From IMG/VR virus record IMGVR_UViG_3300020195_000069, positions 1 through 40,348 of that record: a DNA stretch of 40,348 nucleotides; one strand, given 5' to 3'. The translations under genes and the position numbers were made by a program. The notes under the pieces are model-generated. The model saw only the letters and a list, made by a program, of their open reading frames with translations, was not told the origin of the DNA and ran no database searches. This DNA comes from a virus. Lineage: Duplodnaviria > Caudoviricetes. Below, piece after piece: positions 1 through 40,348 of the stretch; the first letter of the stretch is position 1, and each line of letters starts with the position of its first letter.

Positions 1-15
1 AATTCCCGTGCGAAG
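1..15. repeat. Terminal direct overlap, copy 1 (circular assembly)
   Basis: AATTCCCGTGCGAAG at 1-15 is identical to 40334-40348, and an ORF reads in frame across the join. Confidence 0.9.
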
Positions 16-110
16 TCGACCGAGTCGAATTGCTGGAGGTCATTGAGATTCTCGACGTGACCGACAAAGCGCGTGAGTCGATTAAAGGGGTCAAGGTATG
101 GAAGCAATAG
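1..110 (+). CDS. 3' part of conserved phage protein (DUF6948-like) spanning the circular junction
   Basis: Continues the ORF from 40138: ...CKFPCEVDRVELLEVIEILDVTDKARESIKGVKVWKQ*, with TAG at 108-110. Confidence 0.8.
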   Translation, partial: FPCEVDRVELLEVIEILDVTDKARESIKGVKVWKQ

Positions 111-352
111 CTGGCGATGGCTCTGGCTCTGGCTATGGCTCTGGCGATGGCGATGGCTATGGTTCTGGGTCTGGCTCTGGCTATGGCTATGGCTCTGGCT
201 CTGGCTATGGCTATGGCTCTGGCTATGGCTCTGGCTCTGGCTCTGGCTCTGGCTATGGCTCTGGCTCTGGCTATGGCTCTGGCTCTGGCTCTGGCTATGG
301 CTATGGCTCTGGCTATGGCTCTGGCTATGGCTATGGCTATGGCAATGGCTAA
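98..352 (+). CDS. Gly-Ser/Gly-Tyr repeat protein
   Basis: ATG preceded by AAGGGG/AAGG and overlapping the upstream stop. Built from GGCTCT/GGCTAT hexamers. GSGYG-repeat ORFs commonly follow this gene family in phages (recalled, not searched). Confidence 0.65.
   Translation: MEAIAGDGSGSGYGSGDGDGYGSGSGSGYGYGSGSGYGYGSGYGSGSGSGSGYGSGSGYGSGSGSGYGYGSGYGSGYGYGYGNG
113..349 (+). repeat. Tandem hexamer array GGC(TCT/TAT/GAT)
   Basis: About 39 consecutive GGN-NNT hexamers; all three forward frames stay open. Confidence 0.95.
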
Positions 353-367
353 ACAAACGGAGATGAC

Positions 368-1087
368 GTGAGCACAAACGAAAGAAGCGGCGAATGTTCG
401 ATCCACGGATCTTGGGAAAGCTATTGCTATAGCTGCCTAACACAAGCGCGCAGCGGGTGCGTAATCGAGGTATTGCATCTCTATGATCCAAGCCATGACT
501 TGAACCGCATAGCTTCCCTTGAAGCCGAACGTGACGCAGCTCTGGCCCGCGCTGAGAAAGCGGAAGCTGAACGTGACACTGCTCATTTCCATCGCATAGT
601 CAGGGGTGAAACAGAACGTGACAATGCGCTTGCTGAGCTTGAGCTATCCCGCGCCGAACGTGACGCTGCTCAAGCCGCCGTCGTGCGTGCTGCGAGCATG
701 TTGCTAACGGTTGAGTGTACGGCTTCAAACGCGCTGACTGAACGTGACGCTGCGCTGGCTGAGCTGAACGAAACACGAATTGCATTACTCGCTGCCCACG
801 CTCGCGCATGCTCAGCTTACGCTGAGGAGTTAGAGACAACTCGAAACGAGCGAGATAGCGCGTATCTGCGTGGCGAAGAGCGCATGCGAAAGGTCAACGA
901 CGACGAGCGTGACGCCGCTCTAGCTGAACGTGACTCACTTCGCACCCAGCTAATGGCAGCAAAGCAGGCGTTGCGCTACATCGCAGACATGGGCGGAGTT
1001 TGTAAAAACCCAGACGATACGGACCCAGAGCATTGCCCGGTTTGCTATGCGAGCCACGCGCTGCTCACTAGCGAGGTTGTGACATGA
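368..1087 (+). CDS. Coiled-coil protein with repeated (A/T)ERD(A/N/S)A units and Cys/His clusters at both ends (Ea22/Ead-like modular accessory protein)
   Basis: 239 aa ORF with GGAG RBS; CxxH...CxxC near the N-terminus, CxxC near the C-terminus; ends EVVT*. Confidence 0.7.
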   Translation: MSTNERSGECSIHGSWESYCYSCLTQARSGCVIEVLHLYDPSHDLNRIASLEAERDAALARAEKAEAERDTAHFHRIVRGETERDNALAELELSRAERDAAQAAVVRAASMLLTVECTASNALTERDAALAELNETRIALLAAHARACSAYAEELETTRNERDSAYLRGEERMRKVNDDERDAALAERDSLRTQLMAAKQALRYIADMGGVCKNPDDTDPEHCPVCYASHALLTSEVVT

Positions 1088-1239
1088 ACCCTGACACCGG
1101 AGATATCAAGCCGCTGAGTGACTTCTATTACAACGAGCCAAAGGTGCCGATCTCTGACGCAGAGCTGCCGCGAGTCCGCAAAATGAATCGCAAGGCGAGG
1201 CGAGCATGGGCAAAGAAACAAAAAGCGAAAAAGACATGA
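1084..1239 (+). CDS. Small basic hypothetical protein (51 aa), not in the ORF track
   Basis: MNPDTGDIKPLSDFYY...RKMNRKARRAWAKKQKAKKT*. ATGA overlaps with both neighbours; GAGG RBS. Confidence 0.6.
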   Translation: MNPDTGDIKPLSDFYYNEPKVPISDAELPRVRKMNRKARRAWAKKQKAKKT

Positions 1240-1571
1240 CCGACAAGCCTGACCTACCAATGAAGCCGATCACAGACGAGAAGCTAGCCGAACTAGATGA
1301 TTGGTATTCCAAGTGCTCGTCAAACAGCCTGAAGTTCTGTGACGCTGATTATCTGGCTATTCGGGCGAGGCTTGCGCTGTCTGAATCTGAGCGTGACGCT
1401 GCGAGGGCTGAGAACGTAGCACTATGGCGCGTGGCGGATGCTGCGAAGGACGTAATTCGGTTCACAGAGCCGGAATGGCGAAATGACGTGGATCGTGGCG
1501 ACGCCGACACGAAATTGGCGGAAACTGTCGCAACGCTGCCGCCACGTGACGTGAAGGGGGAGGGGACGTGA
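1236..1571 (+). CDS. Hypothetical modular protein (MTDKPDL...PPRDVKGEGT)
   Basis: Start placed at ATG 1236 by ATGA coupling; C-terminal half is paralogous to ORF 39120-39488. Confidence 0.7.
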   Translation: MTDKPDLPMKPITDEKLAELDDWYSKCSSNSLKFCDADYLAIRARLALSESERDAARAENVALWRVADAAKDVIRFTEPEWRNDVDRGDADTKLAETVATLPPRDVKGEGT

Positions 1572-1651
1572 GCAATGTTAGAGAACGCGAACGTCAATTA
1601 GGCGACGTAGCCCGCACCGCACTGCTCGAAGCTGGGATGGAGACGACATGA
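1568..1651 (+). CDS. 27-aa mini-ORF, paralogous to the C-terminus of the next gene
   Basis: GTG start after GGGGAGGGG: MSNVRERERQLGDVARTALLEAGMETT*. GTGA and ATGA overlaps on the two sides. Confidence 0.45.
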   Translation: MSNVRERERQLGDVARTALLEAGMETT

Positions 1652-2040
1652 CCGACAAGCCCGACCTGTGGACCTTTTGCCCAGAGTGCGGAACCACTGA
1701 AGTGCATTACGAGGAAGGAAGGCACCACTTCTGCAGATGCGGTCAAGAATGGTTCTCGGACTTAAACTACAGCAGTGTCATAAGTGCAAACCTAGGTAAG
1801 TGGATGTCAGAACGCGACGAATCCCGCGCAGAGGTAAAGCGACTAAGGGATGCTCTCGCTCACTTTGCTGTTCTTGGTTGCAGTGATGGCAACTGCATGT
1901 TCCGCGACAGTAAAGGCGGTCAGCACACAAACGGTGGATGCAGATGCTTAGGGCGAAGTCAGTTCACAAGACGCGAGAAGCTAGGGGAATTAATCGAGGT
2001 AGCAAGAGTTGCGCTGCTCGAAGCTGGGATGGAGGCCTAG
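1648..2040 (+). CDS. Zn-ribbon-containing hypothetical protein
   Basis: CPECG...CRCG and GCSDGNC...GQHTNGGCRC motifs; GGAG RBS; converges with the late operon. Confidence 0.7.
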   Translation: MTDKPDLWTFCPECGTTEVHYEEGRHHFCRCGQEWFSDLNYSSVISANLGKWMSERDESRAEVKRLRDALAHFAVLGCSDGNCMFRDSKGGQHTNGGCRCLGRSQFTRREKLGELIEVARVALLEAGMEA

Positions 2041-2249
2041 AGCTTCCCGAGCAACACAGGCATCACGACATTCCACATGTCCTCGAACGTATCGACTGCC
2101 GCATCGTCGAACTTCGTCTCGGTCTTCTGCGCTTGAGATCTTAGGTCGAGGAAGACCTGTTCTTTTAGCTTCGGATTGCTCAGGTACTTGCCAAGACATG
2201 CTCTCGCAATGGTCTTCCATGGCAAGAGATTAACGATGGCTTGAATCAT
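2037..2249 (-). CDS. Small protein at the end of the late operon (possible lysis accessory/holin-associated)
   Basis: Probable start ATG 2249 (MIQAIVNLLPWK...) after AAGGA; TETKFDDAAV motif. Function inferred from position only. Confidence 0.55.
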   Translation of the reverse strand: MIQAIVNLLPWKTIARACLGKYLSNPKLKEQVFLDLRSQAQKTETKFDDAAVDTFEDMWNVVMPVLLGKL

Positions 2250-2436
2250 CTGACCAATCCTTTCGTCTGGCAGCGAAGCGGTGATACCACCTACGCCGCA
2301 TCTTGGTTTTCTCGTCGCCACGATGTTTCGCGTAAAGAATATCGAGGTCGGTGCGGGTCTTGAGGACGCCGATATAGGCGATGGCTACAGGGACAATCAT
2401 CTTCAAGGCTTCGAGAATGAAGTCTTGGATGGTCAT
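2230..2436 (-). CDS. Small single-TM protein, candidate holin
   Basis: Hydrophobic MIVPVAIAYIGVL followed by a strongly basic C-terminus; ATGA overlap with the upstream gene. Confidence 0.5.
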   Translation of the reverse strand: MTIQDFILEALKMIVPVAIAYIGVLKTRTDLDILYAKHRGDEKTKMRRRWYHRFAARRKDWSDDSSHR

Positions 2437-3368
2437 TCTGAATCGGCTTTATCAGCGTTGTACTTTAAGACAAGTTCAGCAGCGAAAAGCCAGTGAACCA
2501 ACTTATAGATCTCAGCACCTCGGACGTAGGTTGGATGGACGTAGGCATCATCCATTAGGAGCCTGTAGGCCTCGCTGTAGTCACCGCCGTAGATCGCTAC
2601 AGACGTCTGGAAGAGAGCATCATTCGGGTCAGTGTTCTTGTTGGCATGGAGACGCTCAAGCTCGTCCTCGTAGACTGAGACGACGTTGAAGCCGTGGCTA
2701 TCTCCCCTCACTTCCCCTTGGAGCAGAATCCCTAGCGTCTGAATGTGGCGCGCATAGTCTTCTTTGACGTCGAAGTAGAGAGTCGACTCATGCCGGTAAC
2801 TACGGTCGTCTTTACCCTCTGAGAGCTGGTAGATCATCCGACCGACGAGGCCATAGAGGTTCTGGCGGATGACGACTCTAGAGGCCTCAGCAGGGTAAGG
2901 CTCTCCGACTATCCACCCAAGCCTGACACCTGCTACTCGCTCCTCGTGAGCTTCACCTAGAGCAGCAAACCGCTGGAGCAATGCTAGATCCTTCGCTCTC
3001 CATGCTGACCAGAGGAGCCCTGTGACCATGTCGGATGAGATGGTGGACTTACTGCCAACGTCTCCTGCCTCCGGAGTCCAACAAGGAAGAGGACGCCTTT
3101 GCCAATGTCCTGGCAAATCCTCAGCAAGGGAAAGATCAACGTCGATACCGCTAGCAGCCAGTAGACCAGCCCAAAGAAGCCCATCGCAGTCATCCTTAGA
3201 TGGCCAGCCTGTTACTTGGTCTCTTTGCTCTAGGATCATCGAGCGGACAGAGTCGCGTTTTGAGAGAAGCTGGGCTGTCTGGAGAGAGCCGCTGGTTTCG
3301 TCATGCGACTTGAAGACGCCACAGGCCGTCAAAGTCAAAATGTGTAAAGCGATGTAAAGCCATCTCAT
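2433..3368 (-). CDS. Predicted lipoprotein, 311 aa, function unknown
   Basis: MRWLYIALHILTLTAC: basic N-region, hydrophobic core and LTAC lipobox; the mature part appears helical. Confidence 0.7.
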   Translation of the reverse strand: MRWLYIALHILTLTACGVFKSHDETSGSLQTAQLLSKRDSVRSMILEQRDQVTGWPSKDDCDGLLWAGLLAASGIDVDLSLAEDLPGHWQRRPLPCWTPEAGDVGSKSTISSDMVTGLLWSAWRAKDLALLQRFAALGEAHEERVAGVRLGWIVGEPYPAEASRVVIRQNLYGLVGRMIYQLSEGKDDRSYRHESTLYFDVKEDYARHIQTLGILLQGEVRGDSHGFNVVSVYEDELERLHANKNTDPNDALFQTSVAIYGGDYSEAYRLLMDDAYVHPTYVRGAEIYKLVHWLFAAELVLKYNADKADSE

Positions 3369-5434
3369 TAGCGGACCCTTCGAGCGGAGATGCTGCCGTG
3401 TGCCGTCATTGTCGAAACAGTAAACACGGGTCTCGCAACTAGGAACATTGAGGTTGTCGAAGACAAAGAAACACGTGTTGGCATTGTTAGAACAGAGACG
3501 TTGGCACCAGAGCCGGGCACGCTCGCTACAGAAGTAACTGTGTTGCGGCTTTCCCCACTAACGATCTGCCCAACCAATGCAGAACCGACGCTGTTTGTCG
3601 TCTTACTGACGACTGAGGAAAGCTCAGTGATTGATGTTGAGGCGGCCGGTAGATATACAATCGATCCGCTCACGTCCCAGTCACCAGCCGTCAGTGAAAT
3701 TGACGTGATTGTTGTAGCCGTTGATGTCGTTTGCGCCACTGCCGATCCTGCCGCAACACCGGAATAAACAGACTCGCCAACAAACCCCGTCGCTGCTACG
3801 TCATTCGTGTTCGTGCCGAGTAGTTGGCCAGCGGACTTGACCAAGCCTGAGGAGCTTTGCGCGACATGGCCATAACCAACGGCTTGACCGGGCTTGTGTT
3901 TAACAGCCACCCATTTGTAGGTGTTCAGCCACGCACTACCGGCTGAGGCAAACGTAGCGCCAGACGGTGCCCTATACTGGCCGAAGTCGATTACTGACGT
4001 TGTGGCGGATGCGGGTCCGCGCGACGATGCGCCATAGGTCGTGGTGTTTTGAACGCTGTGTGCTGGGACAGTGCTTGTCGGTACAGTTTGATAGCCGGTG
4101 CCGGTGTCGATTAGAAGCGATATAATGTCGCCCGTTTGTATTGCCGTTTGCCACGTAATCGTTTTTGCGCGCGCGGCAGTAAGAGCACCACCCATCGTCG
4201 TGCCAGCGAGTCCGTGGACAGTTGTAGAGGAGTCAGCATCCCAGGTGCCCGCTACCGATGCATATTCCACATCATTACTTGCTAAATTTATTGTGCCACT
4301 ACCGGACCACTCGGAAATTGGAACGGTGAAATCTAGCGTCACAATATCGCCGCTAGCCCACGTGAACGGCTGGGCTGTTTTCCAGTAATCAGCGGCTGCG
4401 CCGGAACCGTCGCCATCCAAAATTGTGACTGTTGTCGTCGTACCGTAAACAACGGTGCCGGAGTAGAACGCCACACCGAAGTCAAATGCGGCAGCAGTGC
4501 CGAGATTGCCGTAGACCCCAGTAGTCGATAGTTTGGCAGTATCAATCGTGTGTCCGGACGGCATGGAAAAATCGTAGGCGCCTGTGCCGCCACCGTTTGC
4601 CTCAGCGCGAATCCGTACTTGCATACTGTCGCCGACACGACGCCATCGACCAATACGGTTGGCTGCTGCTGCTGTCGCGAAGTTTGTAGTTGTCGGCGTG
4701 TATGTCTGCCACTCGCCAACAACCGCGCCCTGAGGCTGCGTGCCTGGGCCAACCACAACATCCGAAATCACAATGCCGCCGTTAGTCGCCATGTCAGTCG
4801 TCGAGCGAATCACCAGGGACAGAGTCGCCGTCGTCGATGCATCGAATGATGTCGTGAACACACCATCAGCCGATGGGACCGCCGTCGTGATCGGGGTGTG
4901 AAGCGCTGTCGTCCGGTCAGCCTGCGTCGTGATCACGGCAGCAAGGTCACCAGCTACGTAGGTACCCGTAGTCTTCTGAGACCAAGCGATCTTGAGCTTC
5001 TTCGAAATGTCGACGTCATCCAGCGAGAAGTCGAAGTAGCAATAGTCTGCGACCGATTGAACGTTCGAATCGGCCGTGATCTTGATGCCGCTTGCAGTCG
5101 TGTACTCGCGTGGAAGATCCGCCGCTGTCGTCGTCGTGGCGACATCTAAGTCTCCGACACATACCCAGCCGGTAGCTGAAATGGCTCCGGCAGACACGTA
5201 GTTCTTCTCGCCAGACCCAGCACCAGACCCTAGAGTCGACCAAGACGTACCGTTGTAGATCTTGGGGTTCTTGGATGTGGTGTTGTAGTAGACGCGAGCT
5301 TCATAGCCTGTTGGGTCTGAGCTTTGCTTCTCCAGCAGCGCTTTCTTGAGCTCTCCGTTGACCTCCATTCCGACAGCGATGTCACTTAGGACAAGAAGAG
5401 CCAGAAGACCGTAAATGGCCTTACGCATGTTCAC
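3368..5434 (-). CDS. Tail fibre / receptor-binding protein
   Basis: 688 aa, Thr/Ser/Gly/Ala-rich; WQTYTPT...GRWRRVGD and ITSISLTAGDWDVSG motifs typical of phage fibre modules; distal position in the late operon. Confidence 0.7.
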   Translation of the reverse strand: MNMRKAIYGLLALLVLSDIAVGMEVNGELKKALLEKQSSDPTGYEARVYYNTTSKNPKIYNGTSWSTLGSGAGSGEKNYVSAGAISATGWVCVGDLDVATTTTAADLPREYTTASGIKITADSNVQSVADYCYFDFSLDDVDISKKLKIAWSQKTTGTYVAGDLAAVITTQADRTTALHTPITTAVPSADGVFTTSFDASTTATLSLVIRSTTDMATNGGIVISDVVVGPGTQPQGAVVGEWQTYTPTTTNFATAAAANRIGRWRRVGDSMQVRIRAEANGGGTGAYDFSMPSGHTIDTAKLSTTGVYGNLGTAAAFDFGVAFYSGTVVYGTTTTVTILDGDGSGAAADYWKTAQPFTWASGDIVTLDFTVPISEWSGSGTINLASNDVEYASVAGTWDADSSTTVHGLAGTTMGGALTAARAKTITWQTAIQTGDIISLLIDTGTGYQTVPTSTVPAHSVQNTTTYGASSRGPASATTSVIDFGQYRAPSGATFASAGSAWLNTYKWVAVKHKPGQAVGYGHVAQSSSGLVKSAGQLLGTNTNDVAATGFVGESVYSGVAAGSAVAQTTSTATTITSISLTAGDWDVSGSIVYLPAASTSITELSSVVSKTTNSVGSALVGQIVSGESRNTVTSVASVPGSGANVSVLTMPTRVSLSSTTSMFLVARPVFTVSTMTAHGSISARRVR

Positions 5435-5823
5435 TCCGGAAGGTTAGTGAGCAGGGGTTCAAGTGCGAGGATTTCATTCGGACTAAGCCCAATGCCTGCA
5501 AGGTCTTCGAAGTCCACTTTGTGACGAGGGATCTCAAAGGAGACTTCGGCGAACTTGTCGGCTTCGACTTTGAGTTCCTCAAGCTTCTGTTTGTCAGCCT
5601 CTGTTGAACTCTCGACATTCTCAGGCCTCATCTCTTTCCACTTCTTGTTGAACTTGAAGCGGAGGTCATGAAATGTCTTCAGCTCTAGGTCCATCAGGCT
5701 ACCGATCCGAGCACAGTTGTATGCCCTCTTAGGGTCAGTGAACTTGTCGTTCTGAACGATCTTTCTTAGACCAGTGATGAAGTTAGGGTTCGAGATCTGT
5801 GCGTAGTTCAGAGTGAAACTCAT
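5431..5823 (-). CDS. Hypothetical protein (possible tail assembly chaperone)
   Basis: Probable start at 5823 (MSFTLNY) with ATGA overlaps on both sides; lies between an ejection protein and the fibre. Confidence 0.55.
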   Translation of the reverse strand: MSFTLNYAQISNPNFITGLRKIVQNDKFTDPKRAYNCARIGSLMDLELKTFHDLRFKFNKKWKEMRPENVESSTEADKQKLEELKVEADKFAEVSFEIPRHKVDFEDLAGIGLSPNEILALEPLLTNLPE

Positions 5824-7997
5824 TCTTCTAGGCTCCTTTGTTCCATGAGCGACCAAGGTGTAAGGACCCGGTTGGGAGCAAGTGCTGCATCCCGCATGAG
5901 GCCTTTCCCTTTGCCCACGGCTTTGTTCATGCGGAGATACCGCTTAATAGCTGCTGGTCCACCGACGACACCACCTAGTGTCTGACCGACACTGGCACCG
6001 ATACCGGCTCCACCCTGGCCTAGGCCTGAGTTGGCACCGATGTAGTAGAAAAGGCCTCCTAGGGAATCAGAGAGAGGGACGGTTCTAGACGTAGACGTTG
6101 TTCCGCCTCCCGACATAGCGAGCCAGGGAGCATCAGAGAAGGCACGGTGGGCTGCTAGTTCCTTCGACGTCTTGGCGAGGTTGGTGCCGTATTTGGCGTC
6201 TATAGCCATAACACCTTCCATGTTTGTCCTATTGGTCTTATTGCCGAGGTTAGAGAGGGTGTTGTGGGCTTGTCTTGGGTTTCTAAGGAGCTGGCCAAGA
6301 AGCTTCTCGTCTTCCTTCAGCATCGAGTACTCGTCTTGAGCGAAGCGGTAGGAGAAGTCTGGGTCCAAGGGGATACCGAGCTTCTCAGCACCGTCGACTC
6401 CAGCGGTCTTAGTGATCTGGTCCAGTTGGTCGTCGATACGGCCGATAGCCTCTCTAGCCGCCATGATGATGTCTTGTTGGACGTGGTCTGCTCCCTTAGG
6501 GAGACCAGACTTAAACCCATCTGATGGGTTGAACTTGGCGAGTTTCAGAAGCTTTTGCTTCAGACGAAATGCCTCAGACGCCTTCATGGCTGGTCTGACC
6601 GTCTGTTGAACGAGGGGAGCTCCGAAGGCCGTCTGACCAGTCGTTACGACTTCTTTGACGAAGTACTTTCTGTAGATCTCGCTGACAGCTTTGGCTGCGT
6701 CCTGGTCGATCTCAGTACCGTCGATTTTGGCAGCTTCCTCTACCTGCTCCATCAACTCTTGGAAGGGCTGCATGACGTCGGATGTCTGGACCTTGTACTT
6801 CATGGCTTCGTCTGGACTTCCTGCCAGGTCAGCCATGTCCGCCATGTCGTCGGCAAGAGTTCTCGCCGTATTCATCAGATCGCCAATCTCTCCTCGTCTC
6901 TTCCCCATCGTGCCTTTGGTCGAGTCGATGGTGTCGACCATTAGGTTCCTAACGCCACCTTCCGTCAGGTTCTCGATGGCATCAGGGTTATCGGCGTAGG
7001 TCCTAATGACGTCGGCTTGGATGCCAGACGTGGTCTCAGCCACCTTAGGCAAGGTGCTCTTGAACTTCCCGAAGATATGCCGAGGGACACCCGACTGAGA
7101 CTTGGTCAGGGTATTCGCTAGACCCTCGGCTCCCTCGCTGCCGTAACGGGCAAGGAGCGCTGGCATCGACTGGTCGACGTTGGCTGGAACATGCTGAGCC
7201 AAGCCCTTCATAAAGGGAGTCTTGGAGAGGCCTGTCCTAACGGTCGACTTGGCGAGGTTCTTAATCCCTTCTTTGGCTCCGAGGAACGGGTTGGCGTAGG
7301 TCATCAAGCCTTTGCCAGCCGCCTTGGCAGCAACCTGACTGGCTGTAGCACCACCGCCGAAGAGCAGGGGGGAGAGAACACCAGTGCCCCCGGCCCAGGC
7401 TATGTCATCGCCTTTGACCTCTTGGTTGACCCCTAGGCCGACACCAGCCGCCTGCCTCAAGGCCTCTAGAGCAGCGGCAGATAGACCGCCAGCAGCAGCA
7501 CCACCGGCTAGGGCTCCAGGCACAGCTCCAATACCACCGGCTGCTGCCCCTGCTGCACCACCGGCTAGGGCACCAAGAGCTGTAAGCCCGGTGGTAGCGA
7601 CACCTGTCCCCACATCGCCAGCAACGTCAGTGACGTCGTTCACGAAGTCAGACGAGAAGAAACCCGTATCAGGGTCCAGAACTTTAAAGGGTTCGTTCTT
7701 CCCTCTAGTCCTCGCCTTGATCTGCTCAGTGTAGTCGTTCTTGGTGATTTCAAGGGCTGGGTGACTTTTCTGGAGACTCTGGATGGCAGCCTCTGTGTCG
7801 TTGCCGAATGTCTTCACGACAAAGCGGTCAGCCTTGGAGAAGGCTGGATGCATCTCTTGAAGAGTCTCAGACTCTGCTGCCTGAGATGGCTTATGGCTTT
7901 CCCATTGACGCTTCCAAGGCTCACTCTTGGTGGCACTAGGAGATGCCTGACCGCTAGGAGCCACTTTCTGTGTCCACTGTCTTTCCCAGGGTTCCAA
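5820..7997 (-). CDS. Putative DNA ejection / internal virion protein
   Basis: 725 aa with Gly/Ala-rich glycine-zipper segments (GALAGGAAGAAAGG) and a helical body; position typical of podovirus ejection proteins. Confidence 0.6.
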   Translation of the reverse strand: MEPWERQWTQKVAPSGQASPSATKSEPWKRQWESHKPSQAAESETLQEMHPAFSKADRFVVKTFGNDTEAAIQSLQKSHPALEITKNDYTEQIKARTRGKNEPFKVLDPDTGFFSSDFVNDVTDVAGDVGTGVATTGLTALGALAGGAAGAAAGGIGAVPGALAGGAAAGGLSAAALEALRQAAGVGLGVNQEVKGDDIAWAGGTGVLSPLLFGGGATASQVAAKAAGKGLMTYANPFLGAKEGIKNLAKSTVRTGLSKTPFMKGLAQHVPANVDQSMPALLARYGSEGAEGLANTLTKSQSGVPRHIFGKFKSTLPKVAETTSGIQADVIRTYADNPDAIENLTEGGVRNLMVDTIDSTKGTMGKRRGEIGDLMNTARTLADDMADMADLAGSPDEAMKYKVQTSDVMQPFQELMEQVEEAAKIDGTEIDQDAAKAVSEIYRKYFVKEVVTTGQTAFGAPLVQQTVRPAMKASEAFRLKQKLLKLAKFNPSDGFKSGLPKGADHVQQDIIMAAREAIGRIDDQLDQITKTAGVDGAEKLGIPLDPDFSYRFAQDEYSMLKEDEKLLGQLLRNPRQAHNTLSNLGNKTNRTNMEGVMAIDAKYGTNLAKTSKELAAHRAFSDAPWLAMSGGGTTSTSRTVPLSDSLGGLFYYIGANSGLGQGGAGIGASVGQTLGGVVGGPAAIKRYLRMNKAVGKGKGLMRDAALAPNRVLTPWSLMEQRSLEE

Positions 7998-8000
7998 GGC

Positions 8001-9254
8001 TTACTCCCAAGAGGCTTCATTGTTTGGATGGCCGCCGAGGTACTTCCTGCCATCAATGTTCTGGCCGACAGCTAAACCCCACTCATTGGCTTCGCCGCCT
8101 GTCTTTCCACCGCTAGCCATGTAGCCTCCCGTCTGGTCAGCAAAGCCTGAGACGTTGTAGCCAGCACGACCATAGTTATCCATGACGCGAGCTAGGTCTT
8201 TGCGTAGCAGGATGGAAAGTTGGCGAGATTTGTCGCGAGCAACACCTGGTTTATCCGTTAAAACCGGCATGATCTTGGTGTACTTCTCCTCGTCTTCTTT
8301 GCGAAGAACGCCACCTTCAAGCATTTTGCCGATCTTCTGCCGAACTAGATCGAACTTTGCTTGAACTTTTTTGTGTGTAGAGTTCCAGGGGTTTATTGTC
8401 CAGAGGCCTTCGACTGGACCCATCAGTGATGCAGATTTGACGATAACGTTATCAAGATCATCAGCCAGAGCAACAACGCCTTGCAGCTCGCCATAGTCTT
8501 TGATGGCGCTCTCTCCAAGAATTCTGCCTTGGCTTTTACCACCAGTCTTAAGCCTTTCAGTCCCAGCCTTAAGCCTCTCAATCCCAAGCTTCTCCTGCTC
8601 CATGCCTAGCATCTTGTTCTTGTAGTCTTGGTCCTGCTTCAGCTTCCCAAGGTCAAACTGACCAGCAGCGAGATCCCTCAAACCTTGAAACTTCGTTGCC
8701 TCAGACTGCATCTCTGCACCGGAGACTCCTGATTGGAGTTTCCTGATGGTGTCTTGGCGTTCTCTGCCGGTCTCAGGATTCTTGTAGGACTGAGCGAGTC
8801 TCGAGCCTGACCAAGTGTCCACCAAGGCTGCTAGTGGCGAGAGGTCATACTGAATATCTCCCACCGTCTGATTCATCATGTCTCGGCGAAGAGGTTCGGC
8901 TGACCTGGCTTGAGCTCCAGCAAGGCCGTCGGATCTCTCCTTCAGGCTCTGTAGAGCCTTCTCGTAGTCGGTGAAGAAGCCTCCACCACCACCACCACCA
9001 CCACCACCACCAGGAGGAGCAGGAGGAGGAGGAGGCTCTGCGCCATATGCCTGTGTGTAGAGAGACGCCATACCGGGATCAACTCCTGGTGCGTAAGGCA
9101 TCTGCTCCATAGGCAGAGTCTCTGGTGGTTTATGCATCGCATTAGGACCTACCGAGCCATTGAAGTCCCAGAAGGCCTGCTCTTTGGGGAGAGGCTGTTG
9201 GCGATTAGGATCAATAGGTACTAAGGGCATTCCCTTCCATGGAGACTTGTCCAT
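8001..9254 (-). CDS. Putative DNA ejection / internal virion protein
   Basis: 417 aa, poly-Pro/poly-Gly linker, helical; C-terminal GQNIDGRKYLGGHPNNEASW motif of the kind seen in pilot proteins; gene order. Confidence 0.55.
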   Translation of the reverse strand: MDKSPWKGMPLVPIDPNRQQPLPKEQAFWDFNGSVGPNAMHKPPETLPMEQMPYAPGVDPGMASLYTQAYGAEPPPPPAPPGGGGGGGGGGGFFTDYEKALQSLKERSDGLAGAQARSAEPLRRDMMNQTVGDIQYDLSPLAALVDTWSGSRLAQSYKNPETGRERQDTIRKLQSGVSGAEMQSEATKFQGLRDLAAGQFDLGKLKQDQDYKNKMLGMEQEKLGIERLKAGTERLKTGGKSQGRILGESAIKDYGELQGVVALADDLDNVIVKSASLMGPVEGLWTINPWNSTHKKVQAKFDLVRQKIGKMLEGGVLRKEDEEKYTKIMPVLTDKPGVARDKSRQLSILLRKDLARVMDNYGRAGYNVSGFADQTGGYMASGGKTGGEANEWGLAVGQNIDGRKYLGGHPNNEASWE

Positions 9255-9255
9255 C

Positions 9256-9609
9256 TCAGTAGCCTTTCGCCATCAAAGGACCTTGGCCAGGGAGTAGCGC
9301 ATGAGGTCCAGTTCCAGGAGCTTGCATCAAGGCTTGTTGCTTGTAGTAGTTGGCTTGAGCATCGAGCAGAGCATTCTGCTTATCAGTGCTCGCCATACCC
9401 TGGCCCATCATTGCGCCAGAGATCGCACCCTGCATCATGGAGCCAGTAGGGTCAGCCGCCTGAACAGCCTCTTGGCCAATGTCTGTCCAAGGCGAGTAGC
9501 GAGTGATCTCGGAGTTCAGAAGACGTTGCTTCTTCTCTCTGCCCTTATCTTCTTCGCCTTTGCGAGCACCGACTGCCGTCGTTAAGGCCATCAACAACCA
9601 AGGATTCAT
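9256..9609 (-). CDS. Small Gly/Ala/Met-rich virion (pilot) protein
   Basis: Hydrophobic N-terminus, GAISGAMMG motif; gene order. Confidence 0.5.
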   Translation of the reverse strand: MNPWLLMALTTAVGARKGEEDKGREKKQRLLNSEITRYSPWTDIGQEAVQAADPTGSMMQGAISGAMMGQGMASTDKQNALLDAQANYYKQQALMQAPGTGPHALLPGQGPLMAKGY

Positions 9610-9641
9610 GTCTATCTCTCCTCTCTAGAACTGAAGTGGAA

Positions 9642-10388
9642 TCACCAAACTTTGTAGCCACCGCCGCTTCCTTTGCGGAAGAGGCCAGTGCCCAACATGC
9701 CGCCTTCACCACCAATGCCAGTACCGAGAGCGCCACCCATGCCGAGGAAGCCAGGTTCCTCTTTGTTAGCAGCTCTAGCTTGAGCATCAGCCGTCTTCTG
9801 CGCTCCCCAACCAGCCATATCTTGGTTGAAGAGGTTGGAGTTGAAAGCGTTCTGCATGCCCATACCGCCAATAGCGTTACTGGCGTTGAACTGAGAGTTC
9901 TGATTCAGTACTCCAGCGTTGAACTGAGAGTTCTGATTCAGAGCATTGGTGTTGAACTGATCGGCCTGTTGCTTCATCTGCTCGCCTTGGATACCGACGT
10001 TGTTCCTGGCTAAGGCCGACTGCTGGCCAATGCCCGAGAGGCCTTGAGTCCTCTGAGCAGCAGAGTTGGTCACCATCCGCTCCCTAGCTCCTGAGTCGAT
10101 ACCACCTGAGGCAGCGAGGTTACTCATGCCAGTGCCAAGACCAAGGTTGGTGTCTCTGTTCAACTGATCCCGCATGCCAGACTGCTCCAGACCAATCTGC
10201 TTATTTTGCAGATTCATCCAGGGGTTCATGTCGGTCTTCATCGTGAATGCACTGGCCTGATTAGCATTGGCCTGAAATGGGCTTAGAAGGTTCCCGGAAG
10301 ATCCGAGAATGGATTGAAAGCCAGGTCTAACGGGTCTTCCGTCAGGACGAGTCTCTGCTGCCGGATTAACAATCTGCATGGGCGTCAT
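9642..10388 (-). CDS. Gln/Asn/Gly-rich putative pilot/ejection protein
   Basis: LAASGGIDSG motif and QFN repeats; follows the adaptor gene; GGAG/AAGG RBS. Confidence 0.55.
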   Translation of the reverse strand: MTPMQIVNPAAETRPDGRPVRPGFQSILGSSGNLLSPFQANANQASAFTMKTDMNPWMNLQNKQIGLEQSGMRDQLNRDTNLGLGTGMSNLAASGGIDSGARERMVTNSAAQRTQGLSGIGQQSALARNNVGIQGEQMKQQADQFNTNALNQNSQFNAGVLNQNSQFNASNAIGGMGMQNAFNSNLFNQDMAGWGAQKTADAQARAANKEEPGFLGMGGALGTGIGGEGGMLGTGLFRKGSGGGYKVW

Positions 10389-10402
10389 AGGGCACCTTCT
10401 CC

Positions 10403-11113
10403 TTAGTTATGTTCGTCGTAAGAACTCATATCAGGCTCAATCTCGTTGTCAGCATCAGGCACCATGGTTGTCAGGGTGTCGACCATCCGACCTCTGGTGC
10501 CTTCGAGTTTAGCCAATGCCGATGCATGCCTAGGGCTCCCAGCAGCACGCTTGTACTCAATCCTCTCTCGGAGGAAGTCGACAACGAAGCTCGAGAACTC
10601 GGGGATGTCGCAAGGGTCAGCGCCAGTCGTAAAGCGGTTAGCCTGGCGAATGAACCAAACCTCCATCACCTGTCCCGACTCGTAGGGGATAGGGGAGAAA
10701 GCAATCTTAGGGCTACCAGCGGTTGAGTTGTGAATGAAGTAACCGTAGTCGCCAGATCCAGACGAATTGGTGCGAGCAAGACGGTAAGAGATGAGTTTCT
10801 TCCAGTCTCTGATGCGCTTCACTTCGTAAACGTTGGAGCCTGAGTAGTAAACGATGCCCCGAATCTTGTGGGCATAGATAGTTGTCGGTAGAACGTATTC
10901 GTCGGTGCTAGCTACGAGAGTGATGGTGCCTCTCGTCAGAAAGTAGTCGGGATAGGCCTCAAGGATCTCAGCCTCTGCCTCGTCCACACCATCATTGGCG
11001 TAAGACATGGCTTCCGTCTCGTCGATGAAGTCGTCGTCGTCATCTATGTCGAGCTCGGACTTGATCTTGGTCCAGATCTCGGTCCAGGTGAAAAACTTGG
11101 TCGTGATGGCCAT
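10403..11113 (-). CDS. Head-tail adaptor / tail tubular protein A-like
   Basis: 236 aa; ITLVASTDEYVLP and FSPIP...V-WF...DIPEF pattern typical of podovirus adaptors. Confidence 0.6.
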   Translation of the reverse strand: MAITTKFFTWTEIWTKIKSELDIDDDDDFIDETEAMSYANDGVDEAEAEILEAYPDYFLTRGTITLVASTDEYVLPTTIYAHKIRGIVYYSGSNVYEVKRIRDWKKLISYRLARTNSSGSGDYGYFIHNSTAGSPKIAFSPIPYESGQVMEVWFIRQANRFTTGADPCDIPEFSSFVVDFLRERIEYKRAAGSPRHASALAKLEGTRGRMVDTLTTMVPDADNEIEPDMSSYDEHN

Positions 11114-11120
11114 GGGCTAC

Positions 11121-11645
11121 CTATTTGTAGAAGACGACGAGATGGAAAGCGTTGGACGTGTTGACGTCGGTACTGGTGACTTCAACTGTTTGCGCATTCG
11201 TCATGATGACGTTGATGTAGTTGGCACTGGAGACTGTTGGGTCAGTCGTCATCACCTGCCAGGTGGTCGAGGTGTTGAGCTGAGTGACACCAAAGGCACC
11301 GACGATAATGTAGGGATCAAGGACAGTGATGGTCTTGACCGCGAGAGCGCTGTTGGTGCCAGACACCACTTTGACTCTGAATTTACCGCCGCTATCCAGC
11401 TCTAGAAAGCTGCCAAAGATACCGCCGTTCTTATCTAGACCAGCCGAGCCAACGTCATTAGCGATGGACTTGCCTTTGACGTCACCGCCAGTTCTCAGCC
11501 CCTGAGACATCGAGTTGACGAACGTAATCAAAGAACTCATGCAGTCTCTGACTGCTACGTCTGAGATCCGACTTAGGTTGATGTCCAGTTGGTTCGTCCT
11601 AGGCGTTGCCACCTTGGTCGCTCCTTTCTGGATAACCTTCGCCAA
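11121..11645 (-). CDS. Hypothetical virion protein
   Basis: 174 aa ORF embedded in the structural operon; beta-rich C-terminus. Confidence 0.55.
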   Translation of the reverse strand: MAKVIQKGATKVATPRTNQLDINLSRISDVAVRDCMSSLITFVNSMSQGLRTGGDVKGKSIANDVGSAGLDKNGGIFGSFLELDSGGKFRVKVVSGTNSALAVKTITVLDPYIIVGAFGVTQLNTSTTWQVMTTDPTVSSANYINVIMTNAQTVEVTSTDVNTSNAFHLVVFYK

Positions 11646-14100
11646 GAAGCGAGTGGTCTATGCCGAGGCTATGAAGCTCTAGGGATTCGTTCTTCGGATA
11701 CCCCTTCACCACCCAGGCGTTGCCTGATGCCGTAGGGAAAGTGTTTCCAGTGTCTGCCACAGTCAGCGTGTCGCCTGAATGGGTAATGATCTCCCAGCCA
11801 GTAACGTAAGCACCAGCAATGGCCGGATAGAGGTGATGGCCAACGAGGCTGTCAGAGCCGTCGTTAGGCCAGGTGCCAGAGGCTAAAAGAGCCGTGTTGG
11901 CAGCACCACTCAAGGTCGCTAAGGCGTAGTCATTGCTTCTGGCGATGACGACGAAGCCCTTCTTCAGTTGAAGCTGAGCGTAGAGACAGGAGAGATTTCC
12001 CTTAGGGAACCTACGGAAGATCTTGTGGAGACCAGACGTGATGGAACGCTCCCTCACCGCCTTGATCTGCACTCCCGTCGTCCTGTCGTCTTTGTAGGAC
12101 CACATGTCGATCGAGACATTGCCGGTGAGGTTCTTGGCAATCGCCGTGATATCGGACATCCACTTGGCGACTCTCGTAGAGCCAAAGGCGAAGGCCGAAG
12201 TGATGTAGTCCCAGACAATGGCCGTCTTAGTCCAAGTCGACCAGGCCGTAGCCGTGTTGACCACTGGATCGGTCGTGAGCGAGTCATCCAGCTTGAATAC
12301 GTAGCCACGCTGGTCTCCAATTAAGACTCTGGCATTAGCCGAATCATAGTGGAGAGAGTTGGGCTGAAGGTTGGCTCCAGCACTCATGGTCGTAAAGACG
12401 CCTGACGGCAGCTCCGTCCTCTTAACGTTCAAGACGAAAGCCGAGTTGTTCTTGCCGGTAATGCCTGAGACGAGAGCGGTGGACTCAACTCCGAAGTAGG
12501 CCAAGCCGTTCTTAGTGTCGTAGCAGCCTGACATCCGAGTCTTAGTCGAGAGGTTGGAGTAGGTGGTCTTTAGATGGACCTTGGAAAGGTTTGTGACATC
12601 AAAGCCGTTGGTCCAGCACCAGCCGTTCTCACTCCCAAAGTAGATGCCGTCACTCGTCTTGATGACGTCTTGGGAAACAGATCCTTCAGAGTCTGAGATC
12701 TGAATGGCTCTAACGATGCCGTTACCGAAGACGTCATAGCGACCTTCGATCCTGAATGTGCCGTTTCTCGTAAAGGCTACTGGGTGAGAACCAACCGACG
12801 AGAAAGCCGTGATGTGATCGCCAGGAACATCGACGAAGTTCCCAACAGGTGCCGCTGACACACTGCCCGGCTTACTCTGGAGGATGCGGTTAGACCGCAT
12901 GCCACCAGAAGATGACGTGTCCTGACAGCCTGCATACCAACCATAGTTGTCGATGATGGCGGAAAAGTTACAGCTTGGAATCGGATCATTGTAGATGCCA
13001 TCAGTCGCACCAGGGTAGAGAGTCTCACCGAGGATTACTCGAAGCGAGTTGGAAACCAAGCTATAGGCTACACCTGTCGCTGCTGCTCCACCTCTCGTCA
13101 AAGAGAACGTAACTAAGCCAGACGAGTAGTTGACTGCAATGGCGTAGTAGCGAGTGCCGCTTGGCCCTTCTACTTGGACTTCTCGACCGACGAAGAAGAA
13201 ATTCAAGGCATCTACAGTCGAGACAGTCAGAGTGCCAGCAGCCGTGAAGTTCTGAGCAGAAACAGCGACCGTTGGCTTACTTTCGCTGACATTTCTATCC
13301 AGTGCTGTATCGCAGGTGACAGCAGTGTCGAGCGCTGAGATGTCATCGACATAGGCTTCGATACCGTTGTCTAGGGTTCTGTAAGTCAAAACCCTAACGT
13401 TAGTCGTCGGATAGTTCTGGTTTAAGGCGTTGGCTAAGTTGAGCTTATAGCCAATAGCCAAATTGAAGGCATGACCTGCTGTCGAAGCAAAAACGGTTGG
13501 AGCGCTGTAGTCGACAAAGAATGTGTCGATGCCTTTTATCTGAGCGTAGTAACCGTGGACAAAGAGCGAGTACCAGATGGTCTGAGGAGTGCCATCGACA
13601 TCAGACGGAGCAGTGGCTGTCTCAATCTTGTAGGCCTTTGGTAGACCCGCCTGAAGGAGCGCCCAATTTCCTGACGTATTCCTGTAGACCTTGACCGTTC
13701 GACACCCAGTCTTGATGTTGGTAGTAGGTCCAGGGGTAATGAACAGATGTCCTCGCCACTCAGACCATGTGGCCTTGGCTCCGACTTCGCTATCAGCAAA
13801 AGCATCGTAGGCAGGACCAGCAAGAGTCGACCAAGCAACGTCGCCGTCTTTCAGAAAGTAGAGCTTGGTGCCTGACTTGGCGAAGAGGGTGGTATCAAAA
13901 TAGTAGAGGCTATCAATCCGCTGGTTACCAGCCGGGATCTGAGGAGCAGAAGAGTTGTAGATGGTGATGCCAGGACGCTGGATGAGCTTTCCATTCTCGT
14001 CAATCAGAAGATTGTCCATCTTCCGAGCAGCCGAAGGGTCACCGTTCAAATATTTGTCGGTGATGCCTTTATGGAATGTCTCGATGTCCAGCGTAGGCAT
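11599..14100 (-). CDS. Tail tubular/nozzle protein (P22 gp10 / T7 gp12-like)
   Basis: 833 aa, beta-rich; N-terminal FHKGI...MDNLLIDENGKLIQRPG motif characteristic of nozzle proteins. Confidence 0.65.
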   Translation of the reverse strand: MPTLDIETFHKGITDKYLNGDPSAARKMDNLLIDENGKLIQRPGITIYNSSAPQIPAGNQRIDSLYYFDTTLFAKSGTKLYFLKDGDVAWSTLAGPAYDAFADSEVGAKATWSEWRGHLFITPGPTTNIKTGCRTVKVYRNTSGNWALLQAGLPKAYKIETATAPSDVDGTPQTIWYSLFVHGYYAQIKGIDTFFVDYSAPTVFASTAGHAFNLAIGYKLNLANALNQNYPTTNVRVLTYRTLDNGIEAYVDDISALDTAVTCDTALDRNVSESKPTVAVSAQNFTAAGTLTVSTVDALNFFFVGREVQVEGPSGTRYYAIAVNYSSGLVTFSLTRGGAAATGVAYSLVSNSLRVILGETLYPGATDGIYNDPIPSCNFSAIIDNYGWYAGCQDTSSSGGMRSNRILQSKPGSVSAAPVGNFVDVPGDHITAFSSVGSHPVAFTRNGTFRIEGRYDVFGNGIVRAIQISDSEGSVSQDVIKTSDGIYFGSENGWCWTNGFDVTNLSKVHLKTTYSNLSTKTRMSGCYDTKNGLAYFGVESTALVSGITGKNNSAFVLNVKRTELPSGVFTTMSAGANLQPNSLHYDSANARVLIGDQRGYVFKLDDSLTTDPVVNTATAWSTWTKTAIVWDYITSAFAFGSTRVAKWMSDITAIAKNLTGNVSIDMWSYKDDRTTGVQIKAVRERSITSGLHKIFRRFPKGNLSCLYAQLQLKKGFVVIARSNDYALATLSGAANTALLASGTWPNDGSDSLVGHHLYPAIAGAYVTGWEIITHSGDTLTVADTGNTFPTASGNAWVVKGYPKNESLELHSLGIDHSLLGEGYPERSDQGGNA

Positions 14101-14108
14101 TCAGTCCA

Positions 14109-16181
14109 CTATCTCCCGATCAAAGTGTAGGTACCAGCAGCAAGCGGGATACCGACCGTAACTCTCACCGACGTAGCAGTTGGGAAGTCGATATCAGCTT
14201 TGATCTGCAAGTAGTTGTCGGAGTTCTTCTTCAGAGCCCAGACAAGTGCTCTGGAGTTATTGACCGAGCTTGAGACGTTGTAGGTAACCGTGGTCGCAGT
14301 GCCTTCCCAGTTGACGGCATCTTCCTCGTAGTACTGCTCGCTGGTGATCTGTCGCCAAGAGCCGCCAAGGTCGACGAAGACGTCGGCTAGGTCTGTGTCC
14401 CAGATGATTCGGCCGATATTGCTGGCGGATGCTGAAGGCCTACCAGCCGTAGTGTAGTTGGCCAGCCGCATGCCGACCGCTTGGCCGTTCATGTAGAGGT
14501 TCTTCCAACGAAGGGATACCGTACCAGTGTCTGTAACATTGTCGTTTGTCGGAGCTGGGACAGACGAGAATAAGATGGTGCCCTTGGCGGCATGGGTTGT
14601 TGACTCGAGAGTTAGGCTGTTACCAGACGCCGTACCACCAGTGATTTCTTGACCACCACTCCTACCAGCCAGGAGAGCGTACTGAGTGTGGTCGTCGTCT
14701 CCCAGGCCAGAGACAGTGCCGTGGTCGACCTCGGTGTCTGGGACCGAGCTAACCCACTTGGTGCCGTTGTAGAAGAGGGACATCCCCGAAGCGACCGACA
14801 CGTTAATGTCTCTAAGCGACTGGAGCGTTGCCTGTGTGATCTCAGTCGTGCCGTCAGAGAGAGCGTCATCGAAGTAGATCTTGTTCCACCGACTGCCAAT
14901 AGCACCGAGATTCAACAGTCCATCTGTTGTCGGCTGAAAGATGGCCGATGTTGTCACCAGGCCAGAGCCGTTCGGAGAGATGGCAACGTTACCGTTCACA
15001 TCCGTAGAACTGAACGTATTGCCGTCAAGCCTGAGGTTGTCGATATTGAGCTGGCCAGTGACACCCAACGTACCAGTCACAGTCTGGCCGATAGTGGTCA
15101 TCGCTGTCGTAACGTCGACCACTGACGCAAATGCCGAAATGGTGATCCCACCAGACGTCGAGCTCAACGTGTTGCCGTCAAGCCTGAGGTTGTCGGCATT
15201 GACCTGACCACCAGTGATGGCACCAGTTGTCGTTAGGTTCTCGTTGTCAAAGCTGATCGTGCCTGACGTGTCTGTAATCGAAGCACCAGACAAGACCAAC
15301 GTGCCGATCGTGTGGACACCTGATGCCAGGGTGCCAGTAGTCGTTAGGTTCTCGTTGGAGAAACTGATTGCTCCAGTAGTGTCGGTGATAAGAGCATTAC
15401 CGATGGTGGTCGTGCCAAACGTGGCACTGGTGCCAGCGGTGATGGAGCCAGCGGTGATGACTCCTGTCGTCGTCAGGTTGGTGGCACCAAGGTCAATCAG
15501 TCCAGAGGTGTCTACGATGGACCCAGCCGCTATGGTCATGGTGCCGACAGTGACTTCGTCGGTCCAGATTTTGAGCCAGCGCAAAGCCGTTGTGCCGAGG
15601 CTTAGAGCACTATCGGTAGTCGGTCTGACGTTGTCGGTGAGTTGAACGTAACCAGTCTGAGCGCCAGTGCCGTCTCCAGAGTTGGCGTGAAGCGTCAGGT
15701 GAGTAGAGGCAGACTTGCCACCGTAGATGTGTTGACCGGCATTAACGCCAGTCAGAGCAGTGCCAGTATCGTCTAGGTCATCATAGCCCTGACGAACGAC
15801 GTAGATGTCTTGAGTCTTAGAGAGTGTGGCCGACAGGATCGAGTCATAGCCCCAGTCCATGTCGTAGATCTTGTACCACTTGGCTACTGCGTCACCTTCC
15901 CTTTGCTCCCAGCGGTAGGTGGCAGCCTTAGTATCCCCATCATTCAAGACGACACGCATGTCGTTGATGGTGTTGCCAGCAGCAGGGAGCGCCGCTTGGT
16001 TGGCGACTGACGCTTGAACACTCGGATAGAGCACCGCTAGGACCCAGTCCATAGCCTGCTCAAGGTTGGTTACCTGGCTGCCAAAAGCTGGGTTCGCATA
16101 GCCGAAGTCAGCAAGGGTATGCTTCATCGGATGCTGACCCGGATGGAAGATCTCGAATCTTTGGTGCTCAAAGATGCTCAT
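14109..16181 (-). CDS. Tail fibre/spike-like structural protein with internal repeats
   Basis: 690 aa, Thr/Gly-rich; repeated ISF(S/D)NENLTTTG, DNLRLDGNT and P-TD...LG...RW units; DDDHTQY motif. Confidence 0.65.
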   Translation of the reverse strand: MSIFEHQRFEIFHPGQHPMKHTLADFGYANPAFGSQVTNLEQAMDWVLAVLYPSVQASVANQAALPAAGNTINDMRVVLNDGDTKAATYRWEQREGDAVAKWYKIYDMDWGYDSILSATLSKTQDIYVVRQGYDDLDDTGTALTGVNAGQHIYGGKSASTHLTLHANSGDGTGAQTGYVQLTDNVRPTTDSALSLGTTALRWLKIWTDEVTVGTMTIAAGSIVDTSGLIDLGATNLTTTGVITAGSITAGTSATFGTTTIGNALITDTTGAISFSNENLTTTGTLASGVHTIGTLVLSGASITDTSGTISFDNENLTTTGAITGGQVNADNLRLDGNTLSSTSGGITISAFASVVDVTTAMTTIGQTVTGTLGVTGQLNIDNLRLDGNTFSSTDVNGNVAISPNGSGLVTTSAIFQPTTDGLLNLGAIGSRWNKIYFDDALSDGTTEITQATLQSLRDINVSVASGMSLFYNGTKWVSSVPDTEVDHGTVSGLGDDDHTQYALLAGRSGGQEITGGTASGNSLTLESTTHAAKGTILFSSVPAPTNDNVTDTGTVSLRWKNLYMNGQAVGMRLANYTTAGRPSASASNIGRIIWDTDLADVFVDLGGSWRQITSEQYYEEDAVNWEGTATTVTYNVSSSVNNSRALVWALKKNSDNYLQIKADIDFPTATSVRVTVGIPLAAGTYTLIGR

Positions 16182-16190
16182 CAGATCCCC

Positions 16191-16421
16191 TTAAGCCATG
16201 TCCCAAGTTGAGTCCCAGGTGGCGTCTTGTTCTTTCCGATTCTCGATCCTGGTGCTCACACCGTCGTAGGTGTAGCGAGTCCTAGAGCAGGGAGTGCCGT
16301 TGGCAGCATCGGTGTGTGCCGTGTAGACGTCGGTCATCCGTCCGCCAACGTCATAGACGAGGTGCTGCTTCACCATCTCGTGGGCTTCGGTCAGAAGCCT
16401 GCCGCGTCTGTCTTGTGCCAT
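16191..16421 (-). CDS. Small virion-associated protein
   Basis: 76 aa, GGAG RBS, co-oriented within the late operon. Confidence 0.6.
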   Translation of the reverse strand: MAQDRRGRLLTEAHEMVKQHLVYDVGGRMTDVYTAHTDAANGTPCSRTRYTYDGVSTRIENRKEQDATWDSTWDMA

Positions 16422-16441
16422 GAAGAAACTCCCAAAGGAGA

Positions 16442-16468
16442 AGGGAGGGCCGATTAAGACCCCCCCTG
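16442..16468 (-). terminator. Candidate hairpin terminator/attenuator
   Basis: Minus-strand GGGGGGUC-UUAAUC-GGCCCUCC followed by CUUCUCCUUU, just after the 16479 stop. Confidence 0.35.
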
Positions 16469-16478
16469 ATCACCAGAC

Positions 16479-16952
16479 TTAAACAACGTCACCGTAGTAG
16501 AGCCACTGGACCCAGATGACCATTTTGCCAGCCGTCAGAGCTTCCACAGCGACTGTCGCTGTGACTGCAAGGTCAGACGTGGTCGTCAGCCAGCTAGCCG
16601 TGGTCTCGAGCTTCGGAGTGCCTTCGATTGCACCGGCAGCATCCCAGGTCGTGCCAGTGGAGATTGCTGCTGCCGAGACAACGTCGTTGGCTGCGACAAT
16701 CTTCAGAGCGATGGTTCCAGCATCGGTGGCCGATGTGAATGTCGTGAGCACCTTGTACCAAGCCCCGGTCACTAGACAATTCTTGGGAATCGTCAGGCCA
16801 AGATCATAAGGTCCGATTGCACGGTTAGCAGTGACAGCACTCGGATCAAAGATGCACTTGGCCATACCGACTTTGGCACCGTGTTTGGCTGGAGCCTTGG
16901 CATGGCTTTCGGCGTTATCGAGGTTTGTAAGATCGAGCTGATTGAAAGACAT
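16479..16952 (-). CDS. Putative capsid decoration / minor structural protein
   Basis: 157 aa, beta-rich; TIPKN...FTS...LTAGK pattern; second gene downstream of the major capsid gene. Confidence 0.6.
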   Translation of the reverse strand: MSFNQLDLTNLDNAESHAKAPAKHGAKVGMAKCIFDPSAVTANRAIGPYDLGLTIPKNCLVTGAWYKVLTTFTSATDAGTIALKIVAANDVVSAAAISTGTTWDAAGAIEGTPKLETTASWLTTTSDLAVTATVAVEALTAGKMVIWVQWLYYGDVV

Positions 16953-16983
16953 AGATTTTATCTCCTAAGGAGTGATGTGTTGA

Positions 16984-17379
16984 TTACGATGCTGCTCTGA
17001 GTACCGAGTATCCGAGGATGTGGTCAGTCGATGGGTCACCGCTCAACGTCACCGTGATGGTGTCAGCCGTCGGCACAGCTTCTACGATGCTACGAGGCGT
17101 AGCACCCTTGGTCTGTACAGTGACATGCACGACATCCGTAGCCGCTAGACCAGTCACCGTGATGACTTCGGTTGCATCGCCACCAAGACTTGTAAACTTG
17201 CCTGCGAACTTAACTACGTGACTTGGCGTGACACCTGCCGCCAGATTCGCCAGCGCTACCGCACCAGCCGCAAGTCCGCCTTCTTCTGCTGACTCAACCA
17301 AAGTGCCCAACTGAACCTTATGAGCAACAGAGCCCATCTGGTTATTGAGCAAGTATTTCTGCTCGTCAGTGATCGCCAT
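16984..17379 (-). CDS. Putative capsid decoration / head fibre protein
   Basis: 131 aa; ITVTGLAATDVV motif; immediately after the capsid gene. Confidence 0.6.
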   Translation of the reverse strand: MAITDEQKYLLNNQMGSVAHKVQLGTLVESAEEGGLAAGAVALANLAAGVTPSHVVKFAGKFTSLGGDATEVITVTGLAATDVVHVTVQTKGATPRSIVEAVPTADTITVTLSGDPSTDHILGYSVLRAAS

Positions 17380-17410
17380 AGATCACAATCCTTTCAAAAG
17401 GGAGACGAAG

Positions 17411-17443
17411 AGAGCCAGGAAGGGGAATTACCCTCCCGGCTCT
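17411..17443 (-). terminator. Hairpin downstream of the major capsid gene
   Basis: AGAGCCGGGAGGG...CCCUUCCUGGCUCU stem 13 nt after the stop; pyrimidine-rich tail without a clean U-run. Confidence 0.5.
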
Positions 17444-17456
17444 GTTCGACCTAGGT

Positions 17457-18695
17457 TTAGTAGCTGATCGAGTGGAGGATGCCGTTACGTGTTGGCGCAT
17501 GCCAAACAACTTCACCCCGGAAGAGCACGTCGATGATGTACTGGTAGCCGGTGGTGTTACGCACCGTGTAGAACTCTTTGCCTTCTGGCGTCTTGTGCTT
17601 CTTAACGCCACCGTTCGAGTAGATCTTCACCGAGCCCTTGTCGAAGGCGACAATCTCGGTGTCATCCCACTCTTGAACTGCACAGATCGACAGGGATTCT
17701 CCTGTGGTCGTGGAGGCGATGGTTGTCTCCCACCAGCCGAACTCATTCCTCTTCGGATCGGAGACCACCTTGAATGCACCCTTGGTGATCTGCTGGCTCT
17801 TCATGCAAGAGCCCCAATGCTTGAAGCTCATGACCAGCTTGTCGGCATTGCCGCGAGCCTTCTTACGCACGTTGACGTAGAAGTCGAAGAGCTTCTCCAG
17901 GATGTTCGACGCCGTGACGTCCGAGCCCGAGAGGTTGATCGCCTGAAGGTAGGGGTAGTCGAGTTTAGTCTTGCCGTGGAGAGTCGCTGCTCCGCCGTTG
18001 GCCGAAGACAGAAGGGCTGAACGCATCGACGTGAAGGTTCCGGACTCACCACCTGGGTGGTAGAACTTAGCTCCTTGAGCGATGGTGTAAGCCGACAGGT
18101 CGGCTGCTGCTCCACCGCGAGAGAGAGAGAAGGTCGCTTTGTCCAAGTTGAGGTCAATCGCTTTCACGTAGACAGAGACAGAACCGGCTGAGTCCTTAAG
18201 GACCAGCTTCTGACCCTTGTTGAGCCGCTCAATGCGGTTCAGCGTATAGATGCCGCTTGCCGAAGAAGCTTCTGCCGTAACAGTCGCAACCGACGGGCCA
18301 GCCATCATCTGGTGGGAGAGAGCTTCCTTGAAGAACGTCATGCCTGGGCCAACGGTACGGTCCATGACGTCCAAGAATGTGGACTCAGGGATCTTGCCGT
18401 CATGCTCAGCCAAGTCTTCTTGGTTGAAGATTAGCGAGTGAGCCGCTTTCACCTGAGTCGTCACTTCACCGCGAACGAAGTCAGCTTCGGCGATGTCGTT
18501 AGACGCGGTCAGCGAGTTGAAGGAGATCGAGGTAGGTGGGTTGCCTTCGAAGGGAACCGGCATTGTGCCGCCCTTCCAGTTTTGAACATGCTCGATTTCC
18601 GAGAAGAACCACATGCGCTTGACCAGTTCTTCGGTCAAGAGCTTGCCGGTGATGTATTCGTTCGACATCGAGGCAAAGGTACGTGCCAACGTCAT
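17457..18695 (-). CDS. Major capsid protein
   Basis: 412 aa; follows portal and scaffold; GGAG RBS; followed by a hairpin; C-terminal ...PTRNGILHSI typical of HK97-fold capsid ends. Confidence 0.75.
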   Translation of the reverse strand: MTLARTFASMSNEYITGKLLTEELVKRMWFFSEIEHVQNWKGGTMPVPFEGNPPTSISFNSLTASNDIAEADFVRGEVTTQVKAAHSLIFNQEDLAEHDGKIPESTFLDVMDRTVGPGMTFFKEALSHQMMAGPSVATVTAEASSASGIYTLNRIERLNKGQKLVLKDSAGSVSVYVKAIDLNLDKATFSLSRGGAAADLSAYTIAQGAKFYHPGGESGTFTSMRSALLSSANGGAATLHGKTKLDYPYLQAINLSGSDVTASNILEKLFDFYVNVRKKARGNADKLVMSFKHWGSCMKSQQITKGAFKVVSDPKRNEFGWWETTIASTTTGESLSICAVQEWDDTEIVAFDKGSVKIYSNGGVKKHKTPEGKEFYTVRNTTGYQYIIDVLFRGEVVWHAPTRNGILHSISY

Positions 18696-18709
18696 GGCGT
18701 ATGCTCCAT

Positions 18710-18795
18710 AGAGAAAGATTTGTTTTTGGGATTAGGGACTGACTCTGGAACCTTGGCGGGGTTGGTTCCGTCCCCAAAAACAAAGGGCTTTCTCT
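18710..18795 (-). promoter_or_regulatory. Long stem-loop in the capsid gene leader
   Basis: Nested inverted repeats: AGAGAAAG/CTTTCTCT, TTTGTTTTTGGG/CCCAAAAACAAA and GGAACC/GGTTCC. Confidence 0.6.
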
Positions 18796-18830
18796 CTGGA
18801 GATCGCATCTCTCGCAGAGAATCCTAGAAG

Positions 18831-19862
18831 CTACTCACCGGCAGCTTCGAGCTCTTTACGGCGTTTACGGATGTCCTCCATGGACGAGTAAACGCGTTTG
18901 ACGGGAGACGTTCCTGTCCCCTGCAAACTTGGAATGACTGGTTTTCTCGTAGGAGCTTGTAGCGGGGCTCCCTGCATCGGAGCACCATGCTGAAGTCCCT
19001 GTCCGGGGACCTGAGCATGGGCCTGGCCTTGAGGCATAGCTGGCGTGGCTTTGCCGATTAGCTTTAGTACTTCACGTGCGGCTTGCTCTACCGAGATGTC
19101 TTGTCCCATCCGCCAGTAGTAGTCGCCAGTGCGCTTGATCTGCTCGATGAATGCTCCGTTGCCGTGATGATCATCGAAGTCGGCAGCAGCACCTGAAACT
19201 TGAGTGTCGTAGCGCATGAGGAGACCGAGTTCTCTTTGCTTGAAGTCGGTTGCCTGTTGGATGGAGTCCTGCTGAGCACGAGACATCTGGTGTTGAGCAC
19301 CGTAGGCCTCCATACCTGCCGAAGCATTCTTCTCTAGCTGCGCTCTGGCCTCTGGGCTAGACGTCGCAAACTGGTAAGCCCACTTGAAGACCTCTTGCTG
19401 AGGAATGCCGATTAGCTTGAAGACGGCATCGAAGTTACCTTGGTCTCGGAAGTGAGCGACCTGCTGCACGGTCTCCATGACCGGCTGGTACTGCTGCTGG
19501 ATCTGTTGCTTGGTCTGTTGAAGCTCGCCACTGATCCTCTCACGGTCACTCTTCACGGCATCAAGGCCGTAGGCTCTCTCGTGGAGTTCTCTGACTTTCT
19601 TCTCAGTCTCAGGGTCTTTGACGACTCCATGAATCCAGTCGTCGAACTTCTTCTCAACTTGGCGGTGACTGGAAGGGTCTCTCATTCTGAACGTCAGGTT
19701 GGGCTGGTAGGGAGGAGGCACTACTGCACCTCCCTGACCAGCATCACCAGAATCTTCTGAAGAGGCCGATGGATCGGCTCCTTCAGTAGGCTCTGATGTC
19801 ACACTAGGCGTAGTGGGTTCCGAGGCCTGGACTTCTTCTGCACCGCTGGTCTGAATAGTCAT
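18831..19862 (-). CDS. Scaffolding protein (putative)
   Basis: Acidic disordered N-terminus, Gln-rich coiled coil and basic helical C-terminus; between portal and capsid; AAGGAG RBS. Confidence 0.65.
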   Translation of the reverse strand: MTIQTSGAEEVQASEPTTPSVTSEPTEGADPSASSEDSGDAGQGGAVVPPPYQPNLTFRMRDPSSHRQVEKKFDDWIHGVVKDPETEKKVRELHERAYGLDAVKSDRERISGELQQTKQQIQQQYQPVMETVQQVAHFRDQGNFDAVFKLIGIPQQEVFKWAYQFATSSPEARAQLEKNASAGMEAYGAQHQMSRAQQDSIQQATDFKQRELGLLMRYDTQVSGAAADFDDHHGNGAFIEQIKRTGDYYWRMGQDISVEQAAREVLKLIGKATPAMPQGQAHAQVPGQGLQHGAPMQGAPLQAPTRKPVIPSLQGTGTSPVKRVYSSMEDIRKRRKELEAAGE

Positions 19863-19876
19863 CGTTGCTCCTTGGC

Positions 19877-22012
19877 CTACATGGCCATTGGTGGAGGCAT
19901 GCTACCGGGTCCACCGGGTGGAAGGGGTAGCGTTCCCCCTCCTGGCATGCCGCCGTTCATCGTCATCCGTTGATCTGCCAAATCTGCCTGCACATTTGGA
20001 CTTAGAGAGCCCAGTTGAGAGAGTGAGGCTCCTTGTGCCTCAAGCCTTTTCTTCAGCCAGCCAAGAGAGTTCTGAGGGAACATGGCTCTTTTGGCAGAGG
20101 CACCAGGGTTGTTTGGATCTTCTGTGTACATGTCGCATTTGACGCCTGGACCATCCATGGGGATGTACTCAGACTGCTCAGCCAGGATCTTCTGTTGCTG
20201 CTGAGCTTGAAGCTCGACGTACTCTTGAATGCGTCTGTCATAGAGTTGTTGAATCTGAAGATCGAGGAAGCGGTAGTCTGGCTTCCTGATCCGACTCTCA
20301 AGCTTCTTAAGCATCTTGGCTGGATTGTCGGCTTTGCCGATCGGGGGATATTGACCCCTCTCCATGGCGAGCATGTCGTTTTTGACGTTCTCGTCGTCGA
20401 TGGTGAAGTCGGCAAACGCTTCTTTGGCATTGGCCCAAGGCATCTGCTGGAGGACTTTACCGAGTTCGTCTTTGTCGAGGTTCTTGCCGACGTACTGGAG
20501 GACGTTCTGGAAGGTGATCTGACGACCAAGCATGCTGTCGATGGTGTCGGATCTCGGCTCCAGGCGAATCTGGTAACGAAACGGAGTCGTCTTCCTGAAC
20601 TCTTCGAGGTTGATGAGCTCGCCTTTGCCGATAGCCGGGATCACAGCCGAGTCCGGCATGTAGTTCTTGGACATCTCGAGGAGAGTGGTGACGAAGTCGA
20701 TTAGGAACTGCTCAAACTTCTCAGCGTAGAGGCCATAGCGTTGTTGCTGGCTCGCTGCTCTGTAGAGGAGCGTCATCGGATCGAGCTGAGTCATCTTCTC
20801 TTCGGTCAGCTCGCTGAGCATGACGACCGAATACATCTCAGCGATCTGGGCTTGGATGTAGGCCAGGAACTGACTGCCGTCCCTACCGGGCAGTACCTCA
20901 GGGGTTCTACCCTGGTAGGAGATACCCCTAACGCCAGGCAGGAGAGCGCCTTGTTCAAGCTTGCTCCCCTTCTGATAGAGGATCTTGTCATCACCAATCG
21001 TAATTTGGTGCATGGCGAGTTGGGAACTAGCGCGGTTGATCTCGGCAATATAGGGACGGATCACTTTGATGATCGAACGTGCCCTAGCCGAGGTTGGAAA
21101 CTCGTCGAAGCCTCCCCAAAGGATCGGGAAGATGCCGAAGGGTAGAGGGCCCTCTTCGAGCACCGTGTCACAGGCCATGATGTAGAAGTAGCCTTCTGGA
21201 TACTGCCTACATGGACGGAAGTAGAATTCCTTTATCAGGACTTCGTCTTGCGTCTTCTTGTAGCTCGATCGCATGGGCTCGAAGACGACGAACTCTTCTT
21301 TGCCACTGCCCGAGAGCGACTTGATCTTCTCTTCGTCGTCTTTGTAGCGCTCGACCAGCTTCTTCTTTTGAACGGTCTTCCTAACGCCTAGCCAAGGAGA
21401 GTCCCGCATCGACTTGGAGCAAGAATCCCGAAAGAGGTTGGCTGGGAAGATGTCTTCCACCTCGAACTTACCTTCGAAGACCGGCTTCTCTTCGTCAGGA
21501 AGAGGCTCTCCAGTCGTTTGGTCGAAGAGTGGCTGACCGTTTTCGTCAGCCGCTTGCTCGTTGCCGATGATCCGGCCGCTGTCAGGGTTCCACCTGAGGA
21601 ACACACAGAGCTCGCCGACAGCCGAGAAGTCCAGTGCCCACTGACGGTAGCGTTCTTTCAAACGGTAGTCGACCTTGTGCTGGGTGTAGACCGCTTGGTT
21701 CAGATCAGCGTCTTTTTGGTCCTGAAGGTCTGTGTCGTTCTGAGGCATACAGACGACTCCAGGCGCATTGGCCAGGATCGATGTGCCGTAGTGACGAACG
21801 ACTTTATGGACATGGTTCTTGACCAGTCGGAGCTTCAGCGATTCAGACGCTCTGGCCGACTTATCGCGGTAGTCGTTGTCACGATCTTTTTTGGAGTAGT
21901 GGTCACCGGCCAGGAGCATGACGTTGGAGCGCATCTCAGTGAAGACTTCGCGGTCTACCGCTTCGCCGTCGTCGTAAAGATTGTTCAGCTCCGAAACGCT
22001 ATGTTTCTTCAT
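19877..22012 (-). CDS. Portal protein
   Basis: 711 aa downstream of TerL; LVKNHV...P...D-KDA N-terminal pattern, GPLPFGIFP motif and Pro/Gln-rich tail, as in P22-like portals. Confidence 0.8.
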   Translation of the reverse strand: MKKHSVSELNNLYDDGEAVDREVFTEMRSNVMLLAGDHYSKKDRDNDYRDKSARASESLKLRLVKNHVHKVVRHYGTSILANAPGVVCMPQNDTDLQDQKDADLNQAVYTQHKVDYRLKERYRQWALDFSAVGELCVFLRWNPDSGRIIGNEQAADENGQPLFDQTTGEPLPDEEKPVFEGKFEVEDIFPANLFRDSCSKSMRDSPWLGVRKTVQKKKLVERYKDDEEKIKSLSGSGKEEFVVFEPMRSSYKKTQDEVLIKEFYFRPCRQYPEGYFYIMACDTVLEEGPLPFGIFPILWGGFDEFPTSARARSIIKVIRPYIAEINRASSQLAMHQITIGDDKILYQKGSKLEQGALLPGVRGISYQGRTPEVLPGRDGSQFLAYIQAQIAEMYSVVMLSELTEEKMTQLDPMTLLYRAASQQQRYGLYAEKFEQFLIDFVTTLLEMSKNYMPDSAVIPAIGKGELINLEEFRKTTPFRYQIRLEPRSDTIDSMLGRQITFQNVLQYVGKNLDKDELGKVLQQMPWANAKEAFADFTIDDENVKNDMLAMERGQYPPIGKADNPAKMLKKLESRIRKPDYRFLDLQIQQLYDRRIQEYVELQAQQQQKILAEQSEYIPMDGPGVKCDMYTEDPNNPGASAKRAMFPQNSLGWLKKRLEAQGASLSQLGSLSPNVQADLADQRMTMNGGMPGGGTLPLPPGGPGSMPPPMAM

Positions 22013-22445
22013 CCATCCCCGCCAAACCTAGGAGGTGCTGATCTATCAGCCGTGTCTCGAAGGCGACGGGATCATCGAGAAGCTGCTGCTCCTCGGCGAA
22101 TTTCTCCACAAGGTCTCTAGGCACCCTGGGAGGACTCTGGCCCTCGCCTATCGGTGCTGAGTCCCTAGCGGAGGAGTCAGCGTAGTCTGAATTATCGGGG
22201 AGCGACTCTACCTGGCGTGGAGAGCCTGAATAAAAGCGGACATCAAGGTCTCCGATTTTCAATCGAGAGACGCCGCATTCACTTGCTAGTTTGATTAGCT
22301 TATAGATTGACGTCTGAGTAAGAGTCTTGTCAAGCTCAGGTGCCTTCCATCTGCTCGTTCCAGAAGGCGATTTCTTCTGTGAAGCCCCAATCTTCTCGTT
22401 GTTCTTCGTCGTCGAGAGATCCTCTTTGCTTAAGTTCCTCGGCAT
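21999..22445 (-). CDS. Hypothetical protein between TerL and portal
   Basis: Fills the gap between the genes. The ATG start implies a 110-nt overlap with terL, so the start is uncertain. Confidence 0.55.
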   Translation of the reverse strand: MPRNLSKEDLSTTKNNEKIGASQKKSPSGTSRWKAPELDKTLTQTSIYKLIKLASECGVSRLKIGDLDVRFYSGSPRQVESLPDNSDYADSSARDSAPIGEGQSPPRVPRDLVEKFAEEQQLLDDPVAFETRLIDQHLLGLAGMDEET

Positions 22446-25011
22446 GTTGCTCTTCCTCTGTTAGGGCTCTCCGCACTTTCTTCTGGGTGGAGTCTGGGGC
22501 TTTCCCTTGGATCATTGTCCAGTCCCAGGGGATGTCGACGGTGGCATAGCGGACGCAATCACAGTTTGCGACCAAGATGCCGTTGGCAAAGTACTCGTGG
22601 TGCTCACCTACCGTCAGGTTGAAGACTGGCTCAGTCCTTCCTGAACCTTTGACGCTGAGAGCATTGGGAAGAGCAGTTTGCGGTCTTTGCGTACTTGTTC
22701 GCCGAGAATTCGCTCCGACAAAATTTACACATACGTTTCTCTTCATCCAGACCCGCATGTCGTCTCCAAGAAGACTTGCAGGCGTTTGAGCAGAAGCGAG
22801 ACTTGCTGTGCATGACCTTGGTACTGAAAGGCTTGCTGCAATGTTCGCAAAGGAGGTTCTGAACTTGAGCATTAGCCCAAATCTTCTTGCCGTTTGCTGA
22901 ATGCTGAGCGAAGCCATCTGGAGAACTGTGCCAAGGAGCCGCCAAAGGGGATGCTGGATAGCGCCTGAATTTGATGCCGTTGAAGGTGACGACTTCGGCC
23001 TTAGACTTTTGACGTAGTTCCAAAGTCTCAACTCCTCAAACTGATCTTGCTTGTCGAACGAGCCGATTGAGCGGAAGGAAGTGCCATCGAAGAAGCGGTG
23101 GTTCTCGGTGCTTCGGACGTGCCTTTTCCCACACCGATAGAGCCTAGTAAATCCTTTCCGGACCGATTTGGCAGTGACTGGACGCCAGCCAAAGCGAGTC
23201 AAAACGCGGTCTCCAACAAGGACGTCTTCTATCTTCCTTAGGCCGGTTTCCGTAGCAATGAGGGTGTCACCTGAGAAGCACGCATCATCGACAGCGGATC
23301 TTTTGTCCGTATCTCGCATCAAGGTCAGCATCTCTTCGCCGACTTTCCTGATCTCAGGGGTATCGAAGAGAAAGAGCATGTCGTTTTGGAAGAGGGTGTT
23401 GACCACCTCTTCGCCTCTCGCATGGTTCTTATCGGCTTCGACGAAGCTCTCGCTGTTTCTATCCGAGATGATGCGGAAGTCTTTCGAGTGGTAGTCGTAC
23501 TTCTCGACGGTCATCTGGTCTGAGCTACGTTCGACGACATAAGAGTTGTAGACGTCGCCAGCAGTCGTCTGCTCGTCGTCTAAGCGCCTGCCTTTGTAGA
23601 CGTAGCCCAGACGGAAATCAGGTCTTACAGCAACGAAGTAGAAGGCTGCCGGGTGGTTCTTTCTCTTTTTCTTTTCACCGCTATCACCTGAGCCAACATC
23701 GACGGCTGAGTAGCGAAACCAGTCAGCCGGAATGGTCTTTGGCTCCACATAGTGCTTTGTCGGATCAAAGGCGTGGTACTTCCTTCCAGATTCAGGAGCG
23801 AACTTGCCCTCAATCCGGCGAAGTTTCTGAGCCTCACTGGAACATGCTTTTTCCTGCTTTTGAATCTCTTCTTCGGTGTAGAGACCTGGAGAGCCGTCAT
23901 CAAAGACGAGGCAATCACGCTTACCGATCTGCATCTTCAAGGCATCGGTAAACATCTCGGAGGCACCTTCACCTTCGAGAGCTCTCCACCACATAGGCTG
24001 GTTAAGAGTCGCAGTGAAAGCAGCAGAGAAGTAGCCACCAGTCGCAGAGAGACGCTGGTAGGCCTCATCCCAGAACTTCACCGGCATCTCTTCGTCACAG
24101 TTATGGACCAAGATGCCATGAGCAAAGTAGGTGTGCGAGTCAGCTACAGTGAGGTTGATGACCTCGACTTTGGACTCTAAGGGTATGACGGCATTCGACA
24201 GAACATGTACGTCTGTTCCAAGAACTGTAAGTGAGACGTCAGTATTCCTCAACTCCTCGAATGGTATCCAACCCCTGTTCTCTGTCCAAAATGGATGATT
24301 GCCAGTAGCGGTTACCGTCTCTCCATTCGAGAAGGATCGACTGATAACGTCAGCTTGGCGGCGCATGACATTCTCAACCCTCTGTGGCCCAGACGAACTC
24401 ATTACGAGATCGCCAACCTTTAGACTCTCTATTGGAGCAGGACCGTTTGGTGTGCTTACCGGCGTTCCAGCAGGAAAACACCCCATGTCCCAGACAGTCG
24501 CTGACTGGACGTTGATCGTCGACTTAGCGAAGGCCAGGAACTGAAGATAGACGCCTGAGTTGAAGATGATGCCCTTCACCTCATGCCATCTACCGTTCTT
24601 CTCTTTGCCGTCTACCTTCCAGCCGTATTGCCTCGAATTCTTGAAGTCACCCTGTGGGAGCCAACGCAGCCACTTGATATTGAACTCACGGTCAATCGTC
24701 AGCTCGTCGGTCATCCAGTACCAGAAAAGGTCCGGCTTCCGTCCTGGCCAGAGTGTTTCCCAGAGTTCTAGGTTGGTTGACCTGTTTATCTTGTCCCACA
24801 GATGGACCACCGACTTTCCGACCTGATTCGCACAAGAGTAGAGGCGCATAGGGACAGCGCTCTCGAAGAAAGCACGCTGCCAGAAGTACCACTTGTGCCC
24901 ATAGAGGAATGGAAGCCCATCTTTGAACTCCTCTTGCCTCAGAATAAGTGTCTTCCGCTTCTCAGCCAGAAGACGCATCTCAGATGTAGACAGTGGTCTC
25001 TGGGATTTCAC
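22336..25011 (-). CDS. terL: Terminase large subunit containing two inteins (891-aa precursor, about 525 aa spliced)
   Basis: Walker A-like ANQVGKS; Walker B (C)DEE; RNase H-like AVDVG and DDA(C)DCVRY; two Hint-domain insertions. Confidence 0.92.
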   Translation of the reverse strand: MKSQRPLSTSEMRLLAEKRKTLILRQEEFKDGLPFLYGHKWYFWQRAFFESAVPMRLYSCANQVGKSVVHLWDKINRSTNLELWETLWPGRKPDLFWYWMTDELTIDREFNIKWLRWLPQGDFKNSRQYGWKVDGKEKNGRWHEVKGIIFNSGVYLQFLAFAKSTINVQSATVWDMGCFPAGTPVSTPNGPAPIESLKVGDLVMSSSGPQRVENVMRRQADVISRSFSNGETVTATGNHPFWTENRGWIPFEELRNTDVSLTVLGTDVHVLSNAVIPLESKVEVINLTVADSHTYFAHGILVHNCDEEMPVKFWDEAYQRLSATGGYFSAAFTATLNQPMWWRALEGEGASEMFTDALKMQIGKRDCLVFDDGSPGLYTEEEIQKQEKACSSEAQKLRRIEGKFAPESGRKYHAFDPTKHYVEPKTIPADWFRYSAVDVGSGDSGEKKKRKNHPAAFYFVAVRPDFRLGYVYKGRRLDDEQTTAGDVYNSYVVERSSDQMTVEKYDYHSKDFRIISDRNSESFVEADKNHARGEEVVNTLFQNDMLFLFDTPEIRKVGEEMLTLMRDTDKRSAVDDACFSGDTLIATETGLRKIEDVLVGDRVLTRFGWRPVTAKSVRKGFTRLYRCGKRHVRSTENHRFFDGTSFRSIGSFDKQDQFEELRLWNYVKSLRPKSSPSTASNSGAIQHPLWRLLGTVLQMASLSIQQTARRFGLMLKFRTSFANIAASLSVPRSCTASLASAQTPASLLGDDMRVWMKRNVCVNFVGANSRRTSTQRPQTALPNALSVKGSGRTEPVFNLTVGEHHEYFANGILVANCDCVRYATVDIPWDWTMIQGKAPDSTQKKVRRALTEEEQHAEELKQRGSLDDEEQREDWGFTEEIAFWNEQMEGT
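22564..23280 (-). mobile_element. Intein 2 (239 aa) in the TerL nuclease domain
   Basis: Block A CFSGDTLI, block B STENHRF, block F/G PVFNLTVGEHHEYFANGILVAN, Cys+1. Splits DDA|CDCVRY. Penultimate residue is Ala, not His. Confidence 0.9.
22631..23023 (-). CDS. Out-of-frame gene nested in intein 2: double Cys4 zinc-finger protein, probably HNH-endonuclease-derived
   Basis: TTG start with GAGGAG 8 nt upstream; CEHC...FCSNAC and CKFC...NCSSQC repeats; ORF ends coincide with the intein endonuclease slot. Confidence 0.75.
   Translation of the reverse strand: MELRQKSKAEVVTFNGIKFRRYPASPLAAPWHSSPDGFAQHSANGKKIWANAQVQNLLCEHCSKPFSTKVMHSKSRFCSNACKSSWRRHAGLDEEKRMCKFCRSEFSANKYAKTANCSSQCSQRQRFRKD
24100..24480 (-). 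mobile_element. Mini-intein 1 (127 aa) at the TerL Walker B motif
   Basis: CFPAGTPV...ATGNHPF...VINLTVADSHTYFAHGILVHN|CDEE: canonical blocks A, B, F and G, His-Asn end, Cys+1. Confidence 0.92.
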
Positions 25012-25226
25012 TCCCCAATGCCTTGCTTGATTAGATCATCAACGAAGAACCAAACCCTCTTCCTCGATTCAGGCTTGAGAGAGCGAAGCTGGTCTCGGAT
25101 GTCTCTGATGGTGTCTAGCTCTAAGCATAAATGGTCGATGACCATCTCTTGTGTGTCTTGGCATTCACGTTCCATGAACTCACCTTCCTCTTTGTAGAAA
25201 GTCTTGGCGTTCTCGAGCCAGGTCAC
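25008..25226 (-). CDS. Hypothetical protein (72 aa)
   Basis: GTGA overlaps with both neighbours. Confidence 0.6.
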   Translation of the reverse strand: MTWLENAKTFYKEEGEFMERECQDTQEMVIDHLCLELDTIRDIRDQLRSLKPESRKRVWFFVDDLIKQGIGE

Positions 25227-25984
25227 GTTTCTTTGTCCTCAGGGATGATGGTGCCGTCGATGATCGCGCCTTCTTCTAGCTCAGGCATCGTGTTGGCTAC
25301 CGTCTCGATCCGACCAAGCATCGCCTTGATCTCATCCATCTCAGAAGAGATCGACCTAGATCCTTGGTCAGTGAGTGAGATGTTCACGTTCTTTGATTGG
25401 ATCTCTTGCCTTTGAACAACAGCACCATGCAGACGGTTCTGAAGACCCTCAACAATGGCCCTGATCTCTTTCACAAGAGAGACGTTCGTCCGCTTCTCGC
25501 AGTGAAGCTCACCAGTCTTGTCTTTCCAGTAACGCTTCTCGACCAAAGGGAGCTTCAAGACCTTGCGAAGCTTCTTGTGACCCAACTCTAGGAGTTCTTG
25601 CCAGACAAGGATCTCAGCCGTTGGCGGGGTAATCACCCAAGCCAAGATCTCTGGACGTCCCACTACCTGCTTTTGCCAGTAGCTCATAGAGCAGACGCCG
25701 AACTGAATGTTCGATAGCACCATGTGGCTTTGCTTCACACGCTGACAACGCCTGAACTCATTCCAGAAGCTGATCTTCACCCTCCTCTGCACATCGTCAG
25801 GACGACGAAGGAGCTCATTCTCAGTCTTCTCCAGCAGCTCAGGTGGAAGCTCTTCAACCGCCCGCTGAGCCGCTGGACAAGAATTGAGAAGACGAAAGAG
25901 CGAGTAAGACCCCTCCTTCGAGAAAAGATCAACCTCTTCATCAGGCATCACCGGATCTACCGGAGCAATAGACGTCAAACTCAC
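25223..25984 (-). CDS. Putative terminase small subunit
   Basis: 253 aa helical protein two genes upstream of TerL, with a C-terminal beta-strand then acidic tail. Assignment from position only. Confidence 0.45.
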   Translation of the reverse strand: MSLTSIAPVDPVMPDEEVDLFSKEGSYSLFRLLNSCPAAQRAVEELPPELLEKTENELLRRPDDVQRRVKISFWNEFRRCQRVKQSHMVLSNIQFGVCSMSYWQKQVVGRPEILAWVITPPTAEILVWQELLELGHKKLRKVLKLPLVEKRYWKDKTGELHCEKRTNVSLVKEIRAIVEGLQNRLHGAVVQRQEIQSKNVNISLTDQGSRSISSEMDEIKAMLGRIETVANTMPELEEGAIIDGTIIPEDKET

Positions 25985-26170
25985 TTAGTGCCTCCAATCT
26001 TCTTTAGGAACAGCAGGAAGAAAGCCTGGCTTCTTCAAGACCGCCGAAGTGTCACGTTGTCTGGCACCTTTGCCACACATCGGACACTCGCTAGGTAGAG
26101 CAACACGGTCACCGTAGTCCCTAGTGAAAGGACAAGTGTGACAACGGAAGCGGTAAGTGACTTGGGTCAA
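25985..26170 (-). CDS. FmdB-like zinc-ribbon protein
   Basis: YRFRCHTC...ECPMCG...RQ pattern; GGAG RBS upstream of TTG. Confidence 0.6.
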   Translation of the reverse strand: MTQVTYRFRCHTCPFTRDYGDRVALPSECPMCGKGARQRDTSAVLKKPGFLPAVPKEDWRH

Positions 26171-26274
26171 GGAACATTCTCCGTCATGCGTTCGTCAGCA
26201 CATGCCTTCCGACAAACATGACAGGATTAGCCCGAGGCCGAAACAGAAGCCGTTAACAACTTGAATGCCGAAGT

Positions 26275-26472
26275 TCACTTCACCCTCCCAATTCCAAAGC
26301 AAAGACAGAACGTGTAACGCATCCCATCCTCCTCAATCGTCACAGGCCAGAAGAAAAGAGCAGGGACCAAAGAAAGAGAGAAAGCGTCACAGTCAATAAC
26401 AGTGAAGCCCACTAAACCTGAGAAAGAGTCAGACACAGACACAACCACTACCCTCTCTCCCCAAAACCTCAC
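26275..26472 (-). CDS. Hypothetical protein
   Basis: 65 aa ORF co-oriented with the late operon; no recognisable motif. Confidence 0.3.
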   Translation of the reverse strand: MRFWGERVVVVSVSDSFSGLVGFTVIDCDAFSLSLVPALFFWPVTIEEDGMRYTFCLCFGIGRVK

Positions 26473-27135
26473 TCAATGACTCACTGACTCTGCGAATAAC
26501 CTCAGCCGTTAGAAAGCCGTAACCAAGACCATGAGCCACTAACACTCGCTCCTTACGGAGCACTGAGATCATTCCCTCTGACTCTGAAGTGAAGAGGAGA
26601 GAAAGGCTCTCCTTCTCGCATCTCTCTTGGAGAGAGAAAAACTCGTAACCAAAGAAAGTGAAGGCAGAGAGAGTTGATGGGGAAGTCATTGAGTGAGGCT
26701 TTGATTTTAAGAAAGTAAGGGGAGAGGGGAGGTTTGAGATTTGGTGTGAGCGAAAATCCACAGAGGTAGGATTCATACTCACTGTCCAAGTTCACCCTCA
26801 CCCCCCTATGTCTTTGAAATTACTAGCTTAGAGATCTAGCACCAGCCTAGCTGACTGCCTTATCTCTAAGCATCTCTATTGTGTGAGCAAGTACAGAGAG
26901 TTATGTCATCCAATCACTAGGTTATCAACATAGTGTAACTTAAACACTCACTCTCTATACACGCTAGACGAGGTATAACTATCTAACCTGATTAGGTAAC
27001 CAGGTATTGGGTAGTGACAGTCTACCTGGGAGGGGCCTTGGTTTTTTACCAAGTCCCATTTATTTTCGGCTGACTTGCTGAATCTACTTGACTTCCTCTC
27101 AAACCCTTCTCTCTCAACCCTTTCAAGCCTCTCAA

Positions 27136-27243
27136 CCTTCCTCTCCTCTCCTCTCCTCTCCTCTCCCTTCCCTTCCTTCCTTCCTTCCTCTCTCTCTTCT
27201 CTCTCTTCTCTCTCTCTCTCTCTATCCTCCTCTCTCTCTCTCC
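27136..27243 (+). repeat. Polypyrimidine tract of (CTCTC)n, (CCTT)n and (CT)n
   Basis: 108 nt with a single purine (A27224). Confidence 0.95.
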
Positions 27244-27640
27244 GAGCTCTACCCATGCCTCTCTAGCCCTAGTCCTTCAAGCCTTCCGGCGAGGATCCTA
27301 AGCGAGAGCCAACAGGTCTAATCAGACCATTGCATAGAGAGGCATTACAGTCCGTCAAGGTCCGTCACTAGCATGAGCCTATATATTACAGCTACTTGTC
27401 AATAGGTACCAAAGACTATTGAGTGATCTCAGTTAGTTAACCTAACTGTCCTCTCAAGTACGTCTACTACCTAGTCACCTGTCTAACCCTTAGACACCTA
27501 CTGCCTCATGCCTTTCAGCCTATCTCTTTGTATTCATTACTCTCTGCCTAAGCGTCTCAACTGGCCTGCTCAATGCAATGGCTTAGGCATCTACTCAAGC
27601 CGAGTAGACAGACCAAACCTCAACCGAGAGAGCCAAGCCA

Positions 27641-27847
27641 ATGACCATCGCCCTTCAATCGCTCCTCCGCGTCCTTATGGCCACCAACGTTACCTGCCCG
27701 GAGCAGGTCCTACTTGTCACGGGCCTCATAGACGCCCTCAGTGACGCAGACCGCGTCCTTCTTCGAGACGAAGCCAAAGCTCAAGGGGTGAACCTCCTGC
27801 CTCGCAATCTCTTCTTCAATTATGAAACGCAAGCTTGGATTTCTTGA
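27641..27847 (+). CDS. Hypothetical early protein (68 aa)
   Basis: Leader CGAGAGAGCCAAGCCAATG is shared with downstream genes. Confidence 0.6.
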   Translation: MTIALQSLLRVLMATNVTCPEQVLLVTGLIDALSDADRVLLRDEAKAQGVNLLPRNLFFNYETQAWIS

Positions 27848-27857
27848 ACCCAGACCT

Positions 27858-27879
27858 TCAACCCTTCAAACGAGAGAGC
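27858..27879 (+). repeat. 22-nt leader direct repeat, copy 1 (copy 2 at 28582-28603)
   Basis: TCAACCCTTCAAACGAGAGAGC is identical in both copies, each 8 nt upstream of an ATG. Confidence 0.9.
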
Positions 27880-27887
27880 AACCAATC

Positions 27888-28568
27888 ATGATTACCCCAC
27901 AAGATCTTCAGACGCTTATTGCCGAACGTGGTTGGAAACCAGGCCTTGGTATGGGCGCGCTCGACTCAGCCACAAACTACCGTGGCGTTGATTTATCTGA
28001 TTGGGTAGTTGGATTTGCGCAGTATCGTGACTCTGACTTGCTCACGCAATCGAATTTTGCCGCGTCACTTGACGAGCTGGGCGGCGAGCAAGATGGAATC
28101 GTAGAAGTAGTCCGGATCGGCCATTGGGCATGTGGCTGGGTTGAGCAGATTCACGTGCATAAATCAGCTACAGACAAGCTAGTTATGCTTTTGGCGCAGC
28201 TCGGTCGCTATGACAACTATCCCGTGTTAGACGATAGCGACTATAGCGAGCGCGAGATGGAATATCAGAACGAGACGATCGACCAGTATAAATCTACTTG
28301 GTCCGAGAATCTGGCAAAATTCCTATGCGTGGAATCGGACACACTCGATTCAGACCAAACGGAATTAGTACTAGCAATTTTATACCTCAATGAGTGTGGA
28401 TATTGCGGTATCGAGGAGGCATATCTCGAAACCGATGATTTTGCCCGACTCGCCGAATCCTCGCGCTATGAGTTAACTGCTGCGATTCGCAACGGTAATA
28501 AGGTTGCGCGTGCCGTGTTGCGCAAGGCTGGTGTCCGCATGATCCCTAAGCAGAGAGCCAAAGCCTGA
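27888..28568 (+). CDS. Conserved-looking hypothetical early phage protein
   Basis: Start re-assigned to the ATG after the leader repeat; SNF...LGGE...GHWACGWVE...YPVLDD motifs. Confidence 0.7.
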   Translation: MITPQDLQTLIAERGWKPGLGMGALDSATNYRGVDLSDWVVGFAQYRDSDLLTQSNFAASLDELGGEQDGIVEVVRIGHWACGWVEQIHVHKSATDKLVMLLAQLGRYDNYPVLDDSDYSEREMEYQNETIDQYKSTWSENLAKFLCVESDTLDSDQTELVLAILYLNECGYCGIEEAYLETDDFARLAESSRYELTAAIRNGNKVARAVLRKAGVRMIPKQRAKA

Positions 28569-28581
28569 CTACTCATTGCCA

Positions 28582-28603
28582 TCAACCCTTCAAACGAGAG
28601 AGC
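28582..28603 (+). repeat. 22-nt leader direct repeat, copy 2
   Basis: Identical to 27858-27879. Confidence 0.9.
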
Positions 28604-28664
28604 CATTCCCAATGATCCTAATCATCCTAGTCGCTACCCTAAACAGTACTACGGAGGCTAGCCT

Positions 28665-29018
28665 ATGACTCGCTACGCCTCTCCTCAGACCATCTTCGGT
28701 GAGATGGTCAAAGCCTCCATCTCTCGAATCCAAGTCTTCCATAGCGACCTCTACCACGACGCCATTGGCATGAGTCAGAGGCGTGAAGCTCCTGACAGTG
28801 TCGGCTACACCGAGCTTCGCCATCCGTTCCTTTGGCTCGTAGGCCTACATGGGACGCGTCTCATATGGTGCGACAGAGCGAAGGCCTTCAACGTCAAGGT
28901 TATCGCTGAAGACTTCTCAGCCATCTACTTCTTTGACGGCTACACCATCGCACCAATTGGCATCGAAGATGCTCTCACGTCTCTCCGTTCCCACCAATCC
29001 CTTCAGATGGAAACCTAG
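28665..29018 (+). CDS. Hypothetical early protein (117 aa)
   Basis: GGAGG RBS; DLYHD...FLW...GT...FFDG motifs. Confidence 0.7.
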   Translation: MTRYASPQTIFGEMVKASISRIQVFHSDLYHDAIGMSQRREAPDSVGYTELRHPFLWLVGLHGTRLIWCDRAKAFNVKVIAEDFSAIYFFDGYTIAPIGIEDALTSLRSHQSLQMET

Positions 29019-29022
29019 CCCA

Positions 29023-29157
29023 ATGGTCATTCACTTCGACTTCTGTGTCCGCCGTCATGTCGATAAGCCTGTCGCTTACAAAATCAGTTTTGAGACTGGC
29101 CGAACGTCTTGGCCAAAGGAGAAGCCTGTCAAAGCTGCGAAGAAGGCTTCCATTTGA
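29023..29157 (+). CDS. Small basic hypothetical protein (44 aa)
   Basis: MVIHFDFCVRRHVDK...KAAKKASI*; fills the gap before a leader repeat. Confidence 0.4.
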   Translation: MVIHFDFCVRRHVDKPVAYKISFETGRTSWPKEKPVKAAKKASI

Positions 29158-29161
29158 TCCG

Positions 29162-29220
29162 TTCCATCCAGTCCTAACTTTCACCTAACCCGCTCACCAC
29201 AATCTGGAGCCAAGCCAATG
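29162..29220 (+). repeat. About 58-nt leader direct repeat, copy 1 (copy 2 at 29448-29503, partial copy 3 at 29644-29678)
   Basis: TTCCATCCAGTCCTAACTTTCACCTAAC (28 nt identical in copies 1 and 2), then GCTCACCACAA-nnn-GGAGCCAA-..-ATG. Confidence 0.92.
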
Positions 29221-29463
29221 CCTAATCTTTACCGCGTATATAAAACGTCCTCTGATTACAGAGGCGACAGAGTCCTCATCGATAACCTCGATATGCCATG
29301 GTCCGATCTTCAGGCCTTGCTTGGAACTACCCTGCTTGAATTCGAGAGTTCCTCAATGCTTTCAGACGGTGGCGGTTGCACCTTCAAGGGCCGTTACCTA
29401 TCCGTGAGCGGCGAAATGGAGTCCCACGGAGCCACAATTTTATGGGATTCCATCCAGTCCTAA
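29218..29463 (+). CDS. Hypothetical early protein (81 aa) flanked by direct repeats
   Basis: RBS and ATG come from repeat copy 1; the stop TAA comes from repeat copy 2. Confidence 0.7.
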   Translation: MPNLYRVYKTSSDYRGDRVLIDNLDMPWSDLQALLGTTLLEFESSSMLSDGGGCTFKGRYLSVSGEMESHGATILWDSIQS

Positions 29464-29503
29464 CTTTCACCTAACTGCTCACCACAACCCGGAGCCAACC
29501 ATG
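29448..29503 (+). repeat. Leader direct repeat, copy 2
   Basis: Matches 29162-29220. Confidence 0.92.
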
Positions 29504-29647
29504 AACTGCATAACTGTCCAGGGCGTCGACTATAGATCTGACCAATACGGTAGCGTGTACGAGTTCAAAAACGGCGTTTGGTGGCACATCGGAAAGCTAA
29601 ACGGCAGGACGCTTGAGGAAGCTGTCGCAGATTTCGAGTCGAACTAA
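29501..29647 (+). CDS. 48-aa hypothetical protein, not in the ORF track
   Basis: MNCITVQGVDYRSDQYGSVYEFKNGVWWHIGKLNGRTLEEAVADFESN*; GGAG RBS in repeat 2, stop inside repeat 3. Confidence 0.65.
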   Translation: MNCITVQGVDYRSDQYGSVYEFKNGVWWHIGKLNGRTLEEAVADFESN

Positions 29648-29675
29648 CCGCTCACCACAAACTGGAGCCAAGCCC

Positions 29676-29978
29676 ATGCTCGTCATCAAATTCGAATTCC
29701 TAGACCACGGCCTAGAGCATCCAGACTTTTTCCAAGGTTGCGTCGTCTCTCTAACTAAATATGACCTTTGCTTCACTGGCATTGGCGCTACCCCTTATGA
29801 AGCAGGCCATGAAGCCCTAGAGCTAGCGAGCCATGATCACCATTGGAACGATGCTGTTATGGCCGATGCTGAGACTTGGATAGAAGGGAACCTTGCAAAA
29901 GACCTTCAAGCCTTCGCCATCCCTGAGGATAGCGATGCTACCTACCACGTCTCTATCCGTATCGGCTGGATCACCTAA
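29676..29978 (+). CDS. Acidic hypothetical early protein (100 aa)
   Basis: Start re-assigned to the ATG within repeat copy 3 (GGAG RBS); DHG.EH..FFQGC motif. Confidence 0.7.
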   Translation: MLVIKFEFLDHGLEHPDFFQGCVVSLTKYDLCFTGIGATPYEAGHEALELASHDHHWNDAVMADAETWIEGNLAKDLQAFAIPEDSDATYHVSIRIGWIT

Positions 29979-30008
29979 CCGCTTCCCTTCTCCTGACACT
30001 CTCTATAT

Positions 30009-30037
30009 AACCCTCCAATTGATTCAATTAGAGGGTT
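30009..30037 (+). terminator. 29-bp near-perfect palindrome: terminator or protein-binding site
   Basis: AACCCTCCAATTGA-T-TCAATTAGAGGGTT (13/14 arm match) followed by TCTCTTT. Confidence 0.5.
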
Positions 30038-30058
30038 TCTCTTTGCCGAGGATTCTGT

Positions 30059-30259
30059 ATGGGAACCATCCAAATCAGTGTTCGCTCTGCTTATGGCCGT
30101 GATCGTTACTACCCTGAGAACGTCACAGCACGTGATCTTGCTCTCTTTGCCGACATCGTTACGTTTACTAAGTCTCAACTAGAGGTCTTGAAACGTCTTG
30201 GTTACCGGATTGAAACGGTCGCACCAACGGCTCCCACTATAGATGGAGTAACTGACTAG
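30059..30259 (+). CDS. Small conserved-looking phage protein (66 aa)
   Basis: GAGGA RBS; VRSAYG...YP...LKRLGYRI pattern. Confidence 0.65.
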   Translation: MGTIQISVRSAYGRDRYYPENVTARDLALFADIVTFTKSQLEVLKRLGYRIETVAPTAPTIDGVTD

Positions 30260-30301
30260 AATCTCTCAAGAGAAGGCATCCCAAACAAACTAGGAGCCAC
30301 C

Positions 30302-30910
30302 ATGAAAAACATTGCCATCTATTATCGCTGCTCTACTGATAAGCAGGATCTACTGTCACAGATTGACGCAGTAGAGAAGTGGATCAGAGCTCTCCCGGTA
30401 GAGAAGAGACCTAAGAACATCCGTCAGTTTCAGGACGAAGGTCGATCAGGTGCTGACAATGGACGTCCAGGCTTCCAGACGATGCTAGAAGAAGCTCGAG
30501 CTGGGGCTTTCGACACGATCATCTGTTACCGTTTAGACCGTCTGACTCGGTCGACTTATACGGCTCTTCGGACCATCATGGACTTGAACGAGCTCGGCAT
30601 TAGCTTCGTTTCTACGAGCCAGCCGATTCTCAACCTAGAGCATGACTCTCCCTTCCGCTTGACGATGCTGGCTGCGTTTGCCGAGATCGCTGAGATTGAG
30701 CGGGATGCCATTGTTAGCCGCGTTAGAGCTGGCGTAGAAGCGGCTCGTAGAAGAGGCGTGAAGTTTGGGAGGCCTTTTCTCTCTGAGAAGAAAAAGGAGC
30801 TGATATTTGAGCTCCATCAGAATGGCATGAACAAAACTATGATTGCCCACACTGCCAGGGTTTCTAGGCAGTCTGTGTGGCGAATCTTAAAAGACCATCC
30901 TGACGCTTAG
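30302..30910 (+). CDS. Small serine recombinase (resolvase/invertase family) with C-terminal HTH
   Basis: YYRCSTDKQ (catalytic Ser), DEGRSG...RPGF, RLDRLTRS, AEIERDAI, GVKFGRP and a terminal HTH; AGGAG RBS. Confidence 0.93.
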   Translation: MKNIAIYYRCSTDKQDLLSQIDAVEKWIRALPVEKRPKNIRQFQDEGRSGADNGRPGFQTMLEEARAGAFDTIICYRLDRLTRSTYTALRTIMDLNELGISFVSTSQPILNLEHDSPFRLTMLAAFAEIAEIERDAIVSRVRAGVEAARRRGVKFGRPFLSEKKKELIFELHQNGMNKTMIAHTARVSRQSVWRILKDHPDA

Positions 30911-30972
30911 TTTCTTTCGGTGCTAGGCTTGATTGGTAAGTCATCCTTCCTGCCTATCAGACAGGAGGCCTT

Positions 30973-31359
30973 GTGCCAATCTTCTCGGCTAGGTCTCGTG
31001 CCAATCTAATTACTTGTCACGTCGACCTTCAAAGACTCTTCGAAGAAGTCATCAGAGAAGTCGACTTAGCAATTATCTGTGGCCATAGAAGCCGAGCTGA
31101 CCAGGACAAGGCTCTCAGAGATGGTTTCTCCGAGACTCAATGGCCAAAGAGTAAGCATAACGTTCTGCCGAGCCTGGCTGTCGACTGTGTCCCTTGTCCT
31201 GTCGACTGGCATGACATCGACAGGTTTGTAGAAGCTTCGGCCATCATCAAGCTTACTGCTACCCGTCTTGATATCAGGGTTAGGTGGGGAGGGGACTTCA
31301 AGACTTGGAAGGACTACCCGCACTGGGAGCTAGTGACTCAGGAGCCTGAGAAGGGGTAG
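30973..31359 (+). CDS. Endolysin, M15 family L-Ala-D-Glu peptidase
   Basis: GHRS...Q, SKHN...AVD, RWGGDF...DYPHWEL motifs; AGGAGG RBS. Confidence 0.88.
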   Translation: MPIFSARSRANLITCHVDLQRLFEEVIREVDLAIICGHRSRADQDKALRDGFSETQWPKSKHNVLPSLAVDCVPCPVDWHDIDRFVEASAIIKLTATRLDIRVRWGGDFKTWKDYPHWELVTQEPEKG

Positions 31360-31392
31360 CCTTTGGCATCCCAACCCTTAGGAGTGAATCCC

Positions 31393-31908
31393 ATGAAGCT
31401 TGGCTTAATCCTGGCCCTTCTCTTTTGCGCCACTGACTTAAAGGCTGACGCTCTGAGAGCCAGGTCATTGGTTGTGACGCCGGTCATCACAGCAGACGCC
31501 TATGTCCAAGGCGACCAGATAGGCACCTACACCAAGCTGCCTAGCATCCTCACTGACAGCTCGACTGTGATCGACCTTAGAACGCTGGCGGTGATCGACA
31601 ACGCCAAGCTGAAGCATGACCTCCAGCTTCTCTTCTTCAACGCTCAACCTACTCTGGCATCGGCTGACAATGCTGCTGTCAGCTTCACTGATGCTGTAGC
31701 GACAGCTAACTTCATTGGTCGTTACGCTATTGCTGAGGCCGACTACGTCGACACGGCATCTAACTCCCAGGCAACGAAGTCTCCCGCCATGCTGCTGGGA
31801 GGCAAGGGCTCAGCCGACCTCTACATGGTCATCGTCTGTGTCGACGTGGGTGGGTGCGACTACGCTGCTGTCGACGACCTGACTTTCCGCTTCACTTACC
31901 TCGAGTGA
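31393..31908 (+). CDS. Signal-peptide-bearing beta-rich protein
   Basis: MKLGLILALLFCATDLKA N-terminus with GGAG RBS at 31381; mature part is beta-rich and resembles virion-type proteins. Confidence 0.65.
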   Translation: MKLGLILALLFCATDLKADALRARSLVVTPVITADAYVQGDQIGTYTKLPSILTDSSTVIDLRTLAVIDNAKLKHDLQLLFFNAQPTLASADNAAVSFTDAVATANFIGRYAIAEADYVDTASNSQATKSPAMLLGGKGSADLYMVIVCVDVGGCDYAAVDDLTFRFTYLE

Positions 31909-31911
31909 GGG

Positions 31912-32070
31912 TCAGTCGGCCATAGACTGGCTGATGACGTACCTCTGGCGCTCCAGAGCTATGAGTTCTTCAGCCGTCTCGATGACTGCCACCCAATCGG
32001 CCTTGTCTATCAAGCCGTCCATCAGGACGACTCTGGCTTTGATCTGCCTGATGACATGGTCGAGTGTCAT
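31912..32070 (-). CDS. Small hypothetical protein
   Basis: Probable start MTLDHVIRQIK; helical; converges on the previous gene. Confidence 0.4.
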   Translation of the reverse strand: MTLDHVIRQIKARVVLMDGLIDKADWVAVIETAEELIALERQRYVISQSMAD

Positions 32071-32232
32071 AGACCGCCGAAGGCAGGATGGGGGATCAAG
32101 GCAGAAGGCGGGAAGACCTAGAAGTCTCGGTGGCCCGAGATAGGTCCCGAAGCCTTGCCCCATTCCGACTTTTGATTTGTGCTGGTGTCTTGTCAGACTA
32201 GCACAAGAATCTGTGCGTGATTTGATCCTCGC

Positions 32233-32691
32233 TCAGCCATTAGCCACCTTCTTTTTCTTCTGGTAGGGCCTGTAGGCATAGAGTGGGCAAGCCGTAGCCG
32301 TGCAATCCCTCACTGCTGCCGGGAGGTCGGACCAGCCAACGCAGTGCTGGCAATGAGACTTGATAGCGCCAGCTTTAGAGGCTCTGCCTAGAACCGCTCG
32401 CTTGTAGAGCTTCAGGCACTTCGGCACGACCGACTGGACTCTGGTCAACTCCCACTTACCAAAACCCTTCAGCTTGATCTTCCATGCCGCCTCAAGCTCA
32501 GCATCAGCGGCCTCGTTCGTTTTGGGTAGGTTGAGCCCCTTTTTTTCAATTTCAGGACCGCTACCCTGGCTTCCCCTGGATTTCGAATCCTCGTCGATTC
32601 CAGGCAAGCTGGCTCGCTGTGACAGCGACGGAGAAACTTCTCCGGTGGTCGACTCATCCCCACCATGACTATTGCCGCTCTTCTTTTTCAT
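32233..32691 (-). CDS. Hypothetical protein with a C-terminal Cys4 zinc-binding motif
   Basis: AIKSHCQHCVG...VRDCTATACPLYAYRP; GGAGG RBS. Confidence 0.7.
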   Translation of the reverse strand: MKKKSGNSHGGDESTTGEVSPSLSQRASLPGIDEDSKSRGSQGSGPEIEKKGLNLPKTNEAADAELEAAWKIKLKGFGKWELTRVQSVVPKCLKLYKRAVLGRASKAGAIKSHCQHCVGWSDLPAAVRDCTATACPLYAYRPYQKKKKVANG

Positions 32692-32788
32692 CTCGTTCCT
32701 CCCATGATCGTTTCCCAGTTCTTCAGTTCTCGCTTCTCTCGTCCGACTTCTTTCCAGCGCATTCCATGGTTCCAGAGCGGCCTCTTAT

Positions 32789-32956
32789 TTAGAGGCCGTT
32801 CGTTTTTGCTCTCACTGCTTTGCACCGCCGACAGGTTTGCAGCAGGTAGGTGAAGCCGAGCTCGCCTTTGATTTGGCTCTGCCACTCGTGACTGCAAGTG
32901 AGCCGTTTGATGCCGGCGAACAAAAGGCAGCTGACAAAGATCGCCCAAACTTTCAT
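32789..32956 (-). CDS. 55-aa CxHxW...CxxC protein, not in the ORF track
   Basis: MKVWAIFVSCLLFAGIKRLTCSHEW...QTCRRCKAVR...; ATGA overlap with the upstream gene; GGGGAGGG RBS. Confidence 0.5.
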   Translation of the reverse strand: MKVWAIFVSCLLFAGIKRLTCSHEWQSQIKGELGFTYLLQTCRRCKAVRAKTNGL

Positions 32957-33267
32957 GTCGAGCCCTCCCCAAAGACTACATGCCGGAGAGCAACAAGAGC
33001 GACTCCGTAAGCATCAGCGTCTGGCCAAGTCGCACGTAGCTTCTTGCTCCCAGCGAGATAGACCTTGGCCGGATCTCCTCCGCCGAGCATCAGCCTTTTG
33101 GCGTCATCGAGGATGGCTTTATGCTTCTCGCTTCTCACCGCGTACTGATTGCCGATGGTAGCGATGGCCAATAGGTCAGAAGCCAAGTCGGCCGAAAGAG
33201 ATTGCAAACGGTAGCCAGCCGCCATGATCTCGTTTGCGAATGTTTTCATCTCGCCTTCGTCCGTCAT
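32953..33267 (-). CDS. Hypothetical protein (104 aa)
   Basis: ATGA overlap with the dnaB stop; GAGG RBS. Confidence 0.6.
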   Translation of the reverse strand: MTDEGEMKTFANEIMAAGYRLQSLSADLASDLLAIATIGNQYAVRSEKHKAILDDAKRLMLGGGDPAKVYLAGSKKLRATWPDADAYGVALVALRHVVFGEGST

Positions 33268-34550
33268 GGCGTCCTCTCGCCGAAATAGTTTCTGGCCAGG
33301 TCAGCAGCCAAAGGGATGCGACCTTCCATGCCATGGCGGTTCTTAGCGACGTCGAGCCAGTAGGTGTAGCGAGGCGAGCCGTTCTCAAAGCCGTCGTCTT
33401 CACGCCAGAGAAACAGAACTGTGTCGGAGTCCTGCTCGAGAGAGCCCGAGTCTTTCAAGTGCGAGAGACTGGGAGAGGCATCTTCTTCGTCGGCTTTGCG
33501 GTTGAGCTGCGCCAACATCAGAATCGGAATGTCGAGATCTCTCGCCAGCCATTTTATCTCCGAGGTGATCTGCGTCAGCTCGTTGGTGCGACTCCCACTC
33601 TTTCTCTCGGTGAGATACATCTGCTGGATGTAGTCGAGGATGACGAACTGAATGCCGTGAGTCCGCTTAAGGCGTCTGACTTCCATGGCGAACGCTTCGA
33701 AAGAACTTCCCGCTTCGACAAAGACGAAGGGCAAAGACGCCATGCGTTTCAAAGACGCATAGAGAGCATCGAGTTCTGAGTCAGGCATCTTCCCCGACAT
33801 GAGGCGAGAAGAATCCAACTCGCCAATACGAGAAGCTCCCTTCTTGCCAATCTGCTTAGCCGACATCTCGACAGTGAAGAGTGCTGTCGTGAAGCCAGCC
33901 TCAACTGCTGCAACAGCGAAGTTGACCGCGGCCGTTGTCTTGCCAATACGTGACCGAGCACCCAACGTGTAAAGCGCTCCACTCTCCCAGCCGTAGATAA
34001 TCCGGTCGAGAGTTCTGAAGCCGGTCGGAATGCCGACAAGGCCGCCAGCCTTAGCCGCTTCGATCCGAGCTTCGACATCCAGCAAGACAAGGTCAGCCAC
34101 TTCTTGGCCAGTGAAAACTTTCTTCCGACTCTCCCCACTGCTGGCGTCTTGTGCCAAGGCAGCGACAGAAAGCCTAAGTGCATCGACAGGCTCGTAGGGC
34201 TTTCTGTGGAGAACTCGGTGGTGAGTGTCGTGGAGCTGACGAAGCGTCTTCTCCTGCCAACGAGCAGCCAGGAGCTCTTGGACGTAGTAGCCGACGTTCT
34301 GAGTCAGAGGTGCCTGAGTAACGTAGCGGCAAAGAATGGCCTGAGAGACTTCGTCAGGCAGAAGCGTCTGGATGCTCCGAAGACTGACGCCAAGACTTTC
34401 CGACTCAGCTTTCAAGATCGCTTGAAAAACTTTCTGGTCGAAGTCCGAGAAGTGCTCAGCCTTGAGACCTGAGGCAATCGCCTTCTCCAGGTTGGCACTC
34501 TCCTGGAGAATCATGCCCAGCACAATCTCGCCGATAAGAGTCTCGGTCAT
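33264..34550 (-). CDS. dnaB: Replicative DNA helicase, DnaB family
   Basis: GIPTGF...LD, GARSRIGKT (Walker A), FTVEMS, ILDYIQ, LAQLNR, LKDSGSLEQDSD and VAKNRHG motifs. Confidence 0.95.
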   Translation of the reverse strand: MTETLIGEIVLGMILQESANLEKAIASGLKAEHFSDFDQKVFQAILKAESESLGVSLRSIQTLLPDEVSQAILCRYVTQAPLTQNVGYYVQELLAARWQEKTLRQLHDTHHRVLHRKPYEPVDALRLSVAALAQDASSGESRKKVFTGQEVADLVLLDVEARIEAAKAGGLVGIPTGFRTLDRIIYGWESGALYTLGARSRIGKTTAAVNFAVAAVEAGFTTALFTVEMSAKQIGKKGASRIGELDSSRLMSGKMPDSELDALYASLKRMASLPFVFVEAGSSFEAFAMEVRRLKRTHGIQFVILDYIQQMYLTERKSGSRTNELTQITSEIKWLARDLDIPILMLAQLNRKADEEDASPSLSHLKDSGSLEQDSDTVLFLWREDDGFENGSPRYTYWLDVAKNRHGMEGRIPLAADLARNYFGERTP

Positions 34551-35413
34551 GCGAAGTCTCCTTCGCTGAAGACCCTCATTGACGGTGACGACTTTGCCTT
34601 CGCTTTGAACGGTGCCTGACCCTCACTCGCTTTGACGTGGGTCTCAGGCCTGACGAGGTACTCGAAGTCGGCAAGCCACTTCCTGGAGTTCTTCCCGTTG
34701 CACCAATCACTCGTGGCAATCGTCTCGATGACGGTCTGCCAATAAGCCATGTCGGGAAACTCAGAGAGCCGAGCATTAGCAGAACGCCACTTTGCCTGGC
34801 TGGGTTTCAAGAGCCGAAGATTCACACCTGGCTGAAGAGCGCTCTTCTTGGAATTCCAAAGTTCTGCCAGAGACCGGATTTCTTTTGCCGCCGGTTCTGC
34901 CAAGGACACCGAAGGTGGCCATTTGTCTTCGGGTTTAGGTTTAGGTTTAGGTTTAGGTTTAGGTTTAGGTTTAGGGTGCACTCGTGCTTCAACTTCGAGT
35001 TGAACTTCGAGTTCATCTTCGAGTTGAACTTCGAGTTGAACTTCAAGTGGGTCATCGATGTGATGACGGCTGGCAGCGCTGGCTTTTCCGCCCTTCGTTC
35101 CACGCTCAATTCGACGCAGAATCTTCGCTATTTCAGCGTCATTTCCGACAATCTTGAGGTCTGGGTCTGAGGGTTCTAGGAAGTGTATGTCTTTGGAGAC
35201 AAGGCAGGCCAGCCATTTGTCGGCTTCTTCGCCGGGAAGGATTTCGGCCCAAAGGAGAATTCTTCTCGGTCCAGCATGCGTCAGTCTCAGAGATTGAGAT
35301 TCTCCCCAGATCATCACAAGTTTTCCGAGTGTTGTTCCAGGCCACCATTCCATGTCAGCGTCAACCAACCTCGCTCTCTTGGGAGCATCCGGCTGCACCA
35401 TCACCCAACTCAT
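34547..35413 (-). CDS. Replication initiator protein (lambda O-like organisation)
   Basis: Immediately upstream of dnaB; repeat-rich linker; C-terminal WCNGKNSRKWLADFEYLV motif of phage replisome organisers; start after GGAGG. Confidence 0.7.
   Translation of the reverse strand: MSWVMVQPDAPKRARLVDADMEWWPGTTLGKLVMIWGESQSLRLTHAGPRRILLWAEILPGEEADKWLACLVSKDIHFLEPSDPDLKIVGNDAEIAKILRRIERGTKGGKASAASRHHIDDPLEVQLEVQLEDELEVQLEVEARVHPKPKPKPKPKPKPKPEDKWPPSVSLAEPAAKEIRSLAELWNSKKSALQPGVNLRLLKPSQAKWRSANARLSEFPDMAYWQTVIETIATSDWCNGKNSRKWLADFEYLVRPETHVKASEGQAPFKAKAKSSPSMRVFSEGDFA
34934..34975 (+). repeat. (TTTAGG)7 tandem repeat, encoding Pro-Lys repeats on the minus strand
   Basis: Seven exact hexamers. Confidence 0.95.
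34991..35050 (+). repeat. Five 12-bp iteron-like repeats, candidate replication origin
   Basis: AACTTCGAGTTG, AACTTCGAGTTC, ATCTTCGAGTTG, AACTTCGAGTTG and AACTTCAAGTGG inside the initiator gene. Confidence 0.7.
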
Positions 35414-35525
35414 GCTTGCCTCCAAATCAGCCTGTTTTCCGGCTTAAAACGACAAAAAGGTCCACCCTTCGTCAGACGACAAAGGGGGAACCTCAAGGGA
35501 AGGAACTTGGCGTTCAAAAGAGTTT

Positions 35526-35557
35526 GCCTCTGGCTCGTTTGCAGCGAGACCAGAGGC
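35526..35557 (-). promoter_or_regulatory. Hairpin in the leader of the replication operon (attenuator/terminator candidate)
   Basis: GCCTCTGG/CCAGAGGC plus CTCG/CGAG stem; a perfect TTGACA on the minus strand at 35611-35606 lies upstream, but its -10 is weak. Confidence 0.45.
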
Positions 35558-35670
35558 TGGCTTATTGGATTGGCGAGATCAGAGTTACGACGAAAGGCGA
35601 GAGAGTGTCAAGACTCGCAATGTTGTCTCACCGAAAAGTCTTCGATGTCGCAGGCCTGGTCGGTGTAACG

Positions 35671-36027
35671 CTAATCGTCTGTCTTGGTTCGTAGTTTCCG
35701 TAAGTCATAGCCGAGCTCGTTGGCTTGCTTGCGGAGGAAACGAACGACAGGGTCTCGGTCTCCAGTGTTGGCCAATGCTGGGTTTCCTGTCAGGTCCGTT
35801 ATCTCGCAAGAGAGGACACCCAGGATTTTGGGCCAATGACCGTCTCTGGGCAGACGCCTTCCGGCTAGCCACTCAGATACGGTTGACTCCGATGTCCCAA
35901 TCCGTTTCGAGAATTCGCGCTGAGAAATGCCGCGCTTTCGCAAAATTAGGTCGAGATTTGCTGCAACAAATCCGGTCAACAAGCCACCACTAGCCCCTTT
36001 TGACCGGACGGAATATACGGCTCTCAT
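35671..36027 (-). CDS. XRE-family HTH transcriptional regulator (repressor-like)
   Basis: NL...RKRGISQREFSKRIGTSESTVSEWLAGRRLP motif; GAGG RBS; no S24 peptidase domain. Confidence 0.88.
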   Translation of the reverse strand: MRAVYSVRSKGASGGLLTGFVAANLDLILRKRGISQREFSKRIGTSESTVSEWLAGRRLPRDGHWPKILGVLSCEITDLTGNPALANTGDRDPVVRFLRKQANELGYDLRKLRTKTDD

Positions 36028-36278
36028 AGCTAAACCTCACGGTATTATTGGCAATACTTATCGATCAGAAAAAAGACTTCTGAATGCGCAAAAATGCTGG
36101 TAGTCAGATTCACCGTGTTGAACGGGTCTGACCAGAGGTTGGTTTTTTCTGATTGGCGGCTGAGAGCAGTGGTTTGAGAGCCTTGAACGTTTGCAGCGAA
36201 CAAAGCTTGGATACGGAAACAGAGATCGTTTCGATTCGTCGGTTAGCGGGGCTTGGGAAAGTCTCGAAGTCGATATGG

Positions 36279-36324
36279 CCGGAGTGACTGACTCTTGGCT
36301 GGAACTAGGTTTCAGTCACTCCGG
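36279..36324. other. Perfect 13-bp inverted repeat (hairpin)
   Basis: CCGGAGTGACTGA at 36279-36291 and TCAGTCACTCCGG at 36312-36324, followed by TTCTT. Confidence 0.75.
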
Positions 36325-36450
36325 TTCTTACACCAGAACAAACTAAAAATCATCTTCATCGAATAAAGAGACGGAACTTGATCCGCCTTTCTCAAGCATA
36401 GCCAAGTGTAAGCCTTAATGCGTTTAGGTTTTCTGAACCGGGAGTTAAGA

Positions 36451-37113
36451 GTGACAATTGATTTGTTGAAACAGTTTGTCGTCATTGACATCGAAACAGT
36501 TCGAAATGCTAGAGCAGACGCCTACTTCGCTAGCAAAGTCTACGAGCCTGCCGCGAACCTTAGAGACCCGGTAAAGATTGCCGCTTCCATCGAAGAGAGA
36601 AGGGAGAAGGACACCGAGAAGGCTGCCCTCTATTGGTGGACAGGCCAAGTCATCTGCATCGGGGCCATCGACTTGGATACAGATAAGCGGCAGGTCTTCT
36701 TCGGCGATGACGAAAGGGAAGTCCTGGACGGCTTCTTTGACTGGGTGCCTAAGGGTGCCAACGTCATCGCCAAGTCCGGTGACTACTTCGACATGCCGTT
36801 CATGGTGGGGAGAGCCCTCTACCACAACCTAGGTATCCCAGACTTCCTTAGGCTGACTCGGAACATCGGAGATGTGAACCACATCTTCGGTTTCTCCTCC
36901 CGTAACGACCAAGCCACGACACTCGATAACTACGCCTTTGGGATCGACTTCCCCGGCAAGCTTGCCAAGGGATCTGACGTCGCTGAGATGCACGCTGAGC
37001 AGCGGTGGAAAGACATCGAAGCCTACTGCATGCAGGACACGTTGATCGCAGCAGAGATGCTGAAGCGGTGGTTGAAGCCTTTCCCCACAGGAGTAGTTAG
37101 CTATGCCGGATGA
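36451..37113 (+). CDS. DEDD 3'-5' exonuclease (PolB exonuclease-related)
   Basis: VIDIET (ExoI), FDMPF (ExoII) and YCMQD (ExoIII) motifs; GTG start after GGAG, alternative ATG at 36418. Confidence 0.85.
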   Translation: MTIDLLKQFVVIDIETVRNARADAYFASKVYEPAANLRDPVKIAASIEERREKDTEKAALYWWTGQVICIGAIDLDTDKRQVFFGDDEREVLDGFFDWVPKGANVIAKSGDYFDMPFMVGRALYHNLGIPDFLRLTRNIGDVNHIFGFSSRNDQATTLDNYAFGIDFPGKLAKGSDVAEMHAEQRWKDIEAYCMQDTLIAAEMLKRWLKPFPTGVVSYAG

Positions 37114-37849
37114 ATTTTTGATTCAGGTGCTGGAAGGTAAGCAAAGTTTGCCGTGGAAAGTGGTCCTGTTCGGCACTCCCGGAGTCGGCAAGTCAACGCT
37201 TGCAGCCGCTGCACCGGCTCCCTTCTTCATCGACCTGGAAGGTGGTCTTAGGGAGATCGCTGCTCAGAAAACCCAGAGGCTTTACAGCTACGACCAGTTC
37301 ATCGCTGGCCTGACGTTTGCCACTAAGCGTGACTGCAAGACAGTTGTTATCGACTCCATCACGGCCCTCGAAGAGATGCTCATGCCTAGAGCTATCGAGG
37401 CCTACAACAGCTCCGTCGACAAAGAGAAGCTGAGGGTCGACTCATTCCCCAAGATCCCATGGGGTAAAGGGCCAGACTTCCTGGCTGTCGAATGGCGCAA
37501 GGTAATGAGGCTCTTTGAGCGCCTTCAGGCTTTCGGTAAGAACGTACTGATGATCGGACACGACAAGATTGAGGCTGTAAAAGACCCGCAATACGAGAAC
37601 TACGAGCGGGTAAACATGCGTGTCGAGAAGAAGTCAGCAGCAGTGATTATCGAAGAAAGCGATGCCGTGTTGTTCGCCAACATCCCTCGCTATGTGCAGG
37701 AAAAGGAAGACGGCAAAGGCAATATTGCCAGAGCATCGGGAGAGAGAGTCATCCGCTGTGTCGAGTCGCCAAGCTGTGTTTCGAAAAATCGCTTTAGGAT
37801 GCCAGAGACTATTCCCATGGATGCGAAGCTGTTTGAGCTTCTGAAATAA
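37103..37849 (+). CDS. AAA_24 / Sak4-like recombination ATPase
   Basis: GTPGVGKS, IDLEGG, VVIDS, IGH and KNR motifs; AGGAG RBS. Confidence 0.85.
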   Translation: MPDEFLIQVLEGKQSLPWKVVLFGTPGVGKSTLAAAAPAPFFIDLEGGLREIAAQKTQRLYSYDQFIAGLTFATKRDCKTVVIDSITALEEMLMPRAIEAYNSSVDKEKLRVDSFPKIPWGKGPDFLAVEWRKVMRLFERLQAFGKNVLMIGHDKIEAVKDPQYENYERVNMRVEKKSAAVIIEESDAVLFANIPRYVQEKEDGKGNIARASGERVIRCVESPSCVSKNRFRMPETIPMDAKLFELLK

Positions 37850-37863
37850 CGAAGGAGTGCCCT

Positions 37864-38343
37864 GTGTTCTTTGATCCGAATCAAGTGGAAGAAGTCGGTC
37901 CCATTGGTTTCGAACCATTACCGGCCGGTTGGTACCAAGTCATGATTGACTCAGCAGCAGTGAAGTCCACGCAGTCTGGCGGTAGCCGGATCGCTGTGCA
38001 GCTTGCTGTCGTCGGTCAGAAGAGGAAGCTCTTCTGTAACTTCAACACTGTTAACGAAAACCCTGAGGCAGTCAGGATCGGCAAAGGCCAGTTCAAGCGC
38101 TTCTGTAAAGCAGCCGGTATCACCGAGAGCTTCAACACATCTCAAGACATGTCGGCCAGGCTCGCTGGGAAGACACTCCATGTCTTGGTTGGCATGACCA
38201 AGAACTACAAGACTGGCGAGCCAGACAACGAAGTGAAGGACTACAACCATGAGCCTAAAGCGCCCTTGGTCCATGGCTCGACCACTGTCGCCGTCAAGCC
38301 TCAGCCATCAGGTCTTATGGCCGAACAAGACCTCCCCTTCTGA
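37864..38343 (+). CDS. Single-stranded DNA-binding protein (DUF669-like)
   Basis: FEPLPAGWY...A-RIGK...NEVK pattern and C-terminal DLPF; follows the Sak4-like gene. Confidence 0.75.
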   Translation: MFFDPNQVEEVGPIGFEPLPAGWYQVMIDSAAVKSTQSGGSRIAVQLAVVGQKRKLFCNFNTVNENPEAVRIGKGQFKRFCKAAGITESFNTSQDMSARLAGKTLHVLVGMTKNYKTGEPDNEVKDYNHEPKAPLVHGSTTVAVKPQPSGLMAEQDLPF

Positions 38344-38344
38344 G

Positions 38345-38560
38345 ATGTCTGACGAAGAAGACTTCGCCCTTGACGCAGAGCTCTACCGCTCAGCCATCAA
38401 GCAAGTGCGGGAAGACCTCATCAAGATGGCCAAGCAAATCGGTCAGCCAAGATCTGCTCAAGACTTGGTTGATCTAGCGACCGAGCTTCGGGCTAATGCT
38501 GAGCGCTTCGACAGCTTGGTCAGAGGCGTTCTTGATTTTCAACAGAGGGTTTGTCTTTGA
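38345..38560 (+). CDS. Small helical hypothetical protein
   Basis: MSDEEDF... begins 1 nt after the SSB stop. Confidence 0.55.
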   Translation: MSDEEDFALDAELYRSAIKQVREDLIKMAKQIGQPRSAQDLVDLATELRANAERFDSLVRGVLDFQQRVCL

Positions 38561-39123
38561 GATTCTTCGGAGCAATTGATCCAGGTAAAAATGGCGCTCT
38601 AGCTATCGTCGACCAAGATGGTCAATACGTCGAAGCCCATGTCATGCCCAAGTACGCTGACAAGGTAGACCCTGGATCTCTCTTTCGTCTGGTCGAGAAG
38701 ATGGCCAAAGGGAGAGACATCCTCTTCTTCCTAGAGCGGGCTCATGCCATGCCGAAACAAGGTCGAGTCTCGATCTTGAACTATGGCGTCTACGCAGGAT
38801 TTTGCGAGATGGCTCTAGCGGCTCTCGCAATCCCCTACGAGATGATTATGCCGAAGCGCTGGCAGGCAGACATGCACGGTGGGATTGACACCAAGATTCA
38901 AGACCCGAAGCTTCGCTCAGCCATCAAGGTTCAGCGTTTGATGGGTCTTGATAAGTTCATGATCGGCAAGAGGTCTAAGCCACATGACGGATTAGTCGAT
39001 GCATTCTTGATTGCTCTACATGCCCAAAGAACAGCGAGTAGGGCTTCATGTGAGCCGCTGAAGAAGTGGGTGAAGAAGAAGAAGAAGTCTAAGGAGCCAG
39101 AAGACAACGTAGGCACCGCATGA
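38551..39123 (+). CDS. RuvC-like Holliday junction resolvase
   Basis: AIDPGKNGALA, FLERAHAMPKQG, P-RW and HDGLVDAFLIA motifs. Confidence 0.85.
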   Translation: MSLRFFGAIDPGKNGALAIVDQDGQYVEAHVMPKYADKVDPGSLFRLVEKMAKGRDILFFLERAHAMPKQGRVSILNYGVYAGFCEMALAALAIPYEMIMPKRWQADMHGGIDTKIQDPKLRSAIKVQRLMGLDKFMIGKRSKPHDGLVDAFLIALHAQRTASRASCEPLKKWVKKKKKSKEPEDNVGTA

Positions 39124-39488
39124 CCACCAACCCCCCCACTCTCGCCGATAGGTCGTGGACCTGCGAGTCCTGTGCGGCCACGCATGATCGCGAGATCGAG
39201 AGACTTCGCGCCTCTGCCGCTCAATGGGACAAGAGCATCGGCTACAAAGACAACCTGATCGAGCAAGCTTGCACCGAGGGCAAGCTGCTCAAGGCTGAGA
39301 ACAAAGCGTTATGGCGCGTCTACGATGCGGTTAAAGCCGATCTCGACTCGGACCGTAAACGTAATGCGCTTATTTTCAGCATGACTGATACCGAGTGGAT
39401 CCGATCACTAGGTGATGGGGAACGCAAGACACTGGAGGCCCTCGCCGACGTGCCGCCTCGCGACGTGAAGGGGGAGGGGAAGCCGTGA
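39120..39488 (+). CDS. Modular hypothetical protein with an N-terminal TnpB-like Zn-ribbon half motif
   Basis: TLADRSWTCESCAATHDRE at the N-terminus; C-terminus paralogous to 1236-1571. Confidence 0.65.
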   Translation: MTTNPPTLADRSWTCESCAATHDREIERLRASAAQWDKSIGYKDNLIEQACTEGKLLKAENKALWRVYDAVKADLDSDRKRNALIFSMTDTEWIRSLGDGERKTLEALADVPPRDVKGEGKP

Positions 39489-39592
39489 CCACCCAAGAAC
39501 TTCTAGCCCTGATTCGTGAGCAAATCAGAAAGTCACGCGAGCTTGTGGCAGCTAACCGGAAGCAACCGAGGAACTACGAGGTTGTGACATGA
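39485..39592 (+). CDS. 35-aa mini-ORF ending EVVT*
   Basis: GTGA and ATGA overlaps; GGGGAGGGG RBS. Confidence 0.45.
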   Translation: MTTQELLALIREQIRKSRELVAANRKQPRNYEVVT

Positions 39593-39620
39593 CCGACAAT
39601 CCTGACCTAGGAGATCCCGA

Positions 39621-39965
39621 ATGAGCCGATGGCGAAAAAAGCCTATCGTAGTTGACGCTACGCAATGGTTCAAAAATGGTGATCATCCACAGGACAACGT
39701 GTGGCGACCTTACGAGGATACTGGGGCAATGCCCGTTGATGCGCGCGAGGGCGAGGTCGTCCGCTATTATCGCCATCCAAGTATTGATGGCCATTACCAG
39801 TGCCGTCAGTGTGCTGTCACGATGCACCATCACGGATGGCTCGACACGATAGAGGGTGGGCATATCGTCTGTCCTGGCGACTGGATCATCACAGGTGTTG
39901 CTGGCGAACAATATCCCTGCAAGCCCGACATCTTCGCTGCGACGTATGAGGAGGTGGTGACATGA
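39621..39965 (+). CDS. Conserved phage protein (PGDW/PGDY-motif family)
   Basis: RKKPIVVDATQW...TIEGGHIVCPGDWIITGVAGEQYPCKPDIFAATYE; AGGAG RBS. Confidence 0.8.
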   Translation: MSRWRKKPIVVDATQWFKNGDHPQDNVWRPYEDTGAMPVDAREGEVVRYYRHPSIDGHYQCRQCAVTMHHHGWLDTIEGGHIVCPGDWIITGVAGEQYPCKPDIFAATYEEVVT

Positions 39966-40141
39966 GCTGCGAAAAGTGCTGGGCCGATGCATATATGGGC
40001 GACTATGGCGACCAAGCAGCACGATACCAACAGCTAATCGAAGAACGTAAAGCCAATCCCTGCACGCCACGTGAACAAGCTGGGGAATGGTGGGATGAAG
40101 AAACCCAGAGAGATTCTCGACACAAGGAGGTTGTCAAATGA
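39962..40141 (+). CDS. 59-aa hypothetical protein, not in the ORF track
   Basis: MSCEKCWADAY...NPCTPREQAGEWWDEE...EVVK*; GGAGG RBS; ATGA overlaps on both sides. Confidence 0.6.
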   Translation: MSCEKCWADAYMGDYGDQAARYQQLIEERKANPCTPREQAGEWWDEETQRDSRHKEVVK

Positions 40142-40348
40142 CCGACAACTTGGAGACAGAAATGAAATTCGTAATCGTCAGGACCTACTCAGCAGGCGTT
40201 TTTGCAGGCGAGCTTGAATCGCGCAATGGGCGAGAAGTCGTGATGCGAAATGCTAGACGACTTTGGTTTTGGGACGGAGCAGCTAGCCTCTCCCAACTTG
40301 CGACCGACGGCACATCAAAACCTGACAACTGTAAATTCCCGTGCGAAG
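40138..40348 (+). CDS. 5' part of conserved phage protein (DUF6948-like), 101 aa in total, ending at 110
   Basis: AAGGAGG RBS; KFVIVRTYSAGVFAG...NARRLWFWDGAASLSQLA; frame preserved across the 15-nt overlap. Confidence 0.8.
   Translation, partial: MTDNLETEMKFVIVRTYSAGVFAGELESRNGREVVMRNARRLWFWDGAASLSQLATDGTSKPDNCKFPCE
40334..40348. repeat. Terminal direct overlap, copy 2
   Basis: Identical to 1-15. Confidence 0.9.

Follow-up and report, generated by a model that had tools for sequence, protein, structure and literature searches.

A +2-frame HNH gene without its catalytic core in a phage terminase intein, probably a stage of decay of an already described kind of element

Inteins whose endonuclease is encoded out of frame have already been published for phages. 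In the terminase of all annotated brucellaphages, an intein-encoded HNH lying out of frame was described in 2015 (PMC4422536). Gosselin, Arsenault, and Gogarten described inteins of actinobacteriophages in which reading frame 3 holds a homing endonuclease of the endonuclease VII-like kind, and they predict the decay of these inteins to mini and split inteins and the shift of the endonuclease into frame (bioRxiv 10.1101/2025.01.02.630785). In the fractured genes of Dassa et al. (2009; PMC2677866), a free-standing endonuclease is located between the halves of a split intein, and in the ShiLan domain of Arsenault et al. (2025; PMC11855218), an out-of-frame HNH is located in a phage methylase. The first author of the 2015 paper on the brucellaphage terL intein is reportedly Tevdoradze.

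The original prediction for the locus treated here had considered a gene within an intein within a gene as an architecture outside the standard ones. The publications of 2015 and 2025 on out-of-frame intein endonucleases (PMC4422536; bioRxiv 10.1101/2025.01.02.630785) preclude any such novelty. As the layout is already known, the locus is no discovery of principle.

The window, that is, the whole stretch of 40,348 nucleotides that was analysed (virus record IMGVR_UViG_3300020195_000069), carries the following host gene and intein:

22336..25011, minus strand: terminase large subunit gene (TerL-like ORF), 891 aa, with two inteins (from the ORF, PHROG matches and motifs)
22564..23280, minus strand: intein 2 with a length of 239 aa, interrupting the C-terminal nuclease motif of TerL, from CFSGDT (23280) to VAN (22564) (from Pfam Hint_2, alignment and AlphaFold model)
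22561..22563, minus strand: +1 Cys of the C-extein (from the sequence)

The 891-aa ORF is called a terminase large subunit from its PHROG matches to this family (including phrog_2 at E 2e-12, to which the inteins may contribute part), its place upstream of a portal gene (phrog_156) and its motifs. The residues around the site of intein 2, DDA before and CDCVRY after it, fit the D-H-x-x-D-A-x-R-Y end of related terminases. The extein pieces searched alone against the families gave no match.

Class 1 inteins have an N-terminal Cys or Ser, a TxxH in block B, a C-terminal Asn and a +1 Cys, Ser or Thr. In intein 2, the respective residues of this cis-splicing class are present (C1, T58-E-N-H61, N239 and the +1 Cys), and the penultimate residue is Ala, not His; its relatives have H, S, K, A, L, R or Q. 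Intein 2, which was aligned with 25 related inteins, matches Hint_2 in Pfam. Its AlphaFold model has a Hint fold with pLDDT of 76-97 at residues 1-90 and 74-96 at residues 201-240, and its top Foldseek matches are inteins and intein-like domains (TM 0.86 to the gp41-1 intein). The Hint fold is predicted to be intact and to hold an insert of low confidence, with pLDDT <50 at residues 99-118 and 144-197. There is no stop after IntN, the TerL frame being open over 891 codons, and intein 2 is predicted to splice, given that it immediately precedes the final conserved Asp in a terminase that is essential. A tblastn search of intein 2 against cultured phages gave no match.

Within the endonuclease slot of intein 2, two frames of the same strand overlap:

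22631..23023, minus strand: nested ORF, 130 aa, an HNH_3-family endonuclease without its catalytic core (from alignment, protein search and PHROG)
23032..23037, minus strand: Shine-Dalgarno-like GAGGAG, 8 nt before the TTG start, read as Glu-Glu in the TerL frame (from the sequence; anti-SD duplex of -8.8 kcal/mol)
22639..23040, minus strand: in-frame passenger peptide, that is, the intein frame across the nested gene, without a domain (Pfam and PHROG negative)

The claimed ORF at 23023-22631, its GAGGAG-N8-TTG start, its two Cys repeats and the openness of both frames were all confirmed in the sequence. The nested ORF starts 257 nt past the Cys1 codon of intein 2, which places it in the +2 (-1) frame. 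Just upstream of the TTG the +2 frame is closed by an in-frame TGA at 23038-23036, and the stop of the nested ORF, a TGA at 22633-22631, overlaps the Thr-Glu codons of RTEPVFNLTV, before block F. The in-frame passenger, said to be motif-less, has indeed no match in Pfam or PHROG and is rich in S, L, A, R and T. The consensus scan upstream of the TTG showed no sigma-70-like promoter, and there is no -10 motif 5-8 nt before it. When the intein codons were resampled synonymously, a +2 open run of at least 134 codons appeared in 0.9% of 3000 trials; when the codons of the nested ORF were resampled, the intein frame was still open in 2.7% of 5000 trials.

The protein search with the nested ORF, which admitted homologues of 71-228 aa, gave 11 matches, all of them HNH_3 proteins of 204-226 aa (E 1e-30 to 2e-17). 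This homology decides the question of chance: the nested ORF is not a random open run. Identity to these proteins, with the core excluded, is 38-53%; the best value is 50-53%, and no close full-length parent was found. PHROG HNH families also match the nested ORF. Pfam gave nothing above its cut-off, and the HNH_3 core PF13392 is absent; the same core was found in P0003, in L002 and in the intein-1 cargo of L177, one of three other assemblies (L177-L179). In the alignment to the 11 HNH_3 proteins, about 91-92 residues are missing from the nested ORF, and these comprise the whole LH...HHxD...NN...NL core. The deletion and the kept segments are arranged as follows:

22949..23023, minus strand: kept N-terminal segment VTFNGIKFRRYP (aligned with the N-termini of the 11 full-length HNH proteins)
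22943..22954, minus strand: approximate junction of the in-frame deletion of about 91-92 codons (alignment gap between RRYPAS and PLAAPWHSS; bridged by contigs of several runs)
22874..22948, minus strand: kept WHxS helix region (from alignment and model)
22778..22849, minus strand: zinc-finger-like repeat 1 with C59, C62, C78 and C82 (Cys invariant in the alignment; putative metal binding)
22661..22729, minus strand: zinc-finger-like repeat 2 with C99, C102, C117 and C121 (Cys invariant in the alignment; putative metal binding)

The model of the nested ORF is confident over residues 31-130 (mean pLDDT 84), and its Foldseek search against the PDB gave no match at E <= 0.001, with weak zinc-finger rows only. 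A wider search produced 1101 representative matches, and most of the best 150 of these are about 200-230 aa long. As the catalytic core of the nested HNH is deleted, this copy would be unable to mobilise the intein, and both DNA cleavage and homing are predicted to be absent from it.

Related loci were gathered by the nested ORF, the HNH alignments and the intein alignment (best 80 of 346, 399, 131 and 332 confirmed matches); smaller scans gave 2, 3 and 10 loci. The family counts describe a sample biased to this HNH_3/zinc-finger family and are not frequencies in nature. Among the matches listed, 134 of the 198 distinct HNH loci have the HNH in the +2 frame of a contiguous intein, and the remaining ones are split or broken inteins (27, including Lactobacillus phage CL2 and Brochothrix phage BL3), free-standing genes (23) and unclassed loci (14). 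None of these 198 listed loci is a contiguous intein with this HNH in frame 0 or +1. The related inteins that were listed are inserted at several positions close to one another, near the final conserved Asp in the nuclease domain of the terminase, and the offset of the nested start has quartiles of 257-275 nt among the matches listed, with the window at 257. Recurrence of the alternate-frame HNH, together with the HNH_3 homology, bears out the view of the overprinted cargo in the endonuclease slot as a real gene.

In a set of 152 loci, among the matches listed, the intein frame is stop-free in 105 of the 109 loci with IntN and IntC in one frame, against 5.9 stops expected from codon resampling. 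The corresponding frame of 17 free-standing genes contains a mean of 4.7 stops, and 3 of the 17 have none (among the matches listed). The frame-specific dN/dS for which the original prediction had called, was pooled from 18 disjoint pairs; the HNH frame gives 0.22 and the intein frame 1.33. Positive selection was considered for the latter value and rejected, because a dN/dS above 1 follows there from the overlap. The most variable codon position shifts from position 3 of the intein in the splicing domain to position 3 of the HNH in the insert.

A start codon at the matching place is found in 184 of the 189 nested genes among the matches listed. An SD of -5 kcal/mol or stronger precedes 72 of these 184 (61 of 467 controls), and TGnTAnnnT lies 5-8 nt upstream in 27 of the 184 and in none of the 467 controls, an enrichment of the extended -10 element which is confounded by the Gly-Asp-Ile codons of the intein and is suggestive only. 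Going by the start codons, the SD and the purifying selection on the shifted frame, the intact element is a real, selected gene with a start of its own; it would be translated, and its product would act in homing. Free translation from an internal start, as it had been proposed for this locus, is thereby made plausible at the level of the family, but the cargo of this copy is not intact, its HNH core being deleted.

Intact members are also found in cultured phages, that is, in Tetrasphaera phage TJE1, Acinetobacter phage Highwayman, Clostridium phage phiCDHM19 and Rhodobacteraceae phage LS06-2018-MD07, whose GenBank records annotate the terminase alone.

The nested ORF is best read, with a probability of roughly 80%, as the remnant of a +2-frame HNH homing-endonuclease gene in a terminase intein, with the core deleted in frame, and likely as a stage of decay towards a mini-intein. 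In intact members, TerL would be synthesised with the intein and a junk passenger peptide, and splicing would remove both. The HNH would be made free from the internal start, either SD-led or leaderless from an internal -10 element, and would nick intein-free terL alleles, so that the intein spreads by homing. In this copy, intein 2 may have become fixed in the population, which would leave the nuclease without a target. A deletion of a multiple of three bases would then be tolerated because the TerL frame is kept; the +2 frame then necessarily stays open as well, hence the clean 130-aa ORF. The 130-aa zinc-finger peptide may still be translated and, if so, it is probably without a selected function. 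What counts against decay is that the remnant shows no clear erosion, since all 8 of its 8 Cys, a strong SD and 26 of 30 family-conserved columns are kept. Also on this side of the balance are the nearly equal deletion endpoints in an unrelated phage (L273, see below), an identity of no more than 50-53% to any full-length relative found, the reading of fixation from contigs, and the penultimate Ala of intein 2.

In the homing cycle, a nuclease persists as long as there are empty targets and disappears once the intein has become fixed. The first intein of the same gene offers a comparison within the population:

24100..24480, minus strand: mini allele (127 aa) of intein 1, located at the Walker B site (from the sequence and comparison with other assemblies and runs)
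24229..24236, minus strand: junction of a 456-nt deletion in intein 1, with GTC microhomology (from allele comparison)

The three other assemblies carry a 279-aa allele of intein 1, in which the +2 frame encodes an intact HNH_3 protein of 177 aa. Both forms, full and mini, are found in run X1 (depths of 18.6 and 7.5), and an empty allele is found in run X8. The mini allele was also considered as ancestral, a view that was rejected, as it still spells the last CSxxC of the nuclease in the +2 frame. For intein 2, neither an empty nor a full allele was found in the contigs, which hide rare variants, of 8 runs (X11 and X12 in part) and 3 assemblies. No intein-free relative of this terminase was found among 13 candidates in viral contigs. 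A polymorphic intein 1 beside an intein 2 that was seen only as nuclease-dead fits the homing cycle. The fixation of intein 2 is itself read from contigs, from which rare variants drop out.

Among the matches listed, the HNH core is present in 199 of the 212 distinct contiguous inteins, its motif being intact in 187; of the others, 7 are minis, 2 have another cargo and 4 have lost the core with the zinc-finger remnants kept. The latter are the inteins of the window (239 aa), L273 (230 aa), L313 (175 aa) and L328 (145 aa). The deletion in L273 has nearly the same endpoints as that of the window, RYPAS being joined to PLAAPWH in the window and RYPD to AKKWH in L273. As L273 is only 38% identical and belongs to another clade, the two deletions are independent. 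The endpoints in L313 and L328 are quite different. Family-conserved columns are kept at 26 of 30 in the window and 24 of 30 in L273, with a median of 28 (quartiles 26-29) in the full-length members, and on these counts erosion of the remnants would be neither shown nor excluded.

This series bears on the strongest of the alternatives, namely that the protein left after the core deletion has a retained function as a DNA-binding zinc-finger protein without nuclease activity, for example in repressing terL or the intein-1 nuclease, or in protecting the target site from other homing nucleases that compete for it. In its favor are the near-identical endpoints of the two independent deletions, a third protein of similar form (P0134), the retention of every Cys and of the start signals, and the confident model at residues 31-130. 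On the other hand, both frames stay open after any in-frame deletion, even if no selection acts, forms without the core are rare in the listed sample (4 of 212) and differ in endpoints in L313 and L328, the retention of conserved columns is at the low end of the family, and a short homologue is absent from the search that admitted 71-228 aa. Such a function is thus unlikely, and similarly doubtful is the general route in which overprinted intein nucleases repeatedly become, through deletion of the same segment, expressed nuclease-dead zinc-finger regulators or target-site shields. If true, a gene nested in an intein, itself nested in an essential gene, would have been domesticated.

It is very improbable that the nested HNH family is a cofactor of the terminase in DNA packaging and not a homing nuclease. 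Among the matches listed, 13 of the 23 free-standing relatives are located directly behind the terL end motif, and a functional link with the terminase was raised for the brucellaphages (PMC4422536). However, this phage still persists although intein 2 has lost its nuclease, as has the intein 1 allele of the window, and the many neighbouring insertion sites in divergent terminases, as well as the empty alleles, are those of a homing element.

Even less credible is a -1 ribosomal frameshift from TerL into the +2 frame, which would yield a TerL-IntN-zinc-finger fusion and no free protein. The +2 frame does equal -1, and in-frame IntN-HNH fusions exist among database proteins (P0055 and P0090), but the TTG is preceded by a stop at a distance of 5 codons, no X-XXY-YYZ slippery site was seen by eye before the conserved start, and in 184 of 189 listed relatives the nested gene has a start codon of its own here. 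Finally, an assembly error behind the frame offset or the deletion, or an ORF by chance, has next to no probability. The window is indeed a metagenome-derived virus record, and positions 22878-22999 lack cover in run X8; yet intein 2 has the same bases in the three other assemblies, the same frame recurs in 134 distinct loci, and contigs of five runs read through the deletion junction with no difference. Three of these runs (X1, X6 and X7) are possible sources of the record, while X9 and X10 carry no such flag. The identity in three other assemblies by itself shows that the nested ORF is no artefact, and the objection of an assembly error is contradicted. Run X8, and X11 and X12, which have no cover of the junction, were left out as evidence; all bridging runs may stem from one sampling campaign.

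Retaining decay of a +2-frame homing endonuclease as the preferred reading, the locus adds to the known systems a decay series, with the independent and near-identical core deletion of L273, and a snapshot of a population. In one gene of one natural population, two inteins look like different stages of the homing cycle. One nuclease family spans the states predicted by Dassa et al. and Gosselin et al.: free-standing behind terL, split, contiguous out-of-frame, in-frame (P0070), core-deleted and mini. The out-of-frame layout is common in phages. The HNH_3/zinc-finger element is abundant in phage terminases and has been missed in the GenBank records of TJE1, Highwayman and phiCDHM19, which are tractable systems for asking if an out-of-frame intein nuclease is expressed and homes. 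Literature searches gave no description of the HNH_3/zinc-finger +2-frame family or of its core-deleted forms, which subscription papers and the supplements of Gosselin et al. may nevertheless cover.

Among the described systems, the inteins of Gosselin et al. share with the window the contiguous intein, the same-strand endonuclease in frame 3 (+2) within the slot and the unstructured in-frame passenger. Their cargo is endonuclease VII-like, whereas that of the window is an HNH_3 with C-terminal zinc fingers and a lost core, an element which is far more widespread in the present sample. The brucellaphage intein likewise has an HNH gene out of frame within a terminase intein (PMC4422536), but this HNH is intact and of a different family. 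The family of the window matched none of 23 Brucella phage records; the cargo of L315, in the +1 frame and with the HNH at the C-terminus, matches brucellaphages at 71%. In the arrangement of Dassa et al., the 3′ end of the endonuclease overlaps the C-terminal intein part, as in 27 of the 198 listed loci of the window's HNH family. In contrast, the intein of the window is contiguous, with no stop after IntN, and the cargo of Dassa et al. is GIY-YIG or Vsr-like (PMC2677866). The ShiLan domain also hides an HNH with zinc fingers in frame 3 of a stop-free insert; unlike the window, it has no intein, its methylase host is non-essential and its HNH is intact. TJE1, Highwayman, phiCDHM19 and LS06-2018-MD07 share with the window the HNH family, its +2 frame, the region of terL and the open intein frame, but they have kept the HNH core. 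The locus is a real dual-coding region and a decayed variant of an already published kind of element.

Empty, full and mini alleles of intein 1 of the terminase large subunit gene (terL) coexist in the population. The two intein-bearing forms are the following:

window 24100-24480 (-): intein 1, mini allele, the window's own form
related locus L177:588-1424: intein 1, full allele with an intact +2-frame HNH_3 gene (HNH ORF 851-1381)

The mini allele shows a cluster of six substitutions immediately past the junction. The empty allele, found in the sequencing run X8 (window 24097-24482), reads D-M-G-A-D, with Ala at the +1 position (first C-extein residue), whereas the intein-bearing alleles have Cys. 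Since the empty allele has Ala and not the +1 Cys, intein 1 and its nucleophile appear to travel together.

Three genes neighbor the terL region:

window 17457-18695: likely major capsid gene, labeled from position only
window 21999-22445: 148-aa ORF overlapping the terL end
window 25223-25984: likely small terminase gene, labeled from position only

None of the three had a significant match in Pfam, nor did the two that were tested in PHROGs; the head module of the window is divergent. A low-complexity purine-rich stretch with GA repeats translating as R/E/G (26948-27256) is located close to where the gene blocks change from the minus to the plus strand or vice versa.

Loss of the HNH core, as in intein 2 of the window, has occurred independently in L273:1779-2132, with endpoints nearly matching the window's deletion and a 118-aa +2 ORF left within a 230-aa intein. 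Additional stages of deletion, from one zinc-finger remnant to mini-inteins of 125-135 aa, are represented by L313:1501-2025, L328:1201-1635, L269, L284, L288, and L306.

In the family of HNH_3 endonucleases with C-terminal zinc-finger-like repeats, a TGnTATAAT-like extended -10 element precedes the nested start in 27 of 184 members, lying ~7 nt before the ATG (e.g., L014, L018, L036, L091, and L160). This element suggests that part of the family would be expressed from leaderless transcripts starting inside the intein.

Other arrangements of the cargo are also found. Three database proteins have an HNH of this family in the same frame as the terminase intein. In P0070 the HNH is complete, and in P0055 and P0090 it runs through the zinc fingers and then stops; these could be true frame shifts or sequence errors. 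Free-standing HNH relatives are placed directly behind the end of an intein-free terL in 13/23 cases (L001, L009, L011, L020, and others), adjoining the terL motif where inteins sit. Inteins at the terminase ATPase site (L315:652-1635 and L333:427-1593) host a different, +1-frame cargo, with zinc fingers N-terminal to a terminal HNH; that of L315 is 71% identical to a brucellaphage HNH.

Natural split terminase inteins, with a gene of the window's HNH_3 family between the halves, occur in Lactobacillus phage CL2 (L173), Brochothrix phage BL3 (L172), L053, L158, L167, and others. The frame of the C-terminal half (IntC) relative to the HNH is that of contiguous inteins in 25 of the 27 split or broken loci, and the short IntC-TerL tail gene is unannotated in the CL2 and BL3 records. 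Similarly unannotated, an intact out-of-frame HNH is located inside terL of the cultured phages TJE1, Highwayman, phiCDHM19, and LS06-2018-MD07 (L168, L170, L171, and L174).
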